A DNA stretch of 54,148 nt. It comes from a virus (lineage: Duplodnaviria; Caudoviricetes). Made by a program: the position numbers and the translations under genes. The notes beneath the pieces are model-generated. The model saw nothing but the letters and a program-made list of their open reading frames with translations, was not told the origin of the DNA and made no database searches. The DNA is taken from positions 1 through 54,148 of the IMG/VR virus record IMGVR_UViG_3300026907_000021; one strand, 5' to 3'. This document shows, one piece after another, positions 1-54,148 of this stretch. The first letter of the stretch is position 1, and every line of letters starts with the position of its first letter.

Positions 1-127
1 TCTGGGGGAACAGTCAACGGAAAGTCACAAATCGTCACTCAGAACATCACCAACGGTGGTGAAGTGAGTAACTTCTGCATCTTCAACTCGACGGACGATG
101 CCAGCGGGTTCCGGTATGTTGGGAGTG
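1..127 (+). repeat. 127-bp exact direct repeat, copy 1 (copy 2 at 51263-51389)
   Basis: tctgggggaa...gttgggagtg identical at both places, diverging immediately after. Confidence 0.97.
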
Positions 128-252
128 ACATCGTTCTCTACACCCCTTCGTTCGGTCAATCTTCCACTACGTTCAGAGTCACTGTGTCAGGCGGGCCGTT
201 CCTCGGTTCTGTCGATAGGACGATTTTGATCGCCTCCACGTTCAAGCGTTAA
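1..252 (+). CDS. True C-terminus of the tail-tip protein that starts at 48692 (across the circular junction)
   Basis: SNFCIFNSTDDASGFRYVGS shared with ORF 48692; joining 48692-51389 to 128-252 gives an in-frame 940-aa ORF. Confidence 0.85.
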   Translation, partial: SGGTVNGKSQIVTQNITNGGEVSNFCIFNSTDDASGFRYVGSDIVLYTPSFGQSSTTFRVTVSGGPFLGSVDRTILIASTFKR

Positions 253-261
253 GGAAACATC

Positions 262-480
262 ATGTCAACTGGAACTCAGATGCAGGTTGGCGCCTCCGTC
301 ATCCTGCAAGAGGCGGAAGTGCGCGAGGCTTTCCTGATGAATCGCACTCTTTTGCTCTCCCAACAGCTTCTGATGCAGCGGCAGGAAAACCAGATCCTTC
401 TCGACAAGATCAACGGCCTTGAAGCCGATCTGCGCCTCGCTCGCGGTGAAGGCGAGACCAACGACGGAGCATCCCAATAA
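262..480 (+). CDS. Small coiled-coil tail-associated protein
   Basis: RBS aagga; between tail tip and tail fibre; stop overlaps the next ATG. Confidence 0.7.
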   Translation: MSTGTQMQVGASVILQEAEVREAFLMNRTLLLSQQLLMQRQENQILLDKINGLEADLRLARGEGETNDGASQ

Positions 481-2123
481 TGGCGAACACCACCTGGTAC
501 GGCGACGGCACGGCAACCGTCGCTGTCGGCTCTCGCACGGTTACGGGTACGGACACCGGCTGGTTGACAGAGGTTGCCGGACTTACGCCGATCAAGGTCG
601 GTGACAAGTTCGGTATTCACGTCGGGCGACCGATCGTGATCGAGCAGATCATCAGCGACACGGAGCTGTTGCTTGCCGATGATTGGCCAGGTCCTGCGCA
701 GACGGATGCGCCTTACAAGATCGAGCTGACGAACCCCACGATCGTTGCTGTCGAGACGATGCGGCGGCTTATGCTGAGCCTTAGTGGCGGCAATCTTTCC
801 AGCATCGCTGAAACTTCTGTTGGTACTGATGACCTGTTGATCGGCATTGGTCCTGGAATCTTCAGCACTATAAACAAGGCGGCTCTGGTTCAGGGCGTCG
901 AGTACGATGCGTTCGTACCGAACCTGGCGGGCAGGGCGGCGTACAACGGCGCTGCTGCCGGGTTCTCCGTCCTTGTGATCGATATTGGCGACGGACGGTC
1001 TGCTCTCTATTTCAAGAACTCGGCAACGTCGGGGGATTGGAGTGCGCCGTCCTATGTGACCGGTCCTGTAGGACCAACGGGCGTGACGTGGCGTGGTAAC
1101 TACAGCGCTGGAACGGCCTACGTCGTCCGTGACATCGTTCAATTCGGGGGCTCAACTTGGTACGCGAAGGTTGCCACGACTGGCAATGCGCCTCCGACGT
1201 TACCTACCACGGAAAACACACAGTGGATTCTGTTCGCTCGCTCCGGGACTGCTGGCGTAGTCGATCGTGGAACCTATAGCGGCGCGACGGCCTATGACGC
1301 GAATGACATCGTTCTCAACAACGGTTCAACGTGGCTTGCTTTGCAGCCGACCACGGGCAATCCCCCACCTGTTCTGCCGACTGAGAGCAATGCCTATTGG
1401 CGTCTACTGGCCCGCAAGGGCACGGATGGCTCTGGTACGGGTGATGTTGTTGGGCCCGCCGGTGGCGTTGCGATCAATGAATTGGCGGTCTTTGCTGACA
1501 CAACCGGCAAGCTTCTCAAGAAGGCGCCTAACAATGTGGTTGGCAATGCGCTCTTGGCCCAAGTCGCCCCGGCCATCATCAAGGGGCGACTGACCGCAGG
1601 GAGTGGCGACGTTGAGGATTTGACGCCCGTACAGGCCAATCAGGTTTTGGGCGGATGGGAGCCGCTTGGATACCTAGATCTCGCGGGTCAGTCTGCGGGC
1701 CTCGTGTTAAATCTATCCCCATTCCGGGCTATACGTTGCATCAGTGATTTTTCCCTGTCTGGCAGCGAATACGGCATAATCCAGGTATCAACGGATAACG
1801 GCGGTACATTCTTAACGTCCAGCTCAATGTACACATTTAGCCTCGTTGACAACGCCTCAGCGAGTTCACCTGCTGCAAATGCTGGCACGATCAACGGACT
1901 ACTGTTGGGAAATGGTGCCGCCGGAAGCGGACTGACAATTATGGGCTTCAATAAATCTAGAAACGCGAGAGCCATAGGGCATCAAATGTTTGAAGCGCCG
2001 ACGCGGACGCTTCGATTGGCTGGCCAAAGCGTACTGAGTACGACCCCGCGCAACGCCCTTCGGGTTCTATCGTCGGTGGGCAACTTTACTTATGGTGAAT
2101 TCTTCTTTGAGGGGGTGCGTTGA
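480..2123 (+). CDS. Tail fibre / receptor-binding protein with two carbohydrate-binding-like repeats
   Basis: N-terminal GTATVAVGSRTVTGTDTGW fibre anchor; duplicated AY..DIV..GSTW.A...TTGN.PP.LPT..N..W repeat; position in tail module. Confidence 0.85.
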   Translation: MANTTWYGDGTATVAVGSRTVTGTDTGWLTEVAGLTPIKVGDKFGIHVGRPIVIEQIISDTELLLADDWPGPAQTDAPYKIELTNPTIVAVETMRRLMLSLSGGNLSSIAETSVGTDDLLIGIGPGIFSTINKAALVQGVEYDAFVPNLAGRAAYNGAAAGFSVLVIDIGDGRSALYFKNSATSGDWSAPSYVTGPVGPTGVTWRGNYSAGTAYVVRDIVQFGGSTWYAKVATTGNAPPTLPTTENTQWILFARSGTAGVVDRGTYSGATAYDANDIVLNNGSTWLALQPTTGNPPPVLPTESNAYWRLLARKGTDGSGTGDVVGPAGGVAINELAVFADTTGKLLKKAPNNVVGNALLAQVAPAIIKGRLTAGSGDVEDLTPVQANQVLGGWEPLGYLDLAGQSAGLVLNLSPFRAIRCISDFSLSGSEYGIIQVSTDNGGTFLTSSSMYTFSLVDNASASSPAANAGTINGLLLGNGAAGSGLTIMGFNKSRNARAIGHQMFEAPTRTLRLAGQSVLSTTPRNALRVLSSVGNFTYGEFFFEGVR

Positions 2124-2497
2124 TGAATATTCAGATTCTTGACGGCCTCACAGGCGAGACTACAGAGCGTCCTCTCACGCCAGAAGAGATCGAGGAAATT
2201 CAGACTCCTCTGCCTCCTCCAGTCCCCACCATCACCGACTATGAAAACGCCATTCAAGACCTCGTTGACAGCACCGCTCGTGAGCGTCAGTTTCGCGACG
2301 GCGTGACGCTGGCGTCTTATATCGGATCAACAAAGTCGAAATGGGCGGCCGAGGCGCAGGCCTTCGTCGCATGGCGCGATAACGTCTGGTTCTATGCTTA
2401 TGGCGAATTGGCCAAGGTGCAGGCAGGCCAGCGGCCTCAGCCTACCGTCGAACAGTTCCTTGGCGAGATCGCCCCCATCGCTTGGCCGGTAGCGTAA
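2120..2497 (+). CDS. Putative tail fibre assembly chaperone
   Basis: Follows the fibre gene; SY..S...W.AEA.AFVAWRD.VW and C-terminal WP pattern. Confidence 0.7.
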   Translation: MMNIQILDGLTGETTERPLTPEEIEEIQTPLPPPVPTITDYENAIQDLVDSTARERQFRDGVTLASYIGSTKSKWAAEAQAFVAWRDNVWFYAYGELAKVQAGQRPQPTVEQFLGEIAPIAWPVA

Positions 2498-2531
2498 CCC
2501 GGCACCCATAACCACAATCAGGAGAAGCCTC

Positions 2532-3611
2532 ATGTTGAAGGCTGATGTCGCGCGCTCGATCGAGCGAGTTGCGAGCGTGCACGGTATTGACCCGGCGGCG
2601 CTGAAGGCTGTTGTCGAGGTCGAGAGCAACGGCGTTGTTTTTGCGGATATCGACGGCAAGGAAATGCCGATCATCCGTTTCGAAGGCCATTACTTCGACC
2701 GGCTGGTGACGGCCTCGCGTCGTGATGAAGCTCGGCGCCTCGGGCTTGGATCTCCGACCGTCGGTGGCGTGAAGAACCCTGCATCGCAGAAAGCCCGCTG
2801 GCAGCTTCTTGGGCGGGCGATGACGATCGATAAGCAGGCAGCGCTTGAAAGCACGTCGTTTGGCGTGGGGCAGGTTATGGGGAGCCATTGGAAGGCGCTG
2901 GGCTATCCATCCGTCATTGATCTGTTCGAAGCGGCCCGCAGCGGCGTAGAGGGCCAGGTTGATCTGATGGTTCGGTTCATCAAGGCGAACAACCTTTTCG
3001 GCGCTCTCAACCGCAAGGATTGGGCCGGGTTCGCCCGCGGCTATAACGGCCCCGCCTACAAGAAGAACGCCTACGACACGAAGATGGCCGCCGCCTATGA
3101 GCGGTATTCCAAGAAGGAGCCGCCTGTATCTGGTGCCGCAGGCATGTTGCGCCTCGGCTCCAAGGGGGCGGGGGTTCGGGAAATTCAGGTGCTGCTCACG
3201 CGCGCCGGCTATCCTGTTACGTCCGATGGCGACTTTGGACCTGCCACGGATCGCACCCTTCGCCGGTTTCAGGATGAGAATGGTCTGAACGCTGACGGCG
3301 TGGCCGGTCCGCAGACCATGCGCAAGCTGAAAGAGTTTCAGGTGTCGCCGGATGAAAAGCCAGGCAACCTCGGGATCGCTCAGGTGCCAGAGGTCAAGAA
3401 CGCGGCCCGCAACTTCGGCCCACTGGCGCTGGTGACTGCCGCGCGCGACCAGATTGCCGAACTCGCCACCTATGTCACCGGCATCAACTCGGATCTGGCG
3501 AACACCATTGCGAACGGGATGCTGGCAGTCTCCGGGGCCATAGGTCTCGGCCTTACGATCTGGGGAGTCTACGGCTGGTGGAAGAGCAAGCAGACGGTGG
3601 AACAGGCATGA
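2532..3611 (+). CDS. Endolysin: N-acetylmuramidase (DUF3380-like) + peptidoglycan-binding domain + C-terminal hydrophobic segment
   Basis: AVVEVES, IRFEGHYF, SFGVGQVMG, FARGYNGP motifs; DGDFGPAT...FQ...DGVAGPQT PG-binding motif. Confidence 0.92.
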   Translation: MLKADVARSIERVASVHGIDPAALKAVVEVESNGVVFADIDGKEMPIIRFEGHYFDRLVTASRRDEARRLGLGSPTVGGVKNPASQKARWQLLGRAMTIDKQAALESTSFGVGQVMGSHWKALGYPSVIDLFEAARSGVEGQVDLMVRFIKANNLFGALNRKDWAGFARGYNGPAYKKNAYDTKMAAAYERYSKKEPPVSGAAGMLRLGSKGAGVREIQVLLTRAGYPVTSDGDFGPATDRTLRRFQDENGLNADGVAGPQTMRKLKEFQVSPDEKPGNLGIAQVPEVKNAARNFGPLALVTAARDQIAELATYVTGINSDLANTIANGMLAVSGAIGLGLTIWGVYGWWKSKQTVEQA

Positions 3612-3922
3612 TGTGGGCTCTTATCCCCAACTGGCTGAAAATCGCTGCTGCTGGCCTTCTGTGTGCCGCTGCGCTGGTGTCTGGCTCCTATTTCGCCGGC
3701 AAGCGTGTCCAGCGCGCCGAGATGGCCACAGAGACACTCGCGAAGACCGTCGAAGTTCTCCAATCAAGGAACGAAACCAATGTGGAAATCACTTCTTCCG
3801 CTGCTGCTGAGTTGTGCGCTCATTACGGGCTGCCAGACAAAGAACGCGTCGAATGTGTGCGCCGGTTGGCAAAAGCTTCAGATGGGAACAGCAGAAACGG
3901 CAGTCTATCTCTCCCAGAATGA
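3608..3922 (+). CDS. i-spanin (Rz-like)
   Basis: N-terminal TM helix; ATG overlaps endolysin stop; overlaps a lipoprotein ORF. Confidence 0.8.
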   Translation: MMWALIPNWLKIAAAGLLCAAALVSGSYFAGKRVQRAEMATETLAKTVEVLQSRNETNVEITSSAAAELCAHYGLPDKERVECVRRLAKASDGNSRNGSLSLPE

Positions 3923-3989
3923 CAGGGGGCTCGCGAACGGTATCGCGAGCCACAATGTTCACGGAAAGCGTCAAGGCTGCTGGGATTGA
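3780..3989 (+). CDS. o-spanin (Rz1-like lipoprotein) with replaced C-terminus
   Basis: MWKSLLPLLLSCALITGC lipobox; overlaps the i-spanin in another frame; homologue at 51516. Confidence 0.82.
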   Translation: MWKSLLPLLLSCALITGCQTKNASNVCAGWQKLQMGTAETAVYLSQNDRGLANGIASHNVHGKRQGCWD

Positions 3990-4573
3990 ATATCTGGCCA
4001 AAATCTACCAGTTCTTAGGCCGGCAATGTGGCCTCTGCTGACGCCGAATAACCTCGCTAGTTCCTTCTGTGTCATGTTTTTGGCTGATCGTATGAAGATC
4101 ACATCTTCTTTAGTCAACTTTGCTGATGGTGATCTATCTCCCCGAACAGCAGTGCCGTGGATGAGTTTATCGGCCTCGTTTTCGGCAGGAGTTTTCCATG
4201 ACAGGTGGCGAGGATTGCAACATTTCCGCTTCCCGCAAGAGTGGGCTGCTTGGTGCATTTCAGTTGGCGGGTCACCATAGGCAATAAGGCACATATACCT
4301 GTGAGCATGTTCCTTTCTGCTCTTCTTAGCGCCCTTTAAGGAAATCCGTCCATAGCCTCTAGTGCCGATACCGAATGGCCAGTCTAGGCAGTCATCTCCA
4401 CCATAGTTGACATGGCTCCTGATCCACTCGACGGGCACGTTGAACCAAGGAGTACGCTCTGCCTCTCCATGCCGCATCCAGCGTTGGTAATGAGCGCTAC
4501 ACATCCCGCGCCGAGCACCGCTGCGTCTATCCATAGAATTTGTGCATCCACCAACTGAACAGGTCACGAACAA
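3971..4573 (-). CDS. HNH homing endonuclease with C-terminal HTH
   Basis: CLDWP...GYG...AHR...AAHSCG..CCNPRHL.W....N..D; QKELARLFGVSR HTH. Confidence 0.88.
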   Translation of the reverse strand: MFVTCSVGGCTNSMDRRSGARRGMCSAHYQRWMRHGEAERTPWFNVPVEWIRSHVNYGGDDCLDWPFGIGTRGYGRISLKGAKKSRKEHAHRYMCLIAYGDPPTEMHQAAHSCGKRKCCNPRHLSWKTPAENEADKLIHGTAVRGDRSPSAKLTKEDVIFIRSAKNMTQKELARLFGVSRGHIAGLRTGRFWPDIQSQQP

Positions 4574-4597
4574 GCCTCCAAGGATTAATCATGGAAA

Positions 4598-4626
4598 ATC
4601 ATAGCAATTGTGCGTGCGGCATTCAA
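4598..4626 (-). promoter_or_regulatory. Sigma70-type promoter of the HNH gene
   Basis: TTGAAT-17 bp-TATGAT on the minus strand, then a GGAGG RBS. Confidence 0.6.
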
Positions 4627-4627
4627 C

Positions 4628-4731
4628 AAATTAACACCGAAACCGCAGTCAAGATCACGATGGACGACCGGCAGTTCGCTAACCAGGTCGCGTCCCATAA
4701 CGCCCACGGCGTGAAACAGAAATGCTGGTGA
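4628..4731 (+). pseudogene. Displaced original 3' end of the spanin genes
   Basis: 4638-4731 nearly identical to 51626-51719 (ETA.KITMDDRQFANQVASHNAHGVKQKCW) but has no 5' part. Confidence 0.88.
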
Positions 4732-4741
4732 GGATTGCACA

Positions 4742-5473
4742 ATGATCGGTCTTGGACTTGGCCTGTCTCTCGGGGTGGCGGGGCGTGGTGTTGGTAGGGC
4801 TGAGCGGTTTACCGTCCCCATCGTCAACTCCGGCGTTGCCATCATCTCTCCCGGCCGTCTGCTCTCCGTCAAGGTCACGGCTGGAACCCCTCCTCTGATC
4901 TCAATCTACGACAGCCCGTTCACTGGTGCCGGCATCATGCCTTATCAGGGCACGCTGGCGAATGGAGAGAAAGCTTCCGTAGATATTCCTATCGTCAACG
5001 GCATCTATGTGGATATGACTTCTGCCCTCGGCCCCGAACTCGTCACCAACGGCAATTTCAACGCTGATGTCTCGGGCTGGGCGCCTCAATTGACGGGTGC
5101 CACCATCACATGGCGTGACGGTAAGATGGAATTGTTCGGCGGCTCTGGCGGTGGTCGCGCAACGCAAACCGTCTCCGGCCTTGAGATTGGCGAAACCTAT
5201 GTGTTCCGCACCACTATGCTTGAGCCGAGCGCAAACTCGATTTCATGCCGTCTTACCACGGATCCGGCAGGATCAACCACAGGTCAGATTTACGGGTCTG
5301 CCAATGTCTCAGCAGGCCAGTTGCTCCCGATTGTCACCTCATTCGTCGCCGCCGCCACGAGCATCACCATTGCAGGCTCCGCATCGGCTAGCGTCACGGG
5401 ATGCTTCGACAAGATCAGCCTTCGTAAGCAGACGCAGGCCACAGGAACCGTCGAACTGGAGTTTGCGGCATGA
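4742..5473 (+). CDS. Putative head-spike fibre (allele A) with carbohydrate-binding-like domain
   Basis: MIGLGLGLSLG N-terminus resembles the RcGTA head-fibre anchor peptide; ELVTNGNF..DVSGW CBM-like start. Confidence 0.65.
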   Translation: MIGLGLGLSLGVAGRGVGRAERFTVPIVNSGVAIISPGRLLSVKVTAGTPPLISIYDSPFTGAGIMPYQGTLANGEKASVDIPIVNGIYVDMTSALGPELVTNGNFNADVSGWAPQLTGATITWRDGKMELFGGSGGGRATQTVSGLEIGETYVFRTTMLEPSANSISCRLTTDPAGSTTGQIYGSANVSAGQLLPIVTSFVAAATSITIAGSASASVTGCFDKISLRKQTQATGTVELEFAA

Positions 5474-7122
5474 GCATCAAGACAGGAACTTCGGTTGGCA
5501 ACGGCTCCCGGCGCAGCGTCTCCATCGGCTGGAAACCGGAAGTCGTCATCTGCATCCCTGATGCGCCGAAAATCGTCGGCATCAAGCTGCATGACCTGTG
5601 GGCCGGTCGCACCAACGTTCTGGGCGCATCGAACAGCTATGCGGATGGTGCCACTCTCACGAAGGATGGCTTCACCGTCTCGCAGTCGCCCAAGTGGAAC
5701 GATCAGGATATCACCTATCACCATCTGGCTATTTCCCGGTCGGCGGCCTTGAAGCTGGCGCTTGCTGGATCGCAAGGTAACGCCACGGCAAATCGGGTCA
5801 TCAAGTTCGATGACAGCACGATTAATCTTGCTGCGGTTCTGGTGAAACGAGACAGCACGCGCGACGGTGTTCTTCAAGTAGGGTCATCTACAACGGCGCT
5901 CCTTGGCGGAACCGCGCTTACTGACTCCGGGGCAATCACCAATCTGACGACCGGCCAGTGCACCGTATCGGCCTCAGGCTATGTCAACGAATACGACGCG
6001 GCGCAGGAGCTGGGCGAGGGGATTGACTTCATCGGCTTCGAGACCGGTGTGAACTTCGCCACGGCGACATATACCGGATCTGGCGCAAACCGCGCGGTCA
6101 GTCTCGGCTTCCAGCCGAAGGCCGTCATCGTCGCCAAGATCAGCGGCACGCTTCAGCCGGCATGGATCAAGACCGACACCATGTCGGCCAGCGGCGCAAA
6201 GCAGATTTCTGCGGCGGCCGGGATTGTTTCATCGGGTATTTCGTTCGATGCAGACGGTCTTCAGCTTACTGCCGGTTCAGCGCTGAACGTAAACACGGCA
6301 ACCTACGTCGTCATTGCCTTCCGTGACCACACGGAAACGCCGATTGCCGCTCCTGCGGTCAAGAAGTCCGGCAAGAAGGCAGTTCTTCTCTCGGCCCGCG
6401 GAACCACGTCATGGATCAATTGCGGCACGGATAACAGCCTTGTCATCGATGGCGCCATGTCGATTGAGTGGATGGGCGGTATCGAGCCGACGACGCGTGC
6501 GAACGCTTCCGTCATGATGTGGCGGGGCGCAAGTACATCCGTTGCGGCTGTCCAGCAGTCATTGTTTATGGGTGCTATTGGCTGGGTTGGCCTTGCCGGG
6601 AACTGGAGCGGCCCGATCATGGCCGTTGGCTGCTCGGATCGCATGGACTTCGCCACGTCGTCCACGAATATCCTCAACCCGTTCAGAACCGGACTGATCC
6701 CGGATTATGGCTCAATTATCCACTGGCTTGCCACACACGACGGCTCGGGTGGCTGGTTGCTCTACCGCAACGGCCAACTGGTTCGCCAGCGTGCGCTTGA
6801 TATGGTCGCTATCAACGGGCAACCGAACATCGATGGGCAGGCAGGTCATCGCATGGTTCTGGGTGCATCCTACAATGCCGGTGCGCCTGTCCAGATGTCC
6901 CGGCAGCGCGTTTCTCTTGCTCGGCTCTATAATCGCGCCCTGACAGCGGCGGAAGTTGATTCTCGCTTCGCCCGTGCCGGTCTCGGCAGTTCTGAGGCAG
7001 ACGTGACTAGCGGGCTTGTCGAGGAATGGGACGCTGCGAATGCCGCCGGTTCGACGTTGGCGGCAACTATTTCCAGCGCGAATAACGGAGCCATCGTCGG
7101 CGGCTCAATCATCACGCTCTGA
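5470..7122 (+). CDS. Virion accessory protein with C-terminal LamG/concanavalin-like domain
   Basis: TYTGSGANRAVSLGFQPKAVIV-type repeats; LYRNGQLV and RLYNRALTAAEV LamG motifs; ATGA coupling to upstream gene. Confidence 0.75.
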   Translation: MSIKTGTSVGNGSRRSVSIGWKPEVVICIPDAPKIVGIKLHDLWAGRTNVLGASNSYADGATLTKDGFTVSQSPKWNDQDITYHHLAISRSAALKLALAGSQGNATANRVIKFDDSTINLAAVLVKRDSTRDGVLQVGSSTTALLGGTALTDSGAITNLTTGQCTVSASGYVNEYDAAQELGEGIDFIGFETGVNFATATYTGSGANRAVSLGFQPKAVIVAKISGTLQPAWIKTDTMSASGAKQISAAAGIVSSGISFDADGLQLTAGSALNVNTATYVVIAFRDHTETPIAAPAVKKSGKKAVLLSARGTTSWINCGTDNSLVIDGAMSIEWMGGIEPTTRANASVMMWRGASTSVAAVQQSLFMGAIGWVGLAGNWSGPIMAVGCSDRMDFATSSTNILNPFRTGLIPDYGSIIHWLATHDGSGGWLLYRNGQLVRQRALDMVAINGQPNIDGQAGHRMVLGASYNAGAPVQMSRQRVSLARLYNRALTAAEVDSRFARAGLGSSEADVTSGLVEEWDAANAAGSTLAATISSANNGAIVGGSIITL

Positions 7123-7128
7123 AGCTAT

Positions 7129-7161
7129 CTCCCTCGGGCTATGGCCGGGGGCTTTCTTTTA
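7129..7161 (+). terminator. Intrinsic terminator
   Basis: GC hairpin followed by ctttctttt; equivalent hairpin at 53534-53560. Confidence 0.6.
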
Positions 7162-7166
7162 CTCGC

Positions 7167-7817
7167 ATGCAGGCTGGGATAATGGCAGGAAACCAAGAGA
7201 TGAGCAGCAATAACGGCTTCGATCCGATGGCCCAATATGCCCGCTTGTCAGAGCGCGTCGAGAACCAGGGCAAAGACATAGTCGATCTCCGGTCGAATAT
7301 GAACACCGGGTTCCAGACGATCAACACCAGCATTTCGCAGTTGTCGAATGAGCTTCGGAACTCTAGCAAGACGCAGTGGCCGGTTATCTGGGCGGCGGCC
7401 GGCGTCTGTTTCACGGTGCTCGCGACAGGCGGGGCATTCTTCTACAACAGCCTAAGCAAGGGGCAGGATCGCCTTGACCTGATCGTGGCGAAGAATGCGG
7501 AGACATCTCAGTCAGCGATCACAGCTGTGGTCGACAAGATGGTGACGCAGAAGGAAATGGAATGGCGCACCAATCGAGGTGCCGAAGACCGCGCCCGAAT
7601 GGAGGCCTCTGTCAAAGAGGTGAGAGAAGCTCAAGTCCCTCGCGCCGAGCTTGAACGGGTATGGACCAGCCAGACAAACGTCGATTCCGATCAGCAGCGC
7701 CAGCTTGACGAGTTGAAGCAGGCGCAGGGCAGCGTTTACGGCGCCAGAGACGTGATCCTAGACCTTCGCCAGCGGGTAGACCGCATGGAGCGGGAAAAGG
7801 CATCACCGGGAAGCTGA
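7167..7817 (+). CDS. Single-TM coiled-coil protein (possible holin-like/lysis accessory; start may be 7182)
   Basis: WPVIWAAAGVCFTVLATGGAFFY TM flanked by coiled coils; same position as 53544-54020. Confidence 0.6.
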   Translation: MQAGIMAGNQEMSSNNGFDPMAQYARLSERVENQGKDIVDLRSNMNTGFQTINTSISQLSNELRNSSKTQWPVIWAAAGVCFTVLATGGAFFYNSLSKGQDRLDLIVAKNAETSQSAITAVVDKMVTQKEMEWRTNRGAEDRARMEASVKEVREAQVPRAELERVWTSQTNVDSDQQRQLDELKQAQGSVYGARDVILDLRQRVDRMEREKASPGS

Positions 7818-7985
7818 GGCCGTTTTCGATATATCCCAATACGGATAATGTTCAGCGCACCACCAGCGCGGCTTTTCGACCTTGGACTTGCTATACCCCA
7901 GCCCGCCCCACTTAGAGCACGAGGGATGTTCGCAATAGTGCTCGTCAATCACACCGTCGCCGGCTTTGTTGTTCTGGTCGCTCAT
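7803..7985 (-). CDS. Small Cys/His-rich hypothetical protein
   Basis: HYCEHPSCSKWG...WWCAEHYP; homologue at the window end; ATGA coupling. Confidence 0.75.
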   Translation of the reverse strand: MSDQNNKAGDGVIDEHYCEHPSCSKWGGLGYSKSKVEKPRWWCAEHYPYWDISKTASASR

Positions 7986-8281
7986 GGATGGATCTCCAAT
8001 TCCCGGAGTTTCCATCCTCCGGGCGGTGGTGAAGCCTGCAGCTTGGTGGCGCGCTGGGTGAGCTTTGCAGAGGCAATTACCTTGGCCTCCCGTTTTGATG
8101 TCGCTTGAACGTTGATGATCCAACGCCCGGACTGGAACCGATATGTCTTCGGCTTGGCGCTTTCGACAAACTGGCAACCGGCGACGAAGGCAAGGCGCAT
8201 TCTGGCTTTGTCCTGATCGGTTGCTCCCCTCACAGTCCCCCACCATTTTTCAAAATTTTCATCGATCTCACTCTTGAGCAT
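7982..8281 (-). CDS. Hypothetical protein, LexA-boxed
   Basis: 99-aa ORF with an SOS box abutting its ATG. Confidence 0.7.
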   Translation of the reverse strand: MLKSEIDENFEKWWGTVRGATDQDKARMRLAFVAGCQFVESAKPKTYRFQSGRWIINVQATSKREAKVIASAKLTQRATKLQASPPPGGWKLRELEIHP

Positions 8282-8296
8282 GTTCTTAATATGTTC
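8282..8296. promoter_or_regulatory. Alpha-proteobacterial LexA (SOS) box
   Basis: GTTC-ttaatat-GTTC (GTTC-N7-GTTC) overlapping a minus-strand promoter with -35 TTGACT at 8310-8315. Confidence 0.78.
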
Positions 8297-8381
8297 ACGC
8301 CATGTGCGGAGTCAATGCGTTGATTCTGGCGATAAGATTGTGCTGCCCAAGGCCAGGAGAGGCGAACGTCTGCAGAACGTC

Positions 8382-8632
8382 TATTCAGAATAAAAAAAGG
8401 ACGATATTCAGAATGAGCCTCTTGCGCATTGATTAGGTTTATTCTAAATCCCCGCCACGACAGCGAAAACGCTGTCAGTGAGGCCTCGTGGCGGAGTGGT
8501 GACGCAGAGGACTGCAAATCCCAACAAAATGTAATGTTTTCAGTAGGCGTTCTGAATAAGACGACCCAAAACGATACATTTTCCGCCGTATACGGCCATT
8601 GATTTCATTCACAAATTTTGACTATTCAGAAC
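8382..8632. repeat. Putative integrase arm-type sites TATTCAGAA(T/C)
   Basis: Copies at 8382, 8405 and 8623, inverted copy at 8549, flanking the att core. Confidence 0.65.
8482..8521 (+). other. attP core: 5' half of tRNA-Cys(GCA)
   Basis: GGCCTCGTGGCGGAGTGGTGACGCAGAGGACTGCAAATCC gives acceptor 5' strand, D arm and GCA anticodon arm, then homology stops; next to integrase. Confidence 0.88.
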
Positions 8633-9830
8633 GGCCAAAACGCTTTTTCGTGGCCTCTAAAACGCGCTTCTCTGTCTCTTTCGCATACCCGCGATAGGCC
8701 GAAGCCGTCTTGTGCTTTGACAGCACTCTGCCTTGCCCTTCGGTAAGGCCTTTCTCCTCAAGCTCCGTCATGCCGCCATGCCTGCACATATCCAGGCTGA
8801 ACTCTGGCGCCGACAGTTTCCCCGCCTCCCTGAGCTTGTCAGCCATCTCCCTGACTTCATGAGCCAAGAACGTTCCATCACCAAAAAGCTGGCCGTTCTT
8901 CTTACACACGATCGATGTGCCGTATCTCGGCGCCTTGCGAAGAACCTCTTCAGCTTGGGAATAGAGCAGGACTTTCGATCCATCTTCGTCGACGAACTCG
9001 AGCGGGTGCAGCGCCAGCGCATCATTCTTTCGATGCTTCAGCCGGATCTTGTCGGGATGGTCGGATGCTCTATATCCGGTCCACGGCGCAAAGCCGGCTC
9101 CGATCGATGACGGGCGCATCAGCCATTCGAAGGCCAGCACGGCGGCTGCAGCCAACTCCCCACGGCCATTCTCAATCGCCCCGTCGGCAAACTCATAGAC
9201 CGCTTTGCGATCAACATATCCCTTGGTCGCCTTCTGACGTCTCTTTACGGTGACGCCTTCCCATGGGTTCGCAACATCGTTTCGGAACTGGTCGGGGTGA
9301 TGCGGCCGCATGCGCTTCCACATGGCCTTGCAATAGGTGACGACCTTCTCACCCATGCGGTTGGCGGTGTCACCTGAGAAATGCAGGTAGACCTTTTCGG
9401 CCGTGCTGACGCCGACGTTGTTAACCTTCGCATCTCCGAACCTGACCTTGTCACCATTCGGTTTTGTTATTTGAACATCTGTCACGCGTTTGAAAACACG
9501 CTTGTAATCGGCCCGGCTAAACTCGCCTACGCGCTCCAGAAAAGAATTGTGAGACAGGTAGACGTTCACAAGCCACTCGACAGTGCCGTATCGGCTCGTA
9601 TCGGGCTCGTGACGAGGGTTTGCTTTCTCCCTGCGCCAGCCCTCCAGCCGATCATTCCAGACCTTTGCTGCGGCCACCAGTTCAGCCTGAGAAAGGTTGA
9701 CGCCAAGAGCCGCGCTGCGGTAGGGGCAGCCAGCCTTGCGGTATAGGGTAGGGCACGTCCAATAGTAGCCGGTTGATCCGTTGGCCAGCGTCTTGAACGA
9801 GGTATACGGAGGCATAGTGACGGGGATCAT
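8622..9830 (-). CDS. int: Tyrosine recombinase / integrase
   Basis: LMRPS, DMCRHGG, LSKH, YRGY catalytic pattern; beside att; start overlaps xis stop (TGATG). Confidence 0.88.
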   Translation of the reverse strand: MIPVTMPPYTSFKTLANGSTGYYWTCPTLYRKAGCPYRSAALGVNLSQAELVAAAKVWNDRLEGWRREKANPRHEPDTSRYGTVEWLVNVYLSHNSFLERVGEFSRADYKRVFKRVTDVQITKPNGDKVRFGDAKVNNVGVSTAEKVYLHFSGDTANRMGEKVVTYCKAMWKRMRPHHPDQFRNDVANPWEGVTVKRRQKATKGYVDRKAVYEFADGAIENGRGELAAAAVLAFEWLMRPSSIGAGFAPWTGYRASDHPDKIRLKHRKNDALALHPLEFVDEDGSKVLLYSQAEEVLRKAPRYGTSIVCKKNGQLFGDGTFLAHEVREMADKLREAGKLSAPEFSLDMCRHGGMTELEEKGLTEGQGRVLSKHKTASAYRGYAKETEKRVLEATKKRFGRSE

Positions 9831-10066
9831 CACCACACTTCCGGGTCGGCGTTTTCGTCTACGCCAATAGCCTTGTCCAGGTCGATCTTCCGCCACGCTC
9901 TGAATCTGCCCTTGCCGGTTCCGGTCTCGATGAACGGTCGAGGCCACACGGTTCCAACACGGCTGATAAAGGCATCGACCGTCTTTTCGCCGGCATAGGC
10001 TGCCGCGTGCTCATCTCTAAGGACAGCAGGCCAGCATCCGGCGGGGATGACAGCATGTTTCGTCAT
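9830..10066 (-). CDS. Putative excisionase
   Basis: Small HTH-like protein (AAAYAG...WPRP...AWRKIDLD) directly upstream of int. Confidence 0.7.
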   Translation of the reverse strand: MTKHAVIPAGCWPAVLRDEHAAAYAGEKTVDAFISRVGTVWPRPFIETGTGKGRFRAWRKIDLDKAIGVDENADPEVW

Positions 10067-10707
10067 TTATCCCCGCTTTCCCCGTTTTCCACAGACTGGT
10101 TATGCACAGGCTTGCTTTCGCCGCCCTCCTGCTTTGCGGGTGCTGCGGCGATGGCGGCGCGGACCTGTTTCAGAACACGCCAAACGTCCGCGCGAGTTTC
10201 CTTTTGCGTCATCAAGGAATGGCAGATTTCAACGTAAGGCTCAGCCTTTTTGAGCGCAGCTATGACCTCGGTTTCCGCCACGTCCTGCACCTGTGCGGAG
10301 AGGGCGGACCTATCGCACAAAGGGGAGCAAGGCGCGTCACCATAGCCTGGAACGGTGCACACATCGCAGTGATACGGTAGCTCCTTCACGGCCACGGATG
10401 GCGCGGGAGGGGCGGCGTAGAGCGGGTGAACCTCTACTGCGCACATCTTCTCCCAAGATTTAGCTTCTTCGTGGGCTTGGTGTTCGTGCTGGACGACCTT
10501 CCAAGTGGTAGAGCCGCTATCGAATTTACCCACAATACGCCATGCCACCGGCTCCGCAGCGGACAGGGCGTCTTCGAGGGCGGCGCGCATTGCTGGCGCA
10601 TGATCCTCCCAAAGCTCCGCACCACGGCGCGTCACACGGTATGGGCGCTCCCCCCTGTGGCTCAGGTATTCTGTAGCGGCTCGTCTTACCATCTCATCAG
10701 TTACCAT
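10063..10707 (-). CDS. Hypothetical early protein (mosaic, AEPVAW / PLYAAPPAP modules)
   Basis: GGAGG RBS before MVTDEMV; coupled operon. Confidence 0.7.
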   Translation of the reverse strand: MVTDEMVRRAATEYLSHRGERPYRVTRRGAELWEDHAPAMRAALEDALSAAEPVAWRIVGKFDSGSTTWKVVQHEHQAHEEAKSWEKMCAVEVHPLYAAPPAPSVAVKELPYHCDVCTVPGYGDAPCSPLCDRSALSAQVQDVAETEVIAALKKAEPYVEICHSLMTQKETRADVWRVLKQVRAAIAAAPAKQEGGESKPVHNQSVENGESGDK

Positions 10708-11365
10708 GGTGTTCGCCTCCTGTGCTGGCGAGGGCTGTATCGAGAACGCCGACGATGCGGGGCAGCGATTGACTGTCGTGGGAAATGCCTGCGATCTTTT
10801 CGCCATTGAATTCAACGCGGAACTCAGATCGAACTTTCTGCAAAGCCTCACGCATCCGCTCTTTCTCCGCCGCCTCATCCCGATACCGGCCTTCCCAATA
10901 TCGGTGATCACCTGGCATTGAGGATTTGCGGTCTATCTCGGCTTGGAGACGCTTCACCTCGGCCTCTGCTGCCTCGGCGCGGGCCTGTGCGTCGTTGCAG
11001 TCAGTGGCCATATCGGTGGCAAGTTTGGCTTCCCGAATGCAGGAAATTCGCTCCTCATCGTACAGGCGCAAAATCTCATCGCGCTGTTTAGCGTAGCCAT
11101 CCCGTGACGCGCGAAGTATATCATTCTCGCGCTGCAAGCTTTCGAGGGTGGAGAGGAGTTCCGGCATGGCATTGACGGCAATAGCCATGAACCCACCAAG
11201 CTTATCCTGTTTGTCGCCGCAGCCGATGACAGTGAAGAACGTACCGTCGTAGTCTTCGTTGATTGGCGCGATGATTGCATTGAACTCATCGCAGTCAGGC
11301 GTGAACTCCACCTTCAGCGGGCCGACGCCTTCCAGCGCCTTCTTGATCTCTTCCAATGCGGTCAT
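10697..11365 (-). CDS. Hypothetical coiled-coil early protein (Ea22-like)
   Basis: AVNAMPELLSTLE followed by long coiled coil; coupled operon. Confidence 0.65.
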   Translation of the reverse strand: MTALEEIKKALEGVGPLKVEFTPDCDEFNAIIAPINEDYDGTFFTVIGCGDKQDKLGGFMAIAVNAMPELLSTLESLQRENDILRASRDGYAKQRDEILRLYDEERISCIREAKLATDMATDCNDAQARAEAAEAEVKRLQAEIDRKSSMPGDHRYWEGRYRDEAAEKERMREALQKVRSEFRVEFNGEKIAGISHDSQSLPRIVGVLDTALASTGGEHHGN

Positions 11366-11565
11366 GGCTTTGCCTCCTCGAGGCTGCCGTATCGATAAGT
11401 GTCGATAGGCCCGTCAGTTGGTTCGCCGGTATTGAGATCGACAACCGGAGCGCCGGCGAGGCAATCGGAATGGCATATGCCAAGCTCAATATCGGTCGCG
11501 CAAATGTCGTCGGACTTGAATGCCACCGCGCAGACGGGGCAGGTATCTTCGTGATTTCCGGTCAT
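11362..11565 (-). CDS. Small Cys-rich hypothetical protein
   Basis: CPVC...CHSDC; ATGA coupling. Confidence 0.65.
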   Translation of the reverse strand: MTGNHEDTCPVCAVAFKSDDICATDIELGICHSDCLAGAPVVDLNTGEPTDGPIDTYRYGSLEEAKP

Positions 11566-11960
11566 GGCGTATCCTCGCGATAGAACGTGACGGGCCGGTA
11601 GACGACGGCCTTTTTGGGCTTTGCTGACTTTTGGAAGCCGGGTGATTGGATCGTCTGCTTCGGGCGGGTGATGCCAAGATGCTTCTTGCGGACGGCGGCA
11701 ACCTTTGCCTTCTCGGCAACATCGAGTGCTGTTTTTTCGACGTGGCATTTGCGATGGGCAGGCTTGAGATTGCTTTCCCGGTTTTCGCCGCCGTTGATCA
11801 GCGCTGTGACGTGATCCAAATCCCATTTCTGGCCAACCTGGATTTCACTCTGGCAGAGATGGCAAATACGCTTGTCGCGGGACATGATCCTGTCGCGGAC
11901 ACTTCCGGGCGCGCGGTGATCGTCAGATTTACCAATCCATTCCTCAACTGTCCGGGCCAT
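11562..11960 (-). CDS. Small HNH endonuclease
   Basis: CHLC...DLDHVTALINGG.N.ESNL.PAHRKCH..KT. Confidence 0.85.
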   Translation of the reverse strand: MARTVEEWIGKSDDHRAPGSVRDRIMSRDKRICHLCQSEIQVGQKWDLDHVTALINGGENRESNLKPAHRKCHVEKTALDVAEKAKVAAVRKKHLGITRPKQTIQSPGFQKSAKPKKAVVYRPVTFYREDTP

Positions 11961-12211
11961 TAGTTGCCCTCCTGTGCGAACAGGTCGCCGGATGCCTTGT
12001 CCTCGACAAAGAGACGGCACGGCAGATTGCGAACTCCGTCGCGCGGGATCAGCATGTGAAGAATGCTGTCCGGCTTGTTGCACTCCTGATAGTTCAACAT
12101 GAGATGCGCGGTCCAGATCGGGCAGTCTTGGTTCTTGTCGTGGACGCATCGAGAGCAATAACGCTCCTGATAGTCGGCGCCCTCAGTACCGTTTGAGAAA
12201 TATCCCATCAC
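11960..12211 (-). CDS. Cys-rich hypothetical protein
   Basis: YFSNGTEG..Y..RYCSRC; coupled operon. Confidence 0.7.
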   Translation of the reverse strand: MMGYFSNGTEGADYQERYCSRCVHDKNQDCPIWTAHLMLNYQECNKPDSILHMLIPRDGVRNLPCRLFVEDKASGDLFAQEGN

Positions 12212-12411
12212 CTCTGCCCTCCCAGCGCGCGTGTCATCATGTCCCGCTTGCGGCGCTCCAGATCGCGGACACGTCCTGTCTTGCTGCGGGATTGCTTTGC
12301 CTGTCGGATCTCGGCGTCGATCTCGGTTTGCCAGTTGTACTCACGGGCAAGGTTCTGTCTCGACTTCCAAGTGAGCCAGTGGTGGATGGCGCGGCGGATT
12401 AATCGGTTCAT
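12208..12411 (-). CDS. Basic hypothetical protein
   Basis: ATGA coupling to neighbouring genes. Confidence 0.6.
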   Translation of the reverse strand: MNRLIRRAIHHWLTWKSRQNLAREYNWQTEIDAEIRQAKQSRSKTGRVRDLERRKRDMMTRALGGQR

Positions 12412-12650
12412 GCCGCACCTCCGATCCGCTCCTGACGAACCTGCTTGATTTGGTCGACCGTGATCCCGCCATTCTCGCAGAACCACTCCCACGAACCTTC
12501 CGGTATGAGCTTGGCGGCCTCCAGCTTGAGCGTGATGCCCTTTGGCGTATCGTTGAACCAATCGGCCATCAGGATCGCCATGCGCCTGGTAAACGTCGTC
12601 TGGCCGACTGTGTGCATCTTGAAGACGGTGGTGAGTTCTTCGGTGTTCAT
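12408..12650 (-). CDS. Hypothetical protein
   Basis: RBS aggag; coupled operon. Confidence 0.65.
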   Translation of the reverse strand: MNTEELTTVFKMHTVGQTTFTRRMAILMADWFNDTPKGITLKLEAAKLIPEGSWEWFCENGGITVDQIKQVRQERIGGAA

Positions 12651-12844
12651 ACCGTCGCCCTCCTATCGTTGCCGTGCATGTGCTTGCGAATGTCGCCACG
12701 GCTGCAGAACATCGTTCTGGAAAGAGCCGCTACATCGGCATCCTCATATTCCTCAGCAAACTGGTCGAGCATGCCGATGACGTGGAAAATCTCCATGTCG
12801 ATCCGGTTAGCCTCGATCTGCTTCTTGGTGCGCGTCTCAGCCAT
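12647..12844 (-). CDS. Hypothetical protein
   Basis: RBS ggagg before MAETRTKK. Confidence 0.6.
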   Translation of the reverse strand: MAETRTKKQIEANRIDMEIFHVIGMLDQFAEEYEDADVAALSRTMFCSRGDIRKHMHGNDRRATV

Positions 12845-14282
12845 CGACGCCTCCCAGATCAGAAGCCTTGCAGTCGAGAACTTCAGCGAAGTGGGAAAGG
12901 GCCTTTTCACGCAGTGCCGGCATCACCTTCGGATCAGCCTTGATCTGGGCGTCAGCACTTTCGACAAAGGCCTTGATATGCAGGTGAAGTTCTTCCGGCA
13001 GGCTGTCCTTCCAGTTGTCCTTCGCGGTGACGAGTGTGGCTCGTCGCTGTTGCGGCGTATCCAAAGACGGATCAACCACAATGAACATCAGCTTCCGGCA
13101 GCACTCGATCAGGTCGGCGCGATCCGTTGGATAAATGGTCGAGGCCGGAGCATCGGAGGCGGGGACATCATCCGCTCCGGCCTCATCTACTGGCGTATTG
13201 CCAGCGTTATCCGACGACGAGGCGGTGGAGGGGGTGTCGTCGGAATTGGTGTTGGTCAGGTCAGAACGCCCCACTGACGCGCCTTGCGTCTGTTGGCGCA
13301 CAAAGTCACGGTTAAAGCCTTCCTGCCCTTCCGTGGTGTCGCCAGCGGCTTTGCGGGCAGCTGCGATCCGGTCGGTGATATCGCCGCCGCCTGCGTCCAT
13401 TTGGTCGGCCAGCATCTGGTCATGAGCCGAAGCAATCGACTTGAGGGTATCCTTGAAGGATTCGAGAACCTTCTTCTTCCCCGGTGCCAGTGCCCTCCAC
13501 CATTCGGTCAGCGGGGCGACACCTTGGTTGGCGATCATCAATCCTTCGCGCTTGGCGTCTTCAAGGTCTGTGTCGATAGCACGGCCCTCATTCGCCCACT
13601 GGCTGACGGCATTGCCGATCTGTGTTGTGACGCGGCGTCCTTGCGGGAACGCGTTCAGGAGGTCACCGGGGCATTTCTGGAGCAAAGGAACGTGGGTGCC
13701 TTCCTCCAGCATCATGGAGACGGTCATTTCGTAGATGAACGACTTCTCCTGAACGACAACGAAGCCTTCGTTGATGATTTCGGTCTTGCCGTCACGGCCC
13801 TTGGCCTGAACGACCTTTTCCTTGACGCGGCAGCAGAAAATCAGGTGAGCGCGGGTCTGAAGCAGCTCGTTCATGAGCTTCTTGTGGCCAGCCTTCGGCT
13901 TCTGCCAGCAATGCAGACCTGCGCGCTTGGTACGCTCCTCGATCGCTTCGGCTTGCTCCAGAACGCCGCCCGAGCCTTCCCATTCGTGAGAAATGCTGTC
14001 CACGACGATGGCGGGGTATCCAGCCTTCTCGAAAGCCTTGATCGCTTCGATGTAACGGCCGGAGGTGAAAGGCGGGTCGAGGTCGATCACGTCAAAGCCG
14101 CCGGCGACGTCAGCATAGAACCTCGAGCGCTTGTTCTCGGTGTCGATGAAGCCGATCTTGCCTTCCGGTCCAACGAGGCCGCGAGCATACAGAAGGGCGC
14201 TGTAAGTCTTCCCAGAACCGGAAGGGCCAGCGATCGACGTAAGCGTATAGGTTTTCTCGCGCACTGCGCGTTCGATTTTCAT
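12837..14282 (-). CDS. AAA-type ATPase recombination protein (Sak4-like) with long acidic C-terminal region
   Basis: Walker A GPSGSGKT, FIDTE, Walker B IVVDSISHEW; next to exonuclease. Confidence 0.82.
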   Translation of the reverse strand: MKIERAVREKTYTLTSIAGPSGSGKTYSALLYARGLVGPEGKIGFIDTENKRSRFYADVAGGFDVIDLDPPFTSGRYIEAIKAFEKAGYPAIVVDSISHEWEGSGGVLEQAEAIEERTKRAGLHCWQKPKAGHKKLMNELLQTRAHLIFCCRVKEKVVQAKGRDGKTEIINEGFVVVQEKSFIYEMTVSMMLEEGTHVPLLQKCPGDLLNAFPQGRRVTTQIGNAVSQWANEGRAIDTDLEDAKREGLMIANQGVAPLTEWWRALAPGKKKVLESFKDTLKSIASAHDQMLADQMDAGGGDITDRIAAARKAAGDTTEGQEGFNRDFVRQQTQGASVGRSDLTNTNSDDTPSTASSSDNAGNTPVDEAGADDVPASDAPASTIYPTDRADLIECCRKLMFIVVDPSLDTPQQRRATLVTAKDNWKDSLPEELHLHIKAFVESADAQIKADPKVMPALREKALSHFAEVLDCKASDLGGVDG

Positions 14283-14284
14283 GG

Positions 14285-15283
14285 TCAAGCTGCCTTCGGA
14301 ATGGAGGGTTCGTTCTCGATCATCTTTTCGAACTGATCGGTCGGGGAGACGGTGATGCCGCTTCCGTAATAGGTGGGCCAGAAGCCGGTCTTCCAGCACT
14401 CGGCAAAGGCGTTCAACGCCGCCCGGTTCTGGCGCTGGCCGTACCAGATATACTGCGCGTCAACCGGCTTGATGTTGTAGGCGTAAGGACGCTTCGGCTC
14501 GATGAAGAGCAGGACGTGGTCCTTCACGTCGATATTGCGGACTTCCTTGATTGCCGTGGAGGCAAGAGCAAGCTGCATATGGTAATTGAACTTCCGGACC
14601 GACAACGCACATCCGCGGTCGCTGGCATCGGCCGTCGTTTTCAGATCGGCAATGACGTTGTCGGCGGGGATGGAATCGGGCCGGGTCTTTACCCACACCC
14701 CTGTTTTCGGATCGCGATATATTACCGATCGCTCAACGTCGCCGCGCAGCAGGTCAACAAATGTCCGGTCATTGGCGACACGATCCGCCATGCCCTCGAT
14801 CTGTTCGAGGGCAGATGGTAGCAACACGGTCTTGCCGGATGCGATCTGTTCCGCTCTCCATGCCTTTGCGGCATTGGTGCGGTAGTCGCCAAACTCCTCG
14901 GGCCGGATCACGTACTGGTCGCGGAAACCTTCTTCACCGAGCAGGAGTGTGTGGACGGCCTTGCCGAGACTGAAATGATCCTTCTGCTCCTCCGGCGCAC
15001 GGTCGGGGTTTAGATAGCTGTTATCCCAGAATTTGACGGGGCAACCGTCGGGTGGGGCGATCTCGCGCAGCCCGCTGGACGAAATAGAGGGACCGTCGCA
15101 GCAATCGGAGTGATAGACGGACATCGGCATGTAACGGTACACGCCAGGTTCTGTCACCTTGCCGCCACGATAGGCGCGCTCGCCCTTCTTCGTCGGGAAT
15201 TTATCGCTCAGCGCGCCAACGATGCCTGATGCGAGGTTGCCGATGGGTTGTTCGGAACCGGGTATGTCTATAATCTTTTCCAT
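14285..15283 (-). CDS. recE: RecE/exonuclease VIII-like PD-(D/E)xK nuclease
   Basis: YH...ISSSGL, LGKAVH, KTRPD, ADLKTT, YHMQLA motifs. Confidence 0.85.
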   Translation of the reverse strand: MEKIIDIPGSEQPIGNLASGIVGALSDKFPTKKGERAYRGGKVTEPGVYRYMPMSVYHSDCCDGPSISSSGLREIAPPDGCPVKFWDNSYLNPDRAPEEQKDHFSLGKAVHTLLLGEEGFRDQYVIRPEEFGDYRTNAAKAWRAEQIASGKTVLLPSALEQIEGMADRVANDRTFVDLLRGDVERSVIYRDPKTGVWVKTRPDSIPADNVIADLKTTADASDRGCALSVRKFNYHMQLALASTAIKEVRNIDVKDHVLLFIEPKRPYAYNIKPVDAQYIWYGQRQNRAALNAFAECWKTGFWPTYYGSGITVSPTDQFEKMIENEPSIPKAA

Positions 15284-15492
15284 GTGGCAAAAACCTCCTG
15301 ATTTTCCTTGAGGTAGCTTTCCAAAGCCAAGGCGCTGGCGAACATGAGTTGCGACGATATGAGGATGAGCGTCACGAACTCGATGAATTTGATTTTGCGG
15401 AAGTTTGACGCCGAGCGCTTATTGAGAGCCTCTATGTAAGCTTCCCGCTCATCCGCTTCTTGTGTGTTGGTGGTGGAGAAAGCGGAGGGCAT
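15268..15492 (-). CDS. Small membrane hypothetical protein
   Basis: One hydrophobic helix; TGATG coupling. Confidence 0.55.
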   Translation of the reverse strand: MPSAFSTTNTQEADEREAYIEALNKRSASNFRKIKFIEFVTLILISSQLMFASALALESYLKENQEVFATWKRL

Positions 15493-15776
15493 CACTGGCC
15501 ACCTTTCGCTTTGGCAATGGCAGCGCGAGCGTAATGCTCTGCCTGCTGGTGAACAGTTGAACCCATGCAGCCGCAATCACGGCCGTCGCAGCAAAGGCGC
15601 TCGTCTGGCTTGGAGTATGCTTCTAGCAACCCTTGAAGTGACAGAACGAGGTCTTCAATTGCCGCAGCCGCCTCAAGTTCAAGGTCGCTGGCTGGCAAAT
15701 TCTGTTCGACCCTATCTAGGCCGTAGCTCATATGAGTCTTCTTCGCCCTCAGGCGTTCGATAAGATTTTCTGCCAT
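15492..15776 (-). CDS. Hypothetical protein
   Basis: CCDGRDCGC motif; ARAAIAKA tail common in phage early genes. Confidence 0.65.
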   Translation of the reverse strand: MAENLIERLRAKKTHMSYGLDRVEQNLPASDLELEAAAAIEDLVLSLQGLLEAYSKPDERLCCDGRDCGCMGSTVHQQAEHYARAAIAKAKGGQ

Positions 15777-15799
15777 TTCCTGCCCCTTCATATCTCGGG

Positions 15800-16042
15800 T
15801 TACTCTGACAAAGCCGGTGGGTTGGTGGGGTTAAGCGGCGTCCACGGTTCGCGCTCAGCTATGGCGAGGCCTAGAAGGCCTAGAGTGCCGGAGTAGACAG
15901 ACCGGGCTAGTCCCGCCTTGCAAAGCCTGTGGAACGCGTTGGCCTCATCTTCCGTCAGTTGCCCGACGCAAAGGCCGAATGCGCCGCGCATAGTCTCCAG
16001 GTCGTCATGCTGCTGATCGGTCAGATTAAGCTCGGCGCTCAT
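15800..16042 (-). CDS. Hypothetical protein
   Basis: ORF in leftward operon with RBS. Confidence 0.55.
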   Translation of the reverse strand: MSAELNLTDQQHDDLETMRGAFGLCVGQLTEDEANAFHRLCKAGLARSVYSGTLGLLGLAIAEREPWTPLNPTNPPALSE

Positions 16043-16065
16043 CTTCTTCTCCCGCTGTGCTGTGG

Positions 16066-16257
16066 TTACTTGGTGGGAATGATCTCAGCGCCGACGAGCG
16101 TGTTCATTACGAAGCTGTTGGGCTTCTGACCGCTTTCTCGCAGGAGAGATTCAATTTCGGGATGCTCGACATCGAAGGTGCGATATGTGGTCTGCGGCGA
16201 ACCGCCGACGTGCGCAGCCATCGAAGCATCATCAACTCTCACGATCAGTCGGATCAT
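16066..16257 (-). CDS. Hypothetical protein
   Basis: ORF in leftward operon with RBS. Confidence 0.55.
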   Translation of the reverse strand: MIRLIVRVDDASMAAHVGGSPQTTYRTFDVEHPEIESLLRESGQKPNSFVMNTLVGAEIIPTK

Positions 16258-16294
16258 CTTCCCTATCCCTTCTCTGAAGCCCTATGCGGGGCGG

Positions 16295-16726
16295 CTATTC
16301 GGCGGCTGCGAGGACGTTCCGGGCCGCATCGAAAATCGGTCCATCCAGATTGCGGACGCCGTGGCTATCGAACTCGTCGGCGTTCTTCATAGCGAGGTCG
16401 CACCAATCGATGATTGCTTGCAGGCGCTCGGTCAGGACGACGATTTGTGCGTCCTTGCGGGCGATCTGCGAATGCAGTTTGCCGACCTCGTGCCGCCAGT
16501 TGGCGAGTGCCTGCTTCATCTTTGCGAATTCTTTGTCTGGGGCTGTTTCTTCAGGAACGTCGTCCTGATGGATTGCCTTCATGTGCCACGGCTCAATTGC
16601 CGCTTCCCTCTCGGCGTCGGCCTTGGTGTAGCGACCGGCATCAAACTTGAAGCTCGTGTACCCTTGGCTGTTGGGCCGGTAGAAATAGGAGCCCTTCTTG
16701 ATGAGATATTCCTTATCCTCGGTCAC
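16295..16726 (-). CDS. Hypothetical protein
   Basis: GTG start coupled to upstream stop; YRPNSQGYT....AGRY motif. Confidence 0.6.
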   Translation of the reverse strand: MTEDKEYLIKKGSYFYRPNSQGYTSFKFDAGRYTKADAEREAAIEPWHMKAIHQDDVPEETAPDKEFAKMKQALANWRHEVGKLHSQIARKDAQIVVLTERLQAIIDWCDLAMKNADEFDSHGVRNLDGPIFDAARNVLAAAE

Positions 16727-17085
16727 AGGCGTTCCTCCCGCATCATCTCGCGGCGCTGGTCGGCGTGGTCTTCGAGTGCCGCCTGATGCTGTTCTCCGGC
16801 TTCGGTGAGCATCCAAGTCTGGAAGTCGTCGCCGTTCGTGAAGTGTTCTTCCAGCCAGTCGGGAAGCGCCACCGGATCGGGCAAAGGCTTGAGGCCGTCC
16901 ATCTTGAAGAACTGGACCTTGCTGACCTCAGCCGACGGCATTTCCGCCGGATCAACCAATGTTGCCTTGCTGCCGGGATGTACCGTGAAGTCCACCACCA
17001 TCTGCAATTCGATCTCAGTGCCGCTCTCGCTGGCGCTGATCGAGATGTATTGTTCTGCGCGGTATTTGTTGGTCATCTGTCTCAC
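16723..17085 (-). CDS. Hypothetical protein
   Basis: Coupled operon. Confidence 0.6.
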   Translation of the reverse strand: MRQMTNKYRAEQYISISASESGTEIELQMVVDFTVHPGSKATLVDPAEMPSAEVSKVQFFKMDGLKPLPDPVALPDWLEEHFTNGDDFQTWMLTEAGEQHQAALEDHADQRREMMREERL

Positions 17086-17369
17086 TCCGCCGCGACCAGA
17101 TCGCGCTGTGCAATATTGGCACCGCGTACGATGGGGTTGATGTCGAGCCTCGAAGGCAGAACAATCTCGCCCCGGCGTGCTTGGCGCTGGAACTCAAACA
17201 CCTCGCCGCCGTAACGCTGTGCGTCTGCATCGGCTTCTTCGGCGTCGTCGTATTCGAAAGCGTCATCGCCGTTCGACGTCCACTCCATCCCGTCACCGAA
17301 CTGGCAAAGGTAGATGGCCTTACCGCTGCGGGTATGCATTTCGACGTTGAAGCGCGTTACCATTGCCAT
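17082..17369 (-). CDS. Hypothetical protein
   Basis: RBS tgaggatgag. Confidence 0.65.
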   Translation of the reverse strand: MAMVTRFNVEMHTRSGKAIYLCQFGDGMEWTSNGDDAFEYDDAEEADADAQRYGGEVFEFQRQARRGEIVLPSRLDINPIVRGANIAQRDLVAAE

Positions 17370-17432
17370 TTGCTCATCCTCAGTGGTTGAGATCGAATTG
17401 GAGATCCGCCCGGAGACGGATGCCGAATGCGA

Positions 17433-17627
17433 TCAGGCGGTAAGTTTTTCGGTGATCTCGTCGCTATCGACCCAGATCGGATCGTCGTTCAGGTCTTCCG
17501 GCTGAACTTTCACAGCGTGATGGTCGCGAACTCCGACCACGGTCCAGAAGCCATTGCAGCCCGTCAGGTGAACTTTGTCGCCAGACTTCAGGTTGGTGCA
17601 TTCGCCGTTGTGAAATTTGAGTTCCAT
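17433..17627 (-). CDS. Hypothetical protein, first gene of the PL operon
   Basis: Same RBS tgaggatgag as the next gene. Confidence 0.65.
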   Translation of the reverse strand: MELKFHNGECTNLKSGDKVHLTGCNGFWTVVGVRDHHAVKVQPEDLNDDPIWVDSDEITEKLTA

Positions 17628-17707
17628 CGTCTCATCCTCATCCGGGTTGTTCCCGCCCTTCCGTTTCGTCGTCCCGCAGGAGCTTCATTCGGTGGGCTTG
17701 TGAGGAG

Positions 17708-17786
17708 ATATTACCCAAAGTGGGGAATAACGCAACCCCAAAATGGGGAATATTTTGTTGACCCCAAAATGGGGCAGCGTTATGTG
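17708..17786. promoter_or_regulatory. OL: three 17-bp CI operators with divergent promoters
   Basis: CCCA-N3-TGGG palindromes at 17711, 17734, 17760; leftward TTGCGT-16-TAATAT; rightward TTGACC-17-TATGTG. Confidence 0.8.
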
Positions 17787-17793
17787 TATCGCC

Positions 17794-18105
17794 ATGAACC
17801 TGAAAAACGACGACGGCCAAGCGGCCGCAGCCTTCTATGACAAGCGGCGAAAGTGGCTCGATTTCATCTGCACGATGGACGCGCTATCGGATCGCGCATT
17901 CCGCGTCGGCTACTGGCTGGCCAAGCGGATGAACGGGCAGGATCAATGCTGCTGGTACGGCATGAAGGAAATCGCCAAGCGGCTCTCCATGTCCGAAGAC
18001 AAGGTTTTGCGAGCGGTCGCGGAACTGGAAGGTGAGGGCGTCCTGATCGTGGTCAGGGAGCATCGAAAATCGAACAGTTACTTCATTCGTCTGCCGTTCG
18101 AATAA
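17794..18105 (+). CDS. Stand-alone winged-HTH protein resembling the N-terminal domain of phage replication initiators
   Basis: LSDRAFRV...CWYGMKEIAKRLSMSEDKVLRAVAELEGEGVL...SNSY; iterons directly after the stop. Confidence 0.7.
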   Translation: MNLKNDDGQAAAAFYDKRRKWLDFICTMDALSDRAFRVGYWLAKRMNGQDQCCWYGMKEIAKRLSMSEDKVLRAVAELEGEGVLIVVREHRKSNSYFIRLPFE

Positions 18106-18109
18106 TGCC

Positions 18110-18225
18110 TTGGGTCGCAAATCTGCGGGTCAATTGGGTCGCAAATCTGCGGGTCCAATCTATAAAGCTGAATTTCTAAAGGGTTATTTGTTTATAAGGT
18201 TCTTGCTCTGAGGGTAATTAGTAGA
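18110..18225. repeat. Putative origin: two 22-bp iterons plus AT-rich tract
   Basis: TTGGGTCGCAAATCTGCGGGTC at 18110 and 18134, then AT-rich 18156-18225. Confidence 0.65.
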
Positions 18226-18262
18226 AACGGGAGATAAGGGAAATCTCTTCCAATTCGAGAGC

Positions 18263-18290
18263 AAAAAGAAACCCGCCATTAGCGGCGGGT
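18263..18290 (-). terminator. Intrinsic terminator
   Basis: acccgcc/ggcgggt stem with U-tract on the minus strand. Confidence 0.75.
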
Positions 18291-18362
18291 CCCTTCACGA
18301 TACGCAATACACATTTCGGCGCAGTCTTCTGGTCCGCGCAATCTCATGCTGAACCATCATGG

Positions 18363-18378
18363 TTAAAGCCGGATTAAC
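18363..18378. promoter_or_regulatory. CtrA box
   Basis: TTAA-agccgga-TTAAC, exact TTAA-N7-TTAAC consensus. Confidence 0.62.
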
Positions 18379-18383
18379 GGGGC

Positions 18384-18407
18384 AAAAAGAAACCCGCCGG
18401 AGCGGGT
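18384..18407 (-). terminator. Intrinsic terminator of the cI operon
   Basis: acccgc-cgga-gcgggt with U-tract just after the stop at 18415. Confidence 0.8.
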
Positions 18408-18414
18408 CTCGTCT

Positions 18415-18918
18415 TCAGGCCGCAGCCTTCTGAACATTGCGCGTGAAGCGATCCCACCGCCGACTTATTTCCGTCGTCTTTCGCTTCGGGATAGGGCGAG
18501 ATCGAATTACCCAACCAGGGCGCATCTCTAGGCCACCGACATCAATGGCTGAAATTCTGGCCTCAGGTGGGACGGGTTTGGGGTTCATGTCCTTGTCCCA
18601 AATCTTGAAAGTCCAATCCATCCCGGCGTGTTCAGAATATTCTACACCCATCGGCTGATTGATCGAATGCAACCTGACGACAAACGGATCTATCTCCTGT
18701 GGTGTCACGGATGCATTGTAGGCCTTGAAAAGCTGCTTAGAAATCTCAAGCGGCCCCTTGAGGTCAAAAAAGTCAGTTACCAGCACCAGTACGTGCCGGC
18801 CTTCTTCTTTGTCGAAAGCCCAAAAGAGCGCGTGAGCGTCAAGGCCCAAGTTGTCGAGCGACGACGCGAACTCTTTACCGGCATCTAAAAATCGTTCTTC
18901 AAGCTCTGGCGTAGCCAT
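18415..18918 (-). CDS. HEPN-partner protein (possible divergent nucleotidyltransferase-fold antitoxin)
   Basis: Overlaps the HEPN gene; ALFW...VLVLVT..F...GPL pattern; fold is inferred only. Confidence 0.6.
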   Translation of the reverse strand: MATPELEERFLDAGKEFASSLDNLGLDAHALFWAFDKEEGRHVLVLVTDFFDLKGPLEISKQLFKAYNASVTPQEIDPFVVRLHSINQPMGVEYSEHAGMDWTFKIWDKDMNPKPVPPEARISAIDVGGLEMRPGWVIRSRPIPKRKTTEISRRWDRFTRNVQKAAA

Positions 18919-19310
18919 GTCACCACTCCATCATCACCAAATACGGATTCCACCATTGATTTTGCCACTCTTCGCGGCATTGGCTTGGGATCGTATCCTT
19001 GGTTTCTATTCCACTGTAACACAACATGCCAACATGGCGCATTAGCGTCTGTCGTTTTTATTTTGATGCCAGCTTTGTCCTTCAAAACCCGGAGATTGTG
19101 GCCGTAAAGCTCAGGCCTATCGGTCTTGTCTGGCCACCTGTTGAAACGCTCAACCTGCCAGATGTAGGCCTTTAACGCGCACTCAACTGCCAAACCAGCG
19201 TGGAAGAATGCTTGCGAAGCAGCTTCCTTGTTGTCCACCATCGCATTTGCAGTAAGCTCATGCTGACGGCACAGCTTGAGCCAGTCATCTATTGACTTTG
19301 GCTCGCTCAC
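18885..19310 (-). CDS. HEPN-domain protein
   Basis: AFFHAGLAVECALKAYI and RPELYGHNL motifs typical of HEPN helical bundles. Confidence 0.8.
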   Translation of the reverse strand: MSEPKSIDDWLKLCRQHELTANAMVDNKEAASQAFFHAGLAVECALKAYIWQVERFNRWPDKTDRPELYGHNLRVLKDKAGIKIKTTDANAPCWHVVLQWNRNQGYDPKPMPRRVAKSMVESVFGDDGVVTWLRQSLKNDF

Positions 19311-19501
19311 TGCTTCTCCACCTCGTCCCGCTTCATCCGCTCGAGTTCTTCCGCGCCCAGCGCCGCCTCAAGCACAGCATCCACCTCTGGCAAGAAGCTT
19401 TCCCACATCGGCCGCTGTTCGAAGGCGATGTTCTCCGGCACGTCGTTGAAGCGGCAAAGCGCGCGGGCGGCGCGTTCTCGGGGAGGCTGGGGATTTTTCA
19501 T
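19307..19501 (-). CDS. Small hypothetical protein coupled to cI
   Basis: ATGA overlap with the cI stop; ERAARALC...W..FLPEVDAVL. Confidence 0.7.
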   Translation of the reverse strand: MKNPQPPRERAARALCRFNDVPENIAFEQRPMWESFLPEVDAVLEAALGAEELERMKRDEVEKQ

Positions 19502-20121
19502 ATCAGGCTGCCTTGGATGCCCCCAACTTTCTGAACTTTTCGAAGCTGGTTGCGCGGCAAAACAGCGAAAATCTCGCCCACCCATTCAAGGCCAACGTTC
19601 TCGATCGGTGCCGCGTTGAATGACATGAGCGTGATGGGCGATCCCTTCACAATCGTTTTGAGGAATCGCCGGCCATCAGTTGTGCGGACAGCTGCATCCT
19701 CGCCGTAAAACGACGACATTGGTTTTTTCTGCTCGGCATAGACGATGATGACGTGACCATCCTTGTACACCGGGAGCATCGAATCGCCGCGGACCTCTAG
19801 AGCGATCATTTCGTCCGGCAATGGGAATGGAACGTGGATCTGGTCCAGCCCCTCAGGTGGGACTTGTTCCATCTCGGGCATGATTTCAGCGCCAGCACCA
19901 ATGTAGCCCATCAACGGGACGGTATTGTCGTCCATGTCTTCGAGGATATCAGAAGGACGAATCCCGAAAGCTCTAGCTGCCTGGTTGATGTATTGGATCG
20001 TCAATCGACGCTCTCCACGTTCCAGTTTGATGAACTGGCTGCGTGAGACGCCCATTTCTTCTGCTGCTTTTTCGTGTGTCCAGCCGCGCTCTTCGCGCAG
20101 CGATTTAAGCTTGTTTCCCAT
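19498..20121 (-). CDS. cI: CI-like repressor (XRE HTH + S24 peptidase)
   Basis: LREERGWTHEKAAEEMGVSRSQFIKLERG HTH; VRGDSM catalytic Ser; divergent from cro. Confidence 0.92.
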   Translation of the reverse strand: MGNKLKSLREERGWTHEKAAEEMGVSRSQFIKLERGERRLTIQYINQAARAFGIRPSDILEDMDDNTVPLMGYIGAGAEIMPEMEQVPPEGLDQIHVPFPLPDEMIALEVRGDSMLPVYKDGHVIIVYAEQKKPMSSFYGEDAAVRTTDGRRFLKTIVKGSPITLMSFNAAPIENVGLEWVGEIFAVLPRNQLRKVQKVGGIQGSLI

Positions 20122-20201
20122 GATGGGTAACATCGCAGAAGTGACTATTTTTTGTCGCGCCCCATTTTGGGGTTGCAAATGTTCCCCAATATGGGTAACT
20201 T
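20114..20201. promoter_or_regulatory. OR: three CI operators, PR and PRM
   Basis: CCCA-N3-TGGG at 20114, 20158, 20182; PR TTGCAA-17-TAACTT; PRM GCGACA-17-CGATGT. Confidence 0.82.
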
Positions 20202-20207
20202 TGCATT

Positions 20208-20414
20208 ATGAAACTCACCCAGTACTTGACCGACCAAAAGATCAGCCCTGTGCAGTTCGGTGAACTGATGGGCGGCGTATCAGAATCCGGCGTCCGCAAG
20301 TGGATGTACGGAGAGCGCGTTCCGCGCCCCGACCAGATGAGGAAGATCGCCGATCTCACCGGCGGTCTTGTCGAGCCAAACGATTTCGTTCTCGGTGTGG
20401 AGCCAGCAGCATGA
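20208..20414 (+). CDS. cro: Cro-like repressor
   Basis: Small HTH (VSESGVRKW..GERVPR...GGLVEPNDF) divergent from cI. Confidence 0.85.
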   Translation: MKLTQYLTDQKISPVQFGELMGGVSESGVRKWMYGERVPRPDQMRKIADLTGGLVEPNDFVLGVEPAA

Positions 20415-20977
20415 AGCCGTGGCTCTCCGAACCCCGCGGGCGACAGCTCGAAGCGTTCCTTGGTGTCTGGGGCATCAAGACAAGCGAAATCGAAACGACA
20501 GAAGACCTTATCGCGGATGCATGCACTCTCTACGGCATACCGATCACGATTGGATTGTCTGTCGAGACTGCGGCCACCCAGATCGAAGCGCTCGGTCGCA
20601 AGGAAAGAAAGGCGCGGGTGGAAGCCAACATTGGGTTCTTCCCCAACAGAGCCGAGAAAAAGCAGACGCCGCAGCCGATCACTCAGGAAGGGCTGGAAAA
20701 GGTTTTTGCCGAGAGCAAGCCCCAGATCGTCTCCGGCGCGTCTCAGGACTGCATAGGCGAAATGGATATCGATCCGGCCCGGTTGCTGAAAAAGGTAATT
20801 GCTGCGGTCATCAGCCATGATCAGGGGCATATCCTCTACGAGTTCCCCGAGGTTCTCGAATTTCTCAAATCGCGCATACCGAGCCGCAGTGAGCTTTCGG
20901 GCCACACGGGCATCGATGAGCGCATGTTCGAAGCAAAGGCCAAGTGGCCGAATCTCATTCCGGGGACAGAGCTATGA
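20411..20977 (+). CDS. Hypothetical protein
   Basis: ATGA coupling to cro. Confidence 0.65.
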   Translation: MKPWLSEPRGRQLEAFLGVWGIKTSEIETTEDLIADACTLYGIPITIGLSVETAATQIEALGRKERKARVEANIGFFPNRAEKKQTPQPITQEGLEKVFAESKPQIVSGASQDCIGEMDIDPARLLKKVIAAVISHDQGHILYEFPEVLEFLKSRIPSRSELSGHTGIDERMFEAKAKWPNLIPGTEL

Positions 20978-21369
20978 CCAACTGGAACATCGATATATCC
21001 GCCGCACCGCGCGGCAAGATGGTGCACAGCACCCGCACAGTTGGCGATCGCGTCCACGAGATCAGCGATTTCGTTGCAGACCACATCTGGGCAGCCAGTA
21101 AGTGCGGCAAGGTGATCAAGTCGTACTGGATTCCGCCGGTCGGCAAAGCCGCTGGTCGCTGGTCTGGTTTCGCAACGGGAGAGGCGCCGATTGCTTGGCA
21201 GCGCTTCGTTGTGCCGGAACATCCATTCGCAGAAACCCAGCGCCAGCAGGGTACGGACGGCGGCGAAATCGCTGCAGTGAAGGTCATAGACCGACTGGCG
21301 AACGCCGCTGGCGTTGAACCGTCGCCGTCCGATCATTTCATTCTCGAAGACGTTGGGGGAGGCGCATGA
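20974..21369 (+). CDS. Hypothetical protein
   Basis: W..DISAAPRG...PIAW motif; ATGA coupling. Confidence 0.7.
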   Translation: MTNWNIDISAAPRGKMVHSTRTVGDRVHEISDFVADHIWAASKCGKVIKSYWIPPVGKAAGRWSGFATGEAPIAWQRFVVPEHPFAETQRQQGTDGGEIAAVKVIDRLANAAGVEPSPSDHFILEDVGGGA

Positions 21370-21487
21370 CCACCCCGAAATCCAAGCTCCGAGAAATACT
21401 ATTCGACCTCTCTGTCCAGCATCAGATCGAGGGATACGAGAAATCCGAACCGAAGCGGCCGGTCGAAATTCGTGAGGGGAATTGATC

Positions 21488-21823
21488 ATGGAATGCAATT
21501 TCACGGTTGGCCAGAAGGTGGTTTGCGTCCACATGGACAGGGACTATCCAGAAGGCGTCGAGCCGGTCGATGAGCCGATCAAGCCGCAAGTTGGTAAGGT
21601 CTACACAGTGCGAGAAATTCTCACCGGTAAAGTTGGGAATTCACCTTGCATCAAGGTGGTAGAAATTCCCGACCATATGGTCGGAGTCCGGGTGAGTGGA
21701 GAATACCTCATAGGCGACGTTGTCTATGACGCCGTTGGTTTCCGCCCGCTTGTAGAGCGCAAGACCGACATCTCCGTCTTCAAAGCCATGCTGAACCCGT
21801 CGAAAGAGCAGGTGTCGGCATGA
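21488..21823 (+). CDS. Hypothetical protein
   Basis: FTVGQKVVCV...GKVYTVR...FRPLVERKTDIS. Confidence 0.7.
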   Translation: MECNFTVGQKVVCVHMDRDYPEGVEPVDEPIKPQVGKVYTVREILTGKVGNSPCIKVVEIPDHMVGVRVSGEYLIGDVVYDAVGFRPLVERKTDISVFKAMLNPSKEQVSA

Positions 21824-21947
21824 TCGCCTCTATGCACCCCGATCAACAGCAGTTCCTCGTATGGGCATCGGTGGCCTTCTCGGCATTTGTTGCATCGCTC
21901 GTGGTGGCTGCCGTGATGGCCCACCTGGCGGCGACGAGGAAGAAGTG

Positions 21948-22238
21948 ATGGCAGCTCTCAAGCAATATCCGCTTCCTGCACTGGTCACTCATACGACGGA
22001 CACCCGCGCCGGCTCTGTCTTCAAAGCCTTATGCGCGGTTTATCCGGGTCAAATTTCTGCAGAGCATCTTATGGCGAGAGCGGGTCTGTCTTGGCGGGCC
22101 GAACCGATCTGGTCTTTCGTGTCGCTCTGCAACGACTTCATCAAAATCAACGAGGATATCGAACCTTTCGGCTGGCGGGCTGAACGGTCGGGCGGAACGC
22201 CTCGTGACAACTACTGGCTTTCGCCAATCGGCGGGTAG
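21948..22238 (+). CDS. Hypothetical wHTH-like protein
   Basis: RBS gaggaag; ORF in operon. Confidence 0.55.
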   Translation: MAALKQYPLPALVTHTTDTRAGSVFKALCAVYPGQISAEHLMARAGLSWRAEPIWSFVSLCNDFIKINEDIEPFGWRAERSGGTPRDNYWLSPIGG

Positions 22239-22366
22239 CTCCTTTCCAAGCCTTCCTCGCCACTGAGTTCAACCTACCAGAACCCAGCAGGAAGGCTTGC
22301 TCCATGCCAGACAAAATCGAACTGACAGCAATCGCTAATAAACAGGGAAATCAAGGGAAAGAGATC

Positions 22367-22717
22367 ATGAGTACGGCAGCCGCCACAATGTATGTGCGTA
22401 AAATGGTGGAGAAGGAAACATCGGGCAATGGCGACATTGATAACGCCATGCGCCGACTGGCCGGAAGATACGGCCTTTCCTTTTGGCAAATCTCTCATCT
22501 CCGGAACGGTAAGGCCAAGGCTCTTACCATCGACGCATTCAAGAACATTCACGCCGCGTATCTGCGCTTTTGCGCCCAGCAGATCGCGTCGTTGGAGGAG
22601 GAAATGGCGCGCGCAAAGGCAGAATATGGCGACGATCATTTCACGGATATTGGCGACGAAATTGAAGCTCTTCGCTCGAAAGTGCGGGCTGCGATGGAAA
22701 GCCACAACGGACAATAA
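22367..22717 (+). CDS. HTH regulator (CII-like position)
   Basis: AMRRLAGRYGLSFWQISHLRNG HTH. Confidence 0.65.
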   Translation: MSTAAATMYVRKMVEKETSGNGDIDNAMRRLAGRYGLSFWQISHLRNGKAKALTIDAFKNIHAAYLRFCAQQIASLEEEMARAKAEYGDDHFTDIGDEIEALRSKVRAAMESHNGQ

Positions 22718-22740
22718 ACCCAACACGGAAGGGAAGGCGA

Positions 22741-23301
22741 ATGACAGCATCAGCAAAAATCGGTGACAATTCGAAAGCTGAAAGAGAGCGCCGCGTTCTC
22801 TTCGCCTTCTATCACAAGAAGGACCGCGACATAGCGGCCCAGATCAAGGCGCTGCAAGCCGAGAAGTCATCGAACCGGCAGAATGCCAAGGCTTCCGGCT
22901 TCCCGGCGCAGAAGCTCGACCATTACCTCAAATCCTTCAATGCCGAGGATCACCAGAAGCCCGTCGACAAGCTCAAGAGCGAGCGAGAAAACCTCGAATG
23001 GCTCGGCTACATCCCGGCGACATCCGGCGGCGACTTGCTGACCCAGATCGACCGTGTCGACGGCGAGCAGATGATCCAGGCCAAGGGCTTCCATGCTGGT
23101 CTGACCGGACTCGATCGGGTCTCTGGATACGACGGCGGCTCCGTTGACGACAAGCTCTGGCTGGAAAGCTACGACGCCGGCAAGCGCGAATACGACACTG
23201 AAATCCCCGACATCATGGCGCGCATCGAGGCGGCGCAGTCGAAGGAGACGCCAGAGCCAACCGGCGGCAATCCTTTCCCTGATCGGTCCAATCAAGACTG
23301 A
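22741..23301 (+). CDS. GapR-like (DUF2312-like) DNA-binding protein with C-terminal extension
   Basis: IGDNS...AQIKAL.AEK....AKASGF pattern recalls GapR. Confidence 0.5.
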   Translation: MTASAKIGDNSKAERERRVLFAFYHKKDRDIAAQIKALQAEKSSNRQNAKASGFPAQKLDHYLKSFNAEDHQKPVDKLKSERENLEWLGYIPATSGGDLLTQIDRVDGEQMIQAKGFHAGLTGLDRVSGYDGGSVDDKLWLESYDAGKREYDTEIPDIMARIEAAQSKETPEPTGGNPFPDRSNQD

Positions 23302-23382
23302 GTTCCCCAAGGTGGCCACTCCTCCCAAGCGGGCCGCCCACCTGGCGCGCGAATGCGTCACTTCTTTTTCAGTGAGGATGAC

Positions 23383-23706
23383 ATGATCACGGTAACTTGC
23401 CCGTGCTGTGGCGGAAGCCTTGGAGAACTACCAGAGCCTGACAAGGTGCGGCAGTGTCTCTCACCGACGGAGCAAAAAGTCTTTGACCTCCTCATGGAGG
23501 CTGGCCCGAACGGCATGATCAAGCTCGACCTTTCAATTGCGCTGCATGGCGAACAGGTCGGCGTCTCCGAAAGTGGCATCAAATATACCGCGGCCTTGGT
23601 GACGAAGGTTCGAAGTAAGCTCGACAAGTACGGCTACTTCATCGACCGCAATCGACCACCGCAGCGCGGCATCTACAGGATTATCCCGGCGGAGGTGGTT
23701 CAATGA
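23383..23706 (+). CDS. CPCC motif + winged-HTH protein
   Basis: CPCCG, LSPTEQKVFDLL, VTKVRSKL...GIYRI. Confidence 0.7.
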   Translation: MITVTCPCCGGSLGELPEPDKVRQCLSPTEQKVFDLLMEAGPNGMIKLDLSIALHGEQVGVSESGIKYTAALVTKVRSKLDKYGYFIDRNRPPQRGIYRIIPAEVVQ

Positions 23707-24356
23707 CAAGCGTATGGGGATTTGACCCGAGCAAGTGCACGGGTTGGGCCATCTTCTCGCCAGAGAAAAGGCGCCGTGACGACAATTGCTCGCACGTCAT
23801 CTGTGGTGTTCTGGAGATGCCTCCGAAGTCCGATCATTATTTCACCGGCGACCAGATATCGCAGCAGGTTCAAAACCTATTTGTGAGCCACGGGAAGCCC
23901 GACTTCGTAGTTCTTGAAGAGCAGGCCATGGCCCAGATCGGCAATTCCAGCGCCGACGGTATGTTGTACCCGTGGATAGCCAGCATCGCTATTGTTTCGG
24001 TCGTTGCGAATTGGGGTGTTCCTTACGCTACGCTCCCTTCCTCTACTTGGCGGAAGTTCAGTTTTGGTGAAGGGTATAAGCCCCCTCAGAAACCTGTGAT
24101 GGTCAAGGGTGTTCAGGCTCTGGACAAGCGCGGCAAGCCGAAATTCAAAAACGACTGGAAATCTCCCGCGATTGAAAAATGTGAGCTGCTGGGTATTCAA
24201 CTGCCGAGACTAAAAGTTCACGCCGATGACGCTGCCGAAGCCGCTCTTTTGTCTATGTGCTGGGAACATCCTGAGATCAAGTTCCATGCTGGGCGTTACC
24301 GTCAGCCTTGGATCGATCTGCGCCAGCGCCGCAATGATCGAGGGGTGGCGGCATGA
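23703..24356 (+). CDS. RuvC-like Holliday junction resolvase
   Basis: GFDPSKCTGWA, VVLEE, DDAAEA acidic motifs. Confidence 0.72.
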   Translation: MTSVWGFDPSKCTGWAIFSPEKRRRDDNCSHVICGVLEMPPKSDHYFTGDQISQQVQNLFVSHGKPDFVVLEEQAMAQIGNSSADGMLYPWIASIAIVSVVANWGVPYATLPSSTWRKFSFGEGYKPPQKPVMVKGVQALDKRGKPKFKNDWKSPAIEKCELLGIQLPRLKVHADDAAEAALLSMCWEHPEIKFHAGRYRQPWIDLRQRRNDRGVAA

Positions 24357-25666
24357 TCCAGTTTCTCGACGGGCGCGTAACGCTCTATCCCGGCAATTGC
24401 CTCGAAGTTCTTGCCTCTCTTCCAGAGAACAGCATCCACAGTGCGGTGATGGATCCACCATACCACCTCACAAGCATTGTGGAGCGCTTTGGCAAGGAGG
24501 GATCGGCAGAGGTAAAGGCAGGAGCTACAGGCGCTTTCAAGCGGGCGTCTGCGGGGTTCATGGGCAAAGAATGGGACGGTGGCGACATTGCCTTTCAGGT
24601 TGCCACATGGGAGGCCGTCAAGCGCGTTCTCAAGCCGGGTGGCTATCTCCTCTCGTTTGCGTCAACTCGTGGCTATGGACGCATGTCTACTGCCATAGAA
24701 GACGCTGGCTTCGTTGCCCACCCTCTAACCGCATATCTACTGGCGCATGATGGGGCGCAAGACTTTCTCTCCATGCTATCGACGCGTCAGCTAGACGCCC
24801 TTCTTCGCCTGATGGATCATAACGATCTGGGCGGAATGCTCGGATGGGTATTCGGATCAGGCTTCCCGAAAGCAACCCGCCTCAAGGCAGAAGGATATGA
24901 CGGCTGGCGCTACGGCGGGCAAGCCCTAAAACCAGCCATTGAACCGATCTACATGGGGCAGAAGCCGTTCAGCGAGAAAACCGGCACGGCTAACGTGCTG
25001 CGGCACGGGACTGGGGCCGTCAATATCGACGGTTGTCGGGTTTCGACTTACGAAAGCACGGTCCGCTCTCGCACGACAGGCGATTTCGGACTGGTGAACG
25101 ATGATGGGTGGCGACCAACTCCAGGTATCAACGGCAGTGATATGGGACGTTGGCCAGCCAACCTTATTCATGACGGCAGCAACGAGGTCATCGCGGCATT
25201 TCCCGAGAGTGATGGCCAGCAAGGCGATGTATCGGGCAATGAACCGAGCAGTCTCACCAATCAGGTTTACGGCGACTTCAAGGGACGGCCGACGACACAG
25301 AAGCGTGGGGACACAGGCTCTGCAGCTCGCTTCTTCTATTCTGCCAAGGCCGACGCCGATGATCGAATTGGGTCAAAGCACCCAACGGTGAAGCCGGTCG
25401 ATCTGATGCGCTACCTCGTGCGGCTGGTGACCCCGCCCGGCGGCACGGTTCTCGATTGCTTCGCCGGCACTGGCACGACGGGTGAGGCGGCGTGGCGCGA
25501 AGGCTTCAATGCCATTCTCATCGAGCGTGAGCCTGAATACCAGCAAGACATCGCTGAGCGCATGCGCCTGTGCCTTTCCGGCCCAGATGAGAAGCGCCGG
25601 GAGATTATCAAACGTCGTGGCTTGGCAGATGACGATGCTGGCCCGCTATTCGGAGGTGCGGCATGA
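24353..25666 (+). CDS. DNA N6-adenine/N4-cytosine methyltransferase (beta class)
   Basis: DPPY, HPTVKP, VLDCFAGTGTT. Confidence 0.92.
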   Translation: MIQFLDGRVTLYPGNCLEVLASLPENSIHSAVMDPPYHLTSIVERFGKEGSAEVKAGATGAFKRASAGFMGKEWDGGDIAFQVATWEAVKRVLKPGGYLLSFASTRGYGRMSTAIEDAGFVAHPLTAYLLAHDGAQDFLSMLSTRQLDALLRLMDHNDLGGMLGWVFGSGFPKATRLKAEGYDGWRYGGQALKPAIEPIYMGQKPFSEKTGTANVLRHGTGAVNIDGCRVSTYESTVRSRTTGDFGLVNDDGWRPTPGINGSDMGRWPANLIHDGSNEVIAAFPESDGQQGDVSGNEPSSLTNQVYGDFKGRPTTQKRGDTGSAARFFYSAKADADDRIGSKHPTVKPVDLMRYLVRLVTPPGGTVLDCFAGTGTTGEAAWREGFNAILIEREPEYQQDIAERMRLCLSGPDEKRREIIKRRGLADDDAGPLFGGAA

Positions 25667-27135
25667 GCGGCCCCGTCGATCGCAAACAGTTTGACCGCAT
25701 CACCGAGCAAGACGCATTCGATGCTGAGCAGGTTTTCCTTGCCTGCGTGTTCGCCAACAATGCCTTGATCGCTGAGAGCGGTATCGAGCCGGAAGACTTC
25801 TCCCAGCAGTATCACCAGACGCTTTTTAAGCATGCACAGGAGATGGCGCGCTCTGGGCAGCCGGTTACGCCTGTCTCAATCAAGCCGCACATACCGAAGG
25901 TGATCCGCACCGACGAGAAAGACGATCACGGCCGACCCGTGGACATCATCACGGCAGAATACAACGTCGGCCTGATGAGCCTTGGCTTTGATGTCTCCAC
26001 CATGGGGCGGCTTGAATCATCCATCCACATCATCAAGGGCGCATCGCTTTCCCGACTGCTGGCTCATGAAGCTGACATCGCCGCCGAGATTGCCAAGGAA
26101 GGCCACACGCTTCTCACGCTGGACGAGGAGATCGAGCAGCTTGAAAAGCGCCTCAAGGAGCGCCGTCAGCGTCTTTCTGCACTGAAGGCCAGCGCCGCCC
26201 CCGGATCGTCGTATCTGGCCAAATTTGAGGCCTCTGCGCGCCGTGATGGCGTGGTGGGTGTCCCGATCGCGCTGAGAGAGATCCAGAACGTTCTATCCGA
26301 ACCGGCTTTCGAGGCAGGGAACCTATACGGCCTCCTGTCTTCGTCTGGCGAGGGCAAGTCGTCTCTGACGATGCAGCTTATCTATCACGCTGTCGACTGC
26401 GGTCACCCGGTCCTTTTCCTTTCATACGACCAGTCTGCAGACCAGTGCATCGGCCAGATGATCGCTCAGGCTCATGGCATATCGATGAAGAAGCAGCGGG
26501 AGCCAACCCGCCTGATGAGCGAAGAGGAGCGCGACACTTGCGTCATGTTCGCCACGGATATCAACCGCCGGCCGCTGGAGATAATCCGCTGTCAGCGTGA
26601 GGGCGTTGAGAAGCTCGTCGCCTATGCCCGCCGGTTCGTGAAGCGCTATGCCAACGGCAAGACGCCATTCATCGTCATCGACCACATCGGCAAGGTTAAG
26701 CCTCGCGACCCAAAGCTTTCACCTGACCGCATCTCTGGAGAGGTGACAGTTGAGTTGAAGGCGCTGGCCTACGAGACACAGTCGGCGGTCCTGATCCTGA
26801 ACCAGCGCAACGGCCTCGGCTCCAAGCGTGACAATCCCAGACCGATCGCAGCGGACCTTTACGGCGGGGAGGGCGCACGCGCTGACTACGACGCCGTGAT
26901 GACCCTGTACCGCCCAGAGAAATACAAGAAGGAGCGCGAGAAGGTCGCGGCCACATCGAGCGACTGGAAAACGATCAACACCGTGTTTGGCGCCGACGTC
27001 GAAGGCGTGGCCGAACTGGCGTCCATCAAGGTTCGCTTCGGTGATCCCACCATACAGGAAATCGTGCACTTCGAGGCAGAGTTCACCCGATACATCTCGC
27101 CCAAGCCGAAGCGCAATCAAGGGGAGCTGCTTTGA
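25663..27135 (+). CDS. dnaB: DnaB-like replicative helicase
   Basis: AEQ..LA N-domain, SGEGKSS, FLSYDQ, VIDHIG, LNQRN, DAVM.LYRP. Confidence 0.88.
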   Translation: MSGPVDRKQFDRITEQDAFDAEQVFLACVFANNALIAESGIEPEDFSQQYHQTLFKHAQEMARSGQPVTPVSIKPHIPKVIRTDEKDDHGRPVDIITAEYNVGLMSLGFDVSTMGRLESSIHIIKGASLSRLLAHEADIAAEIAKEGHTLLTLDEEIEQLEKRLKERRQRLSALKASAAPGSSYLAKFEASARRDGVVGVPIALREIQNVLSEPAFEAGNLYGLLSSSGEGKSSLTMQLIYHAVDCGHPVLFLSYDQSADQCIGQMIAQAHGISMKKQREPTRLMSEEERDTCVMFATDINRRPLEIIRCQREGVEKLVAYARRFVKRYANGKTPFIVIDHIGKVKPRDPKLSPDRISGEVTVELKALAYETQSAVLILNQRNGLGSKRDNPRPIAADLYGGEGARADYDAVMTLYRPEKYKKEREKVAATSSDWKTINTVFGADVEGVAELASIKVRFGDPTIQEIVHFEAEFTRYISPKPKRNQGELL

Positions 27136-27217
27136 TGACCCACCCCATCCAATGGAACGGCTCAAGCACCAGCTTCGGGCCGGAGTTTGAGAAGGCAGTT
27201 AATAGCAGGAGGCTGGT

Positions 27218-28270
27218 GTGATGGAAGTCCTCGACCTTTTCAGCGCTGCGGCCGGTGGCTGGTCGCTCGGAATGCACAGGGCAGGGTTCAAGACCATTGC
27301 CGCTTGCGAGAACGTCGATTGGCGGCGAGCTCTGTACCAGCAGAACAACCCCGAGGTTTTGATTTATGACGATGTCCGCACTCTCACAGCAGATCGAATT
27401 ATTCGAGATACCGGACGATTCCCGCCAATCGTCGTCGGAAGCCCGCCGTGCCAGGACATCTCAAGCGCCAACACAAAAGGCAAAGGCGTCGAAGGCGAGC
27501 GCAGTGGTCTCTACTTCGAAGCAATCCGCATCATCGGAGAAGGCCGCCCTCGTTGGTTCGCTCTTGAAAACAGCTCTAATCTCCGAACTCGGGGAGCTGA
27601 CGCCGTCCTCGCTGCACTGGAGGCACTCGGCTACACCTGCTTGCCGTTCGTGGTACGTGCTGGGGACATCGGAGCCAATCATGAGCGGCCCCGAAGCTGG
27701 ATCATCGGCTGTGATGCCGAGCAAGTTACCAACACCGATGGCTTCGGACGGAATGAAGGATGGGGCCGGGGGCGGGGCTGGGTCGACGTATCCGTTTCGA
27801 ATGATCTTATCCACCCCGCGAGCGTCGGACATGAAAGCGGGCGGACACGGTGCACCTGGGCGGACCGGGACAGTACGGCACATGTTGCACGAATCGTACC
27901 TACCAACACCGCGGGCGTCGGAGGCTTACCACGGGCCGGATATGACGTCGCACAGTCCGAACATCAAGGCGCGTCTTCAGAACAACGATCCGAGGTGGCA
28001 GGGAGCTATGGCTTTAGCCGAAATTCTTCAGAGCCATGGGCTTCGTGGAACCGCGGCATTACCGATCACATACGGATGGATGATGGGCTTTCCTCCTGGC
28101 TGGCTGGCACGCGCATTGCAGTCGGCGGTCCGCGCGGGACATCTGCAGCAAGTCTCATCGTTGAAGCGTTCGGAGACGCCGTCGTCCCGCAGATCCCGGA
28201 AGCAATAGGCAAAGCCATCTTGCGCACTGAAAGAGCCTTGGCGGCAATTTATGAAAGGGCGTCGGTATGA
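27218..28270 (+). CDS. DNA cytosine-C5 methyltransferase, alpha chain (motifs I-VIII and X)
   Basis: LDLFS..AGG, GSPPCQ, ENS, HERPRSWI, GDAVVPQ; motif IX missing. Confidence 0.9.
   Translation: MMEVLDLFSAAAGGWSLGMHRAGFKTIAACENVDWRRALYQQNNPEVLIYDDVRTLTADRIIRDTGRFPPIVVGSPPCQDISSANTKGKGVEGERSGLYFEAIRIIGEGRPRWFALENSSNLRTRGADAVLAALEALGYTCLPFVVRAGDIGANHERPRSWIIGCDAEQVTNTDGFGRNEGWGRGRGWVDVSVSNDLIHPASVGHESGRTRCTWADRDSTAHVARIVPTNTAGVGGLPRAGYDVAQSEHQGASSEQRSEVAGSYGFSRNSSEPWASWNRGITDHIRMDDGLSSWLAGTRIAVGGPRGTSAASLIVEAFGDAVVPQIPEAIGKAILRTERALAAIYERASV
27366..28208 (+). CDS. Nested alternative-frame C5-MTase beta chain (TRD-like repeats + motif IX)
   Basis: 280-aa ORF in +1 frame with GAGG RBS; three (P/S)TPxAS(D/E) repeats and WMMGFPPGW. 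Confidence 0.75.
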   Translation: MTMSALSQQIELFEIPDDSRQSSSEARRARTSQAPTQKAKASKASAVVSTSKQSASSEKAALVGSLLKTALISELGELTPSSLHWRHSATPACRSWYVLGTSEPIMSGPEAGSSAVMPSKLPTPMASDGMKDGAGGGAGSTYPFRMILSTPRASDMKAGGHGAPGRTGTVRHMLHESYLPTPRASEAYHGPDMTSHSPNIKARLQNNDPRWQGAMALAEILQSHGLRGTAALPITYGWMMGFPPGWLARALQSAVRAGHLQQVSSLKRSETPSSRRSRKQ

Positions 28271-28608
28271 ACCACTTCGCCGCATATACCAAACCAGTCC
28301 CTGGCGGCCATTGGGCCATGTGCCGCTTCGCCCAGAACGCGCAGCCGTGGCCAATACTTGAGGGTGACAAGCCGAAGGTGTTCCCGGTTCAGGCCGAAGC
28401 GCTTATCGCCGCCCAGGGACACGTCATCAAGCACATCAACGGCACGATGCGCCGCGACGGTGAGACGATCAAAGCCGTCAGCGATGCAGACGCCCATTTC
28501 AAGCTCAAGCCCTTCGTCAAAGCCAAGGGCAGCAATAAGCGAACCATTGTCGAGAAGGCACGACGCAAGGGCAAAGAGATCAGCGTGGAAAGGAGGGAAA
28601 TGGCATGA
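28267..28608 (+). CDS. Hypothetical protein
   Basis: ATGA coupling. Confidence 0.7.
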   Translation: MNHFAAYTKPVPGGHWAMCRFAQNAQPWPILEGDKPKVFPVQAEALIAAQGHVIKHINGTMRRDGETIKAVSDADAHFKLKPFVKAKGSNKRTIVEKARRKGKEISVERREMA

Positions 28609-28874
28609 GCGACAGACCAGTCGAAGCATGGCTTTCGTCCAAGGACCACGAGAAGTGGGGCAAAGCTGTGATGGCTTGCCAGAGCGGAGCGCCTTGGGAG
28701 TGCGGCGCTATGGGCGCGTGCTCTCATGGAGGCGACTGCTTCACCACCGATAGGCAGGGAGCCTGCGCCGCGTGGCGGATGATCCAGAACCTCAAGACCG
28801 ACAATGCCGTAGTAAAGCGACACCTCGATAGAGCAGTGCAGTTCCTGCGTTATGGAAAGGGAGACGCAGCATGA
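28605..28874 (+). CDS. Cys-rich hypothetical protein
   Basis: ATGA coupling. Confidence 0.65.
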   Translation: MSDRPVEAWLSSKDHEKWGKAVMACQSGAPWECGAMGACSHGGDCFTTDRQGACAAWRMIQNLKTDNAVVKRHLDRAVQFLRYGKGDAA

Positions 28875-29386
28875 ACCACCACGTCACCCTAACCCCATCG
28901 CAAAGAGCATGGCACGAAGCTGCAAAGGCCAGAGAGGCGGAGAGAGTGCGGAAGGCGCGCCTGCTTCAGGAGCGGCACGAGAACGATGGCGGCAATGTTG
29001 TCTACATCGATGCCAATCCCAGGCCGAAGCCCGTCAAGCGGCCGCTTTACAAGCATCTATCCCATAAAGCCGAACCAGAATGGGTGGCGCGGGAGATACT
29101 GTTCGACGCCCATGTAAAGCAATGGCGATATCTATCCGGGCAGGAAAACATAACCTGCCGAGCCTACATCAAAATGCGGGCCGCTGAACTCGGATTTACC
29201 TTCGAAGAGATCACCGGCCCCAAACGGGCGCGAAAATATGTAGAGCCGCGTCACCTCATCATGTGGGAGGTCAAGACAAAGTTGCGACCGGAAATTAGTT
29301 ACCCAGAGCTAGGCAGGTTGTTCGGCGGTAGAGACCATACATCCGCGCTTTGGGCAGTGCGTCGTATACAGGAAAAAATTAGCTAA
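28871..29386 (+). CDS. Protein with DnaA C-terminal (domain IV) DNA-binding HTH
   Basis: R....V.PRHLIMW...SYPELGRLFGGRDHTSAL.AVRRI. Confidence 0.85.
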   Translation: MNHHVTLTPSQRAWHEAAKAREAERVRKARLLQERHENDGGNVVYIDANPRPKPVKRPLYKHLSHKAEPEWVAREILFDAHVKQWRYLSGQENITCRAYIKMRAAELGFTFEEITGPKRARKYVEPRHLIMWEVKTKLRPEISYPELGRLFGGRDHTSALWAVRRIQEKIS

Positions 29387-29434
29387 AACAGTACATTAAA
29401 CGTGAAAATGTGGTCTCGATATGCTATGAAAAGC

Positions 29435-29499
29435 GAGCCAGAAAAGGGCGGCAACCCGATCCTGGCTCTGACCAAAATGAGCGCTGATAGGAGCTACAT
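29435..29499 (+). promoter_or_regulatory. Structured 5' leader of the HNH-AP2 gene
   Basis: gagccag/ctggctc stem, CTCTGACCAA, CTGATAGGAG; analogue at 35032-35095 (-). Confidence 0.55.
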
Positions 29500-30102
29500 A
29501 TGGCTGTGCCGACACAAGCACGTGCAATGGAGTATTTCAACTACGATCCAGAAACGGGTCATCTCTTGGTTAAAGAAAGACCAGAGTCAGAGTTTTCGAA
29601 AGCCCGTTATTCGCATCACCTCAGACGGGTGGGTAAACCATCAGGAGGCGTCAGCACCACACACGGTTACAGGAAGGTTCTTATAGACGGCGCCTATCAC
29701 CCGGCACACCGCGTCATCTGGCTTATCGTCACCGGCGAGTGGGTAAAATACCCTGATTTTGAGATCGACCACATCAACGGAAACCCAGACGACAATCGAT
29801 GGGCCAACCTTCGCAAGGTGACGAAAAGCGAAAACCAACGAAACGCCTGCAAGCGTGTCAACAACACCTCTGGCATTCATGGCGTGAACTGGAAGCCGGT
29901 TTACAACAAAAAACAAAACGATGGGCGATGGGTTGCCCGCATTTGGAACGGCCCGCGGCACGTCTATCTAGGATCATTCCGTACCCTTCATGAAGCTTCC
30001 ATAGCTCGAAAGGCTGCTGAGCGTGTTCTTGGATTCACGCGTACCGATGAAGAGCCCAGCAAATTTGCTCTGGCCAGACGCGAAGGGAGGGCCTCGCCAT
30101 GA
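29500..30102 (+). CDS. HNH endonuclease with AP2 domain
   Basis: YDPETG, AHRVIW, IDHINGNPDDNRWANLR, NTSGIHGV...WVARI...YLGSF. Confidence 0.92.
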   Translation: MAVPTQARAMEYFNYDPETGHLLVKERPESEFSKARYSHHLRRVGKPSGGVSTTHGYRKVLIDGAYHPAHRVIWLIVTGEWVKYPDFEIDHINGNPDDNRWANLRKVTKSENQRNACKRVNNTSGIHGVNWKPVYNKKQNDGRWVARIWNGPRHVYLGSFRTLHEASIARKAAERVLGFTRTDEEPSKFALARREGRASP

Positions 30103-30172
30103 TCGACAACGGCACATTCGACGCCGAGATGGAGAACTGGCAGGCGCTTCACGGCGGAAAGGCGAGGGCGTA

Positions 30173-30625
30173 ATGACCAGCCATCCGGCAGCCGAAGCAA
30201 TATTCGAGGAGTTCGGCGTTCGCATCGTGCCGGCGAATGTTGTCCCGGCTGTTGGGGAAACTCGAGCTGTGGCAACGCTGGCGAGGATAATCAAGCGGTA
30301 TGGTGAGGATCATGCCAGGTTCATCATCATGGCCTTGGCCGACTGCGCCAATAACCGGGCCAGTCTCGATGAGACGGCGATCTGGGCAACCAGCGATATC
30401 GTGCTGGCTTTCCGTAAGAATTACCCGCAAATCATGGAGAATGATGTGTCCCGCTTCCTGAGCTTCTTTGACGGCATTCCCGTCGGTAAGCTACAATACT
30501 GGTGCTTCGGGCTGGATGGCATCACAAACAAGCGTGCGGCCCTTGTAGGCCTTATCTGGGAACGGGCCTGCCGGGTATTTGGTGAGACCCAAGGCGAGCT
30601 CTTCGACGGGAGAATGAAGGCATGA
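30173..30625 (+). CDS. Hypothetical protein
   Basis: ORF in operon. Confidence 0.65.
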   Translation: MTSHPAAEAIFEEFGVRIVPANVVPAVGETRAVATLARIIKRYGEDHARFIIMALADCANNRASLDETAIWATSDIVLAFRKNYPQIMENDVSRFLSFFDGIPVGKLQYWCFGLDGITNKRAALVGLIWERACRVFGETQGELFDGRMKA

Positions 30626-30810
30626 ACGAAGATCTTCAGAAGCAGGGCGCAACAGCGAGAGCGATGGGCAAGACTTTCTTCGATAACCCATATCTGAAAC
30701 CCGAAAACCTGCCCGCTGCCACCGGTGAAACCATTGAGCAGTGGCAGGTAAAGCACGACGCTTGGCACCTTGGATGGACGGTAGAGAACACTATGCGAGG
30801 TGAGGCATGA
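30622..30810 (+). CDS. Small CrpP/Rmf-like protein
   Basis: G..AR..G....NPY...AW..GW pattern. Confidence 0.55.
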   Translation: MNEDLQKQGATARAMGKTFFDNPYLKPENLPAATGETIEQWQVKHDAWHLGWTVENTMRGEA

Positions 30811-31430
30811 ACGAGGCACAGATTATCGAGCTTTTCATCCGCTCTGCCGAGGTTGACCTAAAGCTGCCGGACACGGCGAGGCCAGCACAGGCCAAGGCCA
30901 TTAACTATGGATACATCCATGACCGGTCCGACATGAACCAGTGGTTCGAAGAAGACAAGAAGGCGGCGAACTGGGCATGGCTCGACCCGAAGAAGCTCCG
31001 CAACACGACCAACGACATGGGGCTGTGGGAAGCCGCCATGGAGGTCATCAAGCTGGTGCCGTGCGAGAAGAAGCGCCGCGCTCTGTGGGCTTGGGCGAAG
31101 TCGGAAGCAGGCGGACAGGCATTCGCCAAGTGGTGTCGGAACGTCGAAGGCATATCGAGACAGGCGGGAGATTACCGGAAAAACTCGGCTGTTAAACAAA
31201 TTGCATTAGCTTTCGACCGCAAGCCATTGCAGCATAACGATTTTGACGATGAAGGGCACTTGCCAAATCACCCTGAAATCGGGGATAAAAAGTCCAACAT
31301 CGGAGTTTGGCGTGCACCTGACGCAAAGCCTTCTCTGGACTTCGACGCCGACCTTCGGGATTTCAGTTGGGCAGATGCGCAGAACGCCAGACGGCGGGAG
31401 CGTGAAGCTCGAAAGCGCGAGGCGGCATAA
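30807..31430 (+). CDS. Putative late-gene regulator
   Basis: Last early gene before the late region; HTH-like FAKWCRNVEGISRQ; function inferred from position. Confidence 0.5.
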   Translation: MNEAQIIELFIRSAEVDLKLPDTARPAQAKAINYGYIHDRSDMNQWFEEDKKAANWAWLDPKKLRNTTNDMGLWEAAMEVIKLVPCEKKRRALWAWAKSEAGGQAFAKWCRNVEGISRQAGDYRKNSAVKQIALAFDRKPLQHNDFDDEGHLPNHPEIGDKKSNIGVWRAPDAKPSLDFDADLRDFSWADAQNARRREREARKREAA

Positions 31431-31507
31431 CCATTTGGAACGGCGATACCGTGAGGGTTCGCACCGCACAGGCTGAGATTGATGCGCTCAGCGGTCCCGC
31501 CAATTCA

Positions 31508-31585
31508 CGTCGGTGTAGAGCAGCCCGGTAGCTCGCTTGGCTCATAACCAAGAGGCCGCAGGTTCAAATCCTGCCACCGCAACCA
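31508..31585 (+). tRNA. tRNA-Met(CAT), initiator-like but atypical
   Basis: D arm gagc-agcccggta-gctc; anticodon arm cttgg-CTCATAA-ccaag; T arm gcagg-TTCAAAT-cctgc; ACCA end. Confidence 0.85.
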
Positions 31586-31841
31586 GTTTCACCAGCCCCG
31601 CCCGTAACAAGGTGGGGCTGAACTGATTCTTGCAGTCGGGTCTGGCTTCACCATCCGCCAAGACGTGCAAGAAGCTCGTAGACGGGCGAGAAATAAACAA
31701 GCCGTGGGACCGCTAGTTGATTGCGCTTGCGAATGGCCCCTGAAGCAAAGAACAGCATGATAGACGCACATGGCCGTAGGATTCGGCTCTGTCTGGCGCG
31801 AGACGGTAAACCGCGCACCTTTTCACCGCAGGAGATGAGCG

Positions 31842-31970
31842 ATGTGGAACGTTGACATGTCGGGGTTCTTCTACCTCGCGATGTTCGGGCTGTTCTGTGC
31901 AGCGGTGGCGATCATCGGTGCCGTTGGTGGCGCGATCTACTTTGTCGCCAATCACGTCCAGATCGTCTGA
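31842..31970 (+). CDS. 42-aa single-TM protein
   Basis: RBS aggag; MWNVDMSGFFYLAMFGLFCAAVAIIGAVGGAIYFVANHVQIV (below the ORF track cut-off). Confidence 0.55.
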   Translation: MWNVDMSGFFYLAMFGLFCAAVAIIGAVGGAIYFVANHVQIV

Positions 31971-32001
31971 ACCCCATTCACCCGCCCACATGGAGAGAGC
32001 G

Positions 32002-32193
32002 ATGCGAATCAATATCGAGATCATCGGCGATACTTCTCCAGATCCAGACCGGTTGATGAAGGCGATCCGTGAAGCAATCTCATTCTGGGGCAGCACCAAC
32101 ACCGAGGAATATACTCGCGTCGGCGCGGTGGAGAAGACCATCATCGACATTACACCAGATCATGAAGCGACGGATGTCGAGCCCATCCCATGA
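32002..32193 (+). CDS. Hypothetical protein
   Basis: RBS ggagag. Confidence 0.5.
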   Translation: MRINIEIIGDTSPDPDRLMKAIREAISFWGSTNTEEYTRVGAVEKTIIDITPDHEATDVEPIP

Positions 32194-32227
32194 CCACCAC
32201 CGAGCAAGAGCGGGAGAGGGGCGGGCA

Positions 32228-32425
32228 TCAACGACTGTAGAATAATCGCTGCTTTTGATCGTGCTCGAAGGCTAGAGCTTTTTCCTTATCTGAGAAGAGC
32301 CGCCTCTGCGTAACGACGCCATTCTCGGTAACTGTGATTAGCCATCCGTCCGATGTCTTCTCGTTGGATACGCCGTCTTTGATTTTACCTTCGTCCATCC
32401 CATCCCCCAAGGTTACCCATGCCAT
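32228..32425 (-). CDS. Small antisense hypothetical protein
   Basis: Compact ORF opposite the late operon; start uncertain. Confidence 0.4.
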   Translation of the reverse strand: MAWVTLGDGMDEGKIKDGVSNEKTSDGWLITVTENGVVTQRRLFSDKEKALAFEHDQKQRLFYSR

Positions 32426-32892
32426 TACTCAAGAATGCACGGCACGAGACATTCGCGCAAGGGTTGGCGAAGGGGATGAGTGCGACGGATGCCTATGCCG
32501 CGGCAGGGTATAAAGGCGACCGTAAGGCCGCATCGAACCTATGGACAAATATGGACGTCAAGGATCGCGTGACAGAACTGCAGTCCAAGGCCATCAAGAA
32601 GGTCGAAATCACAGTAGACAGCCTCGCACAGGAGCTTGAAGAGGCTCGCGCTATTGCCCTGTCCGAAAAGCAGTCGAGCGCGGCTGTGAGCGCGACAATG
32701 GGCAAGGCGAAGCTCTTTGGTTTGGGTGTCGAGAACCGTCGGATGAGCGGCACCATCCAGATCGTGAACATAACCATCGAACAGTTGAGCGTTCTGACCC
32801 GCGATGAACTTACTCTCCTCGAAGCAGCCTATCCCGTTCTCGAAAAGCTCAGGCTTGTGGGAAGCGATACAAGCGGCGAAGGCGAGGCATGA
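32419..32892 (+). CDS. terS: Terminase small subunit
   Basis: LKNARHE.FAQ.LA.G.SAT.AY..AGY. Confidence 0.88.
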   Translation: MPLLKNARHETFAQGLAKGMSATDAYAAAGYKGDRKAASNLWTNMDVKDRVTELQSKAIKKVEITVDSLAQELEEARAIALSEKQSSAAVSATMGKAKLFGLGVENRRMSGTIQIVNITIEQLSVLTRDELTLLEAAYPVLEKLRLVGSDTSGEGEA

Positions 32893-34423
32893 AGTCGAAG
32901 ACCTCAAGGGGGGATGGGAAGAGGAGAAGAAACGCTGCGCAGCCGATGTGGTCTACTGGTTTGATAGGTGGGTATGGACGTACGACCCTCGATTGGTAGG
33001 CAGGCCAGGCGGCGCTTACGTGCAGTTCAAGCTCTGGCCAAAGCAGCGCGACGTGGTGCGGTGGATACTGGATCGGGTAAAGGCGCCAGAAGAAGGCCTG
33101 ATCGAAAAGAGCCGTGATACCGGGGCAACTTATCTGACTGCCGGCGTTGCTCTTCATCAGTGGTTGTTCAATCCCGGCTTCAAGGCAACGTTCGGTTCCC
33201 GCAAGGTCGATTACGTCGACAAAAAGGATAACCCGGACAGCATCTTCGCCAAGCTTCGGATCATGATGCGCCGGCTACCGCCTGAGATGATGCCTGAGGG
33301 TTTCAACTGGTCGCAGCACGACAATTACATGCGCATATCCAACCCGGAGACAGGATCTGTCATTTCGGGTGAGGGAGGCGAAGACATGGGCCGCGGCGGC
33401 CGATCCTCCATGTATGTAGTGGACGAGGCAGCTTTCGTTCCAAACGCCGATGCGGTGGAGAAGGCTCTATCGGGTAACACCGACTGCGTTCTCTGGGTGT
33501 CGTCAGTCAATGGCATGGGCAATCTATTTGCTCGCAAACGCCATTCGATCATGAAGCCTCACCAGATCATGCGGCTGCACTGGCGGGATGATCCCCGCAA
33601 GACCGAGGAATGGGCGCAGGCCAAGCAGAACAGCTTCTCTGACCCAACCACATGGGCCAGTGAATACGATATCGACTACAGCGCCTCTGTGGAGGGCATT
33701 TGCATACCGGCCCTATGGGTGGAGAGCGCAAAGCGTCTTCTCGCTCTGGAGCCGCGCGTGAGGCCGTCCAACGAAGTCATCCTGGGCGGTGACGTCGGGG
33801 CGGGCAAGGCGAAGTCTGTAGTGATACCGCGCAAGGGGGCAATTGTTGATCCTCCTCGCAGCCGCGGTGACCCAGACACGACCGAGACAGCACACTGGAT
33901 GCTGGATATCGCCAGAGAGACGAAGGCAAGCATACTCAAGTTCGATGCCCCAGGCGTCGGCGCGGGTGTCTCGTCAACTCTCATGCATAACCCGGTTGAT
34001 GGTCTGGAATCGGTCCCTGTCAACACTGGTCTGCCGCCAAGCGAACGGCAGTGGCCAGATGGTCGCACCTCGCAAGAGATGTTCGGCAATCTCAAGGCTG
34101 AGGTCTGGTGGCTGGTTCGTACTGCCATCCAGCGCACGCATGAGCATGTGCTGTGGATCGAAGGGAAGGGCGGCAAGGAGCACGACGTCACCGAACTGAT
34201 GGCTCTCCCATCCGGTGACAAGGACAGCGACCAGCTATGCCTAGAACTGTCTCTCGTGAAGTGGGGCAGGAACGACAAAGGCAAGATCGTAATCGAACGC
34301 AAGGAAGAGCTGAAGCGCAGGGGTATCAACTCCCCTGACTATGCGGACGCGCTCATGTTGACAGAGGTAGACCCGCCGGAAGCCCCGGCCGTCGCCATGT
34401 TCCTGACATCACGTCACCGGTGA
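32804..34423 (+). CDS. terL: Terminase large subunit (start uncertain)
   Basis: LWPKQ, KSRDTGAT, VVDEAA, GGDVG, SPDYADA. Confidence 0.92.
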   Translation: MNLLSSKQPIPFSKSSGLWEAIQAAKARHEVEDLKGGWEEEKKRCAADVVYWFDRWVWTYDPRLVGRPGGAYVQFKLWPKQRDVVRWILDRVKAPEEGLIEKSRDTGATYLTAGVALHQWLFNPGFKATFGSRKVDYVDKKDNPDSIFAKLRIMMRRLPPEMMPEGFNWSQHDNYMRISNPETGSVISGEGGEDMGRGGRSSMYVVDEAAFVPNADAVEKALSGNTDCVLWVSSVNGMGNLFARKRHSIMKPHQIMRLHWRDDPRKTEEWAQAKQNSFSDPTTWASEYDIDYSASVEGICIPALWVESAKRLLALEPRVRPSNEVILGGDVGAGKAKSVVIPRKGAIVDPPRSRGDPDTTETAHWMLDIARETKASILKFDAPGVGAGVSSTLMHNPVDGLESVPVNTGLPPSERQWPDGRTSQEMFGNLKAEVWWLVRTAIQRTHEHVLWIEGKGGKEHDVTELMALPSGDKDSDQLCLELSLVKWGRNDKGKIVIERKEELKRRGINSPDYADALMLTEVDPPEAPAVAMFLTSRHR

Positions 34424-34431
34424 TGGCTGGA

Positions 34432-35031
34432 TTACTCCAGCCACTGCCAACTGTTGCGATACTGAATGTCTTGGATTGTTGACCTAGATACGTTGAACCG
34501 GTCTGCCAATTCAGCCTGCTCAACGACGTTGTGCATACTACGGATTGCTCGCACATCGTCCTCTGTCAATTTGTCGTGGGGGTGTCTCTGGCCCCTGTTG
34601 CTTGTTCCGTGCTCAACACGATCCATTTGGTTGTCGGATACGGTAGCCCAGCGCAGATGCCCCTTTGTAACACATCCCTCGTGGCCTTTGCCGCAACTGT
34701 GCGCGGCCTGATGTTTTGGAGTAGGCGCGGGGCCGTGAGCAATATCGCAAATGTATCGGCTGGCAATGTGCCTGACGCCGTCCTTCCTTAGCTCGGCGTA
34801 ACCTTCGGCCGTGCGAGAGAATGGCCAAATGATGCACTCGTCTCCGTCATAAGGGAGAACGATATCAGAGATAAACTTGAGGGTTGCGCCCTTCGGGGTG
34901 CCGCCAAGGAGCGGGTCGCCGTAACGCTGCCAGCGACGGTAGTGTGCTGAGCACCATCCGCGAGAAGTGCCCTTAACAGCAGCATTCCCGTTGCATCCGT
35001 CAATAGAACATGGTTTGAAATCGGCAGCCAT
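34432..35031 (-). CDS. HNH homing endonuclease with C-terminal HTH (same family as 3971-4573)
   Basis: CSAHY.RW.R.G, CIIWPF, QAAHSCG, HLRW....N..D, KLTEDDV. Confidence 0.88.
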   Translation of the reverse strand: MAADFKPCSIDGCNGNAAVKGTSRGWCSAHYRRWQRYGDPLLGGTPKGATLKFISDIVLPYDGDECIIWPFSRTAEGYAELRKDGVRHIASRYICDIAHGPAPTPKHQAAHSCGKGHEGCVTKGHLRWATVSDNQMDRVEHGTSNRGQRHPHDKLTEDDVRAIRSMHNVVEQAELADRFNVSRSTIQDIQYRNSWQWLE

Positions 35032-35095
35032 CTTGACCTCCTAACAGGTTGAGATTGGTTAGAGGCCGTCGCGGTGGTGAGACACCCGGCGGCCT
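35032..35095 (-). promoter_or_regulatory. Structured 5' leader of the HNH gene
   Basis: aggccg/cggcct stem with inner ggtg/cacc, CTCTAACCAA, CTGTTAGGAG. Confidence 0.55.
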
Positions 35096-35131
35096 TGCCG
35101 TTTATACGCGAAAGCAAGGAACGGTGGAAGC

Positions 35132-36502
35132 ATGAACGCGATATCACGCATTACCAATGCGGCTTCGCGCCGGCTGGATCACATGTTTCAAGGGTTCTTC
35201 ACGAACACAAAACATAATTACGGGAAAGACTTCGGCTATCCCGATGTCCTCACGTTCGATCTGCTCTACCGGATGTATCGCCGCAACGGCATTGCGACGG
35301 CCGCAGTAGACAAAACCGCGCTCAAGACATGGCAGGACACGCCATTCTTGCTTGAACAAGAGCGTGACGGGTCACAGAAGGGCAAGAGCAAGGAAACGGA
35401 ACTAGAGAAGGAAATTCGCCTCAAGTTCGCGTCGATGCGCTTATGGGCCAAGCTGGCCGAAGCTGACCGCAAGGCAATGGTGGGCGGATACTCTGGCGTC
35501 ATCCTGCGATTGAGGGATGGCAAACGGTTCGACCAACCAGTTGATCGCGTGGGCGGCGGTCTCAAAGGTCTCTATCGCATTGATCCCGTATGGGCTGGGC
35601 AGTTGAAGGTTTCCGATTGGAACACTGACACGACCTCGGAAACATACGGTGAGCCGACGATGTACGAGTTCAACGAGGCGAATGTAGCCGACGAGAACCC
35701 GAACAAGCGCAGCCTTCGCATCCATCCTGACAGGGTGTTGATCTGGTCAGACGATGGGACGGTAAACGGACGCTCTCTGCTGGAGCCGGGCTATAACGAT
35801 CTGATCGACCTCGAAAAGATCAAGGGCGCCGGCGGTGAGGGCTTCTGGAAGAACGCCAAGAGCGCTCCGGTGCTGGAAATGCCGGCCGATGTGCGCATCG
35901 CGGAAATGGCGAAGGCCATGGGCGTTACGGTTCAGGACATTGCCGACAAGATGAACGAGCAGGTGGCTGACTTCCAGAAGGGCTTCGACCAGATGCTGAT
36001 GCTGCAGGGCATGCAGGCAAAGACGCTCGGCGTCACCCTGCCGAGCCCGGAACACTTCTTTGCGGCGCCACTCCAATCGTTTGCAGCCTCTGTAACCATG
36101 CCGGTGAAAATACTGGTGGGAATGCAGACAGGGGAGCGCGCCTCGACTGAGGACGCAGACGAATGGAACCAGACCAACATGGCGCGCCGGGTGAACATCA
36201 CTCATCCGAACGTCATGGAGTTTGTCACCAGACTGGTGACATGGGGAATACTGCCGGAGAAGGACTGGTTTCTCGATCAGGCCGACCTCACCGAAAGCTC
36301 GATGTCCGAGAAGGTCGACCGCGCCAACAAGATGGCTGACACCAACCAGAAGATGGGCAACTCGACATACGTCTTCACGGATGACGAAATCCGCGCCGCA
36401 GTCGGTTACGAGCCGCTGACCGACGCCGAGAAATATCGCGACGAGACCGACGACGAGACGCAAGCCGCTCTCGGAAAACCGGCACCAACACAAGAGGAAT
36501 AG
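35132..36502 (+). CDS. Portal protein (DUF1073-like)
   Basis: Size and position after terL; MYRRNGIA, YGEP..Y, IHPDRV, LVGMQTGERAS. Confidence 0.88.
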   Translation: MNAISRITNAASRRLDHMFQGFFTNTKHNYGKDFGYPDVLTFDLLYRMYRRNGIATAAVDKTALKTWQDTPFLLEQERDGSQKGKSKETELEKEIRLKFASMRLWAKLAEADRKAMVGGYSGVILRLRDGKRFDQPVDRVGGGLKGLYRIDPVWAGQLKVSDWNTDTTSETYGEPTMYEFNEANVADENPNKRSLRIHPDRVLIWSDDGTVNGRSLLEPGYNDLIDLEKIKGAGGEGFWKNAKSAPVLEMPADVRIAEMAKAMGVTVQDIADKMNEQVADFQKGFDQMLMLQGMQAKTLGVTLPSPEHFFAAPLQSFAASVTMPVKILVGMQTGERASTEDADEWNQTNMARRVNITHPNVMEFVTRLVTWGILPEKDWFLDQADLTESSMSEKVDRANKMADTNQKMGNSTYVFTDDEIRAAVGYEPLTDAEKYRDETDDETQAALGKPAPTQEE

Positions 36503-36504
36503 TC

Positions 36505-36765
36505 ATGGCTCCGCGGAACCAGTTTCCGTCGCGTGGTTCGCTTGACAGCGCCACCGACGCGTTTTCGATCACGCCCAGTGACGGCGCCGACCTTGCAGAT
36601 ATCCCCCGCGCGATCTGGGTCGGGACCGGCGGCAACGTAGCTCTGGCAATGGCATCAGGCAATGTGACGCTGCAGAATGTCCCTGACGGCACGATGCTCC
36701 CGGTGCGGCCCAGCAGGGTTTTGGCAACCGGCACGACTGCCTCCAACATGGTGGGGCTGCTGTAA
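36505..36765 (+). CDS. Head-spike base protein (RcGTA Rcc01079-like)
   Basis: A..ITPSD..DL...RAIWVG..GNV...G..LPVR..RV.ATGTTA..MVGL. Confidence 0.8.
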   Translation: MAPRNQFPSRGSLDSATDAFSITPSDGADLADIPRAIWVGTGGNVALAMASGNVTLQNVPDGTMLPVRPSRVLATGTTASNMVGLL

Positions 36766-37886
36766 TGGGTAAAACGGTTCGCATCAACATTCGCTCGGTC
36801 GCCAATACAACGTCGATCCGGAAAGAAAAGCGAAACGGCCGCGACGTCGTGATCGTGCCCAGCGCCACGCTGCCCGACAACATCGTGATGAACGGCATCA
36901 TGTACCCGGCCGACGAGATCGAGAAGAGCTTCTCCGGTCTGGAGCGCACGCCGGCGCCGCTAGGTCACCCGACCATCAACGGCAAGTTCGTCTCCGCCAA
37001 AGACCCGGAAGGCATCAACCTGGGATGGATCGGCGCATGGAATGAGAACCTGCGCCGGGAGAATGGCCGGGTGTTTCTCGACAAGGTGATCGACGTGGAA
37101 ATGGCAAGTCGCTCGGAAGGCGGCAAGCGTGTCCTGAACGCGATTGAGAAGGGTGAGCCTGTTCATACCTCGACAGGCCTCTTCGCTCTCCTTGAAGCTG
37201 CAAACGGCGATGTGCCGTACAAGAATATCGCTCGCGAGATCGAGTTCGACCATGACGCTATCCTTCTTGATGAGGATGGCGCGGCAACGCCAGCTGATGG
37301 CGTCGGAATGATGGTCAACTCCAAAGGCGAGCAAGAAGAAATCGAGGTCATTAATTCCGCCGTCGAAGACGCGGATCGTGACCTGGATTGGGCAGTGGAA
37401 CATCTCGCCCGTGCTCTGGACCGTCGGCAAAAGGCTGGCGTTCTGGATCGAATGAAAGCCGCGATACTGGAAGCCCTAGGCTTTTCCGAGCGGGAATCCT
37501 CAACCAATCGAAAGGAAGACGAAATGTCTGTCTCTGATGAGCAGTTCAAGGCGCTTTCCGATGAGGTCAAGACCCTCTCGGAAGGCATGGGAAAGATCGG
37601 TGAAACGATCTCCAACGCTGTGACAGCGGCTCTCAAGCCGGTTCTGGATCAGCATGAAGCGCTGGTCGCCAATCAGAAGGCCAAGGACGAAGCCGAAAAG
37701 GCTGAACTGGTCGAGAAGGTCGTGAAAGCGAACCTGCTCACCGAGGCCGTCGCCAAGGAACTGACGCTGAACGCGCTCAAGGAACTGGCGCCCAAGGCTG
37801 AAGTCGGCAAGGCAACCGGCCTCAATTCCGCATTCAAGGGCGACGGCGATGGCAAGCCGGCCTTCAAGCTTCCGAAGGGAGACTAA
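36765..37886 (+). CDS. Prohead protease/scaffold (DUF2213-like)
   Basis: PLGHP, HTSTGL, FDHDAIL...GA; C-terminal coiled coil. Confidence 0.82.
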   Translation: MGKTVRINIRSVANTTSIRKEKRNGRDVVIVPSATLPDNIVMNGIMYPADEIEKSFSGLERTPAPLGHPTINGKFVSAKDPEGINLGWIGAWNENLRRENGRVFLDKVIDVEMASRSEGGKRVLNAIEKGEPVHTSTGLFALLEAANGDVPYKNIAREIEFDHDAILLDEDGAATPADGVGMMVNSKGEQEEIEVINSAVEDADRDLDWAVEHLARALDRRQKAGVLDRMKAAILEALGFSERESSTNRKEDEMSVSDEQFKALSDEVKTLSEGMGKIGETISNAVTAALKPVLDQHEALVANQKAKDEAEKAELVEKVVKANLLTEAVAKELTLNALKELAPKAEVGKATGLNSAFKGDGDGKPAFKLPKGD

Positions 37887-37889
37887 TCC

Positions 37890-38339
37890 ATGGCCCGCTA
37901 CAACAAGATCTACGCCGGTCCTGTTTCCGAGGTCCTGCCGCAGGTTCAGGAGCGCATCTGCGCTGCTGCTATCCTTCCCGGCACGGCGCTCGTGGAATCC
38001 GGCTCCAGCTTCGCCCAGGCTGGCGCGAACGCTGCAGGCAAAATCTACATCGCGCAGGATAACTACCTGGCGATGAAAGGTGTCGATGACGCAACGCTCG
38101 CCAACGACCGTATCGTCGGCATGGAACCGCTCGATGAGCAGTTCTTCAATGTTCGTGTCCCGACCGGCACCAACGTCACCCGCGGCGCCAACCTGACCAC
38201 CAACAGCTCTGGCAAGTTCGTCCTCGCGACGACTGGTCAGAACGTCAAGATGGTGGCCGAAGAGGCCTACAACAACACGTCTGGCGCAGACCAGCTGGTG
38301 CGAGCCCGCAAGGCTCAGCCCGGCACGGTCCAGGCATAA
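37890..38339 (+). CDS. Head decoration protein
   Basis: Between scaffold and capsid genes; beta-rich. Confidence 0.7.
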   Translation: MARYNKIYAGPVSEVLPQVQERICAAAILPGTALVESGSSFAQAGANAAGKIYIAQDNYLAMKGVDDATLANDRIVGMEPLDEQFFNVRVPTGTNVTRGANLTTNSSGKFVLATTGQNVKMVAEEAYNNTSGADQLVRARKAQPGTVQA

Positions 38340-38351
38340 GGAGAAGTCGAC

Positions 38352-39389
38352 ATGCGCTACTTTGACGAACAGCTCGTCGCCAACTCCCGACCGCATGCGG
38401 AATGGTGGGCTGACGTTTCCATGAACCGCGAGCACTTCCATCAGGTGGAAGATCATATGGCATCGCTCTCGAATGCCGCCGCTATCCTCCCGCGCGATGC
38501 GTGGATCGATATCGACAGCATCACCCGCCGCGTTCTGCGCGACGACGAGGGCGAGGTCTATATGCGCGACCTCATGGCTCTGGCCCGCCCGATCAATATC
38601 GGCAAACTGGTCAGCCTGACGCGCGTTGCTTCGGACTCGGCTAACCCGGTCATCCGCTCGATGTCTGGCCAGACGCCTGTTCCGATCGACAAGGTGACTT
38701 ATGCCTTCCGCGGCACGCCGATCCCGATCTTTCAGGACGGTTATGGTCGCGAATGGCGCGAATGGAATACCATGCAGTCGGAAAACTTCGACGCCCTCGC
38801 AGATGACGAAGAAGCCGCGAACGCCAAGATCAAGAAGGATCAGGCCGATTACGTCCTGAACGGCGATCCCTCAATCGTCTTCCAGGGCTACAACGGTACA
38901 GGCATCCGCAGCAACCCGCTTGCGAAGGCGGTTAACATTGGCCCCTCGGGTGCGAACATCAATCTGGTGACCGCTACTGCAGACCAGATCGACGCGTTCT
39001 TCACTCAAACGCTTGGTGCCATCCTTGATGCCAACCTCGTCACCGGCAAGATCAATGTCTACGTGTCGCCCGAAATCGGCCGCCGCCTTGACATGTCCTA
39101 TTCCGGTTCGTCTGGGTTCAAGGGCGGAACGCTGCTCGCCTACTTGCTGACCAACCGGCGTATCAACAAGATCGAAGTTACCTATCGCCTTTCCGGCAAT
39201 GAGTTCTTCGGCTTCGTTCCCAGCGCCGAGTTTATCCGCCCGCTGATCGGCATGGCCGTCAACACGACTGCGATGCCCCGTCTTTACCCGACCGCCAACT
39301 ATCAATTCCTGAAAATGGGCGCGATGGGTCTGGAAATTCGGGCGGACTTCAACGGTAAAGCTGGCGTCTTCTACAGCACTAACACCTGA
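38352..39389 (+). CDS. Major capsid protein
   Basis: 345 aa, position in head module, downstream hairpin at 39396-39415. Confidence 0.85.
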   Translation: MRYFDEQLVANSRPHAEWWADVSMNREHFHQVEDHMASLSNAAAILPRDAWIDIDSITRRVLRDDEGEVYMRDLMALARPINIGKLVSLTRVASDSANPVIRSMSGQTPVPIDKVTYAFRGTPIPIFQDGYGREWREWNTMQSENFDALADDEEAANAKIKKDQADYVLNGDPSIVFQGYNGTGIRSNPLAKAVNIGPSGANINLVTATADQIDAFFTQTLGAILDANLVTGKINVYVSPEIGRRLDMSYSGSSGFKGGTLLAYLLTNRRINKIEVTYRLSGNEFFGFVPSAEFIRPLIGMAVNTTAMPRLYPTANYQFLKMGAMGLEIRADFNGKAGVFYSTNT

Positions 39390-39449
39390 TCATGAGCCTC
39401 GCTTTCGAGCGGGGCCGACATCATCAACGGCTGTAAGGAGGCCGAACCA

Positions 39450-39812
39450 ATGAAGATTCGTTTGAAGGCGCCGGCTGGTCTCAGCTCCACCGGCATTTAC
39501 GGCAAAGACGGCGAGGAAATGGAAGTCGGCACGGTCCTAAACCTCAAAGAGGAGCCGAAAGGCTGGGTCGGTCGCTATGATATCCTCGACGGTGACGAGG
39601 CCAAGGACAAGGGCGGCGGCAAGACTGCCATCGTCAACCCGGCTGAAGCCAAGGCCCCATTCCAGGCCAAGGACAAGGGCGGCGGCTGGTGGGCCATCTA
39701 TGACGCAGACGGCAAGGAAGTGAAGTCGCTCCGCAAGGATGACGCTGAAATCTTCAATGCCCTGTCCGACGAAGATAAGGCAGCGCACGTCGCCAGCCTG
39801 AAAGCGGAGTAA
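39450..39812 (+). CDS. Hypothetical virion protein
   Basis: RBS aaggagg; internal AKDKGGG duplication. Confidence 0.7.
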   Translation: MKIRLKAPAGLSSTGIYGKDGEEMEVGTVLNLKEEPKGWVGRYDILDGDEAKDKGGGKTAIVNPAEAKAPFQAKDKGGGWWAIYDADGKEVKSLRKDDAEIFNALSDEDKAAHVASLKAE

Positions 39813-39818
39813 CGAAAC

Positions 39819-40310
39819 ATGGCAGGCTATGGTGATGATGGCGGGTTCTCCACTTGGCTATCCGATAACGGGTATTCGCTCCCCGCCGAAGCGCCAGCGC
39901 CTGCCGTTCTCCGCAACCGTGGGAGCCAGTATATCGATGCGGTGTACGGCTCTCGCTTTCTTGGCTCCGTTGTGGACGCCACGCAGGAGCGACAGTGGCC
40001 GCGTGAAGGCGCTATCGTGAATGGCAAGCTGCTGCCTTCCAGTGTGGTGCCGATCGCCGTCATCAACGCCTCCTATCAGGCCGCGTGGCAGGAAGCGACG
40101 AACCCCGGTAGCCTAACTGTGGTCGGTTCGGCATCAGGTGCCGTCGTGCGTGAAAAGGTCGGATCGCTCGAGGTGCAGTACGCCAACGCCCAGAGCGATG
40201 GCACGGCTACCTCAATCACCCCGTTGATTTCTATAGTCGACGGCATGCTGACGCCCTTCCTCAAGGATGAAGACCTGCAGTACATCGGCATCTGGTCTGT
40301 GGGGTGCTAA
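39819..40310 (+). CDS. Head-tail adaptor
   Basis: YID......F.G.....Q...WPR, REKVGSLEVQY. Confidence 0.8.
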   Translation: MAGYGDDGGFSTWLSDNGYSLPAEAPAPAVLRNRGSQYIDAVYGSRFLGSVVDATQERQWPREGAIVNGKLLPSSVVPIAVINASYQAAWQEATNPGSLTVVGSASGAVVREKVGSLEVQYANAQSDGTATSITPLISIVDGMLTPFLKDEDLQYIGIWSVGC

Positions 40311-40667
40311 ATGGCAACCTTCGACTACGCCAGATCCAGAGCGACCGCCGAAAGGCTGATCGCCAAGTTCGGCACAACAGGCGCTATCCGCCGCACAGTC
40401 CAGTCCGGCCCGTCATACGATCCGGTACTGACCGATACGGACTACCCGTGCAAGCTGGTCATCCTTGAGATTGATATCTCGAAGGTTGACGGAACCCTTA
40501 TCCAGCAGGGCGACCGCATGGTTTACGTCTCAACCCAAGGATTGACGATCGAAGTCACCGTGAGTGACAAGCTGGTCATTGCCGGGAAAGAGCATGTGAT
40601 TAAGCAGTGCCGGCCGTTGTCACCGGCAGGGCTGACCGTCTACTATGAACTGATCATCGCGAGCTAG
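40311..40667 (+). CDS. Head closure protein
   Basis: FDY.....A.RLI.KFG, DGTLIQQGD. Confidence 0.75.
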   Translation: MATFDYARSRATAERLIAKFGTTGAIRRTVQSGPSYDPVLTDTDYPCKLVILEIDISKVDGTLIQQGDRMVYVSTQGLTIEVTVSDKLVIAGKEHVIKQCRPLSPAGLTVYYELIIAS

Positions 40668-40675
40668 AGGGCCGA

Positions 40676-41745
40676 ATGGCGTTTCCATCAGAAGTTCAGG
40701 CCATCCTCGATGCGTTGGAGCCGGAGGTCCGCAAGGCGTTTCTTGACGCCATTGGCCGGATTACCTCTCAGGCGCAGTTGCAGACGATTATCGGCCATAT
40801 CCAGAACGGCAATGTAGAGGCTGCTATCGCTGCGCTGCGCGTCGATCCTGTCTTCTTCCAGCCTTTGGACCGGGCATTGTCTGATGCCTATTACAGAGGA
40901 GGAGTGGCGGCGCTGGCCGCACTTCCGAAGATACCAGACCCTTTTCGGGCGGTTCAGCGGTTTTTGGCTTCAATGGAAGACATGACCGCGCCGAACTCTG
41001 GGCAAGATCACACGTCGCAAACCTCATCACCTCCATTGCCGAAGGAGTGAGGCAAGCCGTCCGCGAGACCATCGTGGAAGGCATCTCGCAGAACAGGACG
41101 CCGCAGGCCATCGCGCTTGATTTGGTCGGGCGAAAAAGCAAGGTCACTGGTCTTCGCGAGAACGGCTTGATCGGCCTGACGCCTGCCCAAGCACAAACGA
41201 CGCTCAAGATACGCAATGCGCTGCTCACAGGAGACAGTGAGGGGCTTGGCGACTATCTGGGCATGAAGCTCCGCGACAAGCGCTATACGGCAGTTGTTGA
41301 GGCTGTGCGGCGGAATGGCTGGGATGCTGCGCTAGAGGCATACAACAAGCGCCGGTCGGTCAAGGTCACGAAGGCTGAATTGATTGCCACACTGATGGCT
41401 GATCACAAGTCCCGCGCCTTGCGCTTTCGTGCTGACCTGATCGCAGAAAACGAGACGCTGACCGCGCTTCGTGCAGGTCGACACGAGGGATATCTGCAGC
41501 TTCTCGAAAGCGGCGCGGTATCAGAAGACCAGATCGAGCGGACATGGGATGCGACCGGCGACAAACGCACTAGGCCGGATCACATGGCGATGGAAAACCA
41601 GAAGGTAATCGGCCTGTCGGCGCCATTCGTCGCTCCTGACGGTTCTCGGCTAATGTTCCCCGGCGACACCTCGCTTGGAGCGCCGGCAAAGCAGACCATC
41701 AGATGCCGTTGCTTTGAACGGATCAGGATAAGGTACATCAGGTAA
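40676..41745 (+). CDS. Minor head protein (Mu gpF/SPP1 gp7-like), split by a -1 shift at 40939-40945
   Basis: C-terminal WDATGDKRTRPDH...FPGD...IRCRC; -1 frame open from CCCTTTT, giving a 356-aa fusion. Confidence 0.8.
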
Positions 41746-42167
41746 TGGTGAAGCAAACCCTCTCTGCATCGGTCAGGCAGTTCGCCAACATGACCAAGAT
41801 GCAGATGCGGGACGTGTTTGCCGAGTCCGTGCAGGACGTTGTTGACGCTGCTCAGCTTCCCCGAGACAAGGGCGGAAAGCTGCCTGTCATATCGGGCAAC
41901 CTTCGCAACAGCCTCGCCAGCGGGTTGAATGGCACCATCGGCGCTCCCGATGCCAGCAGCTACGTTGTCACCCTCAGTCAGATGGAATTAGGCGACATCG
42001 CGCAATTCGCGTGGACGGCTCCGTATGCCCGAAGGATCGAGCTAGGATTCTCAGGGACCGACAGCTTGGGCAGGACCTATGAACAGGCTGGCGCGCACTT
42101 TCTGGGATCGGCGGTTGCGCAGTGGCCGCAGTTCGTAACGGCCAACGCAGCAAGGCTGAAAAAATGA
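41745..42167 (+). CDS. HK97 gp10-like neck protein
   Basis: PVISGNLRNS, APYARRIE.G. Confidence 0.78.
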   Translation: MVKQTLSASVRQFANMTKMQMRDVFAESVQDVVDAAQLPRDKGGKLPVISGNLRNSLASGLNGTIGAPDASSYVVTLSQMELGDIAQFAWTAPYARRIELGFSGTDSLGRTYEQAGAHFLGSAVAQWPQFVTANAARLKK

Positions 42168-42556
42168 ACCAGACGAATATCGAGTTGACCCTCGCAACTG
42201 ATTTTGTGGGGGCCGCAGGGACTTGGAAGGTGGCAATTCCGAACGTCTCTTTCGATGGAACAAAGCCTTATCTCAGGTTCGAGATTGTGCGCGTTTCCAG
42301 TCGAGACGCCACCCTGGAAGGGCAAGCGACCATCAACAAAGGCCGGATCGTCGCGACGGTTGTCACCGAGCAGGGAAAGAAGAGCAAAGACGGGAACATG
42401 AAGGCCGACGAGATAGCGGCTCACTACCCCATGGGGCGACGAATACCAATCATCGACGGCGAGATCGTCATCATTGCGCCACCGAATATTCAAGAGGGCT
42501 TCCCTCAAGACGCGGATTGGCGAACGCCAGTCATCATCGACTACGAAGCTTCCTAA
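42164..42556 (+). CDS. Tail terminator protein
   Basis: PNV.F...PYLR...W.TPV.I.Y; before the tube gene. Confidence 0.72.
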   Translation: MNQTNIELTLATDFVGAAGTWKVAIPNVSFDGTKPYLRFEIVRVSSRDATLEGQATINKGRIVATVVTEQGKKSKDGNMKADEIAAHYPMGRRIPIIDGEIVIIAPPNIQEGFPQDADWRTPVIIDYEAS

Positions 42557-42574
42557 CTCTGAAAGGATCAGGGC

Positions 42575-43039
42575 ATGTCTACTTCCGACATCGGCCACAC
42601 GCTGTTTTTCAAGGCAGGTGCACCAGCCACCTTTGACGAGGCCGGCTATGAGGCGCTGTTCACCACCGGTGCAATCAAGGTCAACGGCATTCAGTCCATC
42701 GGCCCGGTCGGCGGCACCAATGCCATCATCGATGTGCCGGATCTGGAAAGCGGCTGGATCATGGGCGCCAAGGGAGCCAAGACCGGCTCTGCCACCGCCA
42801 TCTCCATGCGCGAGATTAAGGGCGATGCAGGGCAGGCGGCTGTGAAAGCGGCGGCCAAGGAAGGCCCGCACAATCTCTACTCGTTCAAGATCGTGGAGCC
42901 AGGCGCCAGCGGCGATGTCGAATACATCACCGGCATCTGCCACGACTGGCAGCGCAATGAGCGCTCCACGACCAGCTATGCCGGATACACGTTCAGCATC
43001 CGTGCGAACTATGACAGCGTCATCGCAGAGGCTCCATGA
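42575..43039 (+). CDS. Major tail tube protein
   Basis: Position; DAGQAAVKAA pattern. Confidence 0.78.
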   Translation: MSTSDIGHTLFFKAGAPATFDEAGYEALFTTGAIKVNGIQSIGPVGGTNAIIDVPDLESGWIMGAKGAKTGSATAISMREIKGDAGQAAVKAAAKEGPHNLYSFKIVEPGASGDVEYITGICHDWQRNERSTTSYAGYTFSIRANYDSVIAEAP

Positions 43040-43476
43040 TGGATTTCAACCAGTTCGATAGCCGCAAGGCATCCGAGAAGCCGCGCGCGCTTCACCTGAA
43101 GCACCCCGGCACGGGCAAGCTGCTCTATGACGGCGATAAGCCTTGCCGCGTTCTTATTCTCGGCATCGAGGGCGCGACGGGCCAGACGTCTATCCTCGAG
43201 AGCCAGCGCGCGCGGATGAAGGAAGACCGATCGGCCGGCGAACCCGTCACCGTCGAATCCATCCATGCCAATCTCGTGAAGGACTTCGCGCCTCTGGTCG
43301 TTGGTTTCGAGAACATCAGTCGAGGCAACAAGGCCGCCAAAGCCCCCGATGACGTTGAATGGTTCTTGACCTTGCAGGTTGTCAACGGCAACCGGGCGCA
43401 GAAATCGTTCGTTGAGCAGGTGAGGGACTTCGCAACCGATCGGGCAGCGATCCTGGGAAACGAGAGCGCCAGCTAG
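43036..43476 (+). CDS. Tail assembly chaperone (gpG-like)
   Basis: Between tube and tape measure; slippery G GGA AAC near 3' end. Confidence 0.8.
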   Translation: MMDFNQFDSRKASEKPRALHLKHPGTGKLLYDGDKPCRVLILGIEGATGQTSILESQRARMKEDRSAGEPVTVESIHANLVKDFAPLVVGFENISRGNKAAKAPDDVEWFLTLQVVNGNRAQKSFVEQVRDFATDRAAILGNESAS

Positions 43477-43823
43477 TCTTAGCTGCCCAGCAACTCGGCT
43501 GGCTGGCATCCACGATCACCAACGAGAAGATGAGCCGGGGGCAGAAATACCTCGTCTCAGGCGTTATGCCGCCGATGCCAGACCTTGAGGCCGGGGAATA
43601 TCTGCTCGAAGCCCTGAAAGAGCTTGGCCCGATCCGCTCGAATGGCATGGGCCTTGGAACACCAGACTGGCAAGAGCTGGTGGCCTTCGCAGCGGCTAAC
43701 GACCTCGAGCTTCAGCCTTGGGAGTTCCGGCTAATCCGAAAGATGGCGTCGGCTTATCTGTCTGGGTTCAATTCGGGCAAGGAGCCTTTGAGCATTCCGC
43801 CGATGGAGCGGGAGGCAGACTAG
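43455..43823 (+). CDS. gpT-like extension made by -1 frameshift at GGGAAAC (43455-43461)
   Basis: -1 frame open from the slip site into ORF 43530-43823. Confidence 0.82.
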   Translation, partial: GKRERQLVLAAQQLGWLASTITNEKMSRGQKYLVSGVMPPMPDLEAGEYLLEALKELGPIRSNGMGLGTPDWQELVAFAAANDLELQPWEFRLIRKMASAYLSGFNSGKEPLSIPPMEREAD

Positions 43824-43923
43824 ATGAAAAGGCGGCTCCGGCCGCCTCAACTGTTTTAGGAGATGGATATGAAACCGTTCTATTTCGAAAACGGCATCCT
43901 CATGATCGAGGAAGTCAAAATCG

Positions 43924-44160
43924 TCACTCGCGATGCGTCACCATTTCAACGATTGAAACGGCTGTTGCTACGACGTCTGGGTCTCGCGCCGATCCGTCCG
44001 ACGTCTTAGCGGTTTGCAGGTCCGAAACACAGCTTTTGCGGAACGCCGCTAGCCATTCCTTCCCCTCTATCCCTTTTTCTTTCTCAACTGCTTCAACCAG
44101 TCTGCGCAAAATGACGGCAGTGGCCTGACCGTTGGCATTGATAAATGTCTGAAGGTCCAT
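43924..44160 (-). CDS. Moron-like hypothetical protein
   Basis: Antisense; RBS aaggag; hairpin at 43830-43848 downstream. Confidence 0.65.
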   Translation of the reverse strand: MDLQTFINANGQATAVILRRLVEAVEKEKGIEGKEWLAAFRKSCVSDLQTAKTSDGSARDPDVVATAVSIVEMVTHRE

Positions 44161-44221
44161 GCGTTACTCCTTTAGCTTGGCGCTAGAAAAGGAGCATGGA
44201 TGCAATCGGGAGTCGAGAGGG

Positions 44222-44533
44222 TTAGTTAGGGTATTTGGTTTGGCAAACAGCTTCGATGTTGCTGAGCAGGACAGTCAAAGCTTTCTCAACCTGCTCCTTC
44301 GCTGCGGACTGATCAGACCATTTCGGGCTGTTCTTGACAGACGGAACATCGAGCTCAGCAAGTTTGAGTTCGATGTTGTTTAAATTCAACCAGCTTTTGA
44401 TTTTGTCGAAATCAATCTGGCGGGCCAAGCAGGCTTGCTTGGATTTCCAGAAGACATCAGCGTCTTTCGCAAAGGCGGGAGAAACAGCTGATGTGGCAAT
44501 TGCAAGCGTAATCGAAGCGCAAATCCTGAACAT
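44222..44533 (-). CDS. Moron-like exported protein
   Basis: Signal peptide MFRICASITLAIATSAVSPAFA; RBS ggagg. Confidence 0.68.
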   Translation of the reverse strand: MFRICASITLAIATSAVSPAFAKDADVFWKSKQACLARQIDFDKIKSWLNLNNIELKLAELDVPSVKNSPKWSDQSAAKEQVEKALTVLLSNIEAVCQTKYPN

Positions 44534-44595
44534 TATTCCTCCCATCGGCTCCAAGTGATGCCGATAACCCCTACATTCACTTCTAAGGTGTGTCT

Positions 44596-46590
44596 ATGGC
44601 CGACTTCGCAACGCTGGTTCTTGCGGCGGATTCTCGTAGCCTAAAGGCCGGCGAAAAGGATCTGGACAGCATCGCAGCAACTGCGGATCGCGCAGAGCGT
44701 CGAGTGGGCAAAGCCACTGACAGCATGGCCAAAGGTTTCAACGGGGTAGCAAAGCAGTCGACATTTGCTGGTCAGCAAATGCGGATGACCTCAATGCAGT
44801 TGAGCCAGGTCGCACAGCAGGCGTCAGCAACCGGCGACTGGCTTCAGGCGATCGCAATCCAGTTGCCGGATTTGGCTCTGGGGCTTGGGCCTATTGGGAT
44901 ATTGGCCGGCGCAGCAGCAGGGGCTTTGCTCCCCCTCGCAGCAAACTTTCTCACGGCGGCCGAGAACTCGGACACGCTAGAGACATCGATGGCGCGCTTG
45001 GCAAAGGCTACCGACAACTACGCCGAAGCGGTTGCCAACTCCTTGCTTTCCGCAAGCGATCTGGTGGAGAAGTTTGGCGCTCAGGCTGAAGGCGCGGGTC
45101 GGGTATACGATGCACTTCGGAAGATTGCCGAGCTCGATTTTGCCAAATCCATGAGCGACGTCAAATCGGCTTTGGAATCGACAATCCAGCCATTGGATGA
45201 GTCGGTAGAAAAGTTCGATCTGCTTGCCAAGTTGCCGAGAATGCAGACGGATGGTTTCGATGCCTATGCTGCCGAAGTGCAGAATTTGGCAAATCAATTT
45301 GGCCTTACCGCCGAGCAGGCGCGAAAGATAACGCAGGCGATGGACGACCTAGCCAGTGCTCAAGGGCCGGTCGAGATTTCTGAAGCCGCTATGAGGCTCG
45401 GTGATTCGCTTAGCGGCGCTGCCGACTCCGGCGCGAAGCTTTCACCTGAACTGCAGTCGGTCCAACGGGATGCTTACAAGGCGTCGTTGGACGCGGCCGA
45501 ATTTGCCAGAATGACAGGGCAGGCCGTCGGGCATGCCAACTCGCTGGCTACCGCAGTCGGAGGAGTTGCCGACCAGTATGCAAGGGCTGCTGAATTTGCT
45601 GCGGCTTTGGACGCTCAGAGAACAAAAGATGTATTGAGCCAGCTCGGTCCGCTCAATACGCTTAACGCTTTCGAGCGGACGCCTTTCCAAGACGAGATGC
45701 AGCTTCAGAATGAGCGGGCTGCGAACACCAAGAGTTTGTATCAGATCGAGGCTGAGCGAGAGGCAAAGCGGAACAGCCGTAGCGCCAACAGCGAAGCGAA
45801 GAAATACGAGCGCGAACGTCAAGCCGTTTCTGACCTCATTGATGAACTGAAGGAAGAATTGAGCCTCGTCGGCGCCACCGAGACAGCAAAGCGATCCGCC
45901 GCTGCCATTCGACAGGCGGGAGCCGCAGCAACCGATCAGGAACGAGAGGCAATCGCCAGCCTCATTACCCAGATCGATGCGGAGCAAGAGGCCCGTGATC
46001 GTCAGATCGACACTATGGACGAATACAAGGATTCCGTCGGGAGTGTTCTCGATGACATCCGCTCGGCCATGGACGATGGACGGATCAGTTGGGACGAATG
46101 GGCCGATATCGCCCTCAACGCGCTCGATAAGGTGATCAGCCGGATCCAAGACGATCTGCTGGACGCAATTTTCAGCGTCAACAAAGCTTCGTCAAACGGT
46201 GGAGGAAACGGCTTCTTTAGCTTCCTCGGCGGCTTGTTTGGTGGCGGCACAGGCGGCTTTGCAAAGCTTCCGGCTGTCGGTCCCGTTCCGATCGCTCGTC
46301 CAAGCTTTGATGGCGGTGGTTACACCGGTTCTGGCGCGCGCGTGGGCGGCCTTGATGGCAAGGGCGGCTTCTGGGCGATGATGCACCCGGACGAAACGGT
46401 GATCGATCACACCAAGGGTCAGTCCGCGACAAGCCAACTCGGGGGCACGTCTGAGGTGCTAGTGAGCCTTTCACCCGAGCTTGTGGGTCAAATCCTCGAA
46501 CAGGCGCAAGGACAGACGGTGAAAATCGTTTCTCAGAACAACAAGAACCAGCGCAACCTCTATCAGAACGGACAGGCGCAAGATGGCTGA
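44596..46590 (+). CDS. Tape measure protein
   Basis: Ala-rich helical; QLSQVAQQ..AIAIQLPD; C-terminal FDGGGYTG...GG.DGKGGF...HPDE.V. Confidence 0.92.
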   Translation: MADFATLVLAADSRSLKAGEKDLDSIAATADRAERRVGKATDSMAKGFNGVAKQSTFAGQQMRMTSMQLSQVAQQASATGDWLQAIAIQLPDLALGLGPIGILAGAAAGALLPLAANFLTAAENSDTLETSMARLAKATDNYAEAVANSLLSASDLVEKFGAQAEGAGRVYDALRKIAELDFAKSMSDVKSALESTIQPLDESVEKFDLLAKLPRMQTDGFDAYAAEVQNLANQFGLTAEQARKITQAMDDLASAQGPVEISEAAMRLGDSLSGAADSGAKLSPELQSVQRDAYKASLDAAEFARMTGQAVGHANSLATAVGGVADQYARAAEFAAALDAQRTKDVLSQLGPLNTLNAFERTPFQDEMQLQNERAANTKSLYQIEAEREAKRNSRSANSEAKKYERERQAVSDLIDELKEELSLVGATETAKRSAAAIRQAGAAATDQEREAIASLITQIDAEQEARDRQIDTMDEYKDSVGSVLDDIRSAMDDGRISWDEWADIALNALDKVISRIQDDLLDAIFSVNKASSNGGGNGFFSFLGGLFGGGTGGFAKLPAVGPVPIARPSFDGGGYTGSGARVGGLDGKGGFWAMMHPDETVIDHTKGQSATSQLGGTSEVLVSLSPELVGQILEQAQGQTVKIVSQNNKNQRNLYQNGQAQDG

Positions 46591-47233
46591 TCCTATTTCG
46601 CTTCCGGTCATTCCTTGGAGCCAAGTCGATTTCACGCCAGTAAGCCCTGTTTCTGCAAACAGGATGGAGGGGCGAAGGACGGAAGTTCAGGCGTTCGGCA
46701 CCCCTTACTGGACAGCGAAGTTCTCGACGGGAACGCTTCTCCCGAAACAGTCTGGCCTATTCGACGCCTTTATGATGAAGGCAGATGCCCGAGGCACAAC
46801 GTTTCTGGGTTATGACGTCTGGCGCCCTCGACCAATCGCGATGGATACAGGCGCGCCGCTATCCGGCACGAAAGCCGGAGGCGGTGCGTTCAACGGTCAG
46901 GTGTTCTTTCAGTCTGTAAGCGCAAATACTCTTTACCTCGGCGGGTTGCCGGCGGGGTTCGTTTTTTCCCCAGGCGACTACATTGAGGTTCGGAAAACCG
47001 TGCTCATAAGGTCGCTTCATCGCATCGTTGAGCCTTCCGTGGCGGACGCAAACGGATTCGCCACGGTGCAGATCATGTATGCGCTGGACACCCAGAACTT
47101 CCCATCGACATGCACCGGTCACCTAGAAAAGCCTGCATGCTTGATGATGATCGATCCCGGCAGTGCGCAGGCCCCAAAGTCGCTGGGCAGCCGGGAAACG
47201 TCATTCACCGCAACTGAGGTTTTCGTATCATGA
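46583..47233 (+). CDS. Distal tail protein
   Basis: Position after the tape measure gene. Confidence 0.7.
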   Translation: MADPISLPVIPWSQVDFTPVSPVSANRMEGRRTEVQAFGTPYWTAKFSTGTLLPKQSGLFDAFMMKADARGTTFLGYDVWRPRPIAMDTGAPLSGTKAGGGAFNGQVFFQSVSANTLYLGGLPAGFVFSPGDYIEVRKTVLIRSLHRIVEPSVADANGFATVQIMYALDTQNFPSTCTGHLEKPACLMMIDPGSAQAPKSLGSRETSFTATEVFVS

Positions 47234-47817
47234 GCCTTGATCCAGTCGTTGCAGCACAGATCGAGAAGGGACGAATTGCCCGCCTCGACCTGATCCGTTT
47301 CGATCTTCCGGGGAAGACCGTCGGATATCACCGTGGTGGCCGCCCTTACGTTTACAATGGCCTTACCTACCTGCCGAATCGGTTCTTGGACATAGGCAGC
47401 ATGACGTCGGCTGTCGGAACGGCGGTGACCACCCGCACGATCACGTTCTCGAATATACCGGTCACAGACCCTGATGATGCAATCGCCCGGATCGAAGAGT
47501 TCGACTATCAGAACAGCCCTTGCATCATTGCCCATCTATGCGGCGTGCCAAACACAAACGAGGTCTTGGGCATCCTCGCTTCGTCCATCTATGAGATCGA
47601 CCAGGTGCGCTACAACAAGGGCGCCGTATCCGGTTCTGAGCGCACGCTGACGATGGAGATTGATCTCCAGCCGCCGGGGCGCTCGGCGCGCGGCTCCACG
47701 GGCGTTAAGCGCTCCATCGCAGAACAACAGTTCGACAACAGCCCGACAGACACTGGCCTCGAATACGTCGCGACGAACGCGTCGATACCGGAGGAGTGGG
47801 GTCAGGTATCGCGTTGA
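47230..47817 (+). CDS. Tail hub protein (DUF2163-like)
   Basis: RS..EQQ....D.GLEYV.....WG end. Confidence 0.7.
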   Translation: MSLDPVVAAQIEKGRIARLDLIRFDLPGKTVGYHRGGRPYVYNGLTYLPNRFLDIGSMTSAVGTAVTTRTITFSNIPVTDPDDAIARIEEFDYQNSPCIIAHLCGVPNTNEVLGILASSIYEIDQVRYNKGAVSGSERTLTMEIDLQPPGRSARGSTGVKRSIAEQQFDNSPTDTGLEYVATNASIPEEWGQVSR

Positions 47818-48216
47818 TCAGCTTTCGCCGTGGAGGAGATTCATTCCTTTGATGGCGTCGGTCAATGACGAATAGGGAGCGCTCCGTTGCGAAATGCCAC
47901 CACCAGGGAAATGAGCAACTGGCATCCACGACCTCTCAGACTTGGTGACCCAGACAAGGGTTCCAATCGGATAGGGGTCCACATTCGGCGATGTTGGGTC
48001 CACAGATGGTGGATGCCCTCCGGGCAAGGGCTCGTCACTGGCGTATTCGTGAATCTTTGCCAAAGCGTCCGCCAGTGATGGTTTGTAGTGCTTTCCGACA
48101 GGAAGTGATGTGGATGGTACTTGAGAGCCGGGAGGGAAAACATTGAAAAATGACCAACCTCCATTCTGCTTCAAGAAAACAACGGCTGCCCCAGCCGGGT
48201 ATGCAAATTTTGTCAT
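47818..48216 (-). CDS. Moron-like protein with an internal domain duplication
   Basis: Antisense; RBS ggagg; two YP.G..V...K....W...FP.G...SL.DA units. Confidence 0.65.
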   Translation of the reverse strand: MTKFAYPAGAAVVFLKQNGGWSFFNVFPPGSQVPSTSLPVGKHYKPSLADALAKIHEYASDEPLPGGHPPSVDPTSPNVDPYPIGTLVWVTKSERSWMPVAHFPGGGISQRSAPYSSLTDAIKGMNLLHGES

Positions 48217-48280
48217 GTAAACCTCCAACGCTCGATCCTTTGCGGCAACCTATGCGGCAAATTTGCGAAGGTAAAGAATA

Positions 48281-48685
48281 ATGAGCAGATTTAGAGTTGT
48301 CGAAGCTACGCTGGCTGCGGAGCTTGCGAAGCCGTATGCCTATGGCACAGCCGATTGCTTCTTTCTGGGTTGCGCGATGATTGACGCTCTCACGGGCGCC
48401 GAGACGGCCAAGAAGTATCTCGGCAGCTATCGCACGCTCGCAGGTGCCCAGAAAGCGCTCAGGAAGCGCAAACACAAGTCGCTGGTGACATTCTTCGCCG
48501 CCGAGCTTGATCAGCAACCAAAGGGCGCAGCAGAGGCGCGGATGGGCGATCTTGTTATTCTGCGATTGGATGATGGCGCCGAGCATGTCGGCATCTGCCT
48601 CGGCCTTCGCTTTGTTACGAAAACACCCGTTGGCCGTCAGGATTTCGGCCTCTCGGAAGTCACCGCCGCCTTTCACATCGGATAA
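48281..48685 (+). CDS. NlpC/P60-like tail-tip assembly protein
   Basis: YG.ADC and GD...EHVGIC Cys/His dyad. Confidence 0.75.
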   Translation: MSRFRVVEATLAAELAKPYAYGTADCFFLGCAMIDALTGAETAKKYLGSYRTLAGAQKALRKRKHKSLVTFFAAELDQQPKGAAEARMGDLVILRLDDGAEHVGICLGLRFVTKTPVGRQDFGLSEVTAAFHIG

Positions 48686-48691
48686 TCGCCA

Positions 48692-51389
48692 ATGATTTTT
48701 ACAGCTATCGGCACGCTGCTTGCGGGCACGGCGACGATATCGCTATTCGGTGCGACTGTTTCACTCGCATCGGTCATTGGCGGCGCACTCGCGTTCGGCA
48801 CCAGCCTTGCGTTCAGCTACCTAAAACGTCCCAAGAAGCGGACGTACGCTGCCGTACAAGGTGAAACCAAATATGGCGGTGATGTTGATGTTGAAACCCT
48901 GTTTGGCCATGGCAAGACCAAAGGTCAGCGCTCATATTATGCGAAGTGGGGGCAGGGGAATAAGTTCAACGCTGAGGTTTTCGATCTAGCTAACGGCTGG
49001 TGCGATGGCCTCGAAAACTATTGCTTCGTCTATGGCGAACGCCGCGCGCTGATCCAGGTCGGCAACGTCGGCGGGGAAGCCGCGCACTATCACGTTGATG
49101 GCTTCAGCGACAAGATATCGATCCGGTTCTATGATGGCCGTCCCGGTCAGCCAGTGGATGCTAAGCTGGTTGCGGACACGGCGACCCTCGGCAACGTATG
49201 GAAGAACACGAGCGTCAACGCTGGCCTATGCTATGTGATTGTAGAGCGCCTTTATGACAGCGCGCTTTTCGAGAAGGGCAAGCCCGAGTTTGAATGGGTG
49301 ATGCGCGGTCTGCGCGAATATGACCCCAGAAAGGATTCGACGGTTGCCGGCGGCTCTGGCCCGCAACGCATCAACGATCCTGCAACGTGGTTGTTCACAC
49401 GCAACCCGGCTGTACACCGCCTGAATTATCAGCTTGGCCTCAGGGCATTGAACTCCGGCCGCACACTGATTGGTGAGGGCAAGTCGCTCGGTCAACTGGA
49501 TCTGTCAACGTACTTCGTCGCGATGAACGTCTGCGACACCATCAAGGCCGGGAAGCCAACGTATGAATGCGGTCTGTGGGTAACCGGCGCTGACGATCAC
49601 ACGGAAATCCTCAAGGAATTTGAGGATGCGATGGCAGGCTACGGTCTCAACCGTCGTGGCCTGTCTGGCGTGATTGCTGGCGCACCGCAAATACCGGTGA
49701 TGGAGATCACCAAAGACGATCTCGATATCGGCAGGGACAGTGAATACCAGTTCAAGAAGTCTGCTTTCGAGCGGTATAACCATCTCTCCGGTCAGTTCCT
49801 TTCGATCGAGGATAACTGGAACCCGCAGAGCCTGAAGCCGGTCTACTCGAACGCCGACGTGGCCGCTGACGGTCGCAACCGGCAGACAAGCAACGACTTT
49901 TTGCAGGTCACAGACCCGGATATCGCCCAATACCTCCTGACGATCCGGTACCGCCAGAACCGCATGGGCGGCACGGCTGCTTTGCCTGTCAGTCTCCGCG
50001 TTGGCCTGAAGGTTCAGGAAGGCGAGTGGATCGTCTGGAATGGCCGCACATGGATGATCTCGGAGTGGATTTGCGACGAGAGCTTCAACATCACTCTGAA
50101 GCTGTCGGAGACCAGCGCTGACATCTACGATGACGGCGGCATTGATCCGGGCCCGGTGGTCATCCCGCCGACGCCACCGATAAACCCCTCGATCCTCACG
50201 ACCGTTCAGAACTTCACGGTCGAAACCGGGATGATCGAAGGTGCTGAAGGTTTCCAGACGCCGGTTCTCCGGTTCACCTGGGATCCCCCGCAAGACCCGT
50301 CGATTGTCGAAGTCATCTTCGAATACCGGATCAGCGGCCAGACGACTGTCTATACCGACGTCTGCAAAGACCCGGAGGCTGGCGTTTACCAGACCTCAAA
50401 GGATGTGATTTCGGGTGTGTTTTACAACGCTCGAGCCACGATCAGGACGGTGCCAGACAGGTTTAAGACATTCACGGCTTGGATTACTTCGGCCAACATC
50501 ACCGGCAATCAGACGGTGTTTGCAGAGATCGATCTGTCAAACATTGAAGAAGCGCTCGGATGGCTCCGCAACAGCACCAGAACCGCACAGGACGCCATAG
50601 ACGGCCTGATTGCGGCGCAGATGGAAATGGCGACGGTTGCCTATAAGGACACCCGTAATCTCGCCAGAGAACTGTCTGTGGAACTTGGCGCGGCCCGCGC
50701 TGAATATCGCGAAGACATCCAGCTCGCGGTGAATGAAACCATGGCAGTCGCTGGCAAGGTGGAGACACTGACGGCGGCGCTGGGCGGCAACACGGCATCG
50801 ATCAACATCGCTTGGGCGGCTATTGCTGCCCCGTCGGGCTATGCTGCTCGATACGGCATCACTGCCGCCGTCAACGATGAGCAGTACCGCTCGGCCGTGT
50901 TTCTCATGGATGTGCCGTCAAATCCGTCCTTGCCTACCCGCATCGTGATGCAGGCCGGTCAGGTTGTGATGATCAGTGACGACGATCTGACGATAAAGCG
51001 CCCGTTCGTATTCCAGTCTGGTGTCCTCTATCTCGACGAGGTGAAGGTCAACCAATTGTCGGCCCTATCGGCAGTTCTGGGCAACGTCGATATTTCGAAC
51101 GCCTACATCGGCACGTTGACGGTCGGTACATCCAACATCGAACCTGGCGCGATCACGAGGGTGGATAGCAACTCTCGAACTGACACAGGGACGTTCGATG
51201 TCACTGTCAGTCACGGCGTCGGCTCACCAACTGTGCGTCTTGATATCGCAAGCAAGCTGATTTCTGGGGGAACAGTCAACGGAAAGTCACAAATCGTCAC
51301 TCAGAACATCACCAACGGTGGTGAAGTGAGTAACTTCTGCATCTTCAACTCGACGGACGATGCCAGCGGGTTCCGGTATGTTGGGAGTG
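48692..51389 (+). CDS. Central tail tip / host-specificity protein (gpJ-like); continues at 128-252
   Basis: YDPRKDSTV.GGSG.QR...P.TW....NPA; FnIII-like region; C-terminal coiled coil. Confidence 0.88.
51263..51389 (+). repeat. 127-bp exact direct repeat, copy 2
   Basis: Identical to 1-127. Confidence 0.97.
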
Positions 51390-51670
51390 GCCTTCTCTGC
51401 GCTGTTCTGCTGGCCTCTGGCTCCTACTGGATTGGTAAGCGCGAAGGTCGCTCACAGGCGGCGACAGAGGCGCTAGCCAAGACCGTCGAAGTTCTCCAAT
51501 CAAGGAACGAAACCAATGTGGAAATCACTTCTTCCGCTGCTGCTGAGTTGTGCGCTCATTTCGGGCTGCCAGACGAGGAACGCATCGAATGTGTGCGCAG
51601 GCTGGAGCAAGCTGACGCCGACGCTCGAAACCGCGCTCAAGATCACGATGGACGACCGGCAGTTCGCTAA
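51390..51670 (+). CDS. i-spanin allele B, 5'-truncated
   Basis: AKTVEVLQSRNETNVEITSSAAAELCAH identical to the 3608 protein. Confidence 0.8.
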
Positions 51671-51719
51671 CCAGGTCGCGTCACACAACGCCCATGGCGT
51701 GAAACAGAAATGCTGGTGA
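51516..51719 (+). CDS. o-spanin allele B (HNH-free)
   Basis: MWKSLLPLLLSCALISGC lipobox. Confidence 0.82.
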   Translation: MWKSLLPLLLSCALISGCQTRNASNVCAGWSKLTPTLETALKITMDDRQFANQVASHNAHGVKQKCW

Positions 51720-51729
51720 GGATTGCACA

Positions 51730-53526
51730 ATGATCGGTCTTGGACTTGGCCTGTCTCTCGGGGTGTCTGGTAAGGGCGCCTCTCTGCCTAACATGGCCCC
51801 GGTCACAAGCTGGCGCGTACCCGTGCTCGCTGCTTACGACAGCCTTGGTAATAGCGTTCTCGTGGCGGCTCTTGTTGCCTCAGGCGCCGACAAATCCATA
51901 CCCTCATATCCGATCGCCGCAACCACGACCAGAACCGTTGCTTGGAAGCTGGGAGCCATCGCCGCTCCGGGTGGTCTGCTTTCATTCGTGTTCGAGGGAG
52001 CAAGCGCAACTGTGTCGGCCGCGTACAGCGACGATAGCACCGATGGTTCTAACGGCACGTGGACGGCAATTTCATATTCTCTGGTTTCTCCGACCGCATT
52101 CTACACAGGGCGCCGCCAACCAATTCTGTTGCCTGCCGCAGCATCTGGGCGATGGGTGAGGCTGGTGATTAACAATCCCGCAGCTTCGACAGTCTATTCC
52201 GTTTATCCATTGATCCATCAGTTGCAGGCCAGCAAGGTTCGCAATGATGCGCAGTTGATTATGGGGGCATCACAGACAACGAACGGTTTCCTGTCGCTTG
52301 TGTATGAGGATGCAATACGGTCTGCGTTCCCAACGTCCGACCCCATTGTCTTCAACCACGGGGAGGCTGGCGAAACTGCATCCGGGATATTGGCGAACTG
52401 CGCACCAGCGATTTCAGCTTTCAATGGCTTCTGCCCTCGTGTGTATCTCGATAACCTGATTGGGAACGATATCACGGGCGCCCAGCCAATCAGCGACGAT
52501 TCTCCGTCGAGCCTGACGACCATGCGAAGCCTTGTCGACCAGATCATTGCTGCCTTCGCCGGATGGAACATATTTACTTCGGACATCACCTTCAGGGAAT
52601 ATACCGGGGTTACGCCATCCGCACCCGACAATGGCTCTCTGCCTTATAACCAGCAGATCATGTGGCCTGCGATCCTTGCAGACAACCCCGATTGCTACGA
52701 CAGGGCGCTCGGCGTTTCCCGCATCAATCTATATTCGTGGGCGTTGTTCAATCGCAACTGGCTTCAGGACCAGATCCACTACAGCAATTACTCGACCTAT
52801 CGCGCCGAACTAGTTCGCACGATGGAGGGCAGGGTCCGCAATTCGAAATGGCCGGACAGTTATGCGCTGATGCTGGTCAAGCGGCTTGAAAGCGAACGGC
52901 TGTACCACCTTAAGCGTGAGGCTGGATATGCAGTCAGCTCTCTCCCTGCGTCCAGTACAAAGACAGCGCTTCAGGCTCGTATTGACGCAGTGACCAATCT
53001 GTTGCCGTCCCGCATGAAGATAAGCCATGGACCGGATGCGAACGCACCGCCAGCGCCGTGGACCAATACCGCGAGAACAACCGTCGGCGCCGCTATCACG
53101 GACATCATTACGGAGGATGGCTTCAAGACCTCCTACGTCTGGAATATCTCCGTTGCCGGAAATGGTGCTTTTGCCTTCGGTGCCCAAGGCGCCGCAGTGG
53201 GCGCTGATTTCCCCGATAGTGCATTGCTCGGCTATCTCTCTGACACCGTGGACAGCTTGGCAGTCAAGCTCACCAACGGTGATGCTTCGGAGCGCTACCG
53301 GATCAAGGCGATGGGTTCCCGCGCTGGCACAGGCTCTCGCCTACAGGATTTCGTAGCTGGCGGGGTAACGCAAACCGTCAACGTCCTGGGCAATCTCACA
53401 AGCGTTGCAGATTTCACCGGTCTTGCGCCGACTGCCGGCGAAGTCGAGATGACCATCAACCGCGGGACCGGCAACACTACGGCGGTTTATCTCAACGGCG
53501 TGATCCTCGAAGCGAACGCCGCCTGA
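51730..53526 (+). CDS. Putative head-spike fibre (allele B) with SGNH hydrolase domain
   Basis: MIGLGLGLSLGV anchor; GASQT, G.AG.T, IGNDI, DQIH SGNH blocks. Confidence 0.7.
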   Translation: MIGLGLGLSLGVSGKGASLPNMAPVTSWRVPVLAAYDSLGNSVLVAALVASGADKSIPSYPIAATTTRTVAWKLGAIAAPGGLLSFVFEGASATVSAAYSDDSTDGSNGTWTAISYSLVSPTAFYTGRRQPILLPAAASGRWVRLVINNPAASTVYSVYPLIHQLQASKVRNDAQLIMGASQTTNGFLSLVYEDAIRSAFPTSDPIVFNHGEAGETASGILANCAPAISAFNGFCPRVYLDNLIGNDITGAQPISDDSPSSLTTMRSLVDQIIAAFAGWNIFTSDITFREYTGVTPSAPDNGSLPYNQQIMWPAILADNPDCYDRALGVSRINLYSWALFNRNWLQDQIHYSNYSTYRAELVRTMEGRVRNSKWPDSYALMLVKRLESERLYHLKREAGYAVSSLPASSTKTALQARIDAVTNLLPSRMKISHGPDANAPPAPWTNTARTTVGAAITDIITEDGFKTSYVWNISVAGNGAFAFGAQGAAVGADFPDSALLGYLSDTVDSLAVKLTNGDASERYRIKAMGSRAGTGSRLQDFVAGGVTQTVNVLGNLTSVADFTGLAPTAGEVEMTINRGTGNTTAVYLNGVILEANAA

Positions 53527-53533
53527 CACATCA

Positions 53534-53560
53534 CCCCCGACCTATGGCCGGGGTTTCTTT
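53534..53560 (+). terminator. Intrinsic terminator
   Basis: ccccga-cctatgg-ccgggg hairpin followed by tttcttt. Confidence 0.55.
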
Positions 53561-54020
53561 AATCGCATCTCAAGGGCAGGCTTACCGGATGGCGGAGAAT
53601 ACAAACATGCAGATAAGTCGCGCTCCGAAATTGGAATGGAACCTCAATACAATAATCCAGATTGTCACCCTCGTCGGAATGGTCGGGGGTGGCATTGCAA
53701 TCTGGGTGGACAAAAGCCGTGACATTGAAGACTTGCAGGGCTGGCGGACGAACCACGAGCAGCTTCACAAGGAGCGCCTTGTGGACGTTAAGGCGAACGA
53801 GGCAAGGAACGACGAGAAATTCAAGAGCGTCGAGGCTGATGTTCGAAAGCTCACCAGCCTAACAGACAGCCTGAATTTCCGCCTCACCACCAACGAGAAC
53901 GCTACGACGGGCATCGCTTCGACGGTCAAGGACATCCAGACCCAGCTATCGCAACAGTCTGGTGACCTTCGCGAGATCAAGGTTATCTTGCAGCGGATGG
54001 AGAAAGGCCAGCGGCCTTGA
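53544..54020 (+). CDS. Single-TM coiled-coil protein (allele B; start may be 53589)
   Basis: TIIQIVTLVGMVGGGIAIW TM; same position as 7167-7817. Confidence 0.65.
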   Translation: MAGVSLIASQGQAYRMAENTNMQISRAPKLEWNLNTIIQIVTLVGMVGGGIAIWVDKSRDIEDLQGWRTNHEQLHKERLVDVKANEARNDEKFKSVEADVRKLTSLTDSLNFRLTTNENATTGIASTVKDIQTQLSQQSGDLREIKVILQRMEKGQRP

Positions 54021-54148
54021 ACATGCCCAGTTCCGGGTAATGCTCAACGCAGTGCCACGATGGCTTGTCTACCTTCGACCGGCTGAATCCAAAACTTCCC
54101 CAGCGCGAACAGTTCGGGTGCTCGCACCAGTGGTTCTCATGTATGCCG
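54017..54148 (-). CDS. Partial homologue of 7803-7985 (both ends undefined)
   Basis: Reads ENHWCEHPNCSRWGSFGFSRSKVDKPSWHCVEHYP. Confidence 0.75.

What the first reader, a model, noticed from the sequence alone, without database searches (positions are those of the whole stretch)
3870..4731. HNH cassette that replaces the 3' ends of both overlapping spanin genes; the empty allele is in the same window
Seen: allele B (51516-51719) encodes the o-spanin ...SKLTPTLETALKITMDDRQFANQVASHNAHGVKQKCW with no HNH. In allele A the gene diverges near 3870 into a homologous but recoded end (QKLQMGTAETAVYLSQNDRGLANGIASHNVHGKRQGCWD). This is followed by an antisense HNH with its own promoter, then the stranded original end (4628-4731). 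The overlapping i-spanin frame also gains a new C-terminus. Inference: an intron-less homing element invades an essential dual-coding locus by supplying a working, cleavage-resistant replacement 3' end.
Basis: partly seen in the sequence, partly recalled or inferred. Interest (0 to 1): 0.78.

Follow-up and report, generated by a model that had tools for sequence, protein, structure and literature searches.

The report
HNH cassette swaps phage spanin ends
A mobile HNH nuclease gene sits at the end of a phage's two overlapping lysis (spanin) genes, bringing a foreign but working gene end and leaving the original end stranded behind it, a layout known from fungal mitochondria.

Summary
The sequence features are real. 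Compared with a fully syntenic HNH-less relative (L013) and with allele B, window 3878-4637 (760 nt) replaces 12 nt. The insert holds a divergent spanin 3' end, an antisense HNH/His-Me endonuclease gene with an HTH domain, and about 70 nt of leader. The native end (4638-4731) lies stranded behind it and is 95% identical to HNH-less alleles.

- The "recoded" end is a natural minor allele (type 2). It occurs without HNH or remnant in L016, L070 and L087, and beside a 56%-identical HNH in L193.
- "Allele B" is not a second locus of this genome. Positions 1-127 equal 51263-51389, so the window is a 51,262-bp circle plus a 127-nt overlap plus an appended variant branch. That branch has about 11x depth against 50-63x, and its i-spanin is truncated.

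Three results support mobility. The same HNH plus remnant ORF recurs on contigs from three other sources. An unrelated HNH (L041) shows the same layout in miniature. The junction lies in the most conserved, dual-coding stretch.

Best reading: intronless homing with co-conversion and one-sided illegitimate repair. Cleavage is untested. This is a new variant of a known kind.

The parts
2532..3611 (+). Endolysin (N-acetylmuramidase plus PG_binding_1, with a C-terminal hydrophobic tail). It marks the lysis cassette. Its stop overlaps the i-spanin start (ATGA).
   Evidence: Pfam PF11860 3.3e-51 and PF01471 5.9e-16; sequence
3608..3922 (+). i-spanin, 104 aa, with an N-terminal transmembrane segment. 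Its last ~17 codons (from 3872) belong to the type-2 module and end ...SRNGSLSLPE.
   Evidence: ORF list; phrog_12535 2.4e-21; same C-terminus in the HNH-less L016
3780..3989 (+). Hybrid o-spanin, 69 aa, with lipobox LITGC. It lies in the +1 frame and overlaps the i-spanin (overlapped architecture). The 5' half is common core and the 3' half is type 2.
   Evidence: all invariant family columns kept; phrog_37499 8.7e-11
3735..3871 (+). Conserved core shared by all close relatives. Inferred to be the left homology arm.
   Evidence: 92% identical to B and 90% to L013, L004 and L016
3872..3989 (+). Type-2 ('recoded') 3' module of both spanin frames.
   Evidence: 55% identical to B, 54% to L013 and L004, 86% to L016; motif class LANGIA
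3878..4637 (.). The inserted segment as defined against empty sites. These 760 nt stand where L013 and B have 12 nt.
   Evidence: GC 0.475-0.535 against 0.56-0.64 in the flanks
3971..4567 (-). HNH/His-Me-finger endonuclease with a C-terminal HTH, 198 aa from a GTG 7 nt after GGAGG (200 aa from the TTG at 4573). Its last codons are antisense to the o-spanin's QGCWD-stop codons.
   Evidence: Invariant H/N/C columns are kept in a 12-sequence alignment. The AlphaFold model has pLDDT 84.6, and its best PDB fold matches are I-HmuI 1u3e (E 6.7e-4) and I-PpoI.
4598..4626 (-). Promoter-like site upstream of the HNH gene (TTGAAT-17-TATGAT, with TG before the -10).
   Evidence: consensus match only
4592..4731 (+). 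46-aa ORF. It has 15 cassette-encoded codons (MENHSNCACGIQQIN) fused to the stranded native end, and AAGGA lies 6 nt upstream. It has no signal peptide or lipobox.
   Evidence: the same ORF is in cluster P0133/P0136/P0137/P0138
4638..4731 (+). Stranded type-1 o-spanin 3' end (remnant). Inferred to be the right homology arm together with 4732-4782.
   Evidence: 95% identical to B, L013 and L004, and 59% to the phage's own type-2 end
3893..3904 (+). GAAACGGCAGTC. It matches GAAACCGCAGTC at 4640-4651 in 11 of 12 positions. This microhomology sits at the right junction.
   Evidence: sequence and alignment
4742..5473 (+). Downstream gene (243 aa). Its RBS GAGGA lies on the remnant's stop codon. Only its first ~41 nt are shared with the gene downstream of allele B.
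   Evidence: 89% aa identity in L012 and L013
51390..51719 (+). Allele B. It consists of a 5'-truncated type-1 i-spanin (to 51670, fused in frame to the tail gene) and a complete type-1 o-spanin (51516-51719), with no HNH.
51263..51389 (+). Exact 127-nt copy of window 1-127. It marks the end of the circular 51,262-bp genome plus its k-mer overlap. What follows (51390-54148) is an appended variant branch.

Best explanation
This is a free-standing HNH (His-Me finger plus HTH) homing-type endonuclease gene. Its home is the very 3' end of the o-spanin gene of Rhizobiaceae-type phages, where it lies convergent with and overlapping that gene.

In its native setting it is linked to a minor natural allele ('type 2') of the shared 3' module of the overlapping i- and o-spanin genes. 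In the window's phage, the unit [type-2 end + HNH] has been copied into a type-1 spanin locus.

The left junction is a homologous crossover in the highly conserved dual-coding core (before 3872). The right junction is an illegitimate join at a 12-nt microhomology (GAAACNGCAGTC). This left the recipient's own type-1 end (4638-4731) stranded behind the HNH gene.

The hybrid spanins are predicted to work, because every invariant residue is kept and the same i-spanin tail exists in HNH-less phages. The stranded end keeps the ribosome-binding context of the next gene. I infer that it now also serves as right-hand homology for further spread into type-1 loci whose downstream genes differ.

Shown: the anatomy, the breakpoints, the presence/absence polymorphism, the recurrence of the layout, and the nature of the enzyme.

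Inferred: that the HNH cuts type-1 DNA near B 51600-51630, that the type-2 sequence is immune to it, and that double-strand-break repair rather than passive recombination made and spreads the arrangement.
For: 1. Insert boundaries agree in two independent comparisons. Against B they are 3877|4638. Against the fully syntenic L013 they are the same, with homology running 1.4 kb to the left and 2.5 kb to the right.

2. Identity steps sharply from 92% (3735-3871) to 55% (3872-3989) against B. The stranded end is 95% identical to B, L013 and L004 but 59% to the phage's own new end.

3. The enzyme is well supported. Evidence is Pfam HNH_3 and HTH_3, phrog_59 at 7.5e-25, and conserved catalytic columns. 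The best fold matches are the homing endonucleases I-HmuI and I-PpoI.

4. The gene is dispensable and patchy. Only 2 of 109 spanin loci carry any HNH of this superfamily. HNH+/HNH- pairs exist at the same site: A against L013, L193 against L070, and L041 against L031.

5. L193 is the only viral-contig HNH above 50% identity, 1 of the 80 loci listed. It also converges on and overlaps a type-2-like o-spanin end.

6. The layout recurs. The HNH cluster P0002/P0134/P0135 is 84-85% identical to the window's. The remnant-ORF cluster P0133/P0136/P0138 shares its longest-contig lengths: 3353 (JGI), 8666 (ENA) and 2198 (Logan). All have the same junction N|TETA. The cassette-encoded 15 residues match at 11 of 15, while the stranded part matches at 30-31 of 31.

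7. L041 is an independent miniature of the layout. An HNH only 29% identical was inserted as 647 nt at the o-spanin stop. The new end reads GCCGGGTGTTGGTGA. The original GCGGGCTGCTGGAAATGA is stranded on the far side and is identical to 4 HNH-less relatives.

8. The junction lies in the dual-coding overlap, the most conserved stretch of the locus, at 0.899 against 0.769 and 0.730.

9. Cassette GC is lower than that of the flanks.

10. In run X1, the likely source sample, the HNH-bearing form has contig depth 54.9 and the type-1 branch has 11.2. Both alleles therefore coexist.

11. Established knowledge fits. The T4 review PMC2988022 describes intronless homing with co-conversion, and one-sided illegitimate double-strand-break repair at microhomologies (passages read).
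Against: - No cleavage or inheritance data exist.
- The type-2 end is not specific to the cassette. Three of five type-2 loci (L016, L070, L087) lack both HNH and remnant.
- The HNH-type-2 association is statistically weak and biased by how the loci were found. The Fisher p of 0.002 counts L193, which was fetched through the HNH query. It also counts the window, which is the case under study. In the spanin-fetched sample alone, HNH accompanies 1 of 4 type-2 loci against 0 of about 94 type-1 loci.
- Mosaicism is common here without any nuclease. The i-spanin 5' module of A is 91% identical to L004 but 65% to B. The downstream genes differ between A, B and L016. Type-2-like ends sit on four different N-terminal backgrounds.
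- The wider HNH family is not tied to spanins. Only 3 of 188 HNH ORFs converge on a lipobox ORF. None of 19 loci taken from 400 family genomes has a spanin nearby.
- The DNA of the three other HNH+remnant contigs was not seen. Their co-location is inferred from matching contig lengths only.
- The similarity to the o-spanin left of the remnant is not significant, with 203 of 2000 shuffles reaching the observed score. The cut site is therefore inferred from the junction alone.
Confidence: 0.6

Rival explanations
1. Passive mosaic recombination. An illegitimate crossover between a type-2 phage that happened to carry an HNH gene and a type-1 phage produced a partial duplication. The HNH is a passenger, or has another job, and neither made nor spreads the arrangement.
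For: - Module exchange is frequent in this locus without any HNH. This holds for the i-spanin 5' modules, the downstream genes, and the type-2 ends found on four N-terminal backgrounds.
- Type-2 ends occur without HNH in 3 of 5 loci.
- The 12-nt microhomology fits any illegitimate join.
Against: - In the calls that could detect a duplicated o-spanin end, every one seen flanks an HNH gene: the window, the P0133 cluster contigs, and L041.
- The motif scan found a second copy in only 1 of the sources scanned, the window itself.
- Two unrelated HNH genes (29% identity) show the same layout.
- The same junction persists across HNH variants that are 16% diverged, while the stranded part stays 97-100% identical. 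That is easier to explain if the right arm is renewed from recipients.
Confidence: 0.27
2. Assembly chimera. The A locus was stitched by the assembler from reads of a type-2/HNH phage and a type-1 phage present in the same sample.
For: - The sample does hold a type-1 variant, and the window demonstrably carries one assembler-made join (the 127-nt repeat and appended branch).
Against: - An independent re-assembly of run X1 (Logan contigs) shows the insert-bearing joint at depth 54.9. That is the depth of the main genome, not the 11.2 of the type-1 branch.
- The stranded copy differs from B at three listed positions, 51683, 51686 and 51695, at depth 58.8.
- The remnant ORF, which spans the right junction, is recorded in three other data sources.
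Confidence: 0.03
3. A packaging or other housekeeping HNH. HK97-type phages carry an HNH next to the lysis and terminase genes that assists cos cleavage (recalled from memory, not checked in any call). This one could be such a helper rather than a selfish gene.
For: - It lies directly after the lysis cassette, where such genes sit in HK97-like genomes (recalled).
Against: - It is antisense to the late genes and carries an HTH DNA-binding domain.
- It lies about 28 kb from the small terminase (32419-32892) and portal (35132-36502) genes.
- It is absent from the syntenic relatives L012 and L013 and from 107 of 109 spanin loci.
Confidence: 0.05

Closest known systems
Free-standing homing endonucleases of T-even phages (SegB/E/F/G, MobE): intronless homing with marker exclusion (PMC2988022 passages read; PMC2790892 and PMC2330249 seen only as search listings and abstract starts)
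   Same: - A nuclease gene stands between or beside genes, not in an intron.
- It shows presence/absence polymorphism among related phages.
- Linked flanking sequence of the donor replaces that of the recipient.
- The cut site can be some distance from the gene.
- One-sided illegitimate repair at microhomologies has been documented.
   Different: - Here the co-converted flank is the end of two overlapping reading frames.
- The recipient's own end persists as a stranded copy.
- The host is a temperate-type siphovirus of alpha-proteobacteria.
- No activity has been shown.
Mobile endonuclease ORFs (mORFs) of fungal mitochondria that carry a foreign C-terminal piece of the host gene: Allomyces macrogynus atp6, and Glomus atp6/atp9/cox2/nad3 (PMC3630166, passages read; the original 1994 Allomyces paper was not read)
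   Same: - The three-part layout is the same: host gene core, then inserted divergent C-terminal, then endonuclease ORF, then displaced native C-terminal.
- The native piece matches close relatives, and the inserted piece is far more divergent.
- The hybrid gene is the expressed one.
   Different: - The mORFs are LAGLIDADG or GIY-YIG enzymes, usually on the same strand and often in phase with the host gene.
- Here the enzyme is an HNH on the opposite strand, overlapping the gene end.
- The target here is a dual-coding phage lysis locus.
GIY-YIG homing endonuclease gene between the i- and o-spanin genes of the T5-like phages Shivani and phiR201 (PMC6139136, passages read)
   Same: - A homing endonuclease gene of about 700 bp has entered an overlapped spanin pair.
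- Both spanins stay complete, with changes only at the ends that touched the insertion.
   Different: - That insertion lies at the i-spanin end / o-spanin start and turns an overlapped pair into a separated one.
- No stranded copy or foreign allele was described in the passages read.
- The nuclease family is different.
I-HmuI (HNH homing endonuclease of Bacillus phage SPO1, PDB 1u3e) and I-PpoI
   Same: - These are the best fold matches of the model (E 6.7e-4 and 2.6e-3; probability 1.00).
- They share the His-Me finger core, and I-HmuI also has a C-terminal helix-turn-helix.
   Different: - Sequence identity is 12-19% and TM-scores are only 0.30-0.36.
- Both are intron-encoded.
- The N-terminal Cys-rich module of the window's protein has no counterpart in them.
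Integrating elements that bring a replacement 3' end for the gene they enter (prophages in tRNA genes; e14 in icd). Recalled from memory, no call.
   Same: - The incoming DNA restores a working gene end.
- The old end is left at the far junction.
   Different: - Those elements use an integrase and att sites.
- Here there is no integrase, the element is 0.76 kb, and it moves by recombination between phage genomes.

Membership tests
HNH / His-Me finger endonuclease (Pfam HNH_3) | Match to the family profile above its curated cut-off | tested here: met
   PF13392 scores 28.8 bits against a cut-off of 24.8. phrog_59 'HNH endonuclease' matches at 7.5e-25.
HNH / His-Me finger endonuclease (Pfam HNH_3) | Conserved catalytic His/Asn and metal-binding Cys/His columns are intact | tested here: met
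   H109, C111, C116, H121, N130, D133 and H137 are invariant in 12 sequences, including the window's. Which of these residues is catalytic is recalled, not tested.
HNH / His-Me finger endonuclease (Pfam HNH_3) | His-Me finger fold | tested here: met
   The model has pLDDT 84.6. The top PDB matches are I-HmuI and I-PpoI with probability 1.00, though TM-scores are only 0.30-0.36.
Free-standing homing endonuclease gene (intronless homing) | Presence/absence polymorphism at one fixed site among related genomes | tested here: met
   Three pairs show it: A against L013, L193 against L070, and L041 against L031.
Free-standing homing endonuclease gene (intronless homing) | Donor-type flanking sequence is linked to the gene (co-conversion tract) | tested here: inconclusive
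   A type-2 module adjoins the HNH in the window and in L193. However, type 2 also occurs without HNH in 3 of 5 loci, and the association test is biased by how the loci were found.
Free-standing homing endonuclease gene (intronless homing) | Site-specific cleavage of the endonuclease-less allele, with the enzyme's own allele resistant | not testable with these tools
   This needs purified protein and DNA substrates.
Free-standing homing endonuclease gene (intronless homing) | Nuclease-dependent over-transmission in mixed infection | not testable with these tools
   This needs phage crosses. The only related observation is that both alleles coexist in run X1.
mORF-type element carrying a replacement C-terminal (fungal mitochondria) | The order is: host gene core, inserted divergent C-terminal in frame, endonuclease ORF, displaced native C-terminal | tested here: met
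mORF-type element carrying a replacement C-terminal (fungal mitochondria) | The native piece resembles close relatives, and the inserted piece is much more divergent | tested here: met
   95% against 54-55%
mORF-type element carrying a replacement C-terminal (fungal mitochondria) | A LAGLIDADG or GIY-YIG ORF on the same strand, often in phase with the host gene, in a mitochondrial genome | tested here: not met
   The enzyme is of the HNH family, lies on the opposite strand, and sits in a phage genome. It therefore works like a mORF but is not a member of that group.
Two-component spanin, overlapped architecture | An i-spanin with an N-terminal transmembrane segment. An o-spanin lipoprotein with a lipobox Cys starts inside the i-spanin in the +1 frame and ends beyond it. 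The pair lies next to the endolysin. | tested here: met
   ORFs and sequences; endolysin immediately upstream. The type-1 o-spanin matches phrog_1275 'Rz-like spanin' only weakly, at 1.9e-4. The definition is taken from PMC6139136. Function was not tested.

The most novel reading that the evidence does not exclude
The stranded native end is not debris. It is the element's portable right-hand homology arm. Together with the ultra-conserved dual-coding core as the left arm, the 0.76-kb cassette would form a self-contained homing unit. Such a unit could enter any type-1 spanin locus whatever mosaic genes lie downstream. It would destroy its own target by swapping in the type-2 end. It would thereby drive allele replacement of two overlapping lysis genes in wild phage populations. 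The HNH+ and HNH- forms seen together in one sample, at about 55x and 11x, would be an invasion caught in progress. The L041 case suggests that the same solution has arisen twice with unrelated HNH genes.
Probability: 0.3. Interest if true: 0.75.

Novelty: new variant of a known kind. Interest (0 to 1): 0.6.

Why it matters
Homing endonuclease genes that are not inside an intron or intein cannot normally enter a coding sequence without destroying it. The known workaround is to bring a spare gene end. According to the passages I read, this has been described for fungal mitochondria.

Here the same solution appears in phages, and in a locus where two essential lysis genes share the same DNA in different frames. 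One foreign module therefore has to satisfy both frames.

If the nuclease is active, the case gives three things.
- A natural example of a selfish gene driving allele replacement in a lysis cassette.
- An explanation for a sharp mosaic boundary inside spanin genes.
- A compact, testable homing unit of 0.76 kb with defined arms.

The finding also carries a practical warning. Viral contigs can hold an appended strain variant after a hidden k-mer overlap, and this can mimic a second locus.

Tried and rejected
**Searches that found nothing useful**
- blastn of 3560-4860 against 50,697 phage records gave no match.
- A single-protein HNH scan of viral contigs found no relative.
The DNA around P0002 and P0133 was therefore never seen.
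- In 400 genomes of the family around G001, 14 carry an HNH homologue at E <= 1e-25 (best 48% identity). One genome was not scored. None of the 19 fetched loci has a spanin or endolysin homologue within the flanks.

**Analyses that failed or were negative**
- A scan for short duplicated o-spanin ends used 18-mers with up to 4 mismatches over 102 loci. It found nothing, not even the two known cases, so it was too insensitive and is not used as evidence. Its shuffle controls hit 11 of 1530 times.
- Possible residual o-spanin homology left of the remnant (4574-4639) is not significant, with 203 of 2000 shuffles reaching the observed score.
- I tested whether the wider HNH family prefers spanin ends. 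Only 3 of 188 HNH ORFs in 160 loci converge on a lipobox ORF, so the idea is rejected for the family at large.
- Whether any X1 contig bridges 51389|51390 cannot be told. 23 pieces and 2 loose ends were not listed.

**Literature**
- Searches brought up no phage report of an endonuclease cassette with a replacement gene end and a stranded native end, among the listings I looked through. In PMC10448857 the words 'remnant' and 'pseudogene' occur 0 times.
- These are word searches of an open-access library, not proof that the layout is unpublished.
The spanin database tables of PMC6139136 may hold relevant cases.

**Tools unavailable**
- The look-up of encoding contigs was stated to be closed and was not called.
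Full report
**What the window is**

The window is a whole viral contig of 54,148 bp. Its first 127 bases are repeated exactly at 51263-51389. The 992-aa tail gene that starts at 48692 runs through that repeat. It continues properly at window 128 and ends at 252.

In the second copy, the sequence after 51389 jumps into the middle of an i-spanin gene, with no start codon. Note that 51,262 + 127 = 51,389. That is a circular genome plus a 127-nt k-mer overlap, followed by 2,759 extra bases.

Laying public contigs on 48000-54148 showed three things.
- In run X1, the best holder and probably the source, the main genome has contig depth 49.5-63.4. The stretch 51736-53590 has depth 11.2.
- The X1 and X16 contigs that end at 51389 run on into the bases of window 128 onward.
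- In X18, a 50-kb contig places 3,667 other bases between 51387 and 51729. It then matches 51729-53553 with 37 differences.

The real type-1 phage therefore has the usual fibre-endolysin-spanin stretch there. 'Allele B' is a co-occurring strain variant appended to the contig, or at most a deletion derivative. It is not a second spanin locus of this genome. It still serves as an HNH-less comparison sequence.

**The locus**

- The endolysin at 2532-3611 has muramidase and PG_binding_1 domains.
- It is followed by an overlapped two-component spanin pair.
- The i-spanin is at 3608-3922 and has an N-terminal membrane segment.
- The o-spanin is at 3780-3989 in the +1 frame and has lipobox LITGC.
- The naming rests on this architecture as defined in PMC6139136 and on weak profile hits.

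**The insertion**

Against B, homology runs over 3652-3877 and 4638-4782. Against L013, an HNH-less relative syntenic for 1.4 kb on the left and 2.5 kb on the right, the breakpoints are the same. A 2477-3877 matches L013 1698-3098, and A 4638-7168 matches L013 3111-5639. So 760 nt (3878-4637) stand where empty sites have 12 nt.

Identity of A to B by segment:

| Segment | Identity |
|---|---|
| 3735-3871 | 92% |
| 3872-3989 | 55% |
| 4640-4731 | 95% |

The two copies of the end within A are 59% alike. An 11-of-12 repeat, GAAACGGCAGTC at 3893 and GAAACCGCAGTC at 4640, sits at the right junction. The insert is poorer in G+C than its flanks, at 0.475-0.535 against 0.56-0.64.

**The enzyme**

- The antisense ORF is 198 aa from GTG 4567, which lies 7 nt after a GGAGG.
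- It matches Pfam HNH_3 and HTH_3 above their cut-offs and phrog_59 at 7.5e-25.
- It keeps every invariant column of a 12-member alignment.
- Its AlphaFold model has pLDDT 84.6. The closest folds are the homing endonucleases I-HmuI and I-PpoI, though with low TM-scores.
- Its last codons (..IQSQQP-stop) are the antisense of the o-spanin's QGCWD-stop codons, a 19-nt overlap.
- Homologues at 55-59% identity end in the same QSQQP-like tail. I read this as a hint that they sit in the same place. Only L193 could be checked.
- One promoter-like site lies upstream, at 4626-4598. This is weak evidence.
- The gene is about 28 kb from the small terminase and portal genes, so it is not a packaging HNH of the HK97 kind (that comparison is recalled from memory).

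**The 'recoded' end is a natural allele**

A motif scan over all fetched loci and the window gave 103 o-spanin C-terminal hits.
- 95 are type 1 (FANQVA). This count includes B and the window's stranded copy.
- 5 are type 2 (LANGIA): the window's A locus, L016, L070, L087 and L193.
- 3 are intermediate: L069, L080 and L082.

L016 has the type-2 end at 86% nucleotide identity to A, and the same i-spanin tail ..SRNGSLSLPE. It has no HNH and no remnant, and the next gene overlaps the o-spanin stop. L070 and L087 also lack any HNH within 3 kb.

Between the types, conserved residues often use different codons. For example, Ser is AGC in one and TCA in the other. This indicates old divergence rather than purposeful recoding. 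Type-2-like ends occur on four N-terminal backgrounds, each of which also has type-1 partners, and the switch falls right after C(A/D)GW.

The end is not a product of the cassette.

**The HNH is nevertheless linked to this end and to duplicated ends**

- L193 holds the only viral-contig HNH above 50% identity (56-57%), 1 of 80 loci listed. It also converges on and overlaps a type-2-like o-spanin. Against the type-2 HNH-less L070, it differs by a 709-nt against 61-nt replacement at the o-spanin's last ~25 nt.
- The Fisher test (2 of 5 against 0 of 95, p = 0.002) overstates the case. L193 was found through the HNH, and the window is the index case.
- More telling is that the same layout recurs. 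The HNH variant cluster (84-85% identical) and the 46-aa remnant-ORF cluster share longest-contig lengths of 3353, 8666 and 2198 in three different sources.
- All have the same junction. The 15 cassette-encoded residues match at 11 of 15, and the stranded part matches at 30-31 of 31.
- A stranded copy that stays pristine while the cassette diverges fits a right arm that is renewed from each recipient. Selection on the small ORF is an alternative. It is less likely, because the ORF's cassette-encoded head is the least conserved part.

**An independent miniature: L041**

- L041 carries an HNH only 29% identical to the window's. It is inserted as 647 nt exactly at the stop of a type-1 o-spanin.
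- The gene now ends GCC GGG TGT TGG TGA.
- The original GCG GGC TGC TGG AAA TGA lies stranded on the far side of the HNH. It is identical to four HNH-less relatives (L028, L031, L040 and L097).
- The new end resembles the allele of the more distant L090.
- So two unrelated HNH genes entered the same gene family with the same trick.
- In both cases the stranded piece carries the start context of the next gene.

**Target**

Among 12 close type-1 loci, mean pairwise identity is 0.899 in the dual-coding overlap. It is 0.769 in the i-spanin-only part and 0.730 in the o-spanin-only part. The junction (L012/L013 3098|3111) lies in the overlap. A sequence constrained in two frames is a good homing target.

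**Mechanism proposed**

Shown: the anatomy, the breakpoints, the polymorphism, the recurrence and the enzyme class.

Inferred:
- The HNH cuts type-1 DNA near the junction.
- The left end invades a donor through the conserved core.
- Synthesis copies the type-2 end and the HNH gene.
- In the founding event the right end was joined at the 12-nt microhomology. This is one-sided illegitimate double-strand-break repair, as described for T4 (PMC2988022).
- Afterwards the stranded end plus the first ~41 nt of the next gene (4638-4782, 95% to B) gives ordinary right-hand homology.

**Comparison with what is known**

- The closest match in layout is the fungal mitochondrial mORF that carries a foreign C-terminal and displaces the native one (PMC3630166).
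- The closest match in setting is intronless homing in T-even phages.
- Also close is the GIY-YIG gene between T5-like spanin genes (PMC6139136).
- My three literature searches brought up no phage case with a replacement end plus a stranded native end.

**Verdict**

- Observation: confirmed.
- Interpretation: partly supported.
- Novelty: new variant of a known kind.
- Interest: 0.6.

Noticed in passing
window 1-127 and 51263-51389; 51390-54148: An exact 127-nt repeat begins at base 1 of the contig. The record appears to be a 51,262-bp circular genome, plus its k-mer overlap, plus a 2.76-kb branch of a lower-depth strain variant. The source classes the record as 'linear' and 100% complete.
   Followed up: yes
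L041:3120-3880: An unrelated HNH gene (29% identical, 197 aa, antisense) is inserted exactly at the o-spanin stop. The last four codons are re-supplied in different codons, and the original 18 nt are stranded in front of the next gene's start.
   Followed up: yes
L093:1907-2575: A third HNH gene (222 aa, antisense) lies between the endolysin and the i-spanin of a Pseudorhizobium prophage. It is another nuclease site in the same lysis cassette.
   Followed up: partly
L204 (2399-5662) and L230 (952-2978): There are two or three tandem HNH paralogues beside an endolysin or spanin. In L204 one of them converges on a small lipoprotein ORF of another family.
   Followed up: no
window 4742-4782 vs 51730-51770: The genes downstream of alleles A (243 aa) and B (598 aa, with a weak tail-fibre profile hit) share only their first ~41 nt (MIGLGLGLSLGV) and then diverge completely. 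This is a second sharp mosaic boundary, right after the spanins.
   Followed up: partly
window 3608-3734: The 5' module of the i-spanin is itself mosaic. A is 91% identical to L004, but 65% to B, 71% to L016 and 76% to L013.
   Followed up: partly
window 51605-51626 (run X1): Besides the main insert-bearing joint (depth 54.9), a second joint, 51613->51626, appears at depth 5.55. This may be another insert-bearing variant in the same sample. Its inserted sequence was not shown.
   Followed up: no
window 4592-4731: The stranded end is part of an open 46-aa ORF with AAGGA 6 nt upstream. Gene callers recorded it in four variants from four data sources. It has no signal peptide, so it cannot be an o-spanin. 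It is unknown whether it is translated or does anything.
   Followed up: partly
window 53983-54147 (-) and L016:3962-4132 (-): Small Cys/His-rich ORFs (..CEHPxCSxWG..C.EHYP..) are conserved downstream of the lysis region in both phages. They were not examined.
   Followed up: no

Follow-up and report, generated by a model that had tools for sequence, protein, structure and literature searches.

A phage cytosine-5 methyltransferase gene that appears to encode two chains in overlapping reading frames

The DNA analysed here (the window) is the whole 54,148-nucleotide stretch of IMG/VR virus record IMGVR_UViG_3300026907_000021. It contains a cytosine-5 (C5) methyltransferase gene which probably (rough probability 0.8) specifies an orphan phage enzyme of two polypeptides, alpha and beta, read from one stretch of DNA. 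Alpha is encoded in frame A and beta in frame B, the +1 frame. The nested layout is conserved and is widespread among the phages and prophages of Alphaproteobacteria and of other hosts. Upstream of the beta start and at motif X, selection at the protein level acts on frame A alone; across the beta variable region and motif IX it acts on frame B alone. Each frame is kept free of stop codons where it is a mere passenger, against the expectation from synonymous recoding, and the internal start codon of beta is maintained.

Locus and reading frames

The gene is located in the replication module of the complete 54-kb virus record, and the G+C content of the window is 57%. Both reading frames were present in the ORF list of the window (Table 1). 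The two starts are 148 nt apart (27366 − 27218), which places the nested ORF in the +1 frame. For alpha the ATG at 27221, with AGGAGG 8 nt upstream, is likelier to be the start than the GTG at 27218, judging from the sequence. The SD-like GAGG of beta is weak and is separated from the ATG by a long 9-nt spacer. The original prediction, made from sequence alone, described a nested +1-frame ORF of 280 aa with GAGG 9 nt upstream, three repeats and the motif WMMGFPPGW; all of these were found, at the positions listed in Table 1.

Table 1. Features of the methyltransferase locus, numbered by position in the window
Feature	Position	Strand	Details
AGGAGG, alpha Shine-Dalgarno	27207..27212	+	read in sequence; 5 nt before GTG 27218, 8 nt before ATG 27221
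Alpha ORF, frame A	27218..28270	+	350 aa from GTG 27218; 349 aa from ATG 27221
GAGG, SD-like	27353..27356	+	inside alpha coding sequence; 9 nt before beta ATG
Beta ORF, frame B (+1)	27366..28208	+	280 aa, ATG to TAG, wholly nested in alpha
Beta leader, about residues 1-47	27366..27505	+	open; protein sequence unconstrained
Motif IV PPCQ	27443..27454	+	frame A; contains the catalytic cysteine
Doubly constrained segment	27506..27664	+	alpha motifs VI-VII (codons 97-149) / beta helix and hairpin (residues about 48-100: LVGSLLKTALISEL, HWRHSATPACRSWYVL)
ENS	27566..27574	+	frame A
HERPRSW	27680..27700	+	frame A
Beta variable region	27726..27986	+	three tandem L-x-T-P modules, starting at 27726, 27807 and 27900; proposed target-recognition region
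LPTPMASD	27726..27749	+	frame B
LSTPRASD	27807..27830	+	frame B
LPTPRASE	27900..27923	+	frame B
WMMGFPPGW, motif IX-like	28077..28103	+	frame B
Alpha C-terminal part, AASLIVEAF-GDAVVPQIPEAIG	28145..28267	+	frame A; motif X helix
GDAVVPQ, motif X	28172..28192	+	frame A

The alpha chain

A Pfam search matched PF00145 to alpha residues 2-172, in frame A only (profile positions 1-168 of 324, E 7.3e-33), and alpha matched the M.HaeIII structure 1dct_A with an E-value of 2.7e-14. The AdoMet-binding motif I, the catalytic motif IV, and motifs VI and VIII occur in the order expected of a C5 methyltransferase. The forms observed were the catalytic PCQ, ENx, R-x-R for motif VIII and GxAVxP for motif X, with P76, P77, C78 and Q79 invariant across 22 alpha sequences. 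Motifs I-VIII are followed by an unconstrained linker and then by motif X; alpha 315-342 aligns with the GNAVVPQ region of a relative, L045 (E 0.002). Neither a motif IX nor a target-recognition domain (TRD) was found in alpha between motifs VIII and X; the Pfam match ends at profile position 168 and the IX-like motif sits in the +1 frame. The PF00145 match and the frame-A GDAVVPQ agree with the earlier description of a 350-aa ORF with motifs I, IV, VI, VIII and X, lacking IX and a TRD.

In the AF2 model of alpha, residues 1-174 and 321-350 were confident, including a helix at 325-349. Residues 175-320 had pLDDT values below 50 and are predicted to be disordered, with no secondary structure modelled at 175-277. 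Alpha length ranged from 350 to 728 aa among loci, and the lengths of the variable region differed. It is unusual for a linker of 135 residues to be free of constraint on its sequence.

The beta chain

Beta homologues numbered 287 at E ≤ 1e-3 (best E 1.7e-107), and 119 of the 120 among the matches listed were without a Pfam domain. A profile search of the nested ORF, proposed as a check in the original prediction, gave nothing in Pfam (E ≤ 1), NCBIfam or the PDB (E ≤ 10). Matches in the ESM Atlas were to viral "hypothetical protein" clusters only. Modelled alone with AF2, beta gave a poor fold with a mean pLDDT of 44. Nothing turned up when fused, longer versions (491-2000 aa) of the beta TRD-IX region were sought, which is weak evidence. 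The assignment of motif IX is itself weak, since the pairing of WMMGFPPGW with the MMGYP motif of a single-chain relative, L046, is short (hhalign: 15 columns, E 0.025, probability 1.9%). Beta of the Paracoccus loci and of L032 ends 3 codons past the conserved Leu260.

The L-x-T-P modules are 27-50 aa in length and are conserved as beta peptides. They are drawn from a pool of about a dozen types, of which each beta carries 2-7 copies, in an order that is shuffled among homologues. Betas with differing module sets include those of Rhizobium phages RHph_N2 and RHph_X2_25. The modules are proposed to form the target-recognition region, and the shuffled pool fits the idea that the repeats set specificity.

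Conservation of the nested layout

The layout was defined as motifs I-VIII and X in one frame with IX in +1, alpha being open to motif X and frame B being open back into the I-VIII region. Two sets were examined for it: 51 sources, made up of isolated Rhizobium phages together with bacterial genomes, and 71 viral-contig loci. The layout was present in 40 of the 51 sources (35 by a strict pattern and 5 more: L002, L026, L032, L037 and L040) and in 66 of the 71 viral loci. Failure of the nested frame to be conserved had been named in advance as a result that would overturn the original prediction; the frame was instead retained in both sets. Sources with the layout span many genera, and three isolated Rhizobium phages with complete genomes have it. 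Deviant layouts were seen in L015, L027, L031, L036, L045 and L046, and also in L105, L107, L113 and L120. Stops within the N-terminal part of beta were seen in L020 and L112, and extra shifts, fusions or stops in P0015, L031, L036, L045, L105, L107, L113 and L120.

A frame-B ATG after the last stop within alpha codons 38-61 was present in all 29 loci analysed, against a mean expectation of 0.36 from synonymous recoding, and was kept in 56 of 57 distinct viral loci. The ATG falls at differing codon pairs (H-V, Y-D, D-V) by lineage. An SD-like tetramer at −18 to −4 of the beta ATG was found in 46 of the 57 viral loci by a crude regular-expression test. In the three GenBank records of Rhizobium phages alpha is annotated and beta is not, as had been expected of a frame that gene callers would miss. 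In other records beta is listed as a "hypothetical protein" that has no Pfam domain.

Selection and openness of the two frames

Frame-specific pN/pS values were calculated from 28-29 sequences. Before the beta start the ratio was 0.27 in frame A and 1.81 in frame B, and over the beta leader (alpha codons 53-90) it was 0.34 and 1.56, respectively. At alpha codons 111-149 the ratio was 0.41 in frame A and 0.75 in frame B, compared with 1.6-1.8 for frame B as a passenger elsewhere. Over these codons pS of frame A dropped to 0.32 from 0.56-0.60. Within the doubly constrained segment many alpha third positions are invariant and first positions vary. Across the variable region diversity was highest at the frame-B third position (0.43/0.26/0.24 at frame-A positions 1/2/3). 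Protein sequence is not conserved in the alpha linker, where amino-acid diversity in frame A was 0.54. In the IX region (alpha codons 258-294) pN/pS was 1.55 in frame A and 0.33 in frame B. Near 28145 frame A takes over the constraint again from frame B, and at motif X (alpha codons 311-345) the values were 0.25 for A and 1.63 for B. A strict fourfold-site test, which was small (8 vs 18 sites), gave a Mann-Whitney p of 0.04. Dual coding over about 840 nt had been predicted: both frames are open throughout that length, but simultaneous constraint on the two protein sequences is confined to about 160 nt (alpha codons 97-149).

Openness was compared with 2000 synonymous recodings per locus for 29 loci; as the loci are related, the per-locus probabilities quoted here are not independent. 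Frame B had no stop over alpha codons 50-165 in 28 of the 29 loci, where the mean expectation was 1.3-5.9 stops with P(zero) of 0.001-0.20. Frame A had no stop across the beta variable region in any of the 29, where 2.1-10 stops were expected with P(zero) of 0-0.10.

Prediction of the complex

Modelling of the two chains together, also proposed with the original prediction, gave a score of 0.88 for alpha + beta, and the best of three controls scored 0.00. Among solved complexes 116 of 157 attained that mark, as did 2 of 215 mismatched pairs, counts that hold only roughly because custom alignments were used. The runs agreed in at least 52% of contacts, with a partner pLDDT of at least 51. In the predicted complex beta 56-101 touches alpha 123-171 and 329-337. 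The pair resembles a split form of solved monomeric C5 methyltransferases, and the pass may partly reflect this likeness. The two-chain reading modelled on M.EcoHK31I is supported by conservation of the layout, frame-specific selection, openness of both frames, retention of the beta ATG and the predicted complex.

Alternative explanations

A single polypeptide made through two frameshifts, +1 after motif VIII (about 27700-27725) and −1 before motif X (about 28145), would rebuild the canonical order of I-VIII, TRD, IX and X. Constraint does pass from A to B to A as in a canonical single chain, the single-chain L046 has the canonical order in one frame, and the Paracoccus beta stop lies no more than 3 codons past the second hand-off, where such stops can stimulate shifting. 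Frame B upstream of motif VIII would, however, need to be neither open, nor started by ATG, nor constrained, yet it is all three, and frame A would not need to be open across the variable region, yet it is so in 29/29 loci. The aligned DNA contained no conserved slippery heptamer at either junction, it would be without precedent for one gene to require two obligatory shifts, and M.EcoHK31I is reported in PMC2836561 to work as two separately expressed chains. Shifting was rejected as improbable. Still less probable is an enzyme of three pieces, in which the motif X helix would arise by processing of alpha or by a separate downstream initiation in frame A. The absence of conserved sequence and predicted structure in the alpha linker, and the wide variation in its length, would suit such an enzyme. 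A linker that is stop-free in frame A at every one of the 29 loci, against expectation, is difficult to account for if ribosomes have no need to traverse it, and this counts against separate pieces.

It is very improbable that alpha alone is real and has its own TRD, frame B being an accidental open frame that gene callers sometimes pick. Long spurious ORFs do abound in the G+C-rich window, and other-frame translations of conserved motifs can seem conserved in the absence of a beta, as in L046, whose alternative frame is 49% identical to beta 49-104. Against this, the variable and IX regions are under purifying selection in frame B and not in frame A, Pfam covers alpha only to position 168 of 324 with the residues beyond (175-320) predicted to be disordered, and both the openness and the ATG of frame B exceed the recoding expectation; this reading was rejected as well. 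Least probable of all is decay into a pseudogene, or else an assembly error in which two indels compensate for each other. The few relatives with extra shifts, fusions or stops, listed above, would be in keeping with decay, but the identical layout in both sets of sources, across many genera and in three complete Rhizobium phages, contradicts it, as does selection visible in both frames, and it was rejected.

Proposed arrangement of the enzyme

In the preferred two-chain reading alpha would supply the AdoMet-binding and catalytic large domain, composed of N-terminal motifs I-VIII and the C-terminal motif X helix, the two joined by about 135 residues needing only freedom from stop codons. Beta would be initiated at the internal ATG 27366 behind the SD-like GAGG. 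It would consist, in order, of the unconstrained leader, a helix-hairpin, three L-x-T-P target-recognition modules and the motif IX-like segment. The helix-hairpin (about residues 48-100), which is conserved, shares its DNA with alpha motifs VI-VII; its predicted docking site is formed by the motif X helix and the VII-VIII strands of alpha. By analogy with M.EcoHK31I, for which this was shown experimentally, alpha and beta would join non-covalently into a complete, active enzyme. No restriction-enzyme family was detected among the scanned ORFs of the virus record, so the likely role would be self-protection, in which phage DNA is shielded from host restriction.

A further reading, which is possible but tentative, is that beta is a detachable, fast-evolving specificity subunit whose modules are independent units shuffled to widen or change the methylated targets. 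The modules would have to lack stops in the alpha frame, because alpha must read through them to motif X. If so, the enzyme would be both heterodimeric and multispecific, which is not known of any other C5 methyltransferase, and the alpha linker would be one of the rare protein segments in which selection acts on translatability alone. A modular specificity subunit could explain how protection of phage DNA adapts to host restriction systems.

What appears new is an orphan two-frame enzyme of phages whose putative target-recognition region lies in beta and is built of 2-7 tandem modules in shuffled order; the second chain of the enzyme is systematically missing from annotation. The locus is also a clean natural case of an overlapping gene in which three regimes (constraint on A only, on both frames and on B only) are adjacent, which makes it useful for trying out overlap-aware gene finders and tests of selection.

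Comparison with known methyltransferases

The N-terminal 170 residues of alpha match M.HaeIII and PF00145, the family of the monomeric enzymes M.HaeIII and M.HhaI, but the small domain (TRD and motif IX) is absent from the alpha polypeptide, unlike in those enzymes. The Bacillus phage enzymes M.SPRI, M.Phi3TI, M.H2I and their relatives are orphan multispecific C5 methyltransferases with tandem target-recognising domains of one specificity each. The 2-7 shuffled modules of beta look similar in their arrangement; the Bacillus phage enzymes are single polypeptides, whereas two chains are proposed here. No comparable phage family appeared among the titles listed in literature searches on EcoHK31I, on AquI and on cytosine methyltransferases of phages read in overlapping or alternative frames.

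Among natural two-chain C5 methyltransferases, nested frames are to our knowledge found only in M.EcoHK31I, the Escherichia coli HK31 enzyme recognising YGGCCR. M.AquI recognises CYCGRG and its two genes are consecutive, not nested. M.AquI and M.EcoHK31I are given as the known natural two-chain enzymes in PMC3404938, where M.AquI is described as two polypeptides split within the variable region. The small subunit of M.AquI has motifs IX and X, whereas here X is on alpha and beta is nested in +1. Alpha is open through motif X, so the locus does not have the M.AquI arrangement of a second chain with IX and X following the first gene. L045, with I-VIII in one frame and IX-X in the next, looks more like M.AquI.

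The beta chain of M.EcoHK31I is described as lying wholly inside the alpha gene in a different frame, the two chains must associate, and for this the N-terminal part of beta is important (PMC2836561, PMC3404938). A beta primer in the supplement of PMC2836561 reads W-S-N-S-G-M-A in the beta frame and the motif VII-like V-E-F-G-Y-G one base earlier. Going by these primer fragments, beta of M.EcoHK31I overlaps alpha motif VII in +1, in the same register as GYTC / ATPA here, and the shared overlap indicates that the phage gene has the EcoHK31I architecture. Both have a beta nested in alpha in another frame, an alpha with motifs I-VIII plus X, with motif IX in beta, although IX of the phage beta is weak by sequence. 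The phage gene had no blastn match in complete E. coli genomes.

The likeness to M.EcoHK31I that had been predicted holds for the nested beta and for motif IX in beta. The TRD differs: selection shows that here it is the beta frame that encodes the variable region, and the predicted TRD of M.EcoHK31I has been placed in alpha (PMC2836561, PMC3404938). M.EcoHK31I is part of a restriction-modification system, whereas the phage gene is an orphan. With motif VII as the reference point, the start of the phage beta lies about 50 residues further upstream than in M.EcoHK31I, and the phage beta carries 2-7 tandem L-x-T-P modules. If beta is indeed a specificity subunit, the textbook view that the TRD of M.EcoHK31I lies in alpha might have to be reconsidered, because the beta of that enzyme overlaps alpha in the same register.

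Gene locus and open reading frames

The virus record of 54,148 bp is complete (CheckV completeness 100%), and the two-frame gene sits within its replication module. Both ORFs of the original prediction were recovered at its coordinates in the ORF listing, and all of the peptide motifs that it quoted were found in the sequence. ATG 27221, with AGGAGG read in the sequence 8 nt before it, is the likelier alpha start.

Features of the two-frame gene and its surroundings
Feature	Position	Strand	Remarks
N6/N4 methylase-domain gene	24353..25666	+	PF01555 N6_N4_Mtase, E 1.1e-22, aa 330-401 of 437 only
DnaB-like helicase	25663..27135		Replication module, 5' of two-frame gene
Alpha ORF (frame A)	27218..28270	+	350 aa
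Beta ORF (frame B, +1)	27366..28208	+	280 aa; GAGG 9 nt upstream
Small ORFs			3' of two-frame gene
DnaA-C HTH protein	28871..29386		After two-frame gene
HNH protein	29500..30102		After DnaA-C HTH protein
Terminase, portal, capsid genes			Downstream of HNH protein
Portal gene	35132-36502
DUF6260 ORF	38352-39389	+	Match nearly full-length, E 7.7e-118

The DUF6260 ORF lies in the position expected for the major capsid gene, after the portal gene. Pfam detected no restriction-enzyme family among the 22 window ORFs scanned, so the C5-methyltransferase looks like an orphan enzyme; we infer self-protection of phage DNA as its role. The PF01555 methylase gene is located two genes 5' of the C5 gene with the helicase between them, and the replication module of the phage thus encodes two orphan DNA methyltransferases.

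Homology searches

PF00145 matched frame A over residues 2-172 only, equivalent to profile positions 1-168 of 324 (E 7.3e-33), and a PDB sequence search matched M.HaeIII to residues 3-168 (E 2.7e-14). Alpha had been described as lacking motif IX and a recognisable TRD, in agreement with the end of the PF00145 match at position 168 and with the reading of the variable region and motif IX in frame B. The profile search of the nested ORF returned no match to frame B in Pfam, NCBIfam or PDB. At E≤1e-3, 287 homologues of frame B were retrieved (best 1.7e-107); 119 of the 120 listed have no Pfam domain, and those with a source-given name are called "hypothetical protein". The exception, database protein P0015 (371 aa, PF00145), is an A-to-B fusion with alpha residues 1-75 running into the beta frame immediately ahead of PPCQ and the PCQ motif lost, and reads as a 1-nt frameshift variant or assembly error. 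As frame-B protein similarity is possibly a by-product of frame-A conservation, the layout was examined at the DNA level.

Structure prediction

AF2 models of alpha alone were confident for the N-terminal domain (1-174) and the C-terminal helix (325-349); residues 175-320 had pLDDT below 50, with no secondary structure over 175-277. The model of beta alone was poor (mean pLDDT 44); residues 55-78 formed a helix in it and 83-101 a hairpin. The alpha-beta complex, the modelling of which had been proposed as a check, scored 0.88 against 0.00 for the best of 3 controls. This mark is reached by 116/157 solved complexes and 2/215 mismatched pairs, counts that are rough since own alignments were supplied. 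Contact agreement between runs was at least 52% and partner pLDDT at least 51. Low-error contacts placed beta helix residues 66-74 on the alpha motif X helix (329-337), beta 97 with alpha 144, and residues 236-242 of beta (motif IX segment) with alpha 17 and 318-324. The prediction supports binding of alpha and beta to each other, although the two chains look like a solved monomeric C5 methyltransferase cut in two, and the pass may partly reflect this likeness.

Conservation of the layout

Species-representative genomes were scanned and 48 loci recovered, which came from Rhizobium, Ensifer, Sphingomonas, Paracoccus, Brevundimonas, Caulobacter, Bradyrhizobium, Methylopila and Agrobacterium and, more distantly, Acetobacteraceae, Janthinobacterium, a Tepidisphaeraceae MAG and Acidobacteriota. 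These loci, 2 phage loci and the window (n=51) were subjected to a strict test: motif IX had to be in the +1 frame and motif X in that of alpha, with alpha uninterrupted as far as X and an open frame B reaching back into the I-VIII part. The pattern was passed by 35/51. The 16 failures comprised 5 with the layout by other evidence (L002, L026, L032, L037, L040), 5 cut by contig ends or partial (L029, L030, L034, L047, L048) and 6 with deviant layouts (L015, L027, L031, L036, L045 with one shift, L046 with a single chain). The layout was present in 66/71 IMG/VR viral-contig loci; L105, L107, L113 and L120 had other frame relations and one further locus was cut. The nested frame is therefore conserved in homologues.

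Three isolated Rhizobium phages (RHph_N2, RHEph18, RHph_X2_25) also have the layout, and only alpha is annotated in them, as expected of a beta frame overlooked by gene callers. An assembly artefact or private pseudogene is ruled out by recurrence of the layout in genomes, viral contigs and these phages.

Selection in the two frames

Nucleotide diversity was calculated at frame-A codon positions for 29 complete genes aligned by alpha codons, and pN/pS by Nei-Gojobori for 28 sequences (12 for the IX segment).

Codon-position diversity and pN/pS along the gene
Alpha codons	Diversity 1/2/3	pN/pS A	pN/pS B
2-48 (before beta start)	0.18/0.14/0.49	0.27	1.81
53-90		0.34	1.56
91-130	0.19/0.07/0.32
111-149		0.41	0.75
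131-165	0.19/0.16/0.31
151-165		0.27	1.78
Aligned variable region	0.43/0.26/0.24
258-294		1.55	0.33
311-345		0.25	1.63
Motif X region	0.18/0.12/0.46

Codons 2-48 vary as expected for ordinary frame-A coding. Across 91-130 and 131-165 third positions are often invariant and first positions variable; in the variable region wobble follows frame B, and the frame-A pattern resumes at motif X. The pN/pS values agree, with frame A pS down to 0.32 in codons 111-149. At fourfold sites of alpha-invariant codons, third-position diversity was 0.28 in codons 91-165 (n=8) versus 0.50 in A-only regions (n=18; Mann-Whitney p = 0.04), a small test but consistent with double constraint. Motifs I-VIII and X are read in frame A, the variable region and motif IX in frame B, and ∼160 nt (27506-27664) are constrained in both. 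The predicted dual coding of about 840 bp holds in that both frames are kept open, but constraint on both is confined to these ∼160 nt.

Open frames, beta start codon and possible ribosomal frameshifting

The constrained frame was recoded synonymously 2000 times per locus in 29 loci, with the codon usage of flanking ORFs. Over alpha codons 50-165, frame B was free of stops in 28/29 loci and had one in L020, against expected means of 1.3-5.9 (per-locus probability of zero 0.001-0.20). Frame A was stop-free in 29/29 over the variable and IX parts of beta (108-257 codons), against 2.1-10 (probability of zero 0-0.10). Relatedness of the loci means that these probabilities are not independent, but the length and content of their variable regions differ (alpha 350-728 aa). 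In all 29 genes the last frame-B stop is followed, within alpha codons 38-61, by a frame-B ATG; recoding gives such an ATG in only 8-76% of cases (mean 36%). The ATG is formed at different codon pairs by lineage (His-Val, Tyr-Asp, Asp-Val), which argues for its maintenance by selection rather than simple inheritance. Such an ATG was found in 56/57 distinct viral sequences (not L112), and an SD-like tetramer at -18..-4 in 46/57 by a crude test.

Translation of a single chain by a +1 and then a -1 ribosomal shift would account for the A-B-A constraint pattern but would leave unexplained why beta residues 48-100 are constrained, why the frame-B ATG is maintained, and why frame B stays open upstream of motif VIII and frame A across the variable region. 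Neither aligned junction has a conserved slippery heptamer, and beta stops 3 codons past the last conserved residue in the Paracoccus loci and L032; we regard such a double shift as very unlikely. The originally predicted two-chain methyltransferase encoded in overlapping frames is supported by the layout, frame-specific selection, openness, the ATG and the complex score.

Beta modules and deviant loci

The beta variable region consists of tandem modules each starting [L/M]-x-T-P, 3 in the window and 2-7 in homologues, of about a dozen recognisable types in variable order. By analogy, they may be specificity determinants. Module 'LPTPTKRD...' has five tandem K-R-D copies in L006, two in L003 and one elsewhere; this 9-nt repeat alters module length and leaves both frames undisturbed. 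Paracoccus genomes carry two or three copies of the gene with differing module sets: P. versutus DSM 582 (L013, L020, L023), P. denitrificans DSM 413 (L019, L021) and Paracoccus sp. MKU1 (L024, L025, L031). There is a tendency for one copy per genome to be damaged, as in L020 (beta leader interrupted by TGA) and L031 (stop in alpha).

Viral locus L120 (1344-2115) has a single frame that runs from the I-IV part straight into the beta hairpin and on through the modules and IX to X; motifs VI-VIII are absent and PPCQ is replaced by PPCK. It is apparently a deletion derivative in which all three parts are fused in frame by chance. In Sphingomonas L015 (2350-4041; alpha 564 aa) frame B stops short of any recognisable IX-to-X hand-off, and motif X is preceded by an additional ∼480 nt; the locus may carry an insertion or have its C-terminus arranged differently.

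In Acidobacteriota locus L046 (2056-4392) one frame encodes I-VIII, then one S-T-P-T module, then IX and X, with a long C-terminal extension fused (779 aa stop-to-stop); the alternative frame of the locus is beta-like over motif VII and then stops. The chain aligned to alpha over I-VIII with hhalign probability 99.4%, and to beta at the MMG[F/Y]P motif only (E 0.025, probability 1.9%), so that assignment of WMMGFPPGW as motif IX by sequence alone is weak.

Comparison with known methyltransferases

According to PMC2836561 and PMC3404938, M.EcoHK31I beta lies wholly inside alpha in another frame; alpha holds motifs I-VIII, X and a predicted TRD, beta holds motif IX, and N-terminal truncation of beta weakens association. 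The beta delta-37 primer, in the PMC2836561 supplement, encodes W-S-N-S-G-M-A in the beta frame and, one base earlier, V-E-F-G-Y-G, a motif VII-like "GY" segment matched by eye over few residues. Phage alpha G-Y-T-C overlaps beta A-T-P-A in exactly this register, giving the phage gene the EcoHK31I architecture, and the two are probably related by descent. They differ in that the M.EcoHK31I predicted TRD is in alpha whereas the phage variable region is in beta, and the phage enzyme, unlike M.EcoHK31I, seems to be an orphan. L045 (2059-3961), an Acidobacteriota locus closely related to L046, has one frameshift with IX-X in the next frame, an AquI-like arrangement. Multispecific Bacillus phage methyltransferases carry tandem target-recognising domains, which the tandem modules of beta recall.
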